Source of the DNA: Styela clava
Taxonomy: Eukaryota
DNA length: 64,000 nt
Reading direction: 5' to 3'
Assembly (NCBI RefSeq): GCF_964204865.1
Contig: NC_135264.1
Location: 1,984,001-2,048,000, forward strand
Made by a program: the position numbers and the translations under genes. Every line of letters begins with the position of its first letter. Within the stretch, counting starts at the first letter, position 1. Under the pieces are notes generated by a model, which worked only from the letters and a program-made list of their open reading frames with translations, did not search any database and had not been told where the DNA came from. Of this stretch, positions 1 through 64,000 are shown piece after piece.

Positions 1-1537
1 TCAATCAAATGAAGAAGATATCGCTTGCTAAATTACAACTGCATATATTTATATACTATTTCGAAATATCGAGCCAAATGTTAAAGGAAAGATTTTTTCA
101 GTAACGTAAGATTTTTTCTGTTGTAAGTATTTCAATCAGATATGTTGTAGCGAATTGTAGACTTATTCTCTTAGCAGACAAACAAATAGTTTAACCCATT
201 TTTTCTTATCGACTACAAATTTAATTTCATTCTGACAATGCTACATTCTAAAATTTACTAACGAAGAGAAGAAAAATACACGAAAGCTTGGAAGATAACG
301 AAAATAACAAACAATATGTGAGTAATACGGGTTTAATTTGCTGTTTGCAGCTTTAGTCCTGTTTCGATCAACAACATTCGCGTTTTTATATCTTACTTTC
401 AACCTAATGTTTAGTGGCGTAATATTGTTTCACTTAAAGCTATGAAATGCTTGCTTTAGTATTTATTAAACTCAATTAATTTTACACATTCATACAAATC
501 AAAATTCGGGTTGGTGGGCATCTTCGCGTTTTGGATTTAATATGAAGTCTGGTGGGAAGCATTTATGCAATCAGCTGATGCGGTTTCGTAAAATTTGGTA
601 ATTATCTTTAGTATTTGGAAACCACATCGGGAAACCACAGAGAATAGCGATGTGTACATAATACTGTTGTACATTGCGGTATAAATCCTACAGATCAGCA
701 AATTTAACTCAATCGACAAGCATATTGTTTATTCTCTACATTCCCGGGTTCAATACATATCTACCGGTAAAGCAGGGATAGTCAACCTTACTTGATTAAA
801 ACTAACTAAAATGTTTGTTAAACCTTGCGATTGACTGAATTTTGAAGTCACACAACATACCAGTACCAAATTTGAAAACGTTGATGAACTCTTAGGGCCT
901 GTTAAGTCTGCTTTAATGTGAATCTAGTTACACCAGATTTTACATCAGAGGTACCGAAAGTTTAGGCTTAAAGGAACGCACTTCGTTTTTTTGTTTTTGT
1001 TTTCGTGTTACTTTAAAATTCAGTTGATTGTAACGAACATTTTATCCGGTGTCAATCGAAGTAGATTGGCCGCCTCTGCTTTACCGGAAGAAATGTATTG
1101 AGCCCAATAAGTAATTCCGAAATCGGTGCCAGACGTATATGATTCGAAATTTCTGGATCACAATTCTAGTCTAAAAATATAAACTCGCATGCTAAATAAA
1201 CTTCAGCATCTCAAAAATTTGTGAAACGCTGTTAACAACCAAACTAGCTGAACGGCTAAATTGTACAAATATATCGATTCAAAATCAAACAGAAAACATC
1301 ATTGTATTCTATTTATTAATGATAATATATTACAGTTTGTCAATGGTAATGCACAATATAAGTTCGTCAAAAAAAATTTAATCTGTGTATAGTTAATTTT
1401 TTCTGTAGCTTTGCCATAAATGCTTTGAATCTAACGTCAAGTTTACAATATAAACGTTATGTACATAATTGATTCCAAAAGAAAAACATCTTTTGGATTG
1501 AAAAATATTTTGATGTCCACTGGCAGTCGCTGTTCTA

Positions 1538-4500
1538 TCACTCGGACAAATCGCATGAGTAGGTCTTGCTATCCTCTGGTAGTCCATGCTCAATCAGCCA
1601 CTTGTAATATCCTTGTACACGGGTGTAGATACCCCAATAATTTGCTCGATTGCACCCATACCCGCCACTGGTTATGCCAGCCAAGTACCAATCACAATTG
1701 TTGCAGCGCTGACAAACCAAAGGACCCCCACTATCTCCCTAAAATGGATAAATAGGAACAGATGAAAAAATGAATAAAAGTGACTATCAGTCCAAAATAA
1801 TCTTTACTTTTCAATGAACTGCAAACTGCAAAAAAGACAGATATAAAGATGACTAAAGAACAGCTCTTAAATAATTATGGAAGAAAATACGTAATAAGTG
1901 TGTTACATGACAGGCGTCAACGCCTCCTCCAAGTATCCCAGCGCAAAGCATGATATCGTCGTTGAAAGTACCGTGCTCATTCCGTTTATATTCTTTGTAT
2001 TGTTTTCTACATTCCTCAGTAGACTGAATAAATACTGCTCCTTCTCTCAATCTAACGGGCTCCTTAGGAGCTCCTTCGTATTCTAAAAAATCCAAATATT
2101 TTCAATTCTTATCAGCTTGCATAATTGGAAAATACAGTACGAAAACGAATTAAATTTGTTTACCATATTTTCTACACCTATGTCAAATTATTTTTCAAGC
2201 AGCGTCTAATATTAAAGTCAATATAATGCAGTGTTTATTGTTAAGTACCTGCTAATATTACGACTGTATACTTGTTTATTTTTAGCGGTTGAATCACTCA
2301 TTTTATCGACCAATACGTGGATAGCGTAATTCAGAAGTATTTTTTTATAATTTACCCATTTATAATTTATATAATTTACTTATAATTTATTTTTTATAAA
2401 CTATTATTTATAATTTAATGATGTGTGTAATATGAGAAGCAATGTGCTATATATTCATGCATACTCCATGTGTTTGTGTGTTTTATTCCGTCTGATGGAT
2501 ATATATGAGGTGCAATGAGAGCGTATCACTTTGACATCGTGGTCTTTGACCTCGATGAAGACCTCGTTCAGCTTGAATAAAATCCCATATACACCTTTGA
2601 AATATTTCTCTTGTGGCTGATTTCGGCAAAATGGATGACGTAGATAAGAAATTGATTAAAAATATAGCTCACCATCTCCCCAACCAGTTACAATGCATTT
2701 TTGTCCAACAAGAGGTTTTTCTCCTAAAGGCATCGAAATTGCCTGGATTGTATCCGTATATTTTACGGTATCTCTTAACTAAAACAATACATTCGAAAAT
2801 GTAAGTTATCAACAAGATTGATGGTCAATAAATAACCTTCAAATGTGATGAAAAAGTTTGGATTTTCTCTGCAGTCACAATCTAGGCAAATTTATTCATT
2901 TTCTACAAACACCACAATTTATTATTTTCTTATATACATTGGCCGACATATTGAGAGAAAATCCAAAACCGATAGCATTCTACATCTTATAACCATTGGA
3001 AAAATGAATTTGCGACTTTATCGTAAAAGAATATTTTGTTTATTCGACACTACAAGCAAAATAGTAATTTTTAATATAAAATAGCCATAAATGTACTGGA
3101 TGAATGGGTTAAATACAATATGCACTGAGCTATAAAAACTGGCAACTCAAAGGTGGCGTATCACAGAAAAAATGGTACTCCCGTAGTATGTAAACCAAGA
3201 TGGCGGACACCGGAACGTAGTATTTGTACCAGGTTAGGGTTAGGACATAATTTCAGGTACAAATACTACGGGAGTCACTTGGCAACGACATGCAAGCCTC
3301 AACTTCATTTCTCGAGTTAAAAATCAGAGTTGAATATAGAGATGTTAAGTACCTCACTTGGGAATATACTGTGAACACAAGTTCGTGATCGAGTTTTCAG
3401 TAATATTTTATAATAATAACTGCTTGTTTCAAAACAGGGGCTTCTTTGAAATGTATATCGTTGTTTATTTTGTATTTTTATTCAAATACCGCATCGCTGT
3501 GATACTATGTCCGATTGACTAGAAAAAAAACATTTCCTTCGACTTCCACTCTTGTGGCATCGCTTTCTCACCAAGTTAGTACTTACATTAAAGTTCTGTT
3601 ATACGATTTTAACATAATGTTTGTTTGAAATAATGGAGAAATGCTTTGAGTAAACAAAGTAAGGAAACTCACAAAACATAGCTCACGGGCCTGCAACACA
3701 CAATCCAAAAGCAGTTGCTTCGGACGCGCCCTCACCACCCAAAGTGAGACCAACTTAGCTCGGAGATAACGGTAGAAACCTACGAGGGGATTACTGGACT
3801 ACTCGACGCCACAGTGTAATTTCATGTAATGGCGTGTAGGCTACTGCTTTTTCAGCCAACGAAGTTTTTACATCCGCTTTTCTAGTTTTAACCAAGTTAG
3901 TGCAAAATATTCAGATAAAACAGCTATTTTAAACAAAACGGGAAGAAAATATTTATGTGAAACAATTGTTTTGAAATGAATCTCTTTGTACAAATCCTTC
4001 GTTCTCAGTATACTACGTCATCGAAGGTCGTTTCCGAACCGCGGTCGATTTTAGTTGAAGCGGTTTTCAAAAACTAGGTCGATTTTACATAAATATAGTA
4101 ATCGTCAAGAATTCTGAAAAAATATACGAAATCAAAATTGTATGTGATAAACCACCTTTAAGTACCATAAAATCGGTAGAGAACGAACTCAAGAAAAGTC
4201 GACGAAGTAGCGTTTATATAATAAATTCACGTACTGTTATTAAGCGAATGTCATGGTCATGTCCTGTGGCAGAGCTATCATAATTCTCATGCCCTGCATT
4301 AGAGTCTACCTCCCACATTACAACATCGCCGTCGTAGGCGGAGTTTGTGCCGAGCAGTACTTTGACAGTCTCGCTCCTGTAAATTATATAAATGTTTTTG
4401 CGAATAAAATCTACAATGTTTGGGTTGTTTATTATGTGACAATCAAAACTCGAAAAAACACCAAATTTAAGTAAGCTATTTGAGATAACACATACGAATC

Positions 4501-7500
4501 CATAATATAACAAAATGAAGAAGTTTCCATCGGGTAGACATTGATCATAGTTTGAATGCAAGAGAGAAACAATGAAATAAAATTTCGATATTATATATTC
4601 AAACTTCTATTCGTCACCAAACAGCCAAACAGACTATAACACGGAAACTGCTAAACACGGAAATGTACTCTTTTACAATACTGCGCCGTTTATACTCACA
4701 AGTCACAATGCGCCGCAGTGATGACGTGTCTATTGCTGACAAGCACTCCACCGCAGAACCATTTGCCTCTTGCAAATAATAGAGCCTGCATACAAAAGCA
4801 GTTGAAATAGAAATCTCTATTGGCCTACCTAGATTATACATTTATAACATAATATATTCTCATCCAATTTTACAATTCCTTTTACCATCGGAGTGAGTAT
4901 TCATAAATATTTTGGTGTGGGAGGAATTTTTAATTATGCGTGTCAAAATTATTTTTACAGAGTGAGTTCTTGACTAGAAGTTTTAATTAACCTGTATCTA
5001 ATGAATACAACAAGCATAGAGTGTATTGGGAATAAGCAATATGGGATAACTGCATTGGATAACATTGGAGAAAGTCGAATTTTGTCAGAAGCTAGTAAAG
5101 CACTAAAAATATCAGTACCTGCCACGGCCATTTTCCGTCATCGGCTTCGTCACCGCCGACAATTTTAGTCGTTCCTGGTAGATCATAGCAACAACTGTCC
5201 TGGCCATAACGCAATTTATATCCAGTAGGACACTCCCCTGTGAGAACATAAAGTATAAAATTGTGTATGCCATAAATACGTTACAGAGAAGCGGTGCAAA
5301 AAAAGAATTTCTGAACGTTTGAAACAAAAACTGCATGTATACCCCTTTTGGTTTATATTTAAAGATTTAATTCAATACAAATATATAAATCATTTATTTC
5401 CGATGTAAATGTAAATTCCGGCAAACGGGTAAGACAGACTACCAATTAAGAACGCAATACTTTTCCCTATTTTTAACCTCAAAATACTGATAAAAAAGCT
5501 ATTTCTTATTGCAGGGTCTCCAACACGCGGCCCGAGGCAATTTTTTTCGGCGTCATGGTTGATATTTTTCCACAAAAAAACTAAAATAGTACGATGTCAA
5601 CTTTATTATGACGAAATAAACGAGTTTCGGTCAGATCATTGTGCCCAAAGAAAGGTTCGCAAAGTTAATTGCACACTCATGTCACATACTAGCATACTCA
5701 TATTTGCAAGCAGTTTTTTTTTCAACAACAAAAATTAACAAATCAGTCTTCCGCACACGACTAACGGACGAGCATTTGCATGCTGTCTTAGGACTAGCAA
5801 ACTAACGCAAAATAAGGCCGAACATCGAGTCTCTCACCGCTACACAACGGTGCCAAATACCCAGAACGAGTGATTGAATATGTTTCATGTCTCGTTTTGT
5901 GTAAGATTCAAGTGTAATTTTAACAGATACATCCAGATTTATTTTGTTATTTTTTGTGTATCAATTCTGTACCTAATTCGTTGGTTTGTGGCCCGCTTCG
6001 TCAATAAAGTTTAAAGTTCAATGACATATTTTGAGTTGGAGACCCCTGGCTTATTGAATGTAGCCAGCCGTTTACTCTGTAAGACTTCTAACCTATAATA
6101 CACTTTGGAGTGTGATTGAAATCTCCATCATCACACCATTGACATAGAGAATTTTTCATCGAACACTGGCTCTCAGTGACATGTTTGGTCGGAAAGCAGT
6201 TTATAGCGTTTGGATTCGTACAGCTTCCTCTTGCTCGAAGTTTCGAATAGTAAAATAGTTAGAACGTAATTGTATTTAGCAATGGTGGTAACTGAGCTAC
6301 AGTAATGCACTGTAGCATGTTAGATCTTATTGATTATATTCAATAACAGATTCAATTCGTCAGTTTTAAAGCATTTAATAACTGCAAAACAAATAAATCA
6401 CATACCTTTAAAATCTAAATATACTTTTAATTTTGAATTGCGAATAAATTTAATGATGTGCATTTGTGTAATGTGGATTTGTTAGTGACAATAGATATGT
6501 ATTATACTTACGAACTACTTGCAATTCACTTACACACATCATCTGTAAAATATAAATCAAATAACTATTTATTTGAAAAAAATTATTTCTGTATTACAGC
6601 TGAAATACGGATACTCAATTTTATATGTCAATGCTATTTTGTCAATGTATTAGCATCAAGTCAACAATATAATGAACCTGTTATTTCCTTATTGTACTAC
6701 AACTTTGAATTACTGTATTTGTCTCAAACCTTTTACACATTTTGGTGTGCTTTTAGGACACCAGGAACATCTATAAATGTTTAGACAGTCTTTTCCATTC
6801 GGGGGATTCAAGTTTTCTGTCGGCCAGCAATTATCAGCATCTGTGATGTCATCCCGACGACATGCTGCACCTTTAATAAAATATTTTGATCATTGTAGAA
6901 TAACTGCAATCAATTGTGCGTCATGACGTCATCAACTACGTGTCACAGAAAAAGACCGTATGGAAGACATTGTAGTACATTACAAATCTATTTTGTAATA
7001 TAGATATACGATGCGTCTGGTCATTGTTGAAGATGTTTCAAACTCAAAAACATTTGCTGTAACTGTCTAATCTCTAATGTACAAACATGATACGTTTGAG
7101 TAAAATTGGAATCTAAAATATCAACTGTATACGAACCTCTGATGCATTTGGGTTTGCCATTGGTACAATAATGACAGCCTTTTTTAGCACAATGCTTTCG
7201 GTTTCTGGCTTTACATTTCCATTCCTTCCTATCTTCAGTTGCGATCGCGCAGTTGTCAACAGCTATTATAATATAGATGTTTTTTTACTGAAATATTGTT
7301 CAATATGGCGCAACCTCATGTCTCCAATTAAAGGATGAAAAGGCAGATAATTCTTAATAGAACGAACTAAGTATATATAATTCATTTGACATTTAATAAC
7401 ATTAACCATTTAGCATCTGAATGGTGGCGTTTGTATTAAAGTTGTTTTGTACTTCAACCCGTATAGAAATTACTCACCTGTTGGTACAATTGGTCCATCT

Positions 7501-9247
7501 GAAAACATATTAACATTTATGAAAAAAGGAATAGACCATGATTTCAAATTGATTCAGCAATAACATTGAAACTCTAGATATTTTACTGACTTTGAGTATA
7601 AAGATATTAAAATACAACACTAATATGACTAAAATAGTTATTTTCTCATAAACATGCTGTTTTATAAAATTCATTTGATCTTTTCCAATTATGTCAGACA
7701 TAGAACAAATGGTCTACAATTTTTTATCTATATTTCCTATAATTGCTTGCCCCATTGTTTCATTTTAATAAAGAGAAAATGAATGAAACAAATTTTTTTA
7801 TTTTGTATAACTCTCGCACCTCTAACGCATTGGTATTGTATGTGATGTTTACAATAAGAGCATCCTTCCTTCTTACGGCATTTCTTAGGATTGACTGGTC
7901 CTTCTTCATCATTCCAGCAATTGTCTTCTGGTTGAAGATTTGTTCTTCTACATGCCTGCCCTAATATAATAAAGAATGTAAATAAATATACTGACTTTTT
8001 CTGTATATTTCATATTTGGTATAGGAATCTTGAATATTTTTAACATGTGACTAATTTTCAACACTGCTGCAGGGTACAGTGGATATTACGTAATCAGTGT
8101 TGAAATTTGGGAGGTTCGCGTTTAGGAATGTCGTTATTAGTCAACGAACCCGCTCTCGTTATCTGGTTTAGACGTTGGACGACAGTATCAAATGGGTAAC
8201 GCGCAGCTGATGACTAGATTTATACTTGCACTTCAAAAATATGTATTCAATTAGATTAATGTAAATCGCTATCAAAGTTTAGAATTCCATCAGTGTATAT
8301 TACATAATATCAGTGAAGTTTTATGTTGAAACTATTGCTTGGTATTCATGGATCAAGCCGATATAGAAATGATATATATATATATATGTTATTACGTCAG
8401 TATTTTCAAATATTTTATTCCAAAAATAAAGTATTGCAAAAACTGAATCTTATGAATCGTCGTTTTGGTTTAAAGGCCTGCGACATAAAAAATACATGAT
8501 TTATTAATTTTTATATGAATATTAGTGTTTAGCTAATTCAATAAAACAGTGGAAAATTTTTTTAATGGAAATTTCAATGCTCGTAACAAACAGTGTGAGG
8601 ATACATCCTTAACACTTACCATTTTTAGTATATTTTCATCGTATCTTTTCTCCAAACATTCCCGACAAATTCCAACAGTCTTTTTTATACGCTAAGTTCA
8701 AACACTTGTTCGTTTAAAGTTCAAAATATTTCTGTGCAAAATTACCTTCAACGCATATTGGCTTTTGACCCCCACAAAAATAACATCCTTTCCTGATACA
8801 ATCTTTTTTTCCGCGGGCATTGCATCTTGTTTTATCGCTTTTCTTTAGATCTGAATTGCAGTTGTCAATTGCTGAAAAGCAACAGCTAAATGTTAATGCT
8901 TATGAGCATACAAAACCTAATACAAATGAGAGGATTATACCAAAATCCGGTAAAACTTTTACGTCAACATCGCTATACGCGCTTACTTAGCGATTGTGAA
9001 TATCCAGGATTGGAGATAACCTGGGGACATTTACAAAACAGAAAATAGTATGGAAAATAATATGTGAAATACTCTTAACACAGGCTTCGGAATTATCAGG
9101 GTTTAAGCTTATGGCCGAATCTTTGCTATCACTTAGCACCTAGCACTTGCTATCATTATCAGAGATTTAGAAAATATAGGAAATCTTACCTGAAAAGCAA
9201 ACGGCAATAAATGCAGCAATACAATATATATATAGAAAAGTTTTCAT
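1538..9247 (-). CDS. Secreted modular trypsin-like (S1A) serine protease zymogen with four N-terminal six-Cys repeats
   Basis: Hand-spliced with GT-AG and consistent phases. Exons: 9247-9190 (signal [19 protein letters not shown]); 8871-8746; 7960-7820; 7498-7478 (21-nt microexon DGPIVPT); 7262-7137; 6870-6730; 5237-5119 (TTK|[15 protein letters not shown]); 4785-4700 (FCGG...ITAAHC); 4376-4235 (DHDIRLI); 2778-2673 (CIVTGWG); 2082-1907 (MLCAG...DACH); 1738-1538 (GDSGGPLVC...stop). His/Asp/Ser triad intact, Asp at the S1 position. Optional exon 8691-8620 is discussed in findings. Confidence 0.88.
3174..3283. mobile_element. Partial MITE, GGTACTCCCGTAGTATG family
   Basis: Near-identical to the left arm of the complete copy at 47674-47908 (ggtactcccgtagtatg..ccaagatggcggacacc..ggttagggtt..cgggagtcacttggc). 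Confidence 0.75.
5512..6048 (+). mobile_element. Non-autonomous hAT (Charlie/Buster-like) element with a transposase C-terminal remnant, in a protease intron
   Basis: TIRs cagggtctccaac / gttggagacccctg; 8-bp TSD tcttattg / gcttattg; internal segment reads [22 protein letters not shown], like a hAT dimerisation domain. Confidence 0.8.
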
Positions 9248-10260
9248 GTTCCAATCATTTAAAAACTCTCGATGCGACTTTTCCCGGCACTAGACTTCGT
9301 TTTGTTCTTACTTGTTTCACGATTAATTAAATATGTTTCTACAAAAGAATTTAAGTTATTATAAAATATTATTTCGTATCTGGTAAAATAAAAATTCGGA
9401 ATAAAAAAATACTGATCTTTAATGCATTTTATCTGTATGTACCTTCTTTTAATGAATCATAGTCGCCAGTAAGTCTTCCCCCACGTATGGAAGGGAAACA
9501 ACAGTATTTATAACAAAAATAGAAAGAGGCACCATATAAGCCAGTGAGTGCACCGTCTACTTGACTTAGAATAAAACAAGTCAATTAGCAGGTTTTGTCG
9601 CCTACCGGGCGTAGTAACAATTTTGCAATTAACCTCATCGATCAGCTTAAGCAATCAAGTCGGAGGAACATAGAGTCGGAAGACTTTAAAGTTTTAAATG
9701 AAAACAAAAAAGAAAACACCAAATCTTTCGTTGCGAAAAGAGCTTAACTAGAGCAATTCTCTTTCAAGTTAGAAGCTTTTGTAAGCGAGTGATCTTGAAG
9801 ACATATAACCTCCATATATATATAAATATTTATTAGAATTTGATATGAGAACACACGCTGTCTGCGATCCGATATCTCTTGTTTTTTCAAAATAGTCCTC
9901 CTCTAGAAATAGTTTATGCCAAAATTATCTAGCTCGTCAGCATTGTTCAAGAAAACTGTTCAAGACTGCAAAGGCACCTGGGTGAACCGAGACAAGAGCA
10001 TGGCCGATTGAAGATTCGAATTTTATACCGGACAATCGCGTTAATTGTTGGTATATTGAGAGTTGCGCCCCTTTTTTGTTGCTACAACGCACAGGGAGCA
10101 GAATCATCTGCATATTTCCCATCTTTAATAGCCACAGCTGGAGTACAAAGTTACAATTTACGACATAACTTCACAGCCTTTTACTCTATTAACTCCTCTA
10201 CCATACGGAAGGGGGTATTTTGAATCGCAATCATTTTATTGGATCTCCGCTCAAGGAGAC

Positions 10261-10809
10261 NNNNNNNNNNNNNNNNNNNNNNNNNNNNNNNNNNNNNNNN
10301 NNNNNNNNNNNNNNNNNNNNNNNNNNNNNNNNNNNNNNNNNNNNNNNNNNNNNNNNNNNNNNNNNNNNNNNNNNNNNNNNNNNNNNNNNNNNNNNNNNNN
10401 NNNNNNNNNNNNNNNNNNNNNNNNNNNNNNNNNNNNNNNNNNNNNNNNNNNNNNNNNNNNNNNNNNNNNNNNNNNNNNNNNNNNNNNNNNNNNNNNNNNN
10501 NNNNNNNNNNNNNNNNNNNNNNNNNNNNNNNNNNNNNNNNNNNNNNNNNNNNNNNNNNNNNNNNNNNNNNNNNNNNNNNNNNNNNNNNNNNNNNNNNNNN
10601 NNNNNNNNNNNNNNNNNNNNNNNNNNNNNNNNNNNNNNNNNNNNNNNNNNNNNNNNNNNNNNNNNNNNNNNNNNNNNNNNNNNNNNNNNNNNNNNNNNNN
10701 NNNNNNNNNNNNNNNNNNNNNNNNNNNNNNNNNNNNNNNNNNNNNNNNNNNNNNNNNNNNNNNNNNNNNNNNNNNNNNNNNNNNNNNNNNNNNNNNNNNN
10801 NNNNNNNNN
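10261..10809. other. Assembly gap (N run)
   Basis: Contiguous n characters; the ORFs spanning it are artefacts. Confidence 1.
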
Positions 10810-11022
10810 ATGTAGCGTCTTAACGGCTGGACCAATCTGGATGAAATTTTCCATATGAGTTTTTGTGCGTTTTATGGAAAGTCCGGATGGAGGTTTCGTT
10901 TCCATGGAAACAACGAAAAACGAGCCGATCGTCAAAATGAACTGGCGGGCTTCAAGCAAAGGCGGAGATCCAACTGGGCGCCTACCGGCTTGTTCCGGTG
11001 TAAGTCAGTAAACACTTCGAAC

Positions 11023-11212
11023 GGTCCCATTACATTACATTTGAACCCCCGTACATTTGAACCCGTAATTTGAACCCACGACAATTGCACCTGCATACTA
11101 TTGCACCTACGAATATTTGAACCCATACTAACCCTAACCCATGGATTTTAGCATATAGATTGAACCCGCAGATATACGGATGCAAATGTATGGGTTTAAA
11201 TGTGCTGTCACC
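11023..11212. mobile_element. MITE with ~9-bp TSD (Mutator-like), family of 32316 and 32629
   Basis: Shares catttgaaccc..gacaattgcacct..ctaaccctaaccc..gtcacc; flanked on both sides by cttcgaac. Confidence 0.75.
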
Positions 11213-11667
11213 CTTCGAACGCGCACTTAAAATGTCGCAAGACTCTCAGAATGGCATCTTGTCTAACACGCCTGAAAGGGAATTCAAGCTTTTCACCTAA
11301 CAATTACGCTCATCTTTTATAAAATCCGCAATGACCAAGATAAGCACACGCACCTTTAAAATAGCGTCACAACCAAGTTTGAATTAAAAATGTTTTTAAT
11401 CGGAAAAATTTATTGAAAATTAGAAAGACAACTCTAATGCTCTAATGGTTTTAAAGAAAATGAAGTGGCACTGCGAATCTTGATTGAAACTAGCAAAACT
11501 ACCGTTCAAAAGTTCTCTTCAAATTAACATATACTTGCTTTATCTTTGTCGTAAGATTTGTTTGTTTAACGATATTTATTTAACTGCACTAAACACTGTA
11601 TACTTGGCATTCTTAAAAATTATAATACCGATACCCCAACTTCAAGAAAAATATATATTCCTATTTC

Positions 11668-14600
11668 CAGTGGCGGCGCGTGGTCATTTTGACAACCGGG
11701 GCAAGCTACTGCGGGACCAAGTCACCCCCATCTACGGGGACAGGATGAGCGCTGTAAGTTCTCCCATCATTTTATGAGTATAAAAACCATTCCATCAGTA
11801 ACAACCAATCGGCAAAAGCGACAATTTTTAACGATAAGAAAGTGTCTTTAAAACCGGTCCAAGTCAAGGGATAATAAATATAGACATAGTTTATTTTGAA
11901 ACCTCTTTCAAAAGGAAAGGCAATATTTACCCAGATAAATACAATGACATATTAACAGAAACTTCGGGAAAGCAGGCAAAACCTAAAATAAGGTTTAAAA
12001 CGTTACTATGAAGAAAGGAAAGGTAATGCAAAGATAAGGACATGCGTCGCTCACTCATAGATATATATGCTGCTAGACTTCTACTGCTTGAACATATATG
12101 CAGCACGCCGCGGCTTCTTGGAAGCAAAATGCTCAATAACGCACTGATTAAAGTCATGCATCCCAGAAATAACGTCTCTGTGAATGGATAAAACAGCCAA
12201 GGAATTTAATCTATCTTGCTTCATTGTGTTTCTGAGATACGTTTTAATACGCTTCAGCGTGCTGAATGTTCGCTCTGCGTCGGCGGAAGAAATAGGCGTC
12301 GTCAAAATGATGTCCAGAAATTTTGCAGACGCCGCAAAGGTAGTTACTAGAGTGTTATCTATGAGGAACCCATAGAGCGCGCAAGGTGATGTGATGTTCA
12401 AAAAAGTTTGATTGGTGTATATACATCGCAATTCATTTTCCAATTTACCCACGTTCATCATGGGGTAAAATTTGGAGACAGTAGCCAACAAATGGATGGG
12501 AAATTGACGTGCAAATTTTGAAAAATTTTTGGGGTTCATCAAAGAGAACGCGGCAAGGTGTTCAGTGCGCAGACGATCGCCTATTTGATTCACCAGAACG
12601 TCACAGCATTCCTTTGCAGACAAAATCAAACGCTGCGTTGTTTGCCCGCGGCGTAAAGAAGCACTCCATGTGTCGTCGTATTTTATTGTTTCCCGGATAC
12701 GAGATACAGCATCGCAGAAGTCTGAAATACACGACTGCACAGACGCTCCATCCATTAGCCTTGACTGCAATGCGCCGTATAATACATCCACGTGATAGAA
12801 TATTGTGGAGAAAAAAGCGAGAAAAAATGAAAACTCACCATCTTCTAGCAGACGCTTTAGACCTGCCGCCTCCCTCACAGAGCGTTCGTCCCAAACCGGA
12901 GAGCTCTGAATGCCATTGAAACACTCAATGAGATCAGACCTAATTTCGGACACGCCCTAAACCACGCGTGATTGGAAGTTCCAACGTGTTGGTGCACAAG
13001 CTGGGAGACGGCGGCTACATATCTGGCGAAGGAGGTCAGAGCGCTTCGGCGAAACGGAAAAAAATGAAGAAAACTCCGAAACATTTGCAAAAAATATACG
13101 GACGAGAGGGGTATCAAGACACATATTTTTAATAACGAGGTTAAATTGGTGTGCATAACAATGTAAAAAATGCGCATGAGGAAAATCTTCTTTTATATAA
13201 ACTTGAACATCATGTTTCGACCCACTCATGACTGCCGCGCCGTCATAAGTTTAACTATCAATTTTGACTTCGCGTTGTAAGGCTGTAACACTTCTTTCAG
13301 TACAGCCGATATCCCGCAAGCCGTGCGATCAACGATTGGTACAAAGCTGTGAAATCTCTCGGTAGGTTTACCATCTTTCACAAACCGAAAAATCACAGCC
13401 AGTTGGGAAACGCACGTGATGTCAGTTGTCTCGTCAGACTGAATCGAAAGGAACTGGCAATTCTCAATTCCCAGAGCCAAATGTTGTAAATAAATTTTAT
13501 ACATTGAGTCGAGCAAATCATTTTGGATATCCTTAGATGTCCCTTTCGAAACAGTTGCGGCATCAAGATGATCTCTCAATACTGTATCTAGGGATGCGGT
13601 GTATTCCACCAAAAATACCCCTCTATTAGAAGAGCCAGCCCGTTCATCGTGCCCACGGAGGGTCAGCTCGTGACAACCAATGAACTTCAAAACATCTATC
13701 AATCGACCGAGAACATGGCGGTTTTTCTCGACGTTTTGTTTGTGCCGACGAATAGAAACCGCGCGTCCTTCATCCAACTGTGCTGCAATATTAACATTTC
13801 CGAATGTTCGGTATTTTACTGCATTGTCCAGATGCTCCATAGAAGATTGATGATCCCTGGCATGCTCGGAAAGATGTTTAAGATCTCTAAAACCAAATTT
13901 ACATCAACGTGAGTCACGGGCGGTAGCAAAAAGTAGGCAATAAAAACAAAAAAATGCATTTTTGTCCTCGCTGTAACACAACCATTCGTGTTTTTTATAC
14001 CAAGTTTCTGCGCAGAATGTACGCCGACGCTTTCCTCCGTCATGGGATTGTTCCAGTGAACAATTTTTTGGTTGATAAGGCCCAAGACGTTGTACCTCTA
14101 ATTTTTGTTCCAGCGGCAGCTGCGAAAACGGAGTGCGAAGTAGTGCATCAACCTTATTCATTATGAGGTCTAAGGCTAAGAAATGCGAAGCCGGAAAGAA
14201 GTGAGGAGCTCAAAAGGAATGTGGAAAATCGAAAGCAAATGGACTAAAGGTCTCTAACTGATTCAAATAGCGAAACAAGCGACAAAAACGAAGGCGAGGA
14301 AACTATCAACTCTTCAAGCAACCAACGAACGAGAAGGAATGCGTGAATATGTCAACAAGTTGTTGTAAGAAACGTCGGCATTGTGTCGTCATAATTTCGG
14401 GGCTAGCCCCGATCGGCCCCGATGATTTAGTAGAAGAAACAGAAAACAAACCAGACAAACGCGGCGAGTGGAAGATAAAAGAAAGAATACGATATACAAT
14501 GAGCAACCGGGGCAAAATCGGCGTCGCCCCGTCGACGTTCGGCGAAGGCTTTACGAGCGAAAAATGAACCATGTCGGGAGAATATGGCTAGTGTAGACAG

Positions 14601-14701
14601 TCTGTGCAACCGATATTGAGGTATTTTTCGAATATTTTTTATTATACCGAAAAAACAACCGGGGCATTGCCCCGGTTGGCCCTATTGACGCGCCGCCACT
14701 G
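11668..14701 (-). mobile_element. Full-length hAT DNA transposon with ZMYM1/DUF4371-type transposase
   Basis: 14-bp perfect TIR CAGTGGCGGCGCGT at 11668 and its reverse complement ending 14701; 8-bp TSD cctatttc / tctatttc; repeated subterminal caaccggggca motifs. Confidence 0.93.
12081..14161 (-). pseudogene. Disrupted hAT transposase
   Basis: Motifs WLCYS..FCFYC (TTF-type zinc finger), LRGHDE, DETTD, YDGA, HCYAHQFNL, PTRW and AERTFSTLKRIKTYLRNTM. In-frame TGA at 13904-13906, frameshift near 13255, in-frame TAG at 12957-12959. Confidence 0.9.
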
Positions 14702-17700
14702 TCTATTTCTCAAAGTTTCTCAGCATATATGCCTTTACATCTATCCAAGAATACAGTCAAGCAATTTAATATATTGGATAAATATATTAACGTCTACGTC
14801 TACGCTCAATTTACAGCTGTACACCAGCCTTTGTTATAGAAATACAGACTGATGTTAGGCTGTTTGGCACAAGCTCCACTAAAAGGTATGCTATAATAGG
14901 CGTACAGTCACCTCATTTCTTCGAATCCGATGCGTCGCAACGAGATAAATAAAACACAATCATATCTTCAATATAAAAGAATTATAAAACATTTGTTTAA
15001 GATATGCATGATTCATGGAGAAATTAGTAAGCGGAAGTTAGGTGTTTACGTTAATAACATCCTTTTGGTAAACATTTAATTCAACTCAATTCACATAGGA
15101 ACCGCCGACTTCAGCAGCTGTGTTTAAAAAGCCATGTTAGTCAGATGTTTGCGGATATTATGAAATTTTCCAAAATGAGCAAGCATACTTTATTCAACAA
15201 AGAAAGAACGCGTCGATGAAAAAATTTAACTTTGACATTGCTGTTTCAAATATATATATTTTTTTTTTGATGAATCTCAGATTCTCTATAAACTAATAGA
15301 AAATTACACCACTATATTATTCATGACGGAAGTTGCTAGAAGACTATTACTTATATTATATTCAAAATTCCACCGAGCCCAATGGGATTCGCTATGGCGG
15401 CTACGTTATTTCAATTTAGAACACTTTTTATGACATACACGCTAATACATATGATATATATTTGAGCATTGCTTTCTCGGTTCTATAACTTTGTTTAATC
15501 ACAAGGTGTCAAAAGGGTAGTATTGATTGAAATTTTAACAGTCACTCAAAAACAATTTTCCCTCAGACAGACTCACTCAGCACGATGTTTTGTTGTGTTT
15601 CTGATATTTAGGTATAAATGAAATAACTTATTAGTCATTTTGTCCTCCGAGGAGACCAAATAAGTTGCAATATTCAAAAACTAATACCACAGATGCTGCG
15701 ATAGAAAATAAAATTAGCTATCAATGCTTTTAAAAGACGATTCGTTAATATTTTGATAGTTTTCTAACGTCAACCCGCGAAAACACCCTTCAAATAAGCA
15801 TCATACATTTTGCCTATTGAAAAGTTAGTTATAAGGGGAATTATCGAAAGTTGATTTTCCAAACTCCGATAACAAAAATCTTCAGCTTGACAGTTCCAAT
15901 ATGTTACTTCTAATTATAGCGTAACATTTTGAATTCATCACTTCATTTATAAACATAAATCGATGCTCAAATTACGCAAAGGTTCAATTACTATCATATA
16001 GCTAATTCAATGAGATAATCATAACTGTCACTAGCAGGCGCGACGTAGACGATCACGCATGATAGAATAAAAACAATATTTCCATAAACTGAAATGAAAC
16101 AGCAAAATTCTGAATGATATAGCGGATCTCAAAGGGAATTTGGAATAATAAATAAACTAGGCAATAGCTTTTTCGGAGCTACTTCCATCTTTAATTACTA
16201 TAAAGTTGAAAATCTATTTGTCGATAAAGTTACTGAAAAAAGCAATTTTTCACAGCAGGAAAAACGCTACAACAACAAAGGTTTAGCAAAACGAACAAAA
16301 CTTGGTGTCTTGCAACTGTTTATTACTGAAATTCGTGAAAACTATGAGCTTCATGCAATTTAATAATAAGAGTGTACACGAATACAAAGATAAAGAAATC
16401 TGCAACTCGGGTTGTGTTTCTTGATTTGTGTCGTTTTGCCAAATATCCCGAAGGCTGGCGGAGTACTGTGAGAATTTGTATGTTCCAGTATTCATTTGCC
16501 AGTGTAACCGCTTGGTTATGACAAAGTTATATTTCTTTATGAAGTGATTTACCTTCCTTCGTTTATTTTAAAATGATGTTTGAAAAGTATGATATTGATT
16601 ACGCCACGGCGTTTCGGCCAACAAGCAATTGCACTTTTAGGGTTCCGATCCGGCGCAGAAGCGTTTCGTAAGTGTCTAAAATCTTGACATATTGACGTAA
16701 CGCTATATTCGTCTCAAAGTCCTCATATTTCGAAATTTCCTAATTTTTATCAGAAAATTTTTGCTAATTTTTGCTTGATTGTGTGTTCAAAAAATTCAAA
16801 CGGTATGTTATTCATGTACTTTCCTAAAGCAAAAGTCGGCTGAGAAGTCAATATTGGCTTCTAAAATATTAAAAAAAGAAATCGACGGGAGGGAGGAGAC
16901 AGGTATTGACCGATAGTGCTATTTGTAGGAAATTCTGTTATCAAATTTCTGTTATCAAATCAATTCTTGTTTTTTTAATTTTGTATAGCTATAGCATTGA
17001 TTCTAAAGTAAGTCCAATTTAATTTTATTACTCGGTAGCCACATTTATTTGATACATACCAATTATGTTTTGTTCTTACAGATACCACGTACCAAGTAGA
17101 AACAAAAGAAAAAAAGGTCTCATCCCGGAGAAAATGATCGGGGTAAAATACTAAACAGGAAAAAAGCCACATTTTTGGATAGCAATAATAGAACTTTTTT
17201 AATAGAAAATCTTCTGTCATTTATAGCAAAACGTTTATGGCACAGGGATTTTGTAATGAATGAGACTCTGACGACTGATACACATTACGAATGAATATAC
17301 ATCATGATTTTATCAATCGGGGAAATGATTTCATTACAAATATAGCTTTAGTTGGTATTTGAATACAAGTCATTACTTTCTATTACATTCGTTTCAATAT
17401 TTTGTTGCCGGTCCGCGAAGTTTTTCCATTTGCTTTTACTGGTTCGAGGCGTAGAAAGATAACCCTAGTCTAAATCATGCAATGCGAGGATATCGTTAAA
17501 ACAACTTCATGTTACCATCTGTTCAAAGCGAGAGTGTGAGCTCCTTCAAAAATTGAAACATATTATCTCTGTAGTGGAAGTTAATTTTTTTTTATTGCTT
17601 ATCGGAGTGCTTTCGTATAAGTTTAAATTATCTTGCTTTTTTATCTACATTTTAAAAATCACAGTGATCACTTTGAATGAGCAATATGCACATCAAATTA

Positions 17701-18032
17701 TTTTTACTCGAGTCTAATCGACTGAGGGATCTTATCGGTTATATTTAAAACTTCCGAAACGACCGTGTAGATATATATATACGAGTTCATTCTTATCCGA
17801 ACAAGCAAGAGGTAATAACTGCAAGAGGTAGAAAAATGCATATTTGTATTGTGAGGACCTCATGGTCGTTGGCAAATATTTGATTTTGATTCTAATTTAG
17901 AACTTCGTACTATTGGCTGAAATTTTTTACAAGTTCTACTCTCATTCAGCATTGCGATGTTTGATAGCTAGCTAGCCAGGCATTTAAAAATAATCAGGTG
18001 AACGATAGCGTTTATCAAAAGTTATTTCCAAG

Positions 18033-21000
18033 ATGGGAAGAAAGTTAGCGACAGGGTTTGTTTTTGCATTGTGCATTTCTTATTTTCTGTACATACCATA
18101 TCCGGATGCATGTGATTTTCCGATATTGGTAAAGGTGTTTTTTAGCGCGCTCAAACTACTTGATTTCGCGGTAAGTACATTTTTGTTCTCAATCCACTGC
18201 CAAATTCTAGACGGCGTATACTTCGAACACGTGTTTCCCAATGAGCGTTTGTTTCGTGATTTAATTAGTACTGCTAACCAAATTTCATGTGTCTGTGTGG
18301 CAAGATTATTCGTTAAATAATCGCCAAAGGGTTATATCTACCGATAGATACATTACATTAGTACATTAGTAATACATTTTATTTTTATTTTCAACAACTG
18401 TTCATTAATAAGTAACGTGTTTTTGCCAGTGCATTGAAAGAAATAAGAAATAAAAATTAATTGTTCCAGGGCGGCGTATCGGTATGGCTCGGTGGAAGAT
18501 ATTCAACTCCTTACAAACTAACAGATTACAATCTGGCAAAATCAAGCGATGTGATGACAACGATAGCTGTGTTCGATGGTGTTGAAGTTGCGATTTATCA
18601 TCCTAAAGGTCGGTTTGGATTGAAATAACATATTTCGAGGCCATAGTGAAATACAGCGGTGATATTGCATCTATTTTACAGAGGCTATATATTCTGATTA
18701 TGAAACAAGTTTTAGTCGGAAACGTTTTTGTTAAATATCGTATGTCTTTTCGCACAAGGTCAAGTTTTATTGCCGGCATCGGTGTCTCCAGTATACAAAA
18801 CTATATCGGTCACAAAACAATGTAAAAACTGACAACGATGTTAACTATGAAGCAATCTATGTATGCTCTGTCAACAATGCAACAACTAATGAGACTTATT
18901 ACCTACCTAAAATAGCTTACGATGCCAACATATAGAAGCTGACACAGCTTGATTTTGTGCTTCAAGCATTGCATCATTTGTTATTTGCAGGCGTTTCTTC
19001 CATAAATAAATGTTGTGTGCTAGTGATTTTCGCAACTCTGCTATCAAAAATGTCTACACCAGGCATGTCCAACCTTTTTAGTGTCGCGGGCCACTTTCAA
19101 ATGAGGAAACTCATCGCGGGCCGCAAACGTTTTTACCAAACTTAAATACCATCCAAATTCCAATTTACGTTAGAATTTGAGCGTCGCTAAATCAAACGCC
19201 TGGATTGCACAACACTTATACGCAATACTTATGAAAACAACATGCACACAAAGACTACGAACCATGAACTACTCAATTTTTATGCAAAATGCATAACTTT
19301 CAAGCAATAATATACATTGGCATAAAAATTAAAAAAGTCGGCAATTTCTTTTTCAACTAGTGCGAAACTTGCCTTTGAATGTCATTGCTCAAGTGTTTAA
19401 TTAATATCAACTGGTATAGTTTTGATACCGCACAACGTAACTGGCTTGTCAAATTGTCGTTCGCCAGCTTATTCCTATGCTTCGACTTCATAATTTTTAA
19501 TTTCGAAAAGAAAGATTCGCACAAATATGTTGTGCCTATTGCCGGGGAAACTCATCTTCATCGATATAGTGACTGTATAATTTAAGTTTTCTATTTCTTA
19601 GAAACAAGCGTGTAAGTTGCGTACTTAACTGGACATCGATCAATTCAAGTTACATATATTCTGGGGCCTCTTCTACCCGAATGTCAAATGGACACATGAA
19701 AATTTCAAAGAGACTTTCGAATTTTAATAAAAATGAAAAATGAACTGCTTACTTCAATCCAAATTGAGTTTTATACAGTTCAAGCTTTGTGATAAACGCC
19801 TGTATATCTTCATAACAGTCTGTAATCCACTGTGTAGAAAACTCTGTCTTCACAATGTGTAGAAAATTCATTGTATCGCCACAGATGTTGCACGCTTGAG
19901 TGGTCCTCTGTAAAATCATATTCTGTAGCGCTTAACGAGTCTAACGATGCTTTTCTTATTTCGGATCCCCGTTAAATTAAAGCCTGAAATCTGTTAAGAT
20001 TTGATATCATACCAGGAAAATTAACATAAATTTCAAGTGTGCCGCACAAATCCTCCGTGTGGGCCGCATGCGGCCCGCGGGTTGGGCATCCCTGGTCTAC
20101 AATACACCATTACGTAAAATTTGACGAAACTGACTACATTATTTTGGGGGCGTGGCTATTGTGTTAAAATTCGACAAATCAGCTAAACGCATAAATGTCT
20201 TTTTGGTCGTGGTCACAAGATTTGTCTCTTAGTCAGAAATATTGACCGACAACATAGTTTGCTATTTCATGTCAACGTAAAGCAGTCTTTGCCCTCTAGA
20301 TATCTCATTTTTTTTGTGTAGCAATGGTTTTGTCCACACAAGTGGAAAATTTAACACGAAAAGAAAATGTTTCGTCGCCATTGAATCCTATATGGGTTCA
20401 GCCGTGGAATTAAATTCTGTTATAGAGTACTACAACGCATAAGTATTTAAATTGTTTTGCAGAGTTTGCTGAAAACCGACCAGGATCAGCGATGATATAT
20501 TTTCACGGTGGAGGTTTCACTATAGGATCAATAGGTAATTTGAATTTATACCCCAAGATATTTAAATAATTTGATTACTTTCTCAAGTCTTTACGAGATT
20601 TAAGTTCACAGTATTATCTGCTAACAATCAAAGTTTCTTGTTAGAAGATTCTTTACAATACTTCGATTTCCTCCTACATTTTCTTGACGAAATTTAATCT
20701 CGAGTGAACAAACTTTCATAAAAAATCGAGTATTCTTTTCCATTTTTCTTTCAGCGTCCTATGCATCTTTAACAATGAAAATCGCTGAAAAAACGGGAAT
20801 GCTTGTAATAGTACCAGAGTAAATATCATTCCTATATAATTTTTTATTCGTTCAATTTTTAAAATGTGGTCGCTATGATTGGTCGTTCACATTATCTCAC
20901 AATCAAAATATCATAAAATTGATTTGTTGTGAAATATAACTTATCTAAATTTCCTACTTAAATTCTTGTGAAAACGCTTACCATCTTCCTGATAGATAAT

Positions 21001-24000
21001 TCATATACCGTAAGCTAACTAATATTTCAGTTCACACAGAATGCGCAATAATTTCACCAAGAATCGAGTATGCAAATCACGTATTTAAATTGTACATTTG
21101 ATTTTTTAACTAATGTCTGCCTATAAGATAGATTCATTTACTTAATGCGCGTTCTTGAATTTGGTGAATTTCACTCTATAGCAAGTAATAATCGTGAATC
21201 GTAAAATCCTGTGAATTTGTTTTTCAGGTACAGACTCGCCCCTGACCACCCATTTCCCGCAGGATTTGATGATTGTCTGCGCGTCACAAAATATTTTATT
21301 GAAAGAGCCCGAGAATTTGACGTGGATCCGAATAAAATTGTATTATCAGGAGATAGCGCAGGTCATTTTTTCTAAGTGCAACCTAACCTACTAATACAAA
21401 TCTTTTTTTGTTTTTTTTAGTATAACTTCAAAATGCATATGACCATACATTGCTAATACATATTACAAATAAGTATTATTGAAAGATACGCTATGCATTT
21501 CCCTTATAATAGGGTTGGATTATTCGGATAACGGATAACACGATAAGCGGTTAACCGAGGGGTATTTTGCTATCTGATATTATTGTGCCGGTTGCCGGAA
21601 TGAGCATGAATAATGCATTTGCTCATTAGTGGTTTTAATATTTTTTGTTAAGTGGCGGCTGACATCCCCAGAGCACATAATAAAAACTTTTATCCACCCT
21701 TTTTGCTCATATTTTAGCCTTCCGTAAATTGCTGGAGTGAACTTCACGATCACATCACCAAAAACCCAGGCTTGTCCATGAGACATATTTTTCTGTCCCA
21801 TTCCCATCCCATCGAATAGCAATTATGCCTGTCCCACTCCATGGGATTCCCATTGGAATATAATCCAATAAAAATTGTTAAATTTAGCTTTAGCGTTTAC
21901 TAAATAGGACTACATGTACGAAGAGACCTGCAGGACAACAAAATTTACGGACTTTGTTAACTTTATATTTATAACTATTATACATGTGTTCACAAAGTAT
22001 ATTGTTAATGCTGAATATATTTTGCTCTTTATAACTTATAAGAGAACTATGCTCAAATATATGGACACGAAGTCCATAACGAAATGTTTGACCATCATTT
22101 GCCGGAAAATCATACGTTTTTCGTGTCCCACAGGAAATACAAATGTGTGCTGTCCCATCCCATGGGATTCCCATTCCCATGGACAAGCCTGCAAAATACG
22201 CATTCGCTTTATAAGGTTGGGTTGGAAATATAAGCATGTAAATGAATTCACGAACGAAGTTTTGAAGGGGTAGGTGGGAAGATGAGGCAGTCTGAAGGAT
22301 GACGGTTTTGGTGATGACTATTTTCGCTGTCGCTGTTATTGCCATTGGGTATATTGTCGGGAAAATGGGACGTGTTTTGGTTCGGGATTGGACACAACAC
22401 CAATACCGCACGATCTACCCCACTTAGGCTATGTATCACAAGGCTTTGTCGGTGTTGGATGGCCTCTTTTCTATCCTACATTTAGAATTTGTTGGAGATC
22501 TGCCGCGGCCGGGTGGTACATTTTGATTTTGATCTGGTGCATTGGGCTTTTACGGACATATAACTTAGGCCTACACTGGGGGAAGTGCGATCCACGGATT
22601 GCTGATATTGTTTATGTCCATAATTTCATGGCTTTCCCGGGTAGTTTGTTTGCCAGTGCCCACTGATCAGCATTTGTTTACTGATTTTTTTTTTGTCAGT
22701 ATCGTTCGGCTTACATAAGCCTTACCGTCAGCTTACGTCGGCTCTTACTACTGAACAAAAATTTGCACCTATGTAGGTTGTCATCATTGTGTATATTTTT
22801 CAGGTGGAAATATGGCAGCTGGAATAAGTGTTGAACTTGCTAAACAACTCGACACCAATCAGAAGCATCCAGTTTGTATGATGAACTTAATTTATCCATC
22901 ATTGCAGAAGGCGAACTTCCAGTTACCGAGTTTCCTGCAGAATCGAAATCCTCCAACACTACCGCCAGAATTAGTTGGGCGTTTTAGTTTAACTTATCTC
23001 GGGTGTGTTCGAAATCACCCTAAAACAATATTCATGTGCTATATATGTATATATATAACATAGAATTCAATTTTATACATTAGATTGAGAAAAATATAGT
23101 TGCGCAAAAATTTTATTGAAAATCGATCGATCAATTAATCTAATTACAATCTATTCGTTCCATAAAAAATAAGTTATCGATCTGGATCGAAAATTTAGGA
23201 TGCAACTCTGTGAGAAATGACAGTTGATAAAGCTGTGTATTGCATCCTGATTTTGCATTATGAAATTTCAAAACTCGGCGAATTTCAGCTTAAAGTTGAG
23301 ACTTTTTTGACCAAACTCTCAGATTATTGATCCGTTTGTATGAGTGAATTTTAAATTCCACAACGATTGATACCCTTGACTCCAACTTTACAAATGATCA
23401 ATATTGCGTGAAACTTTCTATACAGATTTGAAAATGAGACCAGCTTTATTCCGTTGATTCTTAAGAATGCTCACATGATAGGATTCGATGATAAAGGCGG
23501 AGTTCTGCAAGGAATGAGCGAAAAATGGATTCCTCAAAAGTAAGTGTGGTATATATTAATATAATACATATAATTCATTTTCTTCAAGTTAAGAGCGGGC
23601 TACCGATTCAACTTTAATCAATATACTTTCTTGTTGTACAGAATGTAAACAACAGCTGAGCTATGGTTACAAATTAAATTTTCATATTTGTTGTTAAAAT
23701 GATGTAGACTACATGTTAACTTCGGGACTAGTTGCTGTTGGAACATTCGGATTGTTAGCAAATTCATCGTTTATTTAACTATAGTTTGATTGCCGCCAAC
23801 ATTAACCCATATTTAAACTTAACCTCTTTATTTTGGTTTAACAAATATTCCAGCAGCTTATCAGAAGTAAAACCACAAACGTTGTCGCATTCGCGTATTT
23901 ACTGCAGCGTTGCGGGCAAAAGTTTCTTCCCCGTCGAACAATACCTTGTAAAGAAAGCCCGAGTGATGATAAATTCCGAAAAAATTCAGCAACGCATAAT

Positions 24001-24844
24001 TTAATAACAGATATAAAGAAAGAACTTATTCAAAACCTGAGATTGCACAACTCACTGACGAAGAAAAAAAGTCGTTTTCAGCTGTGTCTTCAAAGCTACA
24101 GTCCGTAGTGTCTGACACGAGAATGGGGCCACTTGCTGCATCTGACTCATTGTTACGAAAGCTTCCTATAGCCAACGTGATGACGTGTGAATATGACGTA
24201 CTTCGTGACGACGGCGTGAGTTTTTGGACATTTTAAGTTTTTTAATATTGGTAAATGTAACTTACTTATCTAATGTAGTAAAGCCACGGATTGGGTTTCC
24301 CTTTTGATTCATGTCGTATTTGTTTGCTTTTTATTTTTCAATAAGCCTGACCAAAACTCGAATATTTCCCAATATAGCCAGAATCAAATATTCTAGAAGA
24401 ATGAACATTTATACAAATAATTCAAACAACATTACCTTACACTTCAACTAATCAGGCGCAAATCGCAATGGCTGGACAAACCAGTAATGAGTAAATGAAC
24501 AACAGCAGTCGCTCAACTCTCTCGCCTTCCTTGCTTGTGATTCGAAAATCACGTTATAGTTGATTTGCATCAAACTCAATTTTAAATATTTGATGCGTTT
24601 GGTGAGAGCTGGTTTATAATCTTACAATCGGCATAACTTTACCTTTGTAATCGGTTGATACATTCATGTTCAGATAATCTTCTACGAAAGAATGAAAGCA
24701 CTTGGGAAACGAGTGACTCACCAAAATTGGGAATTTGGCGCTCATGGTTTGATAAACATGTACGGTATTGCAGAGTATTACCAACTGGAGCGGGAAATGA
24801 ATTACATGTTTGAATTAATTAGCAAAGTAGTGGAACAGTGTTAA
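18033..24844 (+). CDS. Arylacetamide deacetylase / NCEH1-like (HSL-family) esterase, copy 1
   Basis: Exons 18033-18170, 18470-18608, 20463-20534 (FHGGG), 20755-20818, 21228-21361 (YRLAP..GDSAG), 22804-23002, 23426-23539, 24011-24215 (CEYDVLRDDG), 24674-24844 (GAHG, TAA). N-terminal hydrophobic anchor. Confidence 0.9.
19060..20094. mobile_element. Non-autonomous hAT element in intron 2 of esterase copy 1
   Basis: TIRs caggcatgtccaacc / ggttgggcatccctg; TSD gtctacac / gtctacaa; subterminal gcgggccgc motifs. Confidence 0.82.
21767..22191. mobile_element. hAT-type MITE with CAGGCTTGTCC TIR and cccatggga repeats
   Basis: TIR caggcttgtccatg / catggacaagcctg; imperfect TSD caaaaacc / caaaatac; a second copy lies inverted at 48544-48902. 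Confidence 0.8.
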
Positions 24845-25759
24845 TTTTTGGCCAAATTCCATCATATAATTCTTACCTTTGTAAAATGTTCATATTTTTA
24901 ACTCAATTCGGATAACCAAATTGTATTCGCCTTTTATTCTCGACCTGTGTATCGTTTCTAATACTGCCTTCGTCTCGCCAATTTCCGGCCAATCTCTTCT
25001 CAGTAATTCTAACCGCATTTTGCTCCAGCTTCATTTAAAAAAAATCTATGTCATGTCATGAATCCACCTTGCACCGAACCTCCCATGACTATAAGAAAGG
25101 TGACTGAGACACATCCAGCGAATTTATTCGTGATAGGCCATGGACATATGTATATATATATATGCATTTTCGTTACCAGTTGGATTTTGCGCTTCAGAGA
25201 TCGCAGATTGTTTGCGCCATGGTTTCCTTTGAAACACTTGCGGCGTTGCTGCTTTAGACAAAATGCATCTATCAAAAACAAACAATCTGAAATGCTTCTG
25301 GCGTCTAATGAGTATTTACTGATGCGTCATTCTGCGATATAGCACAAAAGCCCTTGACACTTCATTGGTCGACCTTTGCTCAGAGATCAGTCTCCTTTAT
25401 TTGTGAGTGAGTGCGAGTGACCTTCCTTTGAACAAATTTCATTACAAGAAACAGCAGCATGAAAAGCAACAAATTGACCTAAAGACGGGATCAGAATCAC
25501 AGATCTGGATTTGCCTGCCATAGACCAGTGATTCCCAAACTTTTTTTAATATCGTTACCCCTAAACCAGAAGTTCAATTCTTCTTGAAAAGAATGGGATA
25601 TTCATGTTGAAAGTCAATCCGAAATTTTCAAATGTAATATACGTATCTGTCTTTGCGAAAGAAACTGAGAAATTTCACTTTCGCGGTCATATAGTTATCA
25701 CTTTTTCTCTTTATGCAAAAATGGCGATAATACAAACACCTCCTAACCATCCCCTAAAC

Positions 25760-26532
25760 CAGGGGTCACCAACGCGTTGCCCGCGGGCACCAAGTCGCCC
25801 GTGAAGACCTTACGATTCGCCCGAAGGTCTGTTCCAAACTAAGTATAACAACGGCGCTTATGAGTAAACTACATCAATAATTTCTGTCCTGCTATTCTTG
25901 TGTAAACCACACTTATATGGAAATCGGGAAGGGCACTATATTAATTATTGTAGCCATCAACCTGATTTTTATTTGATCTCAGTAATGTGACGGGTCAATT
26001 AACAGTCTTGCAATTATGACATCACACTGATATCACTTACCACGAACCCACAGCGTAGTACGGGCAGAAAAAGCTCGCGATTCAAATCATACAGCAATTC
26101 TATTTTACGAAACCATTGTTTCGTTCAACCTATCTTTGTGAATCAACATTTTTGACATAAACTGAGGATAGGATGGGATTTACATATTTATCCCGGGGGA
26201 GAAGATAGCCGATAAGACGGCTTAAACATATGGCGAACCAAGGCCTCTCGTCCGGTTACCATTTCATGTCGGGTATGGGATTAGTTAGTTATTTGTTTTC
26301 GTAAGCATGGACTTGATGGCGAAGGAAGCCATCCCAACGACGGCAAGGGTCCAGCAATCCTCTCGCACATAACTATCCTCGCATGGGATTCTAACCTGCG
26401 AACCTAACGCTTAGCACACTAACGATGGCCACACAGCCGCGACTTTTTAGAAGTATACATTGAATTGGTAGCCCGCGGCTTAATCTGTACCCAGAAAGTA
26501 GCACTCGGCCTCAAAAAGGTTGGTGACCCCTG
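25760..26532. mobile_element. hAT-type MITE nested in the 25526 element
   Basis: TIR caggggtcaccaac / gttggtgacccctg; perfect 8-bp TSD ccctaaac. Confidence 0.88.
26166..26440 (-). mobile_element. tRNA-derived SINE nested in the MITE
   Basis: The minus strand begins gcggctgtgtggcc... with a B-box-like ggttagaatcc and ends in an atcc-type simple-repeat tail; a related fragment lies at ~52008-52100. Confidence 0.6.
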
Positions 26533-28229
26533 CCCTAAACCTATTTTAAGATGACTTGCGTTCGCTCAGAATTTTAGTTTAACATTTTTACAGCGAAATA
26601 TTTTTATTATGTATTTACTAGCAGCGCAACTAGATGGCTATTTTTTCCGTTTTCCGATCTTCCGTCTACAACACAGAACACGAACAAGTGCTGTAACCAG
26701 CGCCTTTGCCAATTCACTCACACAAGTGGAAAAAACTCGCCAATCAGTTGGTCGGGATCAGGCAGTTGTCCATCATCCTGTCGCAATACGAGCATGATTT
26801 TTTGAACGGGAATTTAATATATACTGGTATCCTTGGTCATTTCGTGTCCAACAACAAAGCAATGCTTACTACATATATGGACACGAATGTCGTGCAGCAG
26901 TACAGGTGCGGAAAAGCCGCCGAGCAATACGAAATGCTCATATTACACCTCAACGGGACAGAAAATTTTGTTCCATCCCGGATAAAATTTCGCGGGAGCC
27001 CGTGGCATTGCAAGACCCGAATACTTTATTCACCATGCATGCGTTTTAAGCTAGGGCTCGACATGTGACGCATTGTGCTAAGCGATAGGAACATGTTCGT
27101 CACCGCACCCCCTGATTATCCTACATGGGTTTGCAAGGTTCCAGTAATCAAATATCAGTATTTCGTAAAAAGTAAAAAAATGCGGGAAAGTGAAAAATGC
27201 GAGAATTACAAAAAAGTTTGGGAACCACAGCCATTGACGGTAATGGATGATTGGTGTTGAGACCATGTAATGAAAAAAGGCGACAATTAAATGGGAGTAG
27301 TTTTATTTCTATATTTTTAAACGCAATCTTCAATAAACCAGCTTGAATTCCGATTCCAGAGTAAAACACGAATTTGTTAAGCTAAATAAAAGTATCTTCG
27401 ACCAGAGATAAATATCGCTCAACTAAGATAACTGTTCTCAACTACGAACGGCCCAAATTAACTTGCAACACAGGTGAACGTTACAATGTTTTCTTGAAAT
27501 TGTTTCAGCTTTAATTACTATACACATACACGCTCCTCTGTGCAAATATTAATCTCAGGCTCGTGTATTGCGATCATCATTGTTAAATATTTACCAATTT
27601 TGAATTTTTTAAACACGTTTTGCTTAGTGTTATAGCCGTGCTTGGAGAACATAAAATCTTCTAATTGTTGGTTATTGAGGGAAGTTTATTTGTGTATAAT
27701 ACCATTGTGATAGGGAGGCGAGCGTGATAGAGCACTTAGCATTCAGAACATGCACCGTTGAAATCGCAAAATTCAAAAGATAGAAAATTTGGGAGATAAT
27801 CAGGACAGGACAGAAGAGATAAAGAAAAATCCAACCAGAAGTTACAGATCGATTATAACATTTCGTATCGCTTTTTAGTTAGCTGTTTCATTAGTGAATC
27901 AGCCAGATGAATACAATGACTTGCAATAGTTGTTATACTAGTAAAGATGTGATCTACTGAATATGATTCAAACTGAATGTGATTTTATTTGTAAAATATT
28001 CAATATATATATATATATATCTATGTAGGATTTTAATATAATGATCAAACTGATCTTTTAGGCTATAATTGATTTCATTGCTAAAGTTGATTAATTTGCT
28101 CCAAGGTAAAACCCTAGTTTCCCTCCTTTCTCGAATCTAGACAACGAAATTTTTGTAAAATAGCCAAAGACAATATTCTATTCTCAATCAGAACAGTATA
28201 ATATTTTAGCGTTCATATTATAATTTGAA

Positions 28230-31200
28230 ATGGGAAGAAGATTATTAGGATTTTTGTTCGCATCCTGGCTGGCCTATCGTTTGTATGTACCGTTGCCAGA
28301 TTATTGTGACTTTCCAATAAAAATAAAGGGACTCTATAGTTTGTTTAATGCATTCGACCTTGCGGTAAGTGGCATGACTATTATTTGTTACAGTATTTTA
28401 TGTCATTGTGTCAAAGATACTTCGGGTTGAATATACATTGGTAGGCTATGGCCGATAGAAAATATTTCAGCTTTCTAAATCAGGTAGCTTATGTGTGGCT
28501 GCTACCATTGTTTTGACTTGACCAAAGTATAAAATAATTAATTGAAATGAAATGGAAATTTCTAGGCCACATTATGGGTTTTAGTATATAAACTCATTAT
28601 GGTGTAACTCACTTCAACTGCTATTATGAGTGCAAATATATTAGTTCGAAAGAATCGTTCCAAACATTTTTATATATCTATTTGGAATATATATATACAG
28701 GGAAATGTGTTCGAACTTTTTGGAGGAAGCTACTCCACGCCTTTCCATCTAACAGATTATGACCCGGGAGATAATTTAAAAGAAATAACAACTACAACTA
28801 AAACACTTGCTGGCCGACAAGTTGACATTCATCGCCCCATAGGTAGTTAATAATATTAATTTTATTTTTAAATATTCAGCGATTAACATTTATTTGAAAT
28901 TCGGAATGAGATAAAGTAAATACCAAGATTACACATAACAAATTAGTATTTGATTTGAGCAGGCCCTGTTTTTCGAATCATTAAAGAGTCGTATATCGGT
29001 AAATAAGTCATATACGTTTTAACAAATCGTCAATTTTATATTTGATCATTTCAGGATTCCCTAAAAAGAAATCTGGATCAGCTATCATATTTTTACATGG
29101 AGGTGGTTGGACGATAGGATCAAGAGGTTAGTGTTTCATTTTGTGTTGCCACAATGCCGCTAATGCAAAAATTAACTTTTTGTCATTTACTTTGTTTGTT
29201 AAGCTGCTTATGCTGTTGTGACAAGAAAAATTGCGAAAGAAACAAACATGATGGTTTTTGTGCCGGAGTAAGTTTGTTTTATATATGATTTCAGAGTAAT
29301 AATAAAATGAAAAATGGCATATGACATATTATGTAAATACAGATATCGTTTGGCGCCAGATCATCCCTTTCCTGCGGGATTCGAAGACTGCCTAAAAGTT
29401 ACAAAAGAAATAATCAAAAGAGCAAGAGATTTTGACATAAATCCGAACAAGATTGTTCTTGCGGGCGACAGCGCAGGTAAAATTACATATATTCTGATAT
29501 CCTTGTTTGCCTTTTGTGTTTTTAGCTTCCATTTATGTCTTGTTTTTTATATTTTCACAATATAACAAGACGATTTCTTTCACCAGGAGGAAACCTTGCA
29601 GTCGCCATAAGTTTGAAGATAGGTGAAGAATTTCAAAATGAAACACACCCAATTTGCATGATTAACGTTATATATCCATTCATGCAATTAGCCAATTTTC
29701 AATTGCCCAGCTACTTACAAAACAATGACGGAGGGTTGTTTTCCCCTTATCCTGTCGTTCGATTTCTTCTATATTATCTTGGGTGAGGATTTTCGTGTTC
29801 CAGTAACTTATTTTGTTTCTTTCGTGAAAATTAATATTACGGTTGAAGAAGAAATAAAATTATTTGTACTCGTAACCAAAAATATGCAATTATCAATTAT
29901 TAATACTTTTAGTTTTTGGAATCACACCAATATAATTCCACTGATTACAAGAAACAGTCATATGAACGGATTCAAAGATAAAGATATTCTCGATAGAATG
30001 AGCGATAAGTGGATTCCAGAAAAGTAAGAGATTATACTGTATATAAATATCGGTATGTGATCAATAATATTTTAGAATATTATCTACGAACAATACTGAA
30101 ATTTGTAAATTCAAACCCTACCTGTGACCAACCGACTCAAAGTTAATAATATGCATTTCGTTTAAAATACTTTCATTTTGCCTTTCGGAGTAAAATTTCA
30201 GGCATTTGATTTATTTGTTTTTGTGTATTCACTCCAGGTACTTTTCATCAGTCAAAACAAATTTCATTTCAATTGATATATCTTCCATGGTGTCATCTCG
30301 TCTAATCATGTCCGTGTTTTGTTTTCATAATACTGACAAATCTATGAAAACCACAATTAATATAGAATAAATCTCATTTCAATACCATTTTCATTGTGTT
30401 ATTTATGTCGTCATCGAAACAAGAAATTGGAAGACTAATGTTTTTTTTAAGATATAAAAAAGGTCTAGTTCCGACAGATGATGATAACGAAATTGGATCC
30501 GATCAAATGGAAACGTACTTCCTACACGCCACAAAGATTCAAGAATTCGTTTCCAATCGCCAAGTTGCACCTTTGGCCGCGAGTGACGAACATTTACGCA
30601 CACTACCCTACACACACGTAGTTACCTGTGAATACGATGCCATACGTGACGATGGAGTGAGTGAATGATGAAACCATTACAATTTTTATTTAAAAGATGG
30701 TGTGTCAATTCTTGAAAACAAGATTGACTTTATTTACCGTAATTCCAGTCAATTTATATAGTTTCGTGAGAAAGAAAAAAACAAAAATATTTTGGTAAAT
30801 GTCGAATCTTTGTATTAAAAAAACACATTGGGATATGCTGGAGTAAGACGAATATCCTGATATGGCCATTTACATTTGCACTAGACTGCATACAATTTTA
30901 GTTTATAAACATAAGTACGGATTATTGAGAACCAAAAGTCATCAACAGATATTATACTACTTATATTGTACTACTTTTTTACATATATATAGATCTTTTA
31001 AATGTTATTTTTTGAGATAAAGTTAATATGAGATACCAGGATACAATAATATATTCCAATCCTCTTCAGATAATTTTCTACGAAAGATTGAAAGATCTCG
31101 GAAAGAAAGTTACCCATCAACATTGGGAGTTTGGCGCACACGCTTTATTGAACGCATACGGAATGGTTGAATATGAAAAACTCGATCAAGCAATGGGAGA

Positions 31201-31240
31201 GATGTTTAACATAATTCAAAAAGGAGTAGACCAATGTTGA
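28230..31240 (+). CDS. AADAC/NCEH1-like esterase, copy 2
   Basis: Exons 28230-28364, 28701-28842, 29055-29126 (LHGGG), 29204-29267, 29343-29476 (GDSAG), 29587-29782, 29913-30023, 30452-30656 (CEYDAIRDDG), 31070-31240 (GAH, TGA). Intron positions match copy 1. Confidence 0.92.
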
Positions 31241-31927
31241 TAAATTATCAAATATCGTTTTTTTTAAATAACTATTTCATTAGTATTAATAGCAGGCTGC
31301 TAGGCTATTAAAGTTCTGGTCAAAGACAAATTTTGATACGTATTTTATTCTTGTTTATGACAGACGAAGCAAACAATACAATTGGGCATAAACTTATTAA
31401 TCATTGAGGTAAAATCACAAGAACTTATTTATCTGAACAGATGAGCATATTCAAGCAAATCCAAAAATTTCTTATAAGATGTGTGCGATTTTACTAATCT
31501 ATTAGTTCTTGCCTTATCGGAATAAATTGAGAATAATCTATATTATGACTTAAGACACAAGACTTTATATATCCTTAACACGTATACTTGTGGTGGCGAT
31601 CATTCTCCAACCAAATTGCTTTGTCTTGCTCTGTGTACTGCATGGGTATTCATAATCTTGTCACGCTTCTGATTAGTTTTTCACCCATTGTTGTTTGTTA
31701 TTTTTCTTTTACCAACGGTAACTTTTTTCGGTATTGGTGGATATTCGTTGTAGCCCAAACCCCACGACATCTCAGCGTGTCTCCCTCTACACTTCAGAAA
31801 GTTATTCAAAGCCCCCCACTACCAGGTCGATGTAGAATTCTACAATGGGAATCTTGCTAAAATTTTAAATATTTTGAACGAAAATGTATTGAATTTCAAT
31901 ATGGCAAACCTGTTTCCATGTTTACGT

Positions 31928-32280
31928 CAGGAATGTGCGCCCTGCGGGCCAAACGGGGAGACCGACCGGAATAATGCCCATTTTGAATGGTGTGCGGCCC
32001 GCGAAACGAGTTTTTAATTTAGTTTAATTTGATACATGCGAGTAATTTCAATCACTTTGCGTTGCGAAGTAATACCTGAATCCAATTTGTTATCTATGCC
32101 TATGACGTTTCAGTGCCCAAACATCTAGCTTGTGAGAAACGAACAACGTATACCATAATATGTCAATCAACAAAATTTTTGTATTTGCTACTACTGGCAT
32201 ATGATAAATAAAGGTGCGGCCCGCGGTTTCACCCAGTTATTTGTATTTGGCACTCCTGTATTAGAGGTTGTACACCCCTG
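31928..32280. mobile_element. hAT-type MITE
   Basis: Degenerate TIR caggaatgtgc / gtacacccctg, gcggcccgcg subterminal motifs, flanks gtttacgt / gtttatgg. Confidence 0.6.
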
Positions 32281-32315
32281 GTTTATGGCAATGCTTGTTG
32301 AAATATAAATATGCG

Positions 32316-32489
32316 GGTTCCTGTACATTTGAACCCACGACAATTGCACCTGTATATATATATTGCACCTATGGAAGTTTTTTTGTTTTGCGGATATTTG
32401 AACCCATACTAACCCTAACCCATGGGGTTTAGCCCCCGTATATAGATTGAACCCGCGGATATACACATGGGTTCAAATGTACGGTCACC
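32316..32489. mobile_element. MITE with 9-bp TSD (Mutator-like)
   Basis: TIR ggttcctgtacatttgaaccc / gggttcaaatgtacggtcacc; perfect TSD aaatatgcg. Confidence 0.85.
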
Positions 32490-32628
32490 AAATATGCGAT
32501 ATTGATTTGTGTTGTTCGTTACATACTTCGACGCAGTGTAATGAAATAGTTAGTTAATTCTGCATGACCGTAAAATTTAAACATTTTTGTTGGAAGGTAA
32601 TATATACGATAGCTAATATGTTTGAGAT

Positions 32629-32794
32629 GGTTCCATTACATTTGAACCCATGACGATTGCACCTATGGACCGGCATTGCACCTATGGAAATTTTTGTTGT
32701 TTTACGGATATTTTAACCCATACTAATCCTAACCCATGGGTTTAGCACTCGCATAATCCCGCGAATGTACACATGGGTTCAAATGTACGGTCAC
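32629..32794. mobile_element. MITE with 9-bp TSD, same family
   Basis: Homologous to the 32316 copy; TSD gtttgagat / gtttgatat. Confidence 0.82.
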
Positions 32795-33640
32795 GTTTGA
32801 TATGTATGAGTGACAAGTCACGCGTAGCCACCAAAGCATAACTATAGACGAGTTTTTGAACAGATCTGCATGTTTACCATAATATCGTAACATCAACCGG
32901 TATAATTAAACTTGGAATGGCTCGTTAAATGAAATTTTATGTTTCTAGCTTCGCCCTGAGTAAAATGAGATTCCCGATAATAACACAAACTGTTAGACAA
33001 AAGCAACCTTGCAGAAGTATTAGATGGACAGCAAACCTCAGCTTAACAGTATATTGTTTGATGGATGCCTGAAAAGATATTTTAGACAACAAGGACGTTA
33101 ATATGAAGACTATATTTCGCTTTGTCAGCAGATAATGCTTTATCGTAATAGTAGTTGCCATGAAATGAGGCACATGCTATTTATTGGAGGACATGCTATT
33201 TTTTGTAGAAGTCTCAGCATATATCTTCTTTTTATACATACCCCGATGCGTGCGACCTCCCTTTATTGGTGAAAGCGTTTTACAACTTACTTAAAGTACT
33301 TAATAATGCATTGAGTACGAATTTCGTTTTAATTCACCTCATACAAGTTACAACAAGCAACCAAGTTTTTCCGAATAAGGACTTTTTAATGTGACGCTCG
33401 CTATTCTGCCAACAAACGCTTCACCGATCTTACATTCGTGATTCAATCGCGACCGTTATGGTTCCTAGCCTTCTTTTATATTCATCGAAATAGAGTAAAT
33501 ATCAGGATTTATCACTATGTATACAATTGTAATGTATACGTAGAATCGGCAAAGGTCATTAGCATTTTTGTAAAGTGCTTTATATTTTTTCCACCTGTTG
33601 ACGTTTCGAGCGCCGTTTGTTTTACATAAATTATTCTCAG

Positions 33641-34250
33641 ATGGCGTATCAGTATGGCATGGTGGAAAGTATTTCCCTCGTGAAATAGCAAGTATGAACC
33701 CGACAAAATCAAGTGAGTTGGTGACCAGTATCGCAGATCTTTACCGCCCGAAAACTTTTTAGTATGAATTGTAATAAGAGAAATATATCATTAGCGCGTG
33801 GCGCAATTGGTTTTGTTTACTGATATATATAGTAATATTATTATGAAATAAAATAGTCCTGTTCCTAACAGGAAACAGTCCTGTTAGTTGCAACAGTAAT
33901 TTAGCAGAGCAGTTTACAAGATCATTCAATCATATACAAAAGAAGCCAAAAAACAAATGCAGGTGGCATTCGAAAAGATTTTAGAATTAATAATCAAGAA
34001 CGATTATTACAGCATTGATTCTAATTTTTCAGTCTACATATAAGACTGTATACCTATCATACTGGCTTACCGGACTGACAATTGGATTATCCGATGAAGT
34101 CATGAAATTATATCAACCATCAAATGACCTAATTTCCGTGTAAATTTAGTAATATGCATTACGTTCTATTGTTTTGCAGAGTTTGCTAAAACCATCCAGG
34201 ATCCTCGATGAAATATTTTCACGGTGAAGGTTTCACTATTAGGTCAAGAT
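33641..34250 (+). pseudogene. Decayed fourth AADAC-like copy (remnants of exons 2 and 3)
   Basis: 33641 atggcgtatcagtatggcatggtgga matches the start of copy-1 exon 2. 34180 agtttgctaaaaccatccaggatc..atattttcacggtgaaggtttcactat matches copy-1 exon 3 with an indel, HGGG changed to HGEG and the donor lost. Confidence 0.75.
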
Positions 34251-35977
34251 AATTTATAACTTAGTGAGATTCAATTCTCTTACATTTTTAAATATTCCAC
34301 CGATGCAATGTCGCGAAGACTCACTACAAAGTAAACATATAATTTATGCATGTCAGGTATTTCTTCAATATGCTTTAGTAAAGAGAAAATTGCTAATTTC
34401 ACACGGCAAATATTTTAAAAAATTTAGATAAAGATCCAGCTTGTCGATATATCTCCTTCCCTATTCTGTGATATAGGATGCATCAAAACCTTGTATATCC
34501 ATCCGTCTGTCATCCCATAAATTCTTGAAAATAATTATTCGCAAATGCGCGGTTGCAACAAGCTCAAATACGCTGTTTTGTGGAACTCTGGCTTTCTCAT
34601 TGCATTAACGCGCACCATGTATGGAATTTTTAAAGAAAATTTGCGTTGAGAACAAAGCTTGCCAATTTTAAGAAGTCGTCGACCGAAATAACCAAATTGG
34701 GCTAACGAAAAATCAAATTAGGCGCGGGTGTTATAAATGAACAATAAGATATAATCAATTACCCGTCTACAGATTATCCGTACGTTGATTCACTTGATTG
34801 TGATTAACTTTGATATTATGTCCTAGCCCTTGCTTGCTTTTTGTCTACTACTGCTCGCTCGTGGTACTTCGAGATCGAAAGCAAGAGTCAGCATAATTCT
34901 ATACCGATAGAGTAACTCTTGGTATTTCATTCAACGTAATTCTCTCTAATTAGTGCATGATTGAGAACTATAGCAACAGAAATATAAACCAGATCGGCAA
35001 TCAAGCTGTAACAAACTCATAACGTCGTCCTGAAACAGCAAACAGTTGACATGAACCTGACATGAGCAACATATTGTTCTACTGTAAGACGATACTCTAG
35101 TCTAGAGTCTAGACTTCAAGGAAATTAGATAATACCAATGCAGAGTTCGATCTGAGAAATGCATTTGAGACTGGAATGTTAGTGCGTTCCGACAACGCGA
35201 GACTAAAACGTGATCTAAAATAAACAGCAGATTGTTGTTAATTATTAACCAATGGTTTTATGGCGTTATATTATATTGCTTTAGCTGTTATTCATGAGAG
35301 TTCAGTGAGGAACAGCGCGAGAGTGAGGAAATTGTTTAGATTGTGATTTATATCTTACGATTACAGTGATTGAATTATTGGGAAATGAGGCATTTTGGTA
35401 CGACTAGATTTTTTTAGTATCTGTGGTCACGGACATTATCTTAAACCCTCCCTATCCGGGGTACTTTTAGAGTTAAATGTTAACATTTATAACTCAATCT
35501 GCAATTGACGGTCAAAACAGCTTGGGTATCTCACATAGAAGGCTCATTTATATACCCAACTTTTTCAATATCTGCCAGAGAGGCAGAACGATTCAATTAA
35601 CTACAAACTGCTGCAATTCGACATTTCAATCAATCAATCAGTTTTTTCAATGTTTTTGAAATTATCCGATGACAAAGTCATTTTCGTGTTTTCTCCTATT
35701 GTTACCGTTTTTGCAATTTCATTGAATCGAACTGCTTCTACACTGGTGTTTCTTTGAATAGTTCTACGTTACATGTCGATCGGCATATGCTGACTTCTCT
35801 GTCGCGTAAATAGATCCTGTCGTAAATATGGTGATTGTGATCTGGTTTAACGGCTTTCCCTTACATACCAACCCAGAAGTTGACTTTAAAATGAAAAAAT
35901 ATCGCTGCTCCGATGATTACATAGAGGATGTCATATCATAACTATACTTATACTTTAGAATTTTAACTTCGTTTGTC

Positions 35978-38900
35978 ATGCTTGGATCAAGGGCACTCAT
36001 TTTTATCACAATATGCATACTTGCTGTTAGTTATATAAGTTACATTAAATACCCTGAAGCATGCGATTATCCGTTGGGGATAAAAGCGTATTACAGCGCT
36101 ACAAAAATATTGACATTTCTGGTAAGTTGTGTAATCCAGTAATCTTTTTGTTAGGGTAGACCCTCAAAATTGTTGTAACGGCCTCGTGATATATATTTAC
36201 TTGAACTCTTTTTTGTTTCATTTATCAAACAACAATTGAAGAAGATTTCTGTTGTAGAGCTCTCTCTTCAAATCGAAATTGATTTTCTCTTAGCTTCTAT
36301 GTCAATATTTTCAGGCGGATTTGTCCTTGCGTTTGGGAGGAAAATATTTGACTCCGTACAGAATCTCCGAACATGATTACAGTGCACCTGTTGAAGGCAT
36401 AGAAGTTTCCATTCACAAATTCGGAGGCGTAAAAACAACTGTAATAACACCAACAGGTAGATTGTTATTATTGCCTGAAATATCAAACCTAGATATTCCT
36501 ATTCTAATATTCTAAATTTGTCAGGTTTTGGTGATAATGGAGGCGAGTCTGCTATAATATACTATCACGGCGGAGGATGGGCATTGGGTGGAATTGGTAA
36601 GTATGGATATTCCTAGACCCTAGTATTATACATTTTTCAAATATGACTGTCTGACAGGCTTAATCTGAAGCACTGAAGTAAATATATTGCACAATGTTTC
36701 GAGAGTTGTTCTTAAAGATCAATTTATTTTGTATTCAGCTATATATGCCGCATACTTGAAAAAATTGTCAAAAGAATCTGGGATGGTGGTTATTGTACCC
36801 GAGTAAGTAACTCCACAACCTCGGATTACTAAAATTAGTAGGCATTATTGCCATTATTATACCATGAATATATATTATCAGTATTGCCTGACTGTTTTGT
36901 CACCGAACAGATTGAATAAAAACGTTTGACTTGCTAATTTAGAGCTCTAATGCTCGAAGTACACGTGCTTGGAGCTCACCCTACAAAACCGTGTTACTTA
37001 AATGATTCAAACACAACAATGCTCTTCACAATGTAATGCATCGTAACAAAATGGAAAAAGTGACTGACAACCTAGAAACAACATTCAAAATACGATAACA
37101 TTGTATTTAAAGATATCGACTAGCACCAGAGAATCCATATCCAATACCATTTGAAGACTGCTTGCATGCAACGTTAGCTTTTGTCAACATAGCAAAGACA
37201 TTCAAAGTTAACCCTAAAAAGATCGTCCTAGCGGGTGATAGTGCAGGTCAGTTGTGTATTAGTTAGACATTTATAGTAAGATGGTGAAAGCCAGAAGAAC
37301 ACAATTTTGTTATTCAAATCCTTCTTTTTCCACAAAAAATTCGATATTATGATGTGAATGTGGAATACTTTGAGCACAGACTATTACTTAGGTCAAATCA
37401 GTCTACACTCTACAGATATAAACAAGGTCAAATTTGGTAGGTTTTTCATGTTTATGATAATCTATTAAAATAAGTTATTTTCTCTGTTTAGGGGGGAATC
37501 TGGCAACTGCAATAGCATTACGCTTAACAAATACCAGGAATACGAAACTGAATCCTTGTATGCTGAATGTTGTGTATCCAGTGCTTCAAATGAGCAATTT
37601 CATGTTACCAAGCTATCAACAAAATCGAAATCCGCCTTTGCTAACTCCACCAATTATGGCGCACTTCTTCTTACTTTATATTGGGTGAGTGCTTTGTTTT
37701 TTTATATAAAATTTGGTGAAAGACCTGTCACAGGAATTCACTCATCTCGCTCGCAATTGAAGTTGTGGACATAAAGGAATTCACTCACGCAAATTAGCAT
37801 TTTCCGTTCGACTTAAAAATAGAAGTCTTTCGAATATTGGGAAAGTTATTTTGAAATGTTCAAAGAAATCATTACAATTGCAATATGTTGTAATCATTCA
37901 AGAAGAAGAATTACATGTCCCGGGTGTCTGTAAAATTTAATGCATCGTAACATAAATGCAACCTTTGCGACCTTTTTTGGTCCGCGAAATATCGGGTTTT
38001 TACATATGGGATGCTCATGAGCATTGTTGGAAAGACTCCAGTTCGACTCTAGTCATCTTTTTCAAAAATAGGAGTACTCGACTAAAACAAATATACCTAT
38101 ATTCAAACAGCAATGTAAACGTGATAAACACCGTATATGTCTTATTCAACATATCGGAAATTCTCTTGATAATTTGTTACCACGATTCTTCCAAATACAA
38201 CATTAAATATATGGAATCGCATATTTGGAATGTACTTTTATAGACTAGAGAAAGAGACGAAGCTGATAACACCAATGACACATAACTTACACATGGAGGG
38301 AATCAAAGACGAAATATTATTAAAGAGAACAAGTCCAAATTGGATTCCAGATACGTATGACAGTTGATAATTTGTTTAAATACTGTAATAATGATAGTTT
38401 TTCGCTAATATGTTGTAATATACTTCGTAAATTGAATTTTGTACGCCACATTTGATTTATTGTTCAAGTCCACAAAATTTTTCAAATAATACACTAAGCC
38501 TTTTTGTTTAAGATACAAAAAACGAGAATATGAGAAACCTAAACTCCGTCCCACGGAAAATGAAATGAAATTACTTAAAACATATAAGAAAAAACTTCAG
38601 AAATTTGCCAATGATACAACGTTCGCTCCTTTGTCCGCTAGTGATGAAGAATTGAAGTTGTTACCCAGAACACACATCCTAACGTGTGAATACGACATTC
38701 TACGTGATGATGGGGTAAATTTTTTTAAACTTTTGTTCAGTGTGAAAATACTGAATTTTATAATGACAAAAAAGTTAAATTTAAACACAAGTATATGATT
38801 CAATGTGCTAAGGCGATGATATCTATTATATATCCTTCAAACACATTCATGTATATTATGCGTTTTATGATATTCACCTAAATCGAGCCCCAGCACCTGA

Positions 38901-39444
38901 TCACGATGGCCGAATCAGCTTTGAGTCACGCCCCCATTTTTTTTAATTCGGCGAAACATAATACACTTTATTCCATATACCACAGCGAATCTAGCCAAAT
39001 AAGCATGTGGAAAACTCCAAACAGGATAAAAAAAAATCGGCCAACACTGCTTCTCTTGCAGAACTATCTATACCACGACGATGTCAGTTATTAGAGACAT
39101 TAGTCAGCACACTTCTAACATAGCCAACACAATTTCTTCGCGATCCCAGGCCAATATTATTATTCGTTCAATCATTTGAAAACACATTATCCCCCCATGA
39201 GCTTATATTTGCCTACGACGTGTTGCAGTTCAAATATTTAACCCTTCTTTTTGACAATAAACACTGTTTCCAGATTATTCTTTATGAAAGAATGAAAAAG
39301 TTGAAGCTAGATGTTTCTCAACAAAATTTGGAATTTGGTGCACACGGATTGTTATCACTTTATGGAGCTGTAACCTATGATAAACTGGACAATGCCGTTG
39401 CGTATATGATAAGCCAAATGAAACACGGTCTTAGTAAATGCTAA
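35978..39444 (+). CDS. AADAC/NCEH1-like esterase, copy 3
   Basis: Exons 35978-36121, 36315-36456, 36525-36596 (YHGGG), 36739-36802, 37113-37246 (GDSAG), 37492-37684, 38244-38354, 38513-38714 (CEYDILRDDG), 39274-39444 (GAHG, TAA). Confidence 0.9.
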
Positions 39445-42337
39445 TTACTCTAGCATATGCAAATTACATATGCAAAGATTAAACTAAAATAACAATTGTA
39501 ATTTGCAATATATTTTAAACTATGAATTCTGTTTAAGAAGTTTTATAATTATTTGGTAATTTAAATCTATGCAATCTTTATATAGAATATCAGAATGACT
39601 GTTCCCGACCAGTGCTACAAAGCCTACCAATTATTTCGTGTTTTTCAACCAATTACTTTTCAAAACTGTAAACATTACTAATTTAGAGCTGAACTGCAGA
39701 ATGTGTTTTATTACCGTGCAGAAAGTCGAAATAGTTTGGTTTGAAATAACTCCCTTATATAAACAAAAAATTGGGCAACTTTCTTATGATTTGTAATTTT
39801 GATTGAAAGCATTCGAATGATCAGTCAGATTTAGATGTAGTTCACATAAGCTACTTGTAGTGAAGCCATTCGAGGAAAACTTATTTAAACCGTTTTCAAA
39901 ACTTTTTTACTTAAACATTATCATTACACTAAAATAAAATATCAACAATTTATCGGATGTTGATAACATACTATACGTCACTGACCTCCTAAGTAAATGT
40001 CGTATAAATCATTGGCATGGGTCGCTTGTCCTAAAATCTTAGTCGCATGCATTATGCTTAAGAATAAAATGTCCAAAGAATTGCAAGATGATAAAAAATA
40101 TATAAATATCAAATAATTGGCTCCAATATGATTGGAAATAGCTTCTCAACCATGAAAAAAAGTAAGTCAAAATATTACAAAATAGAACTTCGTGGCAAAT
40201 TTTAGAATAATTATTATTTAAACATTATCCAAAAACTTCCCAAACTAATGTACCAAGGATAAACACACATAAACCCCCGGCAAATCAGAACAGAATAGTA
40301 AGTAAATGATTAAATTCCAATTGCGCACTTGGATTAGTTGTGTTTTGAATAAATATAAAAAAACAGATATTAAATGACTTTTTTGTCCCTCAAAATATAT
40401 TTTACTTAATAATCAAATATATATTGCATTTATTTTATTATCAATACGTCACTCAACTTCACCGTTTATACTCTAGTTCTGGTAGAAGTAGGAGGCTGAA
40501 TGAAACTGGTCCCAGACGTAGAAGAGACAAAATGCGAAAATTTCACATTGCATAATTACATTAAAGTTACGTTTTACAATAGACCTTATTCATTAAAAAC
40601 CCATCCTACGCGCAAAAAGAAAAGTGATAGAAAAAAAAATATTTTAACATTAGCTCTTATGGGGAATGTGATCACCAGAGCAGAAATTTGCATTTTATGT
40701 AATTTTTTAGATATCTTTCATTGTATACGTGAGCAGTTTTGAAGATAAAATATTTTTTACATCTTTTTTGATATTTTTATTATGATAAACATGGTCAAGA
40801 TTTTTAATAATCGTTCATTGAAATTTTAATGAGCGCGGTGTTTCCGATGACGTCATTCTCACTAGACCATGAGATTCTGCCAACGCGCCGTGCTCTGTGG
40901 GATATGCGCTGCAAAATCTTCTTCAGTTGAAACAAGGGAGAGATGCTAAAATATATGGACACGAAACCCAAAGCAAAATAGTAGTCCACATTTCCCTCCT
41001 ACGGTACCAGTACCGCCAAAAAAACTTCCGACATTGGCATAGCAAGAGTGTAGCACAAGATAGATCGAAGAACCACTACAGATAATTTTGAATTTAATTA
41101 GATTAATTTTCAATAGGTCATCACACAAAATACAATCTTTAACCACTCAAAATTTCAAAGCAATTAATGCTGAAGTTAATGAGGAAGGCGATTTTCTTTT
41201 CCATATGGTAACAACAAGAAGAAAAATACCAACAAGAACAACAACATGATACCAAAACGATCCATAGGTCCATTTTGTGTCCAATAGTTATTCTGAATGG
41301 TAAATAGTCAACCAAAGCGACATATATATGTGGACCAGATATTTTACATCCAAAGCAGGTTTTTAAATAAACTAAGCTTCATGGTTACAATGTCGTTCCC
41401 GAGAAAATGACCCAGAGTTGATTGACAAGAGTTTGTCCCAAGTTGGTGAAACCAAGTTCAGACCTGAAGATGACCACAGGCAGGCAGTACAGAATAGTCA
41501 ATAAAAATACCTCATGAACTTCATTATAGTTTCCGATATTATATACAGGATACAATGTATACACTCTCAGATCTATGCTATTTTCATCTGATTAACATTG
41601 AAAAGATAGCAAATATATATGATATACGTTTATATATTATAAGTATGTGACTATAAGAAATAAACAATAAATACAAGATACATTACCGAAAGTGGTTTCA
41701 CCAAAACCTATGACGTGTTATTAACTCTAGCTGATACGGTGGGAAAGTATTTCTAATCACGAAGTCACGGAAATTAAAATTGATATTAAGTGGTGTCTTG
41801 GAACGGATTTTAAATTTGTGAAATATAATTGGAAATGGAATTGGCTGGCACCAAAAACATAGTTCTTCCAATTGTTCCAGAATTGCAATTTTAAGATTGA
41901 TTAATTTTGTTTTTACTGTTTTAGTAGAATTGAGTTAATTTGGGGGGTCTGATAAACGAAGTGGATACACGTGGATTTGCATGTCTACGGTAGCTTAATT
42001 GAAACTCACATTTTACAATCAGCTAAGACCCAGACCTGGTAATTTCAGACTTGAGTTCGCTCTATTCTAGACTAGATCCGAAGCACAACTATTAGGTGAG
42101 TATAACAATATGAAAGTCGTTAGTATTCTGCGAGGGATGTGATATGCAAATATTTTTCAGCTATAATATGTTGAAACAGCCTAGGGCCTAGGCACTGTTG
42201 ATTTACTTTACATTACTTTATTATAAGTTTTAGCTTTTTGAAACTTCAAAGGCTTAAGTATTTTCAATACCCATCACCATGAATAAAATACAGTACTAAT
42301 GTCACCGCTTCAACTTAATTTTTCGTTTGTCAACGCC

Positions 42338-43321
42338 TCAGAAACTGTTCAAAATTTTGAAGTGATTTTCTAACGTTCTCGAAACGTTCCATCGTGTTTC
42401 ATTATAGTTTACATCCAGATTCCTCAGTTGTGATCCAAACTGAGATAATTCCTCTTCGTATCGAGGTTGCATCGGGTCGTTGATTCCCCACAATGTAACT
42501 TGAACATATATTTTAATATTTTTCATCCATATTCCATCTTTTAAATATGCTAAGACATTAGAATCCACTACCCACAGGCCACGTGTTCCACTATGGCCTC
42601 CATCGAGCCAATATAATTCAGAAATTTTTGCAACAAACTTCCTTACAGATTTATAATCTTCGTCTTCTGACAATGCAACTGAATATTTTTTCGACATATA
42701 TGCAACTTCGTGCAAAAACTGATTCAAAACAATGCATCCCTTGCTAAATCCTACAAGAATTATTGGCCTATTAAGTGTCGTGTTGTGAAATTTCATTGTT
42801 TGGTGTTGCCCAGAAGAAAGAAGTTTTACGAAATGAGTTAGCCCACCATGTGACGCGTTATGAGGGATAACCGGAATACCGTAGTCAACGTCGTCATTAA
42901 CAGCGAACGGAAGAAAGTTTGGGTAAAGACTGAAAATTCCCCCATTTCGCTTTGAAGGTTGCACTATCCATAAACAGTTGTTGGGGAATCTTTTTTTTAG
43001 TATTCGAAACATTTTTTCATAACTCCAATTAATCCATTCAACGCTGAGATCGTACTTTTTCATGTTTTTCTCGAAATCTTGTATATCTCCAGGAAAGAAT
43101 ACAACATGGCCATATGATTGTGATGACACAGGACAAGAATAAACTAAACTGTTCCGGCGACCTTCCAAGCCCTCTATATCTTGAAAATTTCGAAATTCCT
43201 CATCATTTTCTGGTGCATCAGTTATTGTTGAACCACTTTGATTCAATGTTATTTCCAAGAGCAAAATTAAAATTATAAATGCGACTAAGGCGAATGACGA
43301 TTCATATGAGGAAGCTAGCAT
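42338..43321 (-). CDS. C2orf69: C2orf69 (UPF0565)-like alpha/beta-hydrolase-fold protein, single coding exon
   Basis: Motifs VVFFPGDIQ, WSYE, LVGFSKGCIVLNQFLHE, YWLDGGH and LENHF match the family. First ATG is at 43321 (the ORF track starts at an upstream TTG). Confidence 0.85.
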   Translation of the reverse strand: MLASSYESSFALVAFIILILLLEITLNQSGSTITDAPENDEEFRNFQDIEGLEGRRNSLVYSCPVSSQSYGHVVFFPGDIQDFEKNMKKYDLSVEWINWSYEKMFRILKKRFPNNCLWIVQPSKRNGGIFSLYPNFLPFAVNDDVDYGIPVIPHNASHGGLTHFVKLLSSGQHQTMKFHNTTLNRPIILVGFSKGCIVLNQFLHEVAYMSKKYSVALSEDEDYKSVRKFVAKISELYWLDGGHSGTRGLWVVDSNVLAYLKDGIWMKNIKIYVQVTLWGINDPMQPRYEEELSQFGSQLRNLDVNYNETRWNVSRTLENHFKILNSF

Positions 43322-44865
43322 TATTGGCAATGAGTTGCACTAATCTTCCTGGAACAAAAAGTATTAAAATTACAAAACTATTCCGCCATATTTAAAAAGC
43401 TGCATCGATTTTTTACTCCAAGTCTTTGTATCGATTTTCGAGTGAGATAAAATCTTGCGCCACGAAAGAGCATACGCCCAAGGCCGTCATTGTGGTTGTA
43501 AATTGAAACGTAATAAACTGATGTAGGTTGTGATGTCATTTATACCAGGTGTATAACAATACATACAATCAGAAAAAAAAAACATATTTACAGGGTACGA
43601 ATTTGAAACCCAACTTTACCTCTCCTAGTGTAAATGGGATCAATTTAATCGATGTTCATTCATTTTTCCACGGTAATACAGTGTAAGCGAGAGGTTGGTA
43701 AACTTTTGTCATTTGCAGACAAACAGTAAATATTGTATGACTTGGCAAGCATGAATATTTTTTGCATGTAATAGTCAGATAAGAAATGCACAAAGCGTTT
43801 CGCACTAATGCTATTTTTTGCGTGGTTAGTTAAATTTAAATTGAGATTTCTCTCGAGAAGGTCTGAATATCCAAAAATAATATAAATCTCAAATAGAATA
43901 TAGATTATTAAATTTTCCAGTTTAATAGGCTTCATTTGAGAATTGTCTGCGACAAAATTAATGTTAACATCATTCGGAGTACTCAGAAGAACGAAAACCA
44001 GAAAATTGAGAAGAGAATTCATTCGTAACTCCTTTTCCCCAGACATGAAATCTTTGTGGTTTCCTGGGTTTGACAAAATTAACGAAGTTATTAAATAAGC
44101 ATTTCTCGAATGCGCGTTTGAGTCATTCAGGGTCGCGAAATTCAGTACAACACTTTATTTCGCTTCTGGGAAATGGAAAATAAAGACATTCCATTGCGTA
44201 CACTCCTCTCTAGCAACCTGTGCTATTGTCTATATTCAAAATGATATTCAAAATTCAAATATATATATATATATATATTCTGTTCTTTTTTAGATATTCC
44301 ATCAAAATCTGATGTATTAGGGCTTTCGATCATTTTATGAAGCTGCCGAGGCTGCAAAAGATGTGGCGCAGCTTGTACTGCCTGGCTAGATTCCGTTGAT
44401 ATTTATGTCGTTAATAAGTTAAATACTAAATCTTCTGTTATTATTTGTTCAAGTCAGAGCGCGTGATGCAATTTTTTTCATATCACTGTTATCTGAATAA
44501 ACAATAAGCGCGTGATTGTGACGCGGATTTGTGTCGTGCTTGATAGCTTCAATGAAATATAAAAGTGCTGCCTGAATATTTAAAAGCACAAATGTAGCTA
44601 AACGCATTTGGGAGTAAGACACGTGTTTGTGACTCGCTAATTGCAAATAGTCCTCCATACTATTTTAGTGACCTTTAATAGTGCTTCGACTCATTTCATT
44701 ATTAGTAGTTACAAAGGGTGCAATTTCAGGCAGTGTGTCGTTAAAGCTTCGTTAGTTCGATTATTATATTTTGCAACACGTTTTATGATTTTTTCATGAT
44801 TTATGTTTGTTGTTCACCTTTTGTCTTTAGATATTTGAGAATCGCTATACTCTCACCCACACATC

Positions 44866-46401
44866 ATGAAAATTAACACTTATGTCATCATAATTATGAT
44901 GACTGAATTTTGCGTAGGTGCCGCGATGGCGGATTCTCGTCCTAATATTTTGTTCATATTAGCCGATGACTTTGGATTCAATGATATTGGATATCATGCC
45001 AGTGAACATGAATCAGCAATAAAAACTCCTCATTTGGATTTCTTGGCTGAGAACGGAATAAAACTCGAAAATTATTACGTTCAACCAATTTGCTCGCCAA
45101 CCAGGAGTCAACTAATGAGTGGTCGTTATCAGATTCATACAGGTTTGCAGCACGGAGTGATTCGACCTTCACAACCAAACGCGTTGCCAATTCAAAATAA
45201 GATCATGCCTGAACAATTAAAAAATTGTGGCTACGATACACACATGGTGGGAAAATGGCATCTTGGTTTTTATGAAGAAAAATTTTTGCCATGGAAAAGA
45301 GGTTTTAACTCGTATTTTGGGTATTTAACCGGAGCTGAGGACTACTATACTCATGAGCGATGTTTCAATGGAATGTGCGGAGAAGATATGTGGGATTCTG
45401 AAATTGGACCCGTGAATAACACATGGGGGAATAACACATATTCCGCTCATTTATTCGCTAGAAAAGCAATTGAGGCAATTGACAAACGTGATTCTACAAA
45501 ACCGTTGATCATGTATTTGGCATATCAATCTGTACACGGGCCTTTGCAAGTGCCAGATAAGTATACTGAAATGTTCAAAGACATTAAAGATAAAGCACGA
45601 AGAACTTACGCTGGAATGGTGTTAGCATTAGATGAGTCAGTTTAGAATGTGACTCAGCACTTAGCTAAAGTTGGTATTCTGGATAACACTATCATTGTGT
45701 TTTCCACTGATAACGGCGGCCAGACTATGGCCGGTGGTAATAACTGGCCACTAAGAGGGAGGAAAGCCACTCTTTGGGAAGGTGGCGTTAGAGGAGCGGG
45801 ATTCATGTATGGTAAACTACTCGAGGCTAAAGGTGTGACACATAAGGGGCTGTTACATGTTTCAGACTGGTTTCCGACACTACTACAAGGTGTCGCAATG
45901 TGTTCAACATTAAATGGTACCCAGCCATTAGATGGATACAATCAATGGGACGCCATTCGTCAAAAGGAATCATCGCCCAGAACGGAAATTTTACATAACA
46001 TTGACCCTTTGTATAGTGCCAATTCAAATGAGACAGAAATGCAAAACATTATTATCAATGGATTTGACATTAAGGTTCACGCAGCAATTCGAAGTGGACC
46101 TTGGAAATTACTAACTGGAAATCCGGGCTTTGACCAATGGGTAAAACCTCCCGAATCCGAACAAAATGGAGTTGGCCAAATGACCTATGCTAATTCGTCC
46201 TCAAATGTAATGTTGTTCAACATAGAGAATGACCCTTATGAACATAACGAAGTATCCGAAATGAATCCGACAATAGTTCAAAATCTTCTTAGTAAACTCG
46301 CTAAATATAATTCAACTGCCGTTCCTGTTAGATATCCACCAATGGATGCGAAGGCGAATCCCAAAATGCATGGTGGCTTCTGGAGCCCTTGGATGAAATA
46401 A
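44866..46401 (+). CDS. Arylsulfatase B/I/J-like sulfatase, intronless, interrupted by one in-frame TAG (possible null allele or base-call error)
   Basis: Signal-like N-terminus, PNILFILADD, CSPTR (formylglycine motif), VGKWHLG, STDNGG, NWPLRGRK, WEGGVR. Both ORF halves are in one frame, separated only by TAG at 45643-45645. Confidence 0.85.
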
Positions 46402-47673
46402 TTGTAGAATAACGTGTACTGTGCTGTGTGCTGTGCTGTGTTTACAATTACAGTAATTTGATTGCCTAATAAAAATAACATTATATTCAATTATATAAAT
46501 AGTATTATACTTTTTTTTTTAATTCTAAAATCTAGGTTAAAACAACCATCTACATATGCAATTTTCTGAGATATACCATATGATTTATTATATATAATAT
46601 ATTCAAAGGACTTAGTAGTTGTTACTGGTTTGTCTCCCAATTATAGAACAACGTTTTAAAGTAGGTTTTTATCGAATTAATCCCTAGATAGGAACTACAA
46701 AATGAATTGAAACCTCGTATTTCGGATCCCAATCGCAATTACAAGGAATTGGGCGAGATTCGGAAGCAGAATTGGTGTAATAAGAATTCACACAATTTCG
46801 GATTCGATATCACGTCCACCTCGTTTTCATTGAGTCCTTATTTATTTTTGTTTTAACTAACCGGCGCCTTCGTTATATATATATATATACATTCACCTCC
46901 AAAAAGCTCAGTTAAAAAACGATATTCGTTCGAAATAATGCGAAGATCTCCATTGACATACAAATGTAATGTATAACAGGCTATTATCAAAAAAAAATAA
47001 GATTCTCATCGTTAGCGACCACCAAATCGAAAACTTCTCTAAACTTTAGTAATTTGATGTCAAGTGTACTCTACCGGTGTTCTAATGCAAATCCATGAAA
47101 ACACAGCAATGAGTTTCTTTGGAATATTTTAGTGAGTTGGTTAGATGATAGTATATTACTAGAGTCCTAGACAATCAAACATAATTCGTTCAAGATTGGT
47201 ATTCGACTACCGATGACATAAGAAACAATGGTTATTATTTTAATTCGTTCTTACGCCTTTGAAATCACAAATGTGTACCTAAACAACAATAAACATTCAA
47301 ACGTGTACCTAATGAAAATTGAACAATAAGAGGTCAATATATGTATAAATCGCGTATCAGTTACTGTACGTTTGAGCAAATTACTGTGGTTTCTATGGGA
47401 TTCGTTTTATGTATGAGATGAAGTCATCAAAAATTGCACACATTTTGGCGGTTCCACTTTTGTGTTAGTCGATAAGATTGCTGTATACTGGTAGTCTACT
47501 GTGACAGATTGAATACCCGAACTACTCCGTTTCCATATATTTGAGCATCGATCTCTTGTTGAGTGGTCAAGAGATGCGCGGTTCGGGTGACGTAATCTCA
47601 CTCGGTGGCGTGCTCGGGTGTTCGGGCATCGAATTTCTGTTCAATTACAGCAGCATTTTTGACTAGAATATTT

Positions 47674-47908
47674 GGTACTCCCGTAGTATGTGAACCAAGA
47701 TGGCGGACACCGGGACGTGGTATGTGTACCAGGTTAGGGTTCGACCACAATCTCAGGTAAAAACACTTCGGGAGTCACTTGGCTAGTCCCCAAATTCGTA
47801 ATAGAACTAAAACAAGGAAAATTGGAATAAAATTATGGCCTAAGCCGACCTGCTACACATACTATGTTCAGGTGTCCGCCATCTTGGTTCACATACTACG
47901 GGAGCGCC
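47674..47908. mobile_element. Complete MITE with long TIRs (GGTACTCCCGTAGTATG family)
   Basis: ~60-bp imperfect TIRs; TSD gaatattt / gaattttt; the second duplication unit shows the empty site. Confidence 0.85.
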
Positions 47909-48543
47909 GAATTTTTCATTCGACTTACGAATTGTTCGATTATCGAGGTATGACTGTATATTTAATTAAAAGGAAACCAAGATGTCGGCAATTGTTCTCA
48001 TAAAAGAATGCATTCATTCGCCTTTATTCACTATTGAAATGGATGCACAGATACCAAACATATCAATTAATAGAAATTTTATCAAAGAAAACGAATGACA
48101 GAATAAGATTCTTGAATATATTATTGATTGGTATTAAGATTGGTATTCGACTACCGATAACATAAGAAGCAATGGTTATTTTTTTCAATCCATTCTTACG
48201 CATTCTAAAATACCCAAAATATTAACAAATGTGTACCTAAACAACAATAAACAACACCTAATGAAAATTGAACAAAGGGAGGTCAATATATATATAAATC
48301 GCGTATCAGTTGCTGTACGTTTGGGCAAATTACTGTGGTTTCTTTGGAATTCGTTTTATGTATGCGATGAAATCATCAAAACTTGCGCACATTTGGCGGT
48401 TCCACTTTCGTGTTAGTCAAGAAGATTGCTGTATACTGGTAGCCTATACTGTGACATATTGGATACCAAAACTCTTTCATTTTGGCTTTCTTTTCCATAT
48501 AGTCGAGCATCGATTGTTGATTTAATGTTGAATTGTCGAGAGA

Positions 48544-48902
48544 CAGGCCGCATGATTTTCGGGAAATGATAGTAAAACATTTCGTTATAGACGTGTCCAT
48601 ATATTCGAGCATAGCTCTCTGGTCAGTTATAAAGAGCGAAATATATTCAGCATTAACAATATACTTCGTGAAAGGGCTGATGGACACATGTATAATAGTT
48701 ATGAATACAAAGTTAACAAAGTCCGTAAATTTTGTTGTTCGCATGTCTCTTCGTACATGTAGTCCTATTTCTTAGATGCTAAACCTAAATTTAACAATTT
48801 TTACTGAATTTTATTCCAATGGGAATCTTGTGGGACGGGGCAGGCATATTTGCTACGGGATGGGAATGGGATAGAATGATATATGTCCCACGGACAAGCC
48901 TG
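48544..48902. mobile_element. Inverted copy of the 21767 MITE with a deletion near one end
   Basis: Reverse-complement similarity to 21767-22110; ends ggacaagcctg. Confidence 0.8.
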
Positions 48903-49639
48903 CGAATTCCTGTTCGATTACCGCAGCATTATTGACTAGAATTGTTTAGTCGACTACCGAATTGTACGATTGTCAAGGTATAATATAAATGTATATTTAA
49001 TTGAAAGGAAACCAAGATGTCGGCAATTGTTCTCATATAAGAATGCATTCATTCGTCTTTATTCAGTATTGAAATGGATGCACAGATTCACAAAACATAT
49101 AAATTAATAGGAACTTAATAAATGAAAACGAAATACAGAATAAGATTCTTGAATATAATAAACTATTATTATTGGAAAAGACTATAAGCAGGCTATTGTG
49201 TCATAAGATATTTCCAGAATACACGCCATTGTGGCAATTGAAATGATATTCATTAAATTATGCAACATTATTGTAGTATTGTAGATATAGAGTATTACCT
49301 ATTGTTCAATATTGAATTCTTTGTATATGCGCAGGATACTGAATATGCACGTAGAAAATATAAATCCACGCTGTGGAGGGCAGGATAACACAACACGCCG
49401 AAGAGCAAAGACCAACTGTTTGAAAGCAACGAGGTATTTATTTATATTCTTTTGTCAAATAGCTATGGTGATTGGGATGCGAACCAAAGTCATCTAACGA
49501 CGGCGAGACTGAAATTAACTATGCGATCTATTTAATTATCTATGTTTTACTGACTTTGGGTTCGAACCTGTCATCAAACAATCTGTGTATTAATTTGTTT
49601 ACATCATAGGTTTCAGAATAAAGAAAATCTTCAAAGAAA

Positions 49640-52600
49640 ATGCGTCTGAAAGTTGCAGCTATTCTTTTTGTCGCATTCTCTCTCCTACTGGTGGAGGAGT
49701 CTCGGGGCTGGAGGAGAATTTTTCGACGAGTAGGAAGGATAGTTAAGAGGGTTGTGAAGGCCTACAAACGTATTAGAGGAACTACGTAAGTTTCTTTACA
49801 TTGATCCTATAAATATTTAATTTATTACACTGAACAGTTTATTGTCTTTGCGAGCGCTCCAGAAGTGTGTGTACCAATATGAAGGTAACTACTTTTGATC
49901 GCCTATTTTACATCAAGTTGCGTAATGGGACTAAAACCTATGGACTGGGGGATATTCACTTGGCTAATAAAGACAGTCCCCGAACTCGTAATAGAACTAA
50001 AATAAGTAAAAATTAGAATAAAACTATGGCCTAACTATTATAATCTGGTACACATACAGCGGGAGTACCCCATCGCGAATTCTTCGCATGTCACACACCT
50101 CAAATGTACTAGACTAATAGTGTTTTTTGTGTATTCTTAACATTAAAATAAAAATTTTAAGTTCATTGGCAAGAATTTACTTTTTTAAGTTGCAAGTGAC
50201 GTCCAAGTTAAGTAGCAAGTGACGTTCAACTTATTTTCAAGCTCAATTTATTTTCATTGATATTTTTCACGGAAAATTATATGAATAAAACTATATTCTT
50301 AATGGGACGGATGAAACACTTCGACAGGCCGGATACGGCCCGATGCCACAATTTGCCCACCCGATTTAAACAATAAAAAGAACAAATTTATTTTGAGGTT
50401 AAGTTTTCGGTGTGTCCGTGGTAAAAATAAGAAACACTTTCTCCAGTGCGATATAAAATTCGAATATCAATTTTCTCTGATGCTTAGTTTTTGCGGTGCA
50501 GGGAGTCTAATTAAAAAAATTGAAACGACGATTATTATATTCTTCTATATATTATACTCTTCATTTATTTGAATACTTACGACACTTTACTTTTATAGCG
50601 GGGGCCACATTGCAATAGAAGCGGTCAAAAAATATCTTACAACTGTATGGAACAACAAAGAAGAAATCAATGAGCTGAGAGAGCTGAGAGAAAAGGTAAT
50701 CCACTATAATCTGTTTGACATAAAGCTAGCGTTTATTAACCCTTTTCCAGCGGCTAAGCTCATATGAGAGAATATTTACGCTTAATTTTGTGCTCGGTAA
50801 ACTACTGTTAATATCGCTCTTAGCTCTTTGTTGACTTTATCGCCTGATATGAGAGAAGCGATGGAACCTTCCAGCCGTGACGCATCGTGCGAATTCTATA
50901 AATAGCGTGGATTTCAAAATCGCCTGTCAGACGTCTGAAAATGTCGACTCAGCTCAGACAGGAAATACTCCTTTATAATGACTTATTGTTGGTTTAGCAT
51001 GTATTTTCAGACATATATACTATCCCTGACCATCCCTGGCGCTGTGTTGTTTTGATAAATATGATTTTGACTGCTCCATAGTTGGCAGAAGTATGGAGAT
51101 TTTTTGTAGTTAAAAAAAACGTAAAATTAATGGTAATTTTAACGCGTAAATGCGCGTATGGGATTGTTTACGCCGTTCTACGCGCATTTCCGTCGAAAAA
51201 ATTTAATTTTTTTGCGTTGGGGGTGGTCTGTGCAGTAATAATAAGAGCTGTGACGTCATCAAAATCAGTAATTTTAGCCTTGAACTTGATACACCTGTAG
51301 ATACAATTGTGAATTTCAGAGTAATAACCATTTATGCTATAATAGGCGTTTCGGTGATGTTGTGTTAGGAAAAACTTGACGAAAACGTTGAAAAAAAAAT
51401 TAATTAATTAGGAATTAATTATTAACCCTCTACTGTACACAGAATTTCTAAAAGTCTAATTTATTTTTAGAAATTTTTGAGATATTTTTGCAAAAAAATT
51501 TTTTTTTCGGAGTGTAATTTAAAGATATATTGCTGAATAGAACTCTAGCACACGCCTTTAAAAATCCATAAGAGAAGCTTTAGGGCTTAGTGGTTGACAA
51601 AAAAAATAACTTTAAAAAGACCATGTCAAATAAATTGGGTCAACAGCTGTCAGAGAGTTAAAGTGTTAAGACTTGACCGTTTTAGCATCACAGGTTACAA
51701 ATCTCGAGTTTAAATTCTAGAGATATAAGTGATACTTGTGCAGGGGCAAAAGTCGCGAATACGTGTCGTATGAAGATCAAATGTTTACGTTTTCCATTTA
51801 CATTGCAAATGTCGTAAAAATTCTTCGCTTTGCCGCGAATGCCCGTGACGAAATATTATTGAAACAATCTTACCTGGCGTGAACTATTTGCTATTAACTG
51901 ATAAAGCAGAGTATTGAATGGCAACTCTTGAGTATTGCCCATATTTACGAGTCAATGTTAATATGATTAACTGGGTATTCGTCTTAGAAACGTGTACTTG
52001 ATAGTTAAGGAAGCCCCAACTGTTATGCAAAAAACCCACGACGCCAAGGAGTACAGCAATCCTGTCGCACATAATTATACCCGCTGAATTTCAACCTGCA
52101 CTCTCGCATAGAGTAATCAAAAGATCAAATAGCAACGTGTTCCTAACGCCAAGCACAACGCCATAACCGTTGACATTGGTTACTTTTGTAGCTTCCAAAT
52201 TTCAGCACAACTTTCTCTTTGTTTAGGACGAAGAAGCCTATATGAAAGCAATGTCCATGATCGCTGATGAAATTGCGGCAGAATCTGGAGATGGTGAAGC
52301 TCAGTTCATGGTGGAAATGTTGGACGAACTTGCCAGCATGCCTGACGGTAATTTGTTTAATTTGACGGTAGAGTGTTTGCACTGGATACGAAAGAACTGA
52401 TATGTAGGGTGTTATAACGTTTGGAAATAGGCCAAAATTCTCCTATTCGATATTTAGTCAAGTCACAGTATTTCACACATTGTAAGTTCACGAGTCTGAC
52501 CATACTTTTAGCTCTATCTGAACCCTTAACCTAGAATGTTGCGCATATCACTGGATTGCGCGAAGCAACTTTAAATTGAATAAATAGCAATTGCACGTCC

Positions 52601-53069
52601 CTTTTTCAGAATTTGTCAAGTCTCGCGCCCCACCTCCAAAAAAAAAAATAGCTAACAATAAGCAACAAATAACAGATAGTTAGGCGAAAGTATGTTTTAT
52701 TTAAAAAACGCGTTAGAAATACGTGGATGGAACGTAAATAATGAAAAAATGAAAAGTTTTGAAATGTAAAGAAGGCCGGCAAGATGAAATCTGATGAATA
52801 TTTTCATTTTCAGTTAGCTTCACGCCTTCAAAAAATTGTCTACGCGCGCCACCGTTTGAAAACCACTGGCCTGATTGATCTATTTTCTGATTTTACTGGA
52901 CTTGACAAGATTTTGTTCAAAACAGCCGATTCAATTTGTGACTTTCTCCTATAACATACACTATTAACGTCCTTTCACTTCTATTTCAGAGGAATTCAAG
53001 CAATTCGTGGCTGAGCATGAACTTGAAGAAATTGCAGACTCCGGCGAGCTACGGTTATCAGATCATTAA
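49640..53069 (+). CDS. Putative antimicrobial/host-defence peptide precursor (signal, cationic amphipathic peptide, anionic C-terminal propiece), 147 aa, 4 coding exons
   Basis: Exons 49640-49785, 50599-50695, 52227-52347, 52990-53069, all GT-AG with compatible phases (2, 0, 1). Translation: MRLKVAAILFVAFSLLLVEESRG-WRRIFRRVGRIVKRVVKAYKRIRG-TTGGHIAIEAVKKYLTTVWNNKEEINELRELREKDEEAYMKAMSMIADEIAAESGDGEAQFMVEMLDELASMPDEEFKQFVAEHELEEIADSGELRLSDH*. AATAAA lies ~110 nt after the stop. Confidence 0.82.
49853..50069. mobile_element. MITE variant related to the 47674 family, in intron 1 of the peptide gene
   Basis: Shares cacttggcta..cgtaatagaactaaaa..atggccta..cgggagtacc with the 47674 copy; left arm matches 63927-64000. 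Confidence 0.7.
50740..51657. mobile_element. Possible non-autonomous piggyBac-like insertion in intron 2 of the peptide gene
   Basis: TTAA on both sides; ends cccttttccagcgg / cagctgtcagagag are only loosely complementary. Confidence 0.35.
52008..52100 (-). mobile_element. SINE fragment, family of 26166-26440
   Basis: aaggaagcc..cgacg..aagg..cagcaatcct.tcgcacataa.tat..aacctgc matches the 26322-26399 segment. Confidence 0.6.
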
Positions 53070-53918
53070 AATGGAGTTTCTTGACGGACAGACCGAGAAA
53101 CAGACAACTCGTTTTAATTTTATACTTTAGTTTTTTTATTGTTTTACAAAGATATTGCAGATTCAAAAAAAAAAAAATAATAATAAATGAATGGCGCCAC
53201 CATAAATTGAAATTGTATTTTATTTTTTCCTGCTACAGTATTAGTCAAGACAGTGGTTCTTAAAGGTAATTTACCGGGGGCCAAAATTAGAAGCGGGACG
53301 ATATTTGCGCGCCGGCAAGGGGCAGATGCTTCTGTCGGTACGTATTATCAAGATACCAATATAATTGAATTGTTACGATTATACACGTGCTTAAATTGTG
53401 GTAATGAGGTCAAAATTGGGGATATCTAAAGATAGAGAGAGTGTTGAATTATTTCACTTAAGTTCGGCGGGTCGTAATAAACCGTTACGCGAGCCGCTTA
53501 AAAACTGAATGAACTTTTCTGCGTTTTGTTGCCATTTGTCTAATTATGGTAGATAGAATTATAGGCTCATTAATAAACGAGTAATTGGGAATTTTATACT
53601 TGTTGCGTTATAATCTGTTCTACGTAAAGAATATAATCGTCAAAACAGCTGCTTTGTTACTATAATTCAGTGAAGCGTCGCGGGCCGGATTATATTGCTC
53701 CGCGGGCCGTGGTTTGCCGACCCCTGTTCTGGGGGCAAAATGGAAGCATACTTCATGGTTTTGGGTGAAAGTTCTCAAGTAACGAGTCAAATCTCGTGCC
53801 CCGATAAATTTAAAAAACTTTATATTACTAAGTCGAGTTACCATTGTTCCAAGTCAAACTGTTCCTAACTGTTTTGAGTTCTACGTCACCTATAAAGTGC
53901 GAGGGTGCTGCCCTTGAA

Positions 53919-54419
53919 CAGGGATCGGCAACCTATTGTCGCTCGCGGGCCAAAACTAAAGGTTGCAAATCTTTGTGGTCGCACATATTTTTTTTAAGTG
54001 AGTTTAAAACCAAACGGGTGGTTGATGAACCACATTTTTTACACAGATCAGTAAGTTAAAATTTTAGACCTAAAATAGCAAGCGAACACTGCCACTCGTG
54101 GACTCAAGTCGTCTTACTTGGCAAAAAATTTTAAAAATGACATTTATTGTGATACTTGTTGTTGCATTACGCTTGATAGCTTTTCGACACCAGGTGACAC
54201 TCTGGTCACCTGGCATTGTTTGCCAAATTTGAATACAAATTTCCTTCAAGTAGATACTTTTTTTAGAAATCAAGCAGACAACAACATTTTAAGAAAACGA
54301 TTCATATGTCCACACCGTGTTCAATATAATCTGCTCCACGAGCGTTTTGTCGCTAAATTTCAGTAAAGCATCGCGTGCCGGATGATTTTACTCCGCGGGC
54401 CGTAGGTTGCCGACCCCTG
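53919..54419. mobile_element. hAT-type MITE
   Basis: TIR cagggatcggcaacct / aggttgccgacccctg; TSD cccttgaa / ccctagaa. Confidence 0.82.
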
Positions 54420-55445
54420 CCCTAGAACTTCGGCGCGTGTTGAGACTGGGCCACCTTGGAAGTCCGCTATAAGGTCTTTGTTAACAACGCGTAAAATGTA
54501 GAAATTCGTAAAAGTAAAGTATTTTGAGCGCATCGTTCTAGTAATTAACATTTGATATTTGTGGTATTGGGCTTATTGCTATCTGCTTCGTCGAAAATAT
54601 TAAAGTAACAATACTAAACAATTGTATAAATGCATCGTGGTAATTTGTATCTTAAAATCTAGCAATGCGTTATGCAGCCACATCATCTGGCCTTGCTGAC
54701 GCATGCTATTCATCCCTTGAAACTGATCAGACCGCCGTCGAACGCTGACATGGTGTTAAACGGTGGAATACTGGAGTATATAAGTATAAGTAAGAAATTT
54801 TTGGACGAAAACTTGAAAAACCGGACTAACACAGATCCTCCTGAGAAGATAAATACAAACTTAAATCTAAACGATAGCCTACTGGTGAATTCTGTGCACG
54901 GGCACTCATAAAAACAATTATCAGGAAAAATAATAAATTACAATATGTTCTAGGAATCAAGTAGATTCAGATAATTTTTTTTTATCATGTAAGAATCAAT
55001 GCAAACACAACATAAACTAGTCGGATACATTACCGATACGATATGGGTGAGTTTGCATCAGATCACGCTGACCTGCATGGAGTTTATCACGAAAAACTGG
55101 TCGAAGCGGAGGATAACATGAACTGCCAAACGTCAGATGTAACGGATATTTCACGATGAATTCCAAAAAAGACTGCTTACGCAATACACATGGATTTTGA
55201 CTGAAACTGAAGTTGGAACGCCAGAGCGTGAAATTCTCTTGTCATATTTTGCTTCGTTTGTTGTTGTTTACTTTTACGCTGCTTTTATTATTATTGTTTA
55301 TGTCCAGTAGACTATTAGTTGAGTGCATGTGCGTTTGTAATCACATAAATCATCACCAATCGCGCACCGCTTGTTTGTTGTATTTAACACTTCTCGTTAC
55401 CTATACAGATATATATAGTAGAAACTGCCATATATATAGCGAAGT

Positions 55446-56230
55446 TTGATATGGATATCACAAAATAGGCCTTCAAAAGTATTAATATTGTGCGATTGTC
55501 TTTCTGCATTGGAAAGCATACAGAAAATTTGGAATGTTAAGCATTTTTTATCGACAAAAATACAACTACTTCATTCTATTATTTGTCACACGACTGATAT
55601 CAAGTTTCTGTGGATACCAACCAGCACATATTGGTATTAGCGTAATGATGCAGTGGATCGACTGGCGAAAGACGTAGCAAATGGAATTGTCATCAATGCT
55701 GTTTTTCAACGGTCATTGAAAGAAGCTAAGACATTGTGCAAGCAAGCATGTCTTGCAAAATGAAATTTACCATACCAAGCTAACGATACTGCAAGCCATT
55801 ATAAGAACTTTCGAACTCATATAGCCCAAAAGACTGTCTATTTCAATTTTTCCCGCCAAAAAGAAATAGTATTTTTTCGTCTTCAAACTGGACATATCAG
55901 ACTCAACTATCATTTATTTGAAATAGGGCTACATTCCACAGGGCACTGTATTCGATGTGATACAAATGAACTGTTTCCCATTTTATATTGTCCCAGGTAT
56001 AATAACTTACGATGCGAATTAAGACGTGAAGCAGCAAAAATGAATGTGCCCTGGGAAAGTATTCGTATTTTCAATGTTCCTGATTTGATTCAATTTATTA
56101 TTAGTTTTGCTATATCCACCAAACGAGAGCTGTGTACCTATTTTATTGTACCATACTGACTACTCTCTTTGTTATTTGGCGCAAAAGATCCGGTTGTAAA
56201 AGACGCCAATAAACCTTTTACCTTACCTTA
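55446..56230 (+). mobile_element. 5'-truncated, degenerate non-LTR retrotransposon (I-group-like): RNase H, C-terminal zinc finger and 3' tail
   Basis: Frame-shifted translation gives ILCDCLSALESI..IKFLWIP-AHIGI..NDAVDRLAK (RNase H), then FFRLQTGHIRLNYHLFEIGLHSTGHCIRC..SHF..CPRY; ends aataaa plus ttacc repeats. Confidence 0.8.
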
Positions 56231-56941
56231 ACTGCAGTCCATGTTCAAACTCCGCATCCACACCAAAGTATTTACGCCCGAATTATCTTTTGTGTATTTT
56301 TTTTTAAATTTATTCCAATTGTGTTGTTTGCTGTTTGGTGTCAAAGCCCGTATGTTTGGGGTAAGGGGGCACGTGCATCAGCACGTCTGAAATCCTTTTT
56401 AGATTTCGCCTACTTTCCTGATTTCTCGTTTATTTGTTTGTTTTGCCATGTATTGTTTTGTTGTAACGGAAAATCGAAAAAAACACATACATTTACTTAT
56501 TTGCATTTGGCCAAACGCCAATATCACTAGAATTCGCCAAATCTGGCAATTACCTACCGGACCGGACCTTTCCAAGCGAAGAATTACGACAGCCGAAACA
56601 AAAAACCTGGCAACATTGGTTATACAGCATGTTGCAAGTTTTCTCGAAAGTGTTTAGGTTCTCTATCTGCAGATTTGCGCTACCGCCAGTATCGCATTGT
56701 TTGATCTTTCATTTAACAGATTCAACCTTCAGACGTTGGTAGCGGTAGTCTAGTACCGTAAGTAGTGAAGTGCGTAGGTCTGCCCATAAGTTGAAACAAT
56801 AATAAAGCGTACTATGTCTGGATGTGGGACTAGTATATAAAATGGGTTACCGGTACTGGGTTACCGGTATCATATTTGTTCAAAATGTCTGAATGTAGAA
56901 AATCCGGGTCTCGGGTAGTTAAGTACGGTACCTAAACAAAA

Positions 56942-57447
56942 ACTTCTAGTGGGCGTACCGGTAGCACAACAATTTTTCTACAGGACAATCCTAACCCCCA
57001 CCTGACTACGCCATCCAAAAATCATGTCACAATCACGTCATAGAGCAGTAGAGCTTGCCAAAGTATATCTCCGATCGCCTGAAGTCTGAAAGTGGCATCT
57101 GCGTCGATGATAAAGAACTCACTAACGGCAGCGATCTCTTATATCGGGATCGCTGCTTGGAGAAAACGAGATAAATAGCTTGATCGAATCAACATTTAAG
57201 CACTAAAAATATCAAAAACGCATTTCTATATACCTAAAACACCGCCGTAGAAAATGTGAAAAGACGGACAACTCACCAGGCCTCTCTGTAGTCGAGTTGT
57301 CTCTGGTGAGTTGTCCGTGTAGTCGAGTTGTCCGCATCCCAACCGTAGTGCTGTAGTGACGTACCGTAATTTTTGGATGACGCAGTCAGGATTGACATAG
57401 ATGCTAAAGTTGTTATGCTACCGGTACGCGTACGCCCACTAGAAGTA
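56942..57447. mobile_element. Foldback/MITE-like inverted repeat element
   Basis: Outer arms acttctagtgggcgta / tacgcccactagaagt; inner arms cctgactacgccatccaaaaat / atttttggatgacgcagtcagg; related copy at 58298-58622. Confidence 0.7.
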
Positions 57448-58297
57448 CCTCGGGCAGTCAGGTACGAAACTAAATAGAACCCGAAAATCCGGGGGTCTCC
57501 TTAAGTACACGCCGCAAGTAGGGTGGTGGAGCCAGTCTGTGGACAATTAAATTCAAATCGTTATAAAACAAAAACCAATATTTCTAACCTGTTAATTTTT
57601 TCACAGTAGGTGCATTGGCATTTATTCTACACGCTAAACTTCGAAATAACTCCCTATGACGAGGGGTTCAAGCTATACAAACCACCAAAGTACGACACTC
57701 GGAAGACAAATTTGTGATCGAACGACCAGTGTGCGACCACGTATTTCAAGCCTTGAACATCGTTTCTGCTGTGTCAAGACTAGAGCATACGCAGCCATGC
57801 GGGAAAAAATTGGGCTTATAATTGCATTTCTGACTGTCATATTTTAAGAACACAGTTATTTCTGACAAAACTCGTCAAATTATAAACAAAGCAACGCATC
57901 ACAGCAATCAAACAGACAAAAACACTGTCTGGCGGTGGTCGCAAATTGGTCGACAAAGATATTATCGGCGTATTGGACATGCGCACCCCCCTATTCCCCC
58001 CTCCTTTAAATGTAGAAACGCGAAACTTTAAAGATGGTTAAAAGAAACACAACTCTACCCACCTGCCAAGTTTCATCTGTTTATCTCTTAGATATGTATG
58101 GATTTTCATGGAGACAATGGGTAGTTGGAACATGATAAAATGGTCCGTTTTTTTTCCTCCGGTCGGGTTTTCGGTCGTAGCTTTTTTGTTTGTGCCCGTA
58201 TTTTAGTGTAATTTTGCTGAGCTACTAGTGGACGATGACGCGTGAGAAATGTCGCGTGGTTCGTTAAATGGCTTAAGCAAAGTGGCTAAGCCACCCT

Positions 58298-58622
58298 ACT
58301 TCTAGTTGGCCTGGCTCAGGAATGACCATTCATAACCCCCACCTGACTATGTCATCCGAAAATTACATCGCTGCGAAGTCGCAGTGACGTAATACGGCCT
58401 CCAAAGTATACGGATGGTCGCCAGACAATCATCCGAAATCGAGCAGTCTATTTCTTTCGTTTTCTTGTGAAACGATACCGATAAAAGAGAGATCACTGAC
58501 GTTAGTGAGTCGTTACGTTATTACGTTACTGTGATGTCTCAGGGACATAAATTTTGAATGACGTTGTGTTAGGAATACCATAATATGCTATACCTAATGT
58601 TTGTGCCACGTCCTCTAGAAGT
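58298..58622. mobile_element. Second copy of the 56942 element family
   Basis: acttctagt..taacccccacctgacta.g.catcc.aaa..aaagtata..ctagaagt shared with the 56942 copy. Confidence 0.65.
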
Positions 58623-59145
58623 ACTTGCAAACATGGCCCGATTGTTGCCATCAACTTATATTTTGGCCCAATAAAATACTGAGATGTTGACTACTAAACT
58701 AGGCATTTTGTAATTTTTCTTTTTAATGCTTCATTATGCACTTCAAATACTGAAATAAATTGAAATATGCTAGTCCAAGCTTCCAATGTTTAACATTCTG
58801 ACATGATACCGAAACGCCTGCTTGAAATAAAGCCAGGGGACCAATATGTCTTATATATTTTATTTGGTATTGTCCCCAAACTACATTGTCTAACTGCAGG
58901 AAGCATGCTGGCATGCAAAAGAATTGGGCCAACACTGATGCGAATACTGATTCTACTATTTTCAGCTTTGTGCATGTACAAGACATACCGATAATCAATA
59001 AATTGTGTACTCAAATTATTGAAAATATTTTACAGTGGCCACAACCGTAATCGAATCCGTTTGAATTCAATTACTTTGCATCGTTCATCCCTTTGAAAGT
59101 ATTGAGTTTAAACAATACATATATATTTTTAGAAAATAATACATT

Positions 59146-62100
59146 ATGGATGTGGATGTAGATAATAAACCATCAAAACAACACAAAGTAAGAAAAGCTG
59201 GCAGGAAAGCAGAAAAAAGGAAACTGAAGGAAGACAACAGCAGAGAGGATGCAACTACTAAAAAGAAAAACCCAAAAGCGTATGCAATCCAAAGTGTTAA
59301 CAAATTAGCCAAGTCGTTTCATCGGGCACAAGACATCAAAACGAAAAAACATCATATACCTGTCGTTGATAGAACCCCACAGGTGCCACCACCTGTCGTT
59401 GTTGCTATAGTTGGTCCACCAAAGGTTGGTAAAACGACTTTGTTACAATGTATTATAAAGAATTATACAAAGCAAAAACTGACTAATATTCAAGGACCAG
59501 TCACAGTCGTATCTGGTAAAAATCGTAGACTCACAATTATCGAATGTCCGAACGACATTAGTGCTATGATTGATATTGCAAAAATTGCGGACTTGGTACT
59601 TTTACTTGTTGATGCAGGATTTGGATTTGAAATGGAAACTTTTGAATTTTTGAACATCTGCCAAGTGCATGGTATGCCAAAAATAATGGGTGTTTTGACT
59701 CATTTGGATGCAATTGACAATGCGAAGAAAATAAAGAAAACAAAAAAATTATTAAAACATAGATTTTGGACTGAAATATACCAAGGTGCCAAGTTGTTTT
59801 ATTTAAGCAGAATGGTCTATGGTGAATATCAAAAAATGGAAATTCATAATTTATGTCGATTTATCAGCGTAATGAAGTTCAGACCTTTGATATGGAGATC
59901 AACACATTCATATTTATTAACTGATAGAATGGAAGACCTAACCGATCCTGAAAAAATTCGACAAGATTCTATTTGTAATCGGAATATATCATTGTATGGT
60001 TACGTCCGTGGAATGCCACTAAAAAATCTTTCATCAATTCATATTCCTGGTGTCGGGGATCAAATTATTAAAAATATCTCATTTCTTCCGGACCCGTGCC
60101 CTTTGCCCGAAAAGGGAGAAAAAAGACAAAGGCGTACTCTGGATGTAAAAGAAAGACTTATTTATGCTCCTATGTCTGGAGTTGGTGGAATTATTTATGA
60201 TAAGGATGCTGTTTATATTGATGTGCAAAGCTCGACACAAAGGAATAATGGACAAGTCGGTGAAATAGAAACTATTGATAACGAAATAGTAGATGATTCA
60301 ATGATTGGAACAATGACATTATCAAAACAAACTATTGATCATAAAATGGAAAAGAGTCAATTTTCACTTCTGGAGGGAATGAAACCAATTACGAACAACG
60401 AAGCAGAAAGTATGATTGAAATGCCTATGGAAGAAAAAACATTTGATGTTGAAACAAATCGTGTTAGGAGAAGAGCAGTTTTTTCTATGAAAGATGGTGA
60501 ACAGCAAGATTCTACATCAGACGATGATGAGGAAGGTTATCAAAGTGGAGATTCCGATGATGAAAGTTGTAACGAATCTGAAAATGGAATAGAAGAACCA
60601 AATGGCATTTCTGAAAGTAAACTGAAATGGAAAGAAAATTTGAAATTGAAAGCTCAAAATTTGTATATTCACAGGCAGAAAATGATGAAAAATCTTCCAA
60701 AGTTGGTTTATGGTAAAATTGAAATCAAATCAGACACTTCTGAGTCCGAGGAAGATGAAAAAGTCGCTGGTGATTTATTTGTCGTCAAACGGAATATGAA
60801 AGCAAAGAAAAATACGAAAGACAATAAAGACTGCAACATAACTTTGCGGCGACAACATGGGGATGAAAATAGTGAAGATATACGCCAAAGTATCAGTGAT
60901 TGTTTTGTCACTGGTGATTGGAATCAAGATGAAGACGCCTCTCACTTATTACAAGAGGATGAAAATTTGTATGGTGATTTTGAAGATTTGGAAACAGGAC
61001 AATCTTTCACATCTGGAGCTAAAGATAATGAAAGTGATTCTGATGATGTTGATACAGTTAGAATTAAGAAACCCGATGACCGTGAAGCTAGATTGAGAGA
61101 AAAACGTCTTGCCAGAAAACGAAAAATGAAAGAAATATTCGATCGGGAATATGACGTCAGCCAAGAAAATGGTGAAGTAACAACCGCAAGTGGAAGCCTT
61201 TTCGACTCTGTCAAAACTGAACTGGCTGAACAAGCGAAATTGAACCGTGCTGAATTTGAGGATATGGATGACGCAACTAGAGTACAATATGAAGGCTACA
61301 GACCCGGAATGTATGTTCGCATTGAACTGCACGATATTCCTTGTGAGTTTGTAAAATATTTCAATCCAACATACCCAGTTATAGCAGGTGGTTTGTTGGC
61401 AACTGAAATTCAAACAGGCTTTATCAGAGTTCGAGTTAAAAAACATCGCTGGTATCCGAAAATTTTGAAAACACGTAATCCAATGATATTTTCTATGGGT
61501 TGGAGAAGATTTCAATCTTTGCCGATGTATTATATGGAAGATCACAATTTGAGACAGAGATATCTTAAATATACACCACAAAATATGCATTGTTGGGCTG
61601 TAATGTGGGGTCCTCTTTGCCCACAAGGTACAGGATTCTTAGCAATCCAAGCTCTTGCAAATAGAGACGTTCCTAATTTTAGAATCACTGCCTCTGGGAC
61701 TATTTTAGAATCTGATAAAAGTACAAAATTGGTTAAAAAATTGAAGCTTATTGGTTATCCATATAAGATATTTAAAAATACCTGTTTTGTGAAAGGAATG
61801 TTCAACTCATCTCTTGAAGTTGCTAAATTTGAGGGAGCAGCCATTCGAACTGTCAGCGGCATACGAGGACAGATAAAAAGAGCGGTTACTGATGGCCCGA
61901 ACAATAGCGGAGGATCCGAAGCCGGATCTTTCCGAGCATCTTTCGAAGATCGTATATTGATGAGTGACATAGTGTTCTGTCGTACCTGGTGTCCAGTTGA
62001 TGTTCCAAAATTTTTTTTGAATTGTGCAAATTTAATGTTGCCCGACAAAGATAGTTGGAGTGCAATGAAAACTGTCGGACAACTGCGTCATGAAAAAGAT

Positions 62101-62496
62101 CAGAAATTACAACCGAACGAAGACTCCCTTTATAGACCAATCGAAAGAGAAACTAGGGTTTTCAATCCTGTTGTAATACCCAAAAAATTACAAAAAGAAT
62201 TACCATATAAAGTAAGACCGAAGTTACGAAGAGAAAAAATAGAAAGCAGACAAGAAGGAATGATGAAAGTTGCGATTGTCAGAGAACCGAAAGATAGAAA
62301 AATAGTCGAACTTATGACAGCATTGCGTGCGCTTGATCATGACAAAAAGAAAAAGACCAAACAAGAGAAGAGGGTCAAATATCTCAAGCACAGAGAAATG
62401 TTAGAAAAAGAGGAAATCAAAAATAAATGGAAACATAAAGAAGCAAAAAGGAAAGCTTACGCAATGCTGAATCAAAAACAGAAGAAGAAAAGATAG
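59146..62496 (+). CDS. BMS1: Ribosome biogenesis GTPase BMS1, single coding exon, 1116 aa
   Basis: KKHHIPVVDR, P-loop GPPKVGKTT, HRFWTEIYQGAKLFYLS, KKHRWYPKILK, VAKFEGAAIRTVSGIRGQIK. Confidence 0.97.
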   Translation: MDVDVDNKPSKQHKVRKAGRKAEKRKLKEDNSREDATTKKKNPKAYAIQSVNKLAKSFHRAQDIKTKKHHIPVVDRTPQVPPPVVVAIVGPPKVGKTTLLQCIIKNYTKQKLTNIQGPVTVVSGKNRRLTIIECPNDISAMIDIAKIADLVLLLVDAGFGFEMETFEFLNICQVHGMPKIMGVLTHLDAIDNAKKIKKTKKLLKHRFWTEIYQGAKLFYLSRMVYGEYQKMEIHNLCRFISVMKFRPLIWRSTHSYLLTDRMEDLTDPEKIRQDSICNRNISLYGYVRGMPLKNLSSIHIPGVGDQIIKNISFLPDPCPLPEKGEKRQRRTLDVKERLIYAPMSGVGGIIYDKDAVYIDVQSSTQRNNGQVGEIETIDNEIVDDSMIGTMTLSKQTIDHKMEKSQFSLLEGMKPITNNEAESMIEMPMEEKTFDVETNRVRRRAVFSMKDGEQQDSTSDDDEEGYQSGDSDDESCNESENGIEEPNGISESKLKWKENLKLKAQNLYIHRQKMMKNLPKLVYGKIEIKSDTSESEEDEKVAGDLFVVKRNMKAKKNTKDNKDCNITLRRQHGDENSEDIRQSISDCFVTGDWNQDEDASHLLQEDENLYGDFEDLETGQSFTSGAKDNESDSDDVDTVRIKKPDDREARLREKRLARKRKMKEIFDREYDVSQENGEVTTASGSLFDSVKTELAEQAKLNRAEFEDMDDATRVQYEGYRPGMYVRIELHDIPCEFVKYFNPTYPVIAGGLLATEIQTGFIRVRVKKHRWYPKILKTRNPMIFSMGWRRFQSLPMYYMEDHNLRQRYLKYTPQNMHCWAVMWGPLCPQGTGFLAIQALANRDVPNFRITASGTILESDKSTKLVKKLKLIGYPYKIFKNTCFVKGMFNSSLEVAKFEGAAIRTVSGIRGQIKRAVTDGPNNSGGSEAGSFRASFEDRILMSDIVFCRTWCPVDVPKFFLNCANLMLPDKDSWSAMKTVGQLRHEKDQKLQPNEDSLYRPIERETRVFNPVVIPKKLQKELPYKVRPKLRREKIESRQEGMMKVAIVREPKDRKIVELMTALRALDHDKKKKTKQEKRVKYLKHREMLEKEEIKNKWKHKEAKRKAYAMLNQKQKKKR

Positions 62497-63149
62497 GAAA
62501 TTTAGTTACACTTGAAGAGCTTCTCATTGTATCTTATATGCTAAATTAAAGCATGAAAGCTATTCAGAATTTTCGACTTATAAGGGCATTAACTAAATAG
62601 ATACCAAATAGAAACAATTTTCTTTTACATTTATTAATATCATCCAATTGTATTTTCCACTAAGGCAGCCAGTGTTATGTTGATTGATCCATAGTAATTT
62701 TTTGAAAAGAGAGATATTGCATGAAAGGCAGTGTTTCTATTCTTGCATATTCTTTGAAAATACTTTTAGGGGATTTATTTGTGTTTCTTAGCTAAATTTT
62801 TCGAATAATGTTAATTGAATAAACAAACAGTCTACTGTCAGGTAGCTTACATGTCATTTTTTTCTCGTACTGCATCTTGTTTAAAAGACATGTATTTGTG
62901 TCAAAACTAAGGTTATTTGCATACTACTGTATTTGAAATGGTATTGTAATTATTGATGCCATCATAGACTAATGCTAAATTGTGCTTTCATGTATGTCTT
63001 TCTCCCTCCTCTGGATAGGAACAGTCCTATTTCACTAAGTGTCTTATTATTTTCTTTGCCTAGATGATTACCTAATTTCAGGCACATTAAATTAACATTT
63101 GAGTACTGATTGGCATGAAGACTGAAGTTGTTTTGTGAATATTACAAAC

Positions 63150-63677
63150 ATGGGAAGACGTTATTACTGTGAATTCTGCGATCGGGCATTTTTAGACAAT
63201 CTGAATGCGAGAAAGAAGCATGTTGTGAGCAGTACGCATCAACAGTTGCGGAAGGCCTATTATGACAAATTCAAAACTAAGCAACAAAAGCTGAATGACG
63301 AACTTGCAAAGCCACGAATATGCAAATATTACCAGAATTCAGGGAATTGCCAATTTGGGTCTAGTTGCCGATACCGTCATATTAGCGATGTCGAAATAGA
63401 GAGAATAAAGAAAGAAATTAATGAAGAATCAAAAAAAGATGAAATGAGCAATAGAACTGTCAAAAACTGGCTTTCTTTAAACAAACAAAAACAAATCAGC
63501 AAAGAAAAGCTTGAGAAAACTGGTGGTGCTGCGGTCTCTGAGCGGAAAATCCCTGACATCCCTCAAACATCAACTGTACTCCCAGATTCTTTGAAGCAGT
63601 TGCCCTTTCTTCCTTTGTCGATGCAACCACCTCCAGAAGATGGTTGGCCACGACTTAATGAGGTTGAATGGGGATGA
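63150..63677 (+). CDS. ZMAT5: Zinc finger matrin-type 5 (U11/U12 snRNP 20K), single coding exon
   Basis: MGRRYYCEFCDRAF..RKKH..H (U1C/matrin finger), CCCH finger CKYYQNSGNCQFGSSCRYRH, C-terminal LPLSMQPPPEDGWP..EWG. ATG at 63150. Confidence 0.93.
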   Translation: MGRRYYCEFCDRAFLDNLNARKKHVVSSTHQQLRKAYYDKFKTKQQKLNDELAKPRICKYYQNSGNCQFGSSCRYRHISDVEIERIKKEINEESKKDEMSNRTVKNWLSLNKQKQISKEKLEKTGGAAVSERKIPDIPQTSTVLPDSLKQLPFLPLSMQPPPEDGWPRLNEVEWG

Positions 63678-63926
63678 TATGATTGGGCCTTTTGACATGG
63701 ATTTCATGTTGATCATTGGTCCTTTGTAAGGCTTGCATGAATTGTAAAACAGAGTAGACAAAAAGTGGTATCTGTGCTGGCGGTGAATTGATGCTCAATT
63801 AAGAATTATTATTAAGGCATTGGATTCTTTGCGATTTCAAGGCAATATAAATTACATTGGTGAGAAACTGTGAATCAGCGTTCTAACTTGAAAAAACTGG
63901 AATCATCTTAAATTTGGACATAAATT

Positions 63927-64000
63927 GGTGCTCCAGAAGTGTGTGTACCAATATGGAGGTAACTAATTTTGTTCGCCTACTTTACATCAGGTTGTGTGAA
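63927..64000. mobile_element. MITE left arm, cut off by the window end
   Basis: gctccagaagtgtgtgtaccaatatg.aggtaact matches 49856-49925. Confidence 0.7.

What the first reader, a model, noticed from the sequence alone, without database searches (positions are those of the whole stretch)
6730..8871. Serine protease with an unrecognised exon-encoded six-cysteine repeat arranged A-B-A-B
Seen: four phase 1-1 exons. A1 and A2 are both 126 nt ([42 protein letters not shown]; [42 protein letters not shown]). B1 and B2 are both 141 nt ([47 protein letters not shown]; [47 protein letters not shown]). All share C-x10/11-C-x7..13-C-x4/5-C-x2-C-x6/7-C. Known: trefoil domains end C-x4-CC and PSI domains contain C-x-W-C; this module resembles both and fits neither, nor clip, kringle, EGF or LDLa spacing. 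Inference: an AB exon pair duplicated internally, giving a basic, possibly lineage-specific recognition module on a trypsin zymogen.
Basis: partly seen in the sequence, partly recalled or inferred. Interest (0 to 1): 0.8.

Follow-up and report, generated by a model that had tools for sequence, protein, structure and literature searches.

The report
Trefoil-derived repeats on sea-squirt protease
A sea-squirt trypsin-like protease gene carries alternating cysteine-rich modules, one type of which is a strongly diverged trefoil domain; this makes an unusual but not fundamentally new protein design.

Summary
On the minus strand there are four phase 1-1 exons: A1 and A2 of 126 nt, B1 and B2 of 141 nt.

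This matches Styela clava RefSeq XP_039257699.1, 530 aa.

The module is not wholly unrecognised.
- Type A is a diverged trefoil (P-type) domain. 7 of 9 A modules of the gene family hit Pfam Trefoil and 2 pass its cut-off.
- An A profile built without the window's sequences finds real Styela trefoils: 12 of 16, against 3 of 400 shuffled.
- In A the trefoil's hallmark CC is replaced by C-x-x-C.
- B and C resemble A only in their C-terminal halves and match no known family.

A-then-B pairs occur at 8 loci in this genome, 7 of them with protease exons. An exhaustive search of 1.84 billion proteins found no carrier outside S. clava.

The structure predictor was closed, so the fold is untested.

The parts
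9190..9247 (-). Exon 1: start codon and signal peptide (19 codons plus 1 nt), ends in phase 1
   Evidence: Translation. Joint 8871|9190 in contigs of X1, X2 and X4. Signal peptide judged by eye only.
8746..8871 (-). Exon A1: 126 nt, phase 1-1, six-Cys module of type A (diverged trefoil)
   Evidence: Scores 32.8 bits against an A profile built without window sequences. No Pfam hit of its own.
7820..7960 (-). Exon B1: 141 nt, phase 1-1, six-Cys module of type B
   Evidence: Joint with A1 in X1 and X2. Scores 43.9 bits against the leave-out B profile.
7478..7498 (-). 21-nt linker exon (7 codons), phase 1-1
   Evidence: Joints 7498|7820 and 7262|7478 in X1 and X2. Splice sites.
7137..7262 (-). Exon A2: 126 nt, phase 1-1, type A module
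   Evidence: Pfam Trefoil at 11.9 bits, E 0.21, covering profile positions 1-40 of 43. Scores 40.5 bits against the leave-out A profile.
6730..6870 (-). Exon B2: 141 nt, phase 1-1, type B module
   Evidence: Joint with A2 in X2. Scores 58.8 bits against the leave-out B profile.
6534..6542 (-). 9-nt micro-exon. If its donor is read through, the frame stops after two more codons, giving the 209-aa product.
   Evidence: Nine letters lie between 6233 and 6730 in contigs of X1 and X4. The X2 contig runs on 81 nt past 6542 into the intron. Splice sites. P0013.
6093..6233 (-).
   Evidence: Joints to the micro-exon and to the IVGG exon in X1 and X4. Present in RefSeq isoform X1 and absent from X2.
5119..5237 (-). 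Activation exon: a three-Cys linker, the Lys|Ile-Val-Gly-Gly cleavage site and the start of the protease domain
   Evidence: Joints 5236|6092 and 4784|5118.
1538..4785 (-). Five further protease exons: 4700-4785, 4235-4376, 2673-2778, 1907-2082, 1538-1738 including the stop
   Evidence: tblastn of RefSeq models onto the window. Splice sites. Pfam Trypsin at 192 bits on P0003. His, Asp, Ser and the Asp of the specificity pocket read by eye in P0015.

Best explanation
This is one gene of the sea squirt Styela clava. It encodes a secreted trypsin-like zymogen whose N-terminal region is built from one-exon cysteine modules in the order A-B-A-B-C.

Type A is a strongly diverged trefoil (P-type) domain. 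It keeps the first four cysteines, the Arg before Cys2 and the Gly-Cys4 context. The adjacent Cys4-Cys5 doublet has become C-x-x-C and the last loop is shorter. Types B and C share only A's C-terminal half (C-x2-C ... Cys-Ile/Val). They are probably further-diverged siblings of A, but that is not shown.

Inferred mechanism:
- The A-B pair is the functional unit. Pairs are separated by short Pro-rich linkers, while A and B abut directly.
- Like trefoil domains elsewhere, the pairs probably bind glycans or mucin-like matrix and so place the protease on a substrate.
- Cleavage after Lys before IVGG activates the protease. Three cysteines in the linker match three extra cysteines in the catalytic domain, so the modules may stay disulfide-tethered after cleavage.

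What is shown: the gene structure, the splicing, the family and the A-trefoil similarity. What is inferred: the fold, the ligand, the tethering and the function.
For: Splicing as one mRNA:
- GT..AG joints link all exons from the signal peptide to the protease, through overlapping contigs of X1, X2 and X4.
- The structure matches RefSeq XP_039257699.1 of 530 aa.

A is related to trefoil:
- Pfam Trefoil is hit by 7 of 9 A modules, at 24.5, 21.8, 19.5, 15.9, 15.2, 12.4 and 11.9 bits against a cut-off of 21.
- hhalign of the A profile against 16 Styela trefoil exons gives probability 47.5% and E 1.9e-4 over 28 columns spanning Cys1-Cys4. That score was reached by 1 of 200 column shuffles and 2 of 200 Cys-fixed shuffles.
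- A Styela trefoil HMM ranks A modules in its top 8 of 21 modules.
- An A profile built without window sequences scores at least 7 bits on 12 of 16 real trefoils, 3 of 400 shuffled trefoils and 0 of 8 PSI exons.
- In the ESM Atlas's stored models, trefoil clusters are the nearest structural neighbours for two paralogues: TM 0.30 for P0015 residues 20-262, and TM 0.46, 0.41 and 0.43 for P0002 residues 24-118.

Window A1 and A2 belong to this A family: 32.8 and 40.5 bits against the leave-out profile.

Family: A-then-B at 8 loci, with protease exons next to 7 of them.
Against: - The window's own A1 has no Pfam hit, and A2 reaches only 11.9 bits (E 0.21).
- The CC doublet that defines trefoil domains is absent from all A modules.
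- B and C show no significant trefoil similarity: hhalign 1% and 10%, and 0 of 8 B modules hit Pfam Trefoil.
- A genome-wide Pfam Trefoil scan listed 77 exons but none at these loci at E <= 0.01.
- The Atlas TM scores are all below 0.5 and the models have a mean pLDDT of only 0.60.
- No structure could be predicted here.
- The newest RefSeq annotation splits the locus into a 209-aa repeat-only protein and a 298-aa protease. One contig, from X2, supports the read-through that gives the 209-aa form.
- The runs are only guessed to be RNA.
- The ligand, tissue and function are untested.
Confidence: 0.68

Rival explanations
1. A, B and C form a new lineage-specific cysteine fold unrelated to trefoil. 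The similarity of A to trefoil would then be convergence of cysteine spacing and a few flanking residues.
For: - No Pfam family reaches its cut-off on any of the window's five modules.
- There is no match to PDB sequences with either the A or the B profile.
- The CC doublet is missing.
- B and C have no trefoil signal.
- Only S. clava proteins were found among 1.84 billion representatives.
Against: - Two paralogous A modules pass Pfam's own Trefoil cut-off, and 7 of 9 have Trefoil as a hit.
- The similarity does not rest on cysteine positions alone. Cys-fixed shuffles reach the score in only 2 of 200.
- The similarity is reciprocal: 12 of 16 real trefoils against 3 of 400 shuffled.
- Atlas structural neighbours are trefoil clusters in two separate queries.
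Confidence: 0.17
2. The repeat exons and the protease exons are two separate genes: a small secreted A-B-A-B protein of 209 aa and a separate kallikrein-like protease, as in the newest RefSeq annotation.
For: - The RefSeq models XP_077965481.1 (209 aa, stops two codons after the 9-nt exon) and XP_077965479.1 (298 aa) are separate.
- The X2 contig reads 81 nt through the micro-exon donor into the intron.
Against: - Contigs of X1 (910 nt) and X4 (1255 nt) join B2, the 9 letters, C and the IVGG exon and run on into the protease.
- The 298-aa model starts at a Met inside module C and has no signal peptide.
- The older RefSeq isoforms are fused.
- Paralogues P0002, P0010 and P0005 have the same fused design.
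- A 9-nt exon is easy for an annotation pipeline to miss.
- Both products may exist side by side.
Confidence: 0.1
3. The modules are diverged PSI (plexin-semaphorin-integrin) domains.
For: - There are sub-threshold Pfam hits: PSI_Plexin-B at E 0.0095 on B2, covering the last 14 residues only, and PSI_integrin at E 0.093 on C.
- 2 of 8 B modules hit PSI_Plexin-B.
- B and C carry a C-x-W-C-like motif.
Against: - hhalign of the A, B and mixed profiles against 8 Styela PSI exons gives 0.5-1.3% probability; C gives 1.7%.
- The matches cover only the C-x2-C stretch.
- The modules have six cysteines, not eight.
- The A profile scores at least 7 bits on 0 of 8 PSI exons.
Confidence: 0.03

Closest known systems
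Trefoil (P-type) domain, Pfam PF00088, as in TFF peptides, frog integumentary mucins and ZP4
   Same: - About 40 residues with six cysteines, encoded by one exon each. The Styela trefoil exons also look phase 1-1 from their splice-site context (no RNA check).
- Cys1-x10-Cys2, an Arg three residues before Cys2, Cys3-x4-Cys4 with Gly before Cys4, and a Pro two residues before Cys6 (alignments).
- Occurs in tandem arrays on secreted proteins.
   Different: - Cys4 and Cys5 are separated by two residues, mostly aromatic, instead of being adjacent.
- Loop 2 has 7 residues rather than 9, and loop 3 has 6 rather than 10. The Trp before Cys6 is absent.
- The window's own modules fall below Pfam's cut-off.
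- It is attached to an S1 protease. None of the 120 listed relatives of this protease domain carries PF00088, and I recall no described case of that combination.
Ciona Epi-1, a tunicate-specific secreted protein with P-type trefoil domains
   Same: It is a tunicate protein with a signal peptide and trefoil domains, and no clear orthologue outside tunicates (passages read in bioRxiv 10.1101/2024.09.30.615758).
   Different: Epi-1 has canonical trefoil domains and no protease domain. I did not compare the sequences.
Mosaic trypsin-like proteases, such as the type II transmembrane serine proteases, coagulation factors and plasma kallikrein that RefSeq's automatic names refer to
   Same: - The C-terminal S1 domain has an intact His-Asp-Ser triad and an Asp in the specificity pocket.
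- There is a basic residue before IVGG.
- Non-catalytic modules are encoded by phase 1-1 exons.
- There are cysteines in the activation linker.
   Different: - The N-terminal modules are not kringle, EGF, LDLa, SRCR, apple or CUB (no Pfam hit at E <= 10).
- There is no transmembrane segment, only a signal peptide.
- The catalytic domain is at most about 41% identical to any protein listed from outside S. clava.
TRAMP, the retinoic-acid-inducible modular protease of the styelid Polyandrocarpa (Ohashi et al. 1999)
   Same: It is a modular serine protease of a styelid ascidian. I saw it only as a citation in PMC8270879.
   Different: I could not see its domain composition, because the paper is not held. 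Any relationship is untested.

Membership tests
Trefoil (P-type) domain, PF00088 | Score at or above Pfam's gathering cut-off (21 bits) | tested here: not met
   Window A1 has no hit and window A2 scores 11.9 bits. Among the 9 A modules of the family, 2 pass (24.5 and 21.8 bits) and 7 hit at E <= 10. B: 0 of 8. C: none.
Trefoil (P-type) domain, PF00088 | Adjacent Cys4-Cys5 doublet within C-x9/10-C-x9-C-x4-C-C-x10-C (spacing recalled from memory) | tested here: not met
   All 9 A modules have C-x-x-C at this place, and loops 2 and 3 are shorter.
Trefoil (P-type) domain, PF00088 | Reciprocal profile similarity to bona fide trefoil domains, above controls | tested here: met
   For type A only. 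hhalign gives 47.5% and E 1.9e-4, a score reached by 1 of 200 and 2 of 200 shuffles. The leave-out A profile scores at least 7 bits on 12 of 16 trefoils, 3 of 400 shuffled trefoils and 0 of 8 PSI exons.
Trefoil (P-type) domain, PF00088 | Three-loop fold with disulfides 1-5, 2-4, 3-6 | not testable with these tools
The only lead is that trefoil clusters are the top structural neighbours of the ESM Atlas's stored models, at TM 0.30-0.46 and model pLDDT 0.60.
PSI domain, PF01437 and relatives | Profile match over the domain; eight cysteines including C-x-W-C | tested here: not met
   Only sub-threshold matches to the last 14-27 residues. hhalign gives 0.5-1.7%. The modules have six cysteines.
Peptidase S1 (trypsin), PF00089 | Full-length profile match, catalytic His/Asp/Ser, activation site | tested here: met
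   Trypsin scores 192 bits over profile positions 1-220 of 220 on P0003. The triad motifs, the Asp six residues before the catalytic Ser and the Lys-IVGG site were read in P0015 and the window.
Clip, kringle, EGF, LDLa and other usual protease modules | Any Pfam match | tested here: not met
   No such family at E <= 10 on the five modules, nor at E <= 0.1 on the whole RefSeq proteins P0002, P0003 and P0005.

The most novel reading that the evidence does not exclude
The A-B pair may be a styelid-specific 12-cysteine supermodule, a trefoil-derived lectin half fused to a new half. This one gene may make two products by use or read-through of a 9-nt micro-exon: a small secreted A-B-A-B protein that acts like a tandem trefoil factor, and the same array tethered to a trypsin-like protease that it aims at mucus, tunic or egg-coat glycans.
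Probability: 0.15. Interest if true: 0.55.

Novelty: new variant of a known kind. Interest (0 to 1): 0.36.

Why it matters
- It shows how a well-known small domain can drift beyond the reach of its family model. Moving one cysteine by two residues takes the trefoil module below the standard Pfam cut-off, and the drifted form then spreads by exon shuffling.
- It adds trefoil-type modules to the set of domains found on trypsin-like proteases, a combination I did not find described.
- For annotation, it explains about 230 unassigned residues in a family of about eight Styela clava loci. It also flags a gene that the newest RefSeq build splits in two, probably because of a 9-nt exon.
- Wider significance is modest. 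The family was found in one species only, and its function is unknown.

Tried and rejected
- **PSI domain.** Weak Pfam hits to the C-x2-C stretch only, and profile-profile probability near 1%. Rejected.
- **PDB by sequence.** A and B profiles gave only noise, E >= 1.1.
- **Word-based protein search.** The N-terminal region of P0015 found only the gene itself among 36 candidates. The tool is too insensitive here.
- **JGI metagenome contigs.** 197 pattern matches, none confirmed.
- **ESM Atlas feature search.** No usable hit.
- **Other hits of the exhaustive B-profile search.** These are P0001, P0004, P0006, P0007, P0008 and P0009. They are partial-profile, many-stretch matches in repetitive proteins of an insect, algae and metagenomes. 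I read P0007 and P0009 and ran Pfam on P0004, P0006 and P0008. I did not inspect P0001, P0004, P0006 or P0008 residue by residue.
- **Tree of A-B pairs.** Unresolved, with long branches, so the order of the duplications is left open.
- **C-type census.** A two-sequence profile found only its own two members.
- **Papers.** Six searches found nothing on this gene, this module or a trefoil-protease fusion. Hits for 'trefoil' plus Styela concerned beta-trefoil cytokines. Ohashi et al. 1999 is not held. No supplements were consulted.
- **Earlier-findings look-ups.** Searches gave nothing on this family.
Full report
**What is there**

The finding lies on the minus strand.
- A1: 8746-8871, 126 nt
- B1: 7820-7960, 141 nt
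- A2: 7137-7262, 126 nt
- B2: 6730-6870, 141 nt

Each exon has an AG acceptor and a GT donor and is in phase 1 at both ends.

A scan of all frames for cysteine-rich open stretches showed a fifth module, C, at 6093-6233. Upstream is a signal-peptide exon (9190-9247). Downstream are the IVGG exon (5119-5237) and five more protease exons down to a stop at 1538.

I only added their lengths: 1593 nt, or 530 codons plus a stop.

**Transcripts**

Nine runs hold 7-17% of the sampled words of window 5100-9300. Exons make up about a fifth of that stretch. These runs are only guessed to be RNA.

Contigs of four of the runs were laid on window 4200-9300. They show joints whose skipped parts all end CT..AC on the plus strand, which is GT..AG on the gene's strand.

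| Joint | Links | Runs |
|---|---|---|
| 8871\|9190 | signal exon to A1 | X1, X2, X4 |
| 7959/60\|8745/6 | A1 to B1 | X1, X2 |
| 7498\|7820 and 7262\|7478 | a 21-nt exon between B1 and A2 | X1, X2 |
| 6868\|7135 (cut +2) | A2 to B2 | X2 |
| 6233\|6730, nine letters between | a 9-nt micro-exon at 6534-6542 | X1, X4 |
| 5236\|6092 | C to the IVGG exon | X1, X4 |
| two further joints | within the protease | – |

- No single contig spans the whole gene. The chain rests on overlapping contigs.
- The fused B2-to-protease part comes from two runs of one study.
- One X2 contig runs 81 nt past the micro-exon into the intron. That form would stop two codons later.
- X3 gave mostly unspliced pieces.

**Public models**

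An exhaustive profile search with eight B modules over 1,835,955,588 representative proteins gave 9 hits at E <= 0.001.

Three are real family members, all from Styela clava:
- the product of this gene (XP_039257700.1, 483 aa, without exon C)
- a 664-aa paralogue with three A-B pairs plus C plus protease
- a 562-aa paralogue with one A-B pair, a Ser/Thr-rich linker and a protease

The cluster of this gene also holds isoform X1 (XP_039257699.1, 530 aa, with C). It further holds two models from a newer annotation that split the locus: a 209-aa protein ending just after the micro-exon, and a 298-aa protease that starts at a Met inside module C.

The fused form has contig support, the read-through form has one contig, and both may exist.

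The other six hits are partial, many-stretch matches in repetitive proteins, and I set them aside (see Tried and rejected).

**The family in this genome**

Profiles of A and of B were searched over the whole 377-Mb assembly.
- A: 14 clear modules plus one weak.
- B: 12 clear modules plus one partial, and three weak matches.

They lie at 8 loci, always A then B in strict alternation, with one to three pairs. The loci are:
- this gene
- two inverted copies on contig C6
- C19 near 1.479 Mb, 2.306 Mb, 10.319 Mb and 12.452 Mb
- C9 near 7.306 Mb

Protease exons lie beside 7 of the 8 loci.
- The copies near 1.479 and 2.306 Mb carry stops or rearrangements.
- The C9 copy has a degraded A and no protease within 9 kb.

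A abuts B directly, whereas successive pairs are separated by short, often Pro-rich linkers. So the pair looks like the unit.

This gene's two pairs are 43% identical, no more than to pairs of paralogues (35-49%), and the tree is unresolved.

**What the modules are**

On the window's five modules Pfam gives only sub-threshold hits:
- Trefoil on A2 (E 0.21)
- PSI_Plexin-B on the last 14 residues of B2 (E 0.0095)
- PSI_integrin on C (E 0.093)

On the whole RefSeq proteins only Trypsin is found. PDB sequences give nothing.

The picture changes when the family is used.
- Of the 9 A modules, 7 hit Pfam Trefoil and 2 exceed its 21-bit cut-off at 24.5 and 21.8 bits. No other family recurs.
- I collected 16 canonical trefoil exons and 8 PSI exons from the same genome.
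- hhalign of the A profile against the trefoil alignment gives 47.5% probability and E 1.9e-4. It aligns Cys1 to Cys4, the Arg before Cys2 and the Gly-Cys4 context.
- Only 1 of 200 column shuffles and 2 of 200 shuffles that kept the cysteine columns fixed reach that score.
- A trefoil HMM ranks A modules first to eighth among 21 modules.
- An A profile built from the seven non-window modules scores window A1 and A2 at 32.8 and 40.5 bits.
- The same profile scores at least 7 bits on 12 of 16 real trefoils, against 3 of 400 shuffled trefoils and 0 of 8 PSI exons.

The ESM Atlas's stored models of two paralogues have trefoil-containing clusters as nearest structural neighbours. The TM scores are 0.30-0.46 and the models are poor (pLDDT 0.60), so this is a lead only.

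I conclude that A descends from the trefoil domain but has left its formal definition.
- The adjacent Cys4-Cys5 has become C-x-x-C.
- Two loops are shorter.
- The Trp before Cys6 is gone.

Moving Cys5 two places along a strand would keep it on the same face. That is my inference, not a result.

B and C are less clear.
- They resemble A in the C-terminal half only: hhalign 85% over 22 columns for A against B, and 68% over 13 columns for C against A.
- They show no significant trefoil or PSI similarity.

**Distribution**

I found no carrier outside S. clava.
- The library did contain other tunicates: Ciona savignyi and Clavelina lepadiformis appear among relatives of the protease domain.
- None of the 120 listed relatives carries PF00088.
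- A pattern scan of JGI metagenome contigs found nothing.
- Single diverged modules scoring under about 41 bits would have been missed.
- Other styelid genomes could not be searched.

**Function**

The protease has the catalytic triad motifs and the trypsin-type Asp (read).

The linker before IVGG has three cysteines. The catalytic domain has three extra ones, two in a conserved C-Q-R-C-x-x-C stretch and one near the C-terminus. These features are conserved in the paralogues, so a disulfide tether is plausible but unproven.

The A modules are basic, with pI 9.1 and 9.5. B1, B2 and C have pI 8.6, 7.8 and 6.9.

By analogy with trefoil domains, whose glycan and mucin binding I recall from the literature, I propose that the pairs target the enzyme to a glycan-rich matrix. 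Nothing here tests that.

**Literature**

Six full-text searches found no description of this gene, this module or a trefoil-protease fusion.

Passages of a preprint on Ciona Epi-1 show that canonical trefoil proteins are known in tunicates. The paper on the styelid modular protease TRAMP is not held.

**Verdict**

- The thing is a diverged variant of a known domain in an unusual, apparently lineage-restricted architecture, already present in RefSeq as an unstudied prediction.
- The structure predictor was closed, so the fold remains the key open test.

Noticed in passing
G000 genome-wide: At least 77 exons in the Styela clava assembly match Pfam Trefoil above its cut-off. Many lie in tandem clusters, for example on contig C4 near 11.6 Mb and on C18 near 13.46 Mb. 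This is a large trefoil repertoire for an invertebrate chordate.
   Followed up: partly
window 6534-6542 and RefSeq models P0013/P0014: The newest RefSeq annotation splits this gene at a 9-nt micro-exon. It gives a 209-aa repeat-only protein and a 298-aa protease that lacks a signal peptide. The older annotation had fused isoforms of 530 and 483 aa.
   Followed up: yes
window about 5550-5740 (intron between exon C and the IVGG exon): Contig depth is many times that of the exons, and many contigs run off into unlike sequence here. This looks like a dispersed repeat inside the intron.
   Followed up: no
window 12084-14209, minus strand: Long open frames with a hAT dimerisation domain (PF05699, E 4e-10) and DUF4371 (E 4e-12) suggest a hAT-type transposase remnant or domesticated copy.
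   Followed up: partly
window 59140-62493, plus strand: A single uninterrupted 1118-codon frame encodes a BMS1/Tsr1-type ribosome-biogenesis GTPase (RIBIOP_C E 2e-89, AARP2CN E 2e-26). It is apparently intronless in an otherwise intron-rich region.
   Followed up: partly
window 44839-45642 (+) and 63126-63674 (+): There is a sulfatase-domain exon (PF00884, E 3e-38) and an open frame with a U1-type plus CCCH zinc finger. These are ordinary neighbours.
   Followed up: partly
L048 (G000:C19:1478500-1488400) and L008 (C19 near 2.306 Mb): Two family copies are decaying. At 1.479 Mb the IVGG-type exon lies on the opposite strand with a stop, and the last protease exon has two stops. At 2.306 Mb one A has lost a cysteine and B is broken by a stop.
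   Followed up: partly
window 10262-10810: A run of 549 N, either an assembly gap or masked. I left it untouched.
   Followed up: no

Follow-up and report, generated by a model that had tools for sequence, protein, structure and literature searches.

The 64,000-nucleotide window of Styela clava DNA analyzed here carries LOC120334427, a four-exon gene on the + strand. From its sequence, the product is best read as a new long-propiece member of the styelin-like precursors of linear cationic helical antimicrobial peptides (AMPs). We put at roughly two in three the probability that LOC120334427 is an intact spliced gene encoding a 147-residue prepropeptide of a lineage-expanded family distantly related to styelins, and that the helix freed from this precursor is membrane-active against microbes. 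A preliminary description, made from the letters alone, had guessed that the DNA came from a tunicate, and was right.

Gene model and flanking sequences

The four exons of LOC120334427 (146, 97, 121, and 80 nt) add up to 444 nt and encode 147 residues and a stop codon (Table 1). All three introns begin with GTAA and finish with a pyrimidine tract and AG. The joined translation is identical, residue for residue, to XP_039257871.2 ("uncharacterized protein LOC120334427 [Styela clava]"), an independent NCBI gene model. This record was reached through an exon-3 search, in which the query was the exon-limited part of a 145-residue open frame in the paralog L030. The preliminary description had joined four short exons through canonical splice sites into a 147-residue frame and had placed almost exactly the signal and the cationic peptide in exon 1; both statements agree with the annotated gene. 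It had also called the gene hidden, which it is not: LOC120334427 is present in RefSeq, nameless and without a Pfam family, and its model is stable over two annotation versions, with one conservative Ile/Val change. Similarly, the exons had been described as missing from the list of open reading frames, but at a threshold of 40 residues exon 1 (49640..49789) and exon 3 (52242..52400) both appear as ORFs.

Two other accounts of the gene model were rejected. A chance ORF is inconsistent with four more intact paralogs that repeat every exon and splice site in an unchanged order. The second account, an exon belonging to some larger protein already known, was discarded as the neighbors, C2orf69, a sulfatase, BMS1, and a ZMAT5-like gene, are all separate.

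Table 1. Features of LOC120334427, numbered from the first letter of the window
Feature	Position	Strand	Remarks
gtttcag, conserved 3' splice-acceptor-like motif	49610..49616	+	23 nt 5' of ATG
Conserved 5' leader, putative 5' UTR	49617..49639	+	almost identical across paralogs
Exon 1	49640-49785	+	residues 1-48 and two bases of codon 49: signal, cationic stretch, Thr48
Signal peptide, residues 1-23	49640..49708	+	n-region MRLK, 14-residue hydrophobic core, polar end
Cationic amphipathic helix, residues 24-47	49709..49780	+	putative mature peptide, or the helix at its N terminus
End of exon 1 (Thr48 and two bases of codon 49)	49781..49785	+	donor GTAAGT next
Intron 1, phase 2	49786..50598	+	interspersed repeat inside at 49854-50069
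Exon 2, residues 49-81	50599..50695	+	Gly-rich hinge, conserved GHIAIE motif, second helix, ELRELREK motif
Intron 2, phase 0	50696..52226	+	
Exon 3, residues 82-121	52227..52347	+	acidic propiece, best-conserved portion
Intron 3, phase 1	52348..52989	+	
Exon 4, residues 122-147 and TAA stop	52990..53069	+	acidic tail
3' UTR	53070..53200	+	AATAAA signal at 53182-53187; alignable among paralogs

The upstream sequences of eight paralogs were aligned and read ...ttacattatacgtttcag, followed by the conserved 23-nt leader. The gtttcag motif in front of this leader is a candidate SL trans-splice acceptor or, alternatively, a candidate end of a 5'-UTR intron. Downstream, AATAAA-like signals occur in three of the four other paralogs, with none in L032. 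A tRNA scan of 40-60 kb of the window returned none, so that the GGTTCGAAC-like motifs around the gene do not represent tRNA genes.

Precursor layout

The protein comprises a signal peptide, a cationic amphipathic helix, and an acidic propiece, in the order given in the preliminary description. At the end of the signal, Ser and Gly occupy positions -3 and -1. The -3/-1 rule predicts cleavage after S-R-G, as does an alignment to the signal peptide of styelins, for which the mature peptide has revealed the site of cleavage. In agreement with the earlier count, residues 24-47 contain 8 Arg, 3 Lys, and no acidic residue, corresponding to a net charge of +11. The helix-like spacing of hydrophobic residues that had been noted in this stretch was also recovered: the helical hydrophobic moment is 0.87 and peaks at 100 degrees, a value reached by 4 of 10,000 shuffles. 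The tail had been described as acidic, and indeed the last 78 residues hold 26 Asp/Glu versus 6 Arg/Lys; the proprotein as a whole carries a net charge of -7. In an AlphaFold2 model of XP_039257871.2, residues 24-46 are helical, at low confidence (pLDDT 52.8), and the model is therefore too weak to show how the propiece packs.

Two mature forms fit the sequence: residues 24-46, and a cecropin-like helix-hinge-helix extending from residue 24 to approximately residue 66. The glycines of IRG and TGG had been put forward as possible amidation donors, a proposal without support from the sequence, in which neither Gly is followed by basic residues. As a separate observation, a charge of +11 in 24 residues exceeds that of most AMPs and would also be compatible with a peptide that binds nucleic acids or penetrates cells.

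In the mechanism that we propose, the 23-residue signal peptide would route the protein to the secretory pathway and be cut off immediately before Trp24. By analogy with styelins and botryllin, the propeptide would be stored in haemocyte granules, where the helical acidic propiece of ~80 residues may offset the charge of the cationic part. Proteolysis near Arg46/Gly47, where the paralogs carry RR or RK ahead of the conserved GHIAIE, or farther on near residue 66, would free a strongly cationic amphipathic helix, possibly in modified form; the cut near residue 66 would yield the cecropin-like helix-hinge-helix. The freed peptide would then bind and permeabilize anionic microbial membranes.

Instead of being antibacterial, the freed helix might serve cytotoxic haemocytes as a cytolytic agent directed mainly at eukaryotic cells, in allorejection or in defense against fouling, predators, or parasites. 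The biophysics would be the same, membrane disruption, with another target. The very high charge and hydrophobic moment of the peptide are in keeping with such a role, as is the behavior of styelins and botryllin: the former are haemolytic and cytotoxic to eukaryotic cells too (PMC10608444), and the latter derives from cytotoxic morula cells and accounts for part of the cytotoxic effect of conditioned medium (PMC9966394). The cytolytic and the antimicrobial readings cannot be told apart from the sequence. The mean hydrophobicity of residues 24-47 is low (Eisenberg H -0.52), a property that usually accompanies low haemolysis. Overall, we consider a mainly eukaryotic target unlikely.

Paralogous family and its variation

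LOC120334427 belongs to a family of ~11 loci on C10, C19, C3, and C4. Seven are on C10, of which four are intact and three clearly broken; three are on C3, and one, more distant, is on C4. Exon order and splice sites are shared by all of these loci. LOC120334427 is the single copy on C19, away from the C10 cluster. Exon 3 is 83-93% identical to that of the five other C10 copies that keep the exon well, 70% identical to that of L033, and 31% identical to that of the C3 copy. It is also retained in the decayed copies L034 and L035 and in the C3 and C4 branches. Searched against 1.84 billion representatives, an exon-3 profile matched Styela clava only, plus one low-complexity fungal chance match. 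Similarly, a family profile searched against a 5.8-billion collection matched Styela clava proteins only.

The peptide had been presented as new. A literature search with six LOC identifiers of the family found no paper describing it, and to this extent the claim stands; the peptide is nevertheless not an orphan, as it belongs to a family that is probably distantly homologous to styelins.

The cationic part and the propiece differ in their rates of change. In comparisons with the paralogs, the cationic part had dN of 0.31-0.66, dS of 0.26-0.40, and dN/dS of 0.78-2.16 (point estimates from few sites). For the part of the acidic propiece encoded by exon 3, dN/dS was 0.35-0.82 and below 1 versus every paralog (likewise point estimates from few sites). 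Nucleotide identity among copies is ~79% in the cationic part, similar to the introns (72-80%), and 90-96% in exon 3 of the copies that conserve it best. Between RefSeq versions of one locus, differences likewise fall mainly in the cationic part, and variation between assemblies is strong. Despite this fast change, charge and amphipathic periodicity are retained in the cationic part of every intact paralog, which argues for selection on it. A variable cationic part beside a conserved signal and a conserved propiece, in a tandem family with pseudogenes, fits the pattern of AMP precursors. Indeed, a variable mature peptide beside a conserved propiece is the rule in AMP families, such as the frog skin peptides and the cathelicidins.

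As the most conserved part, the acidic propiece could itself be the functional product. The helical domain of exons 3 and 4 might then, for example, belong to the granule matrix, bind cations, or act in sorting, and the cationic stretch would be a fast-evolving accessory or targeting segment. The persistence of exon 3 in decayed copies and in the C3 and C4 branches would suit this role, as would the negative charge of the proprotein. Nevertheless, the same contrast between propiece and peptide is usual in AMP families, the cationic part keeps its charge and periodicity wherever the gene is intact, and the acidic domain has no match in Pfam or the PDB; a search of PDB sequences yielded nothing credible (DYRK2, E 0.07-0.1). 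We regard a functional acidic domain with an accessory cationic segment as quite unlikely.

The signal peptide, the RR or RK before GHIAIE at a possible processing site in paralogs, and the Gly residues as possible amide donors would also be expected of the precursor of a secreted, receptor-acting signaling peptide, whether hormone, neuropeptide, or cytokine-like. Receptor ligands are normally conserved, however, and the candidate peptide is the most variable part of the protein. Moreover, tandem expansion, pseudogenes, and strong between-assembly variation fit defense genes, and the profile searches found no homolog outside Styela clava. A signaling role is accordingly highly improbable. It is equally hard to credit that LOC120334427 is silent or decaying, an annotated but dispersed C19 copy without a product: it is a lone copy off a cluster in which three copies are broken, but its ORF is intact, none of its splice sites is missing, the conserved leader and the poly(A) signal are in place, the propiece dN/dS stays below 1, and the model persists through both RefSeq annotation versions.

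Probable relation to styelins

The family is probably distantly homologous to styelins, which are haemocyte peptides of Styela clava (PMC10608444). Two styelin precursors, that of styelin D and a second one, were rebuilt from loci L042 and L046, styelin D from L042; the signal and the start of the peptide align with both. The styelin genes are located at C10:16.31-16.34 Mb. A family HMM scored 19.5 bits against the styelin D precursor over two collinear segments, the second of them in the region of the exon-4 acidic tail, a score that none of 2000 shuffles reached (maximum, 11.3). HHalign of the family against the styelins gave a probability of 92.8% with an E of 3.9e-7. Part of the profile score to styelins derives from the signal peptide, which can be matched by composition. 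The HMM and HHalign alignments place the styelin tail against different parts of the 147-residue protein. In a six-frame search of the whole genome (377 Mb), only three sub-threshold matches of the first-exon type lay outside the C10, C19, and C3 loci: two were styelin first exons and the third was one further relative. The Pfam Styelin profile, PF17562, did not match XP_039257871.2 at E up to 10. For the best paralog, P0001, it scored 11.5 bits (E 0.42) versus a cut-off of 27 bits, aligning residues 118-144 with profile positions 32-55.

Styelins A-E, from the same species, have a similar signal followed at once by a cationic helical peptide with a (G)W start, as here. Their genes have four coding exons and a phase-2 first intron inside the cationic part, features shared with LOC120334427, although the first coding exon is 113 nt in the styelin genes versus 146 nt in LOC120334427. 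The later introns do not match exactly: that before DEEF is offset by four bases and is in another phase. In LOC120334427, the MPDEEFxQF motif straddles the junction of exons 3 and 4, with M-P-D contributed by exon 3, and resembles the styelin tail. The latter reads DMTDEEF in the genomic sequence, and the acidic C-terminal tail of styelins shares an M-x-D-E-E-F-x-x-F motif with the LOC120334427 protein, in which it occurs ~75 residues farther along.

The two types of precursor differ in length, 147 residues here versus ~81 in styelins. Specifically, the styelins lack ~75 residues that comprise the GHIAIE helix, the ELRELREK motif, and the conserved exon-3 acidic helices. The peptides differ as well, that of LOC120334427 being Arg-rich and without KHK, whereas the styelins are rich in Phe, Tyr, and Lys and carry extensive modifications (bromo-Trp, hydroxylated Lys/Arg, DOPA, amide). 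The mature styelin has 31-32 residues and ends at a Gly amide donor, after which comes the acidic tail (PMC10608444). Where HHalign places the end of the styelin peptide, several paralogs have this type of site, LG followed by Asp or Glu; LOC120334427 has no Gly at this position.

Implications

To our knowledge, the gene-encoded peptide antibiotics known from Styela clava over 25 years are the styelins, the clavanins, and clavaspirin; in a review from 2026, the entries for the species are still limited to styelins and clavanins. LOC120334427 and its approximately ten relatives would add a whole family of unusually Arg-rich peptides with a long conserved propiece. The family offers candidates for synthesis and high-salt testing, as well as a natural series in which to study the restraint of a membrane-active peptide by its acidic prodomain. 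It implies no new principle, both the arrangement of the precursor and its probable mode of action being standard.

A broader proposal, which we advance at somewhat less than even odds, is that these genes constitute a branch of a styelin superfamily that has so far escaped description, has expanded recently, and is highly polymorphic. The conserved acidic helical domain of ~80 residues, which styelins lack, would then keep very cationic Arg-rich peptides inhibited and sort them to granules, residues 24-46 would be a new, potent, salt-tolerant AMP, and the family would relate short styelin-type precursors to long botryllin-type ones.

Comparison with other known systems

The insect and Ascaris cecropins and the fish pleurocidin and piscidins have a cationic amphipathic helix straight after the signal, as here; Ascaris cecropins and piscidins also have an acidic C-terminal propiece. 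A design of helix, Gly hinge, and helix may be held in common with the cecropins, the propiece being much longer here. Any relation to cecropins or piscidins is one of design and not of shown descent. The Pfam Cecropin profile, PF00272, did not match XP_039257871.2 at E up to 10, and no Pfam family passed its cut-off for the proteins of the LOC120334427 family. In the ESM Atlas, the nearest cluster by protein-language-model features was that of bombinin precursors (PF05298), with a score of 0.75, which is below the meaningful level, and without a Pfam match. The amphibian bombinin precursors are likewise AMP precursors of ~140 residues with both a cationic and an acidic portion, although bombinins have their acidic pieces ahead of the peptides.

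Finally, botryllin, from Botryllus schlosseri of the same family, Styelidae, has a near-identical layout: a 23-residue signal, a 37-residue portion with the cationic helical peptide, and a C-terminal propiece of ~98 residues, for a total of 158 (PMC9966394). No sequence similarity came to light in the family profile search, which matched Styela clava proteins only, or with the three printed epitopes of botryllin, which, by reading, have no counterpart in XP_039257871.2 (PMC9966394). Botryllin is stored as a propeptide in the granules of morula cells and kills bacteria and yeast (PMC9966394). Within the styelid ascidians, the LOC120334427 family would connect the long precursors of the botryllin type with the short ones of styelins.

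Gene model and predicted product

The four exons were joined by script from window positions 49400-53300. Their summed length, 444 nt, corresponds to 147 codons and a TAA; all introns start with GTAA and end in a pyrimidine-rich tract and AG, and their phases are 2, 0, and 1. Rejoining the exons and recounting the residues bore out the four-exon structure and every number quoted in the preliminary description.

A public protein collection was searched using the exon-3 portion of the open frame from L030, a paralog on contig C10. This query returned seven Styela clava RefSeq proteins, every one labelled 'uncharacterized protein'. RefSeq protein P0005 (XP_039257871.2; LOC120334427, 147 aa) is identical over its full length to the joined model, so NCBI's annotation pipeline had arrived at these four exons as well. 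P0010, an older RefSeq version of this protein, is the same but for Ile45Val. The gene, proposed to be hidden, is thus annotated in RefSeq though unnamed. As S. clava peptides, reviews published through 2026 name styelins, clavanins, and clavaspirin and no others. In our literature search, none of the family's six LOC identifiers was found in any paper, in keeping with the initial failure to recognise a described peptide, and no paper was found to describe the family.

Read directly, the N-terminus of P0005 shows the tripartite make-up of a secretion signal; Ser lies at −3 and Gly at −1. Residues 24-47 contain 8 Arg, 3 Lys, and no acidic residue (net charge +11), the last 78 residues contain 26 Asp/Glu versus 6 Lys/Arg, and the net charge of the proprotein is −7. 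The proposed helical amphipathicity was upheld: the hydrophobic moment of residues 24-47 was 0.87, peaking sharply at 100 degrees per residue, and was matched by 4 of 10,000 shuffles (shuffle mean, 0.31). AlphaFold2, using an 11-member alignment, yielded an all-helical, low-confidence model (pLDDT 52.8), used for secondary structure only, with helices at 24-46, 51-81, 83-101, 103-118, and 121-141. Overall, the product is predicted to be a long-propiece, styelin-like precursor of a cationic helical peptide, its function being proposed by analogy and sequence logic.

Features of LOC120334427, its surroundings, and decayed or distant relatives (window positions unless a contig of the S. clava genome is named)
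Feature	Position	Strand	Remark
Acceptor-like motif gtttcag	49610-49616	+	23 nt upstream of ATG; conserved among paralogs
Exon 1	49640-49785	+	
Interspersed repeat, ~215 bp	49854-50069		intron 1; copies at 84-85% identity in L032, L035, and L037, at non-homologous positions
Exon 2	50599-50695	+	
Exon 3	52227-52347	+	
Exon 4	52990-53069	+	
AATAAA	53182-53187	+	113 nt past stop, in 3' region still alignable among paralogs
Two similar short ORFs	47251-47379; 48185-48328	-	~930 bp apart, upstream of gene; both start M-x-K-R-T-x-T-D-T-R-F-I; mark a repeated element
C2orf69 family gene		-	neighbour (Pfam)
Sulfatase gene		+	neighbour (Pfam); split across two ORFs
BMS1		+	neighbour (Pfam); single ORF of 1116 aa
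ZMAT5-like U1/CCCH zinc-finger protein gene		+	neighbour (Pfam)
L034	C10:6408300-6412000		decayed; TAA within exon 2
L035	C10:6364300-6369500		decayed; Gly-codon run in place of most of exon 1
L036	C10:6249500-6254000		decayed; frameshift in exon-1 A-run; exons 3-4 absent from stretch fetched
L047	C4:7116200-7120200		distant relative; first exon near C4:7117238

A paralogous family

Each exon was searched separately against the S. clava genome (377 Mb, 380 contigs). Paralogous exons were found on C10 at 6.25-6.43 Mb, in the same order and orientation, together with a weaker relative on C3. Gene models built copy by copy from the fetched C10 loci comprised four intact genes, namely the near-identical tandem pair L030 and L031 (163 aa), L032 (148 aa), and L033 (157 aa), and three decayed copies. 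RefSeq models still cover two of the decayed places: P0002, a 104-aa fragment, and P0006, of 140 aa. The family profile detected three genes on C3 (P0008, P0011/P0012, and P0013) and, on C4, L047, which encodes a signal peptide followed by a Trp/Lys/Arg-rich stretch beginning GW and has an acidic exon-3-like piece ~700 bp downstream of its first exon. These paralogs on C10, C3, and C4 refute the orphan status of the gene. The antimicrobial-precursor interpretation appears right in kind. The gene is neither unannotated nor an orphan.

An exhaustive HMMER search of 1.84 billion representatives with an exon-3 profile, and a search of a word-indexed collection with a whole-family profile, matched no protein outside S. 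clava; both collections hold few ascidian proteomes, so restriction of the family to this species does not follow.

The last-exon reading frame is 14-16 codons longer in L030, L031, and L033, the tail ending ...PDGQTDEPTPSY. In the comparison with window positions 53067-53120, the extra codons fall in what is 3' UTR in LOC120334427 and L032. As the 3' UTR of some copies is coding in others, the stop position has shifted within the family.

Pattern of divergence

Divergence by region among intact copies (small site counts, without significance test)
Region	dN	dS	dN/dS	Nucleotide identity
Cationic part (residues 24-49)	0.31-0.66	0.26-0.40	0.78-2.16	~79% (exon 1)
Exon 3	0.03-0.18	0.05-0.51	0.35-0.82	90-96% (best-conserved copies)
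Exon 4	0.10-0.22	0.22-0.43	0.28-0.73	76-82% (longer stretches including exon 4)
Introns				72-80%

Judged by the divergence of the cationic part relative to introns, the peptide-coding part evolves at a pace at least neutral, while charge and periodicity are kept. The propiece is constrained, with site counts being small. Between the C19 gene studied here (exon 3) and L030 (3018-3138), synonymous divergence in exon 3 was only 0.047; the remaining exons of this pair gave 0.25-0.40. This low value could reflect interchromosomal gene conversion or nucleotide-level constraint.

Two pairs of RefSeq proteins, each pair sharing a locus but drawn from two assembly versions, P0001 and P0004 (LOC120339777) and P0003 and P0007 (LOC120340133), differ strongly, mostly in the cationic part. 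Such differences suggest that alleles or copy number vary greatly in the cluster. Antimicrobial-peptide families typically show such a pattern of variation and a tandem cluster containing pseudogenes.

Extent of the mature peptide

Two C-terminal ends fit the data. A mature peptide of residues 24-46/47 would end where the variable-to-conserved switch and the exon 1/2 junction coincide, near residues 46/47; paralogs have RR or RK immediately before a conserved GHIAIE, and LOC120334427 has Arg-Gly. A mature peptide extending from residue 24 to about 66 would be cecropin-like, with a helix, a Gly-rich hinge, and a second helix. HHalign matched the full span to the 32-residue styelin. At the aligned styelin end, Leu-Gly precedes acidic residues in several paralogs, the kind of site from which the amidated styelin C-terminus arises (PMC10608444; genomic sequence). 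LOC120334427 lacks that Gly, so the suggestion that a Gly serves as its amidation donor is possible but unsupported.

Genomic setting

LOC120334427 is a free-standing gene within a 12.7-kb intergenic stretch. The Pfam-identified neighbours, at window positions 42338-46401 and 59146-63677, are all unrelated to it, and no tRNA gene was found near it. The leader following gtttcag is near-identical across all paralogs; motif and leader would fit an SL trans-splice site or a 5'-UTR intron.

Comparison with known peptides

No Pfam family scored above cut-off for the family proteins. Styelin (PF17562) gave a weak match, below cut-off, on the tail of two paralogs; by Pfam's threshold, P0005 is not a Styelin family member. 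The styelin genes of this genome lie at C10:16.31-16.34 Mb. Like LOC120334427, each has four coding exons and a phase-2 first intron, which in styelins falls inside the mature peptide; one of their exons begins TDEEF. The family HMM scored 19.5 bits against a rebuilt styelin D precursor (best of 2000 shuffles, 11.3), the match being split into two collinear stretches, namely the signal with the GW start and an M-x-DEEF-x-x-F tail, and HHalign aligned the family with the styelins over 64 columns (probability 92.8%, E 3.9e-7); composition alone can make signal peptides match, and the two methods equate different acidic stretches with the styelin tail. In a six-frame whole-genome profile search, the only sub-threshold first-exon-type matches outside the C10, C19, and C3 loci were L047 on C4 and two first exons of styelin genes. 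Based on these comparisons, the family and the styelins are probably distant homologs.

No sequence similarity to botryllin of Botryllus schlosseri was found in the family-profile search or among the three botryllin epitopes printed in PMC9966394, read against P0005. Its layout is near-identical to that of the LOC120334427 product: in a precursor of 158 aa, a 23-residue signal precedes a peptide of 37 residues, and a long propiece forms the C-terminal part (PMC9966394). Morula cells store the botryllin propeptide, and botryllin kills bacteria and yeast (PMC9966394).
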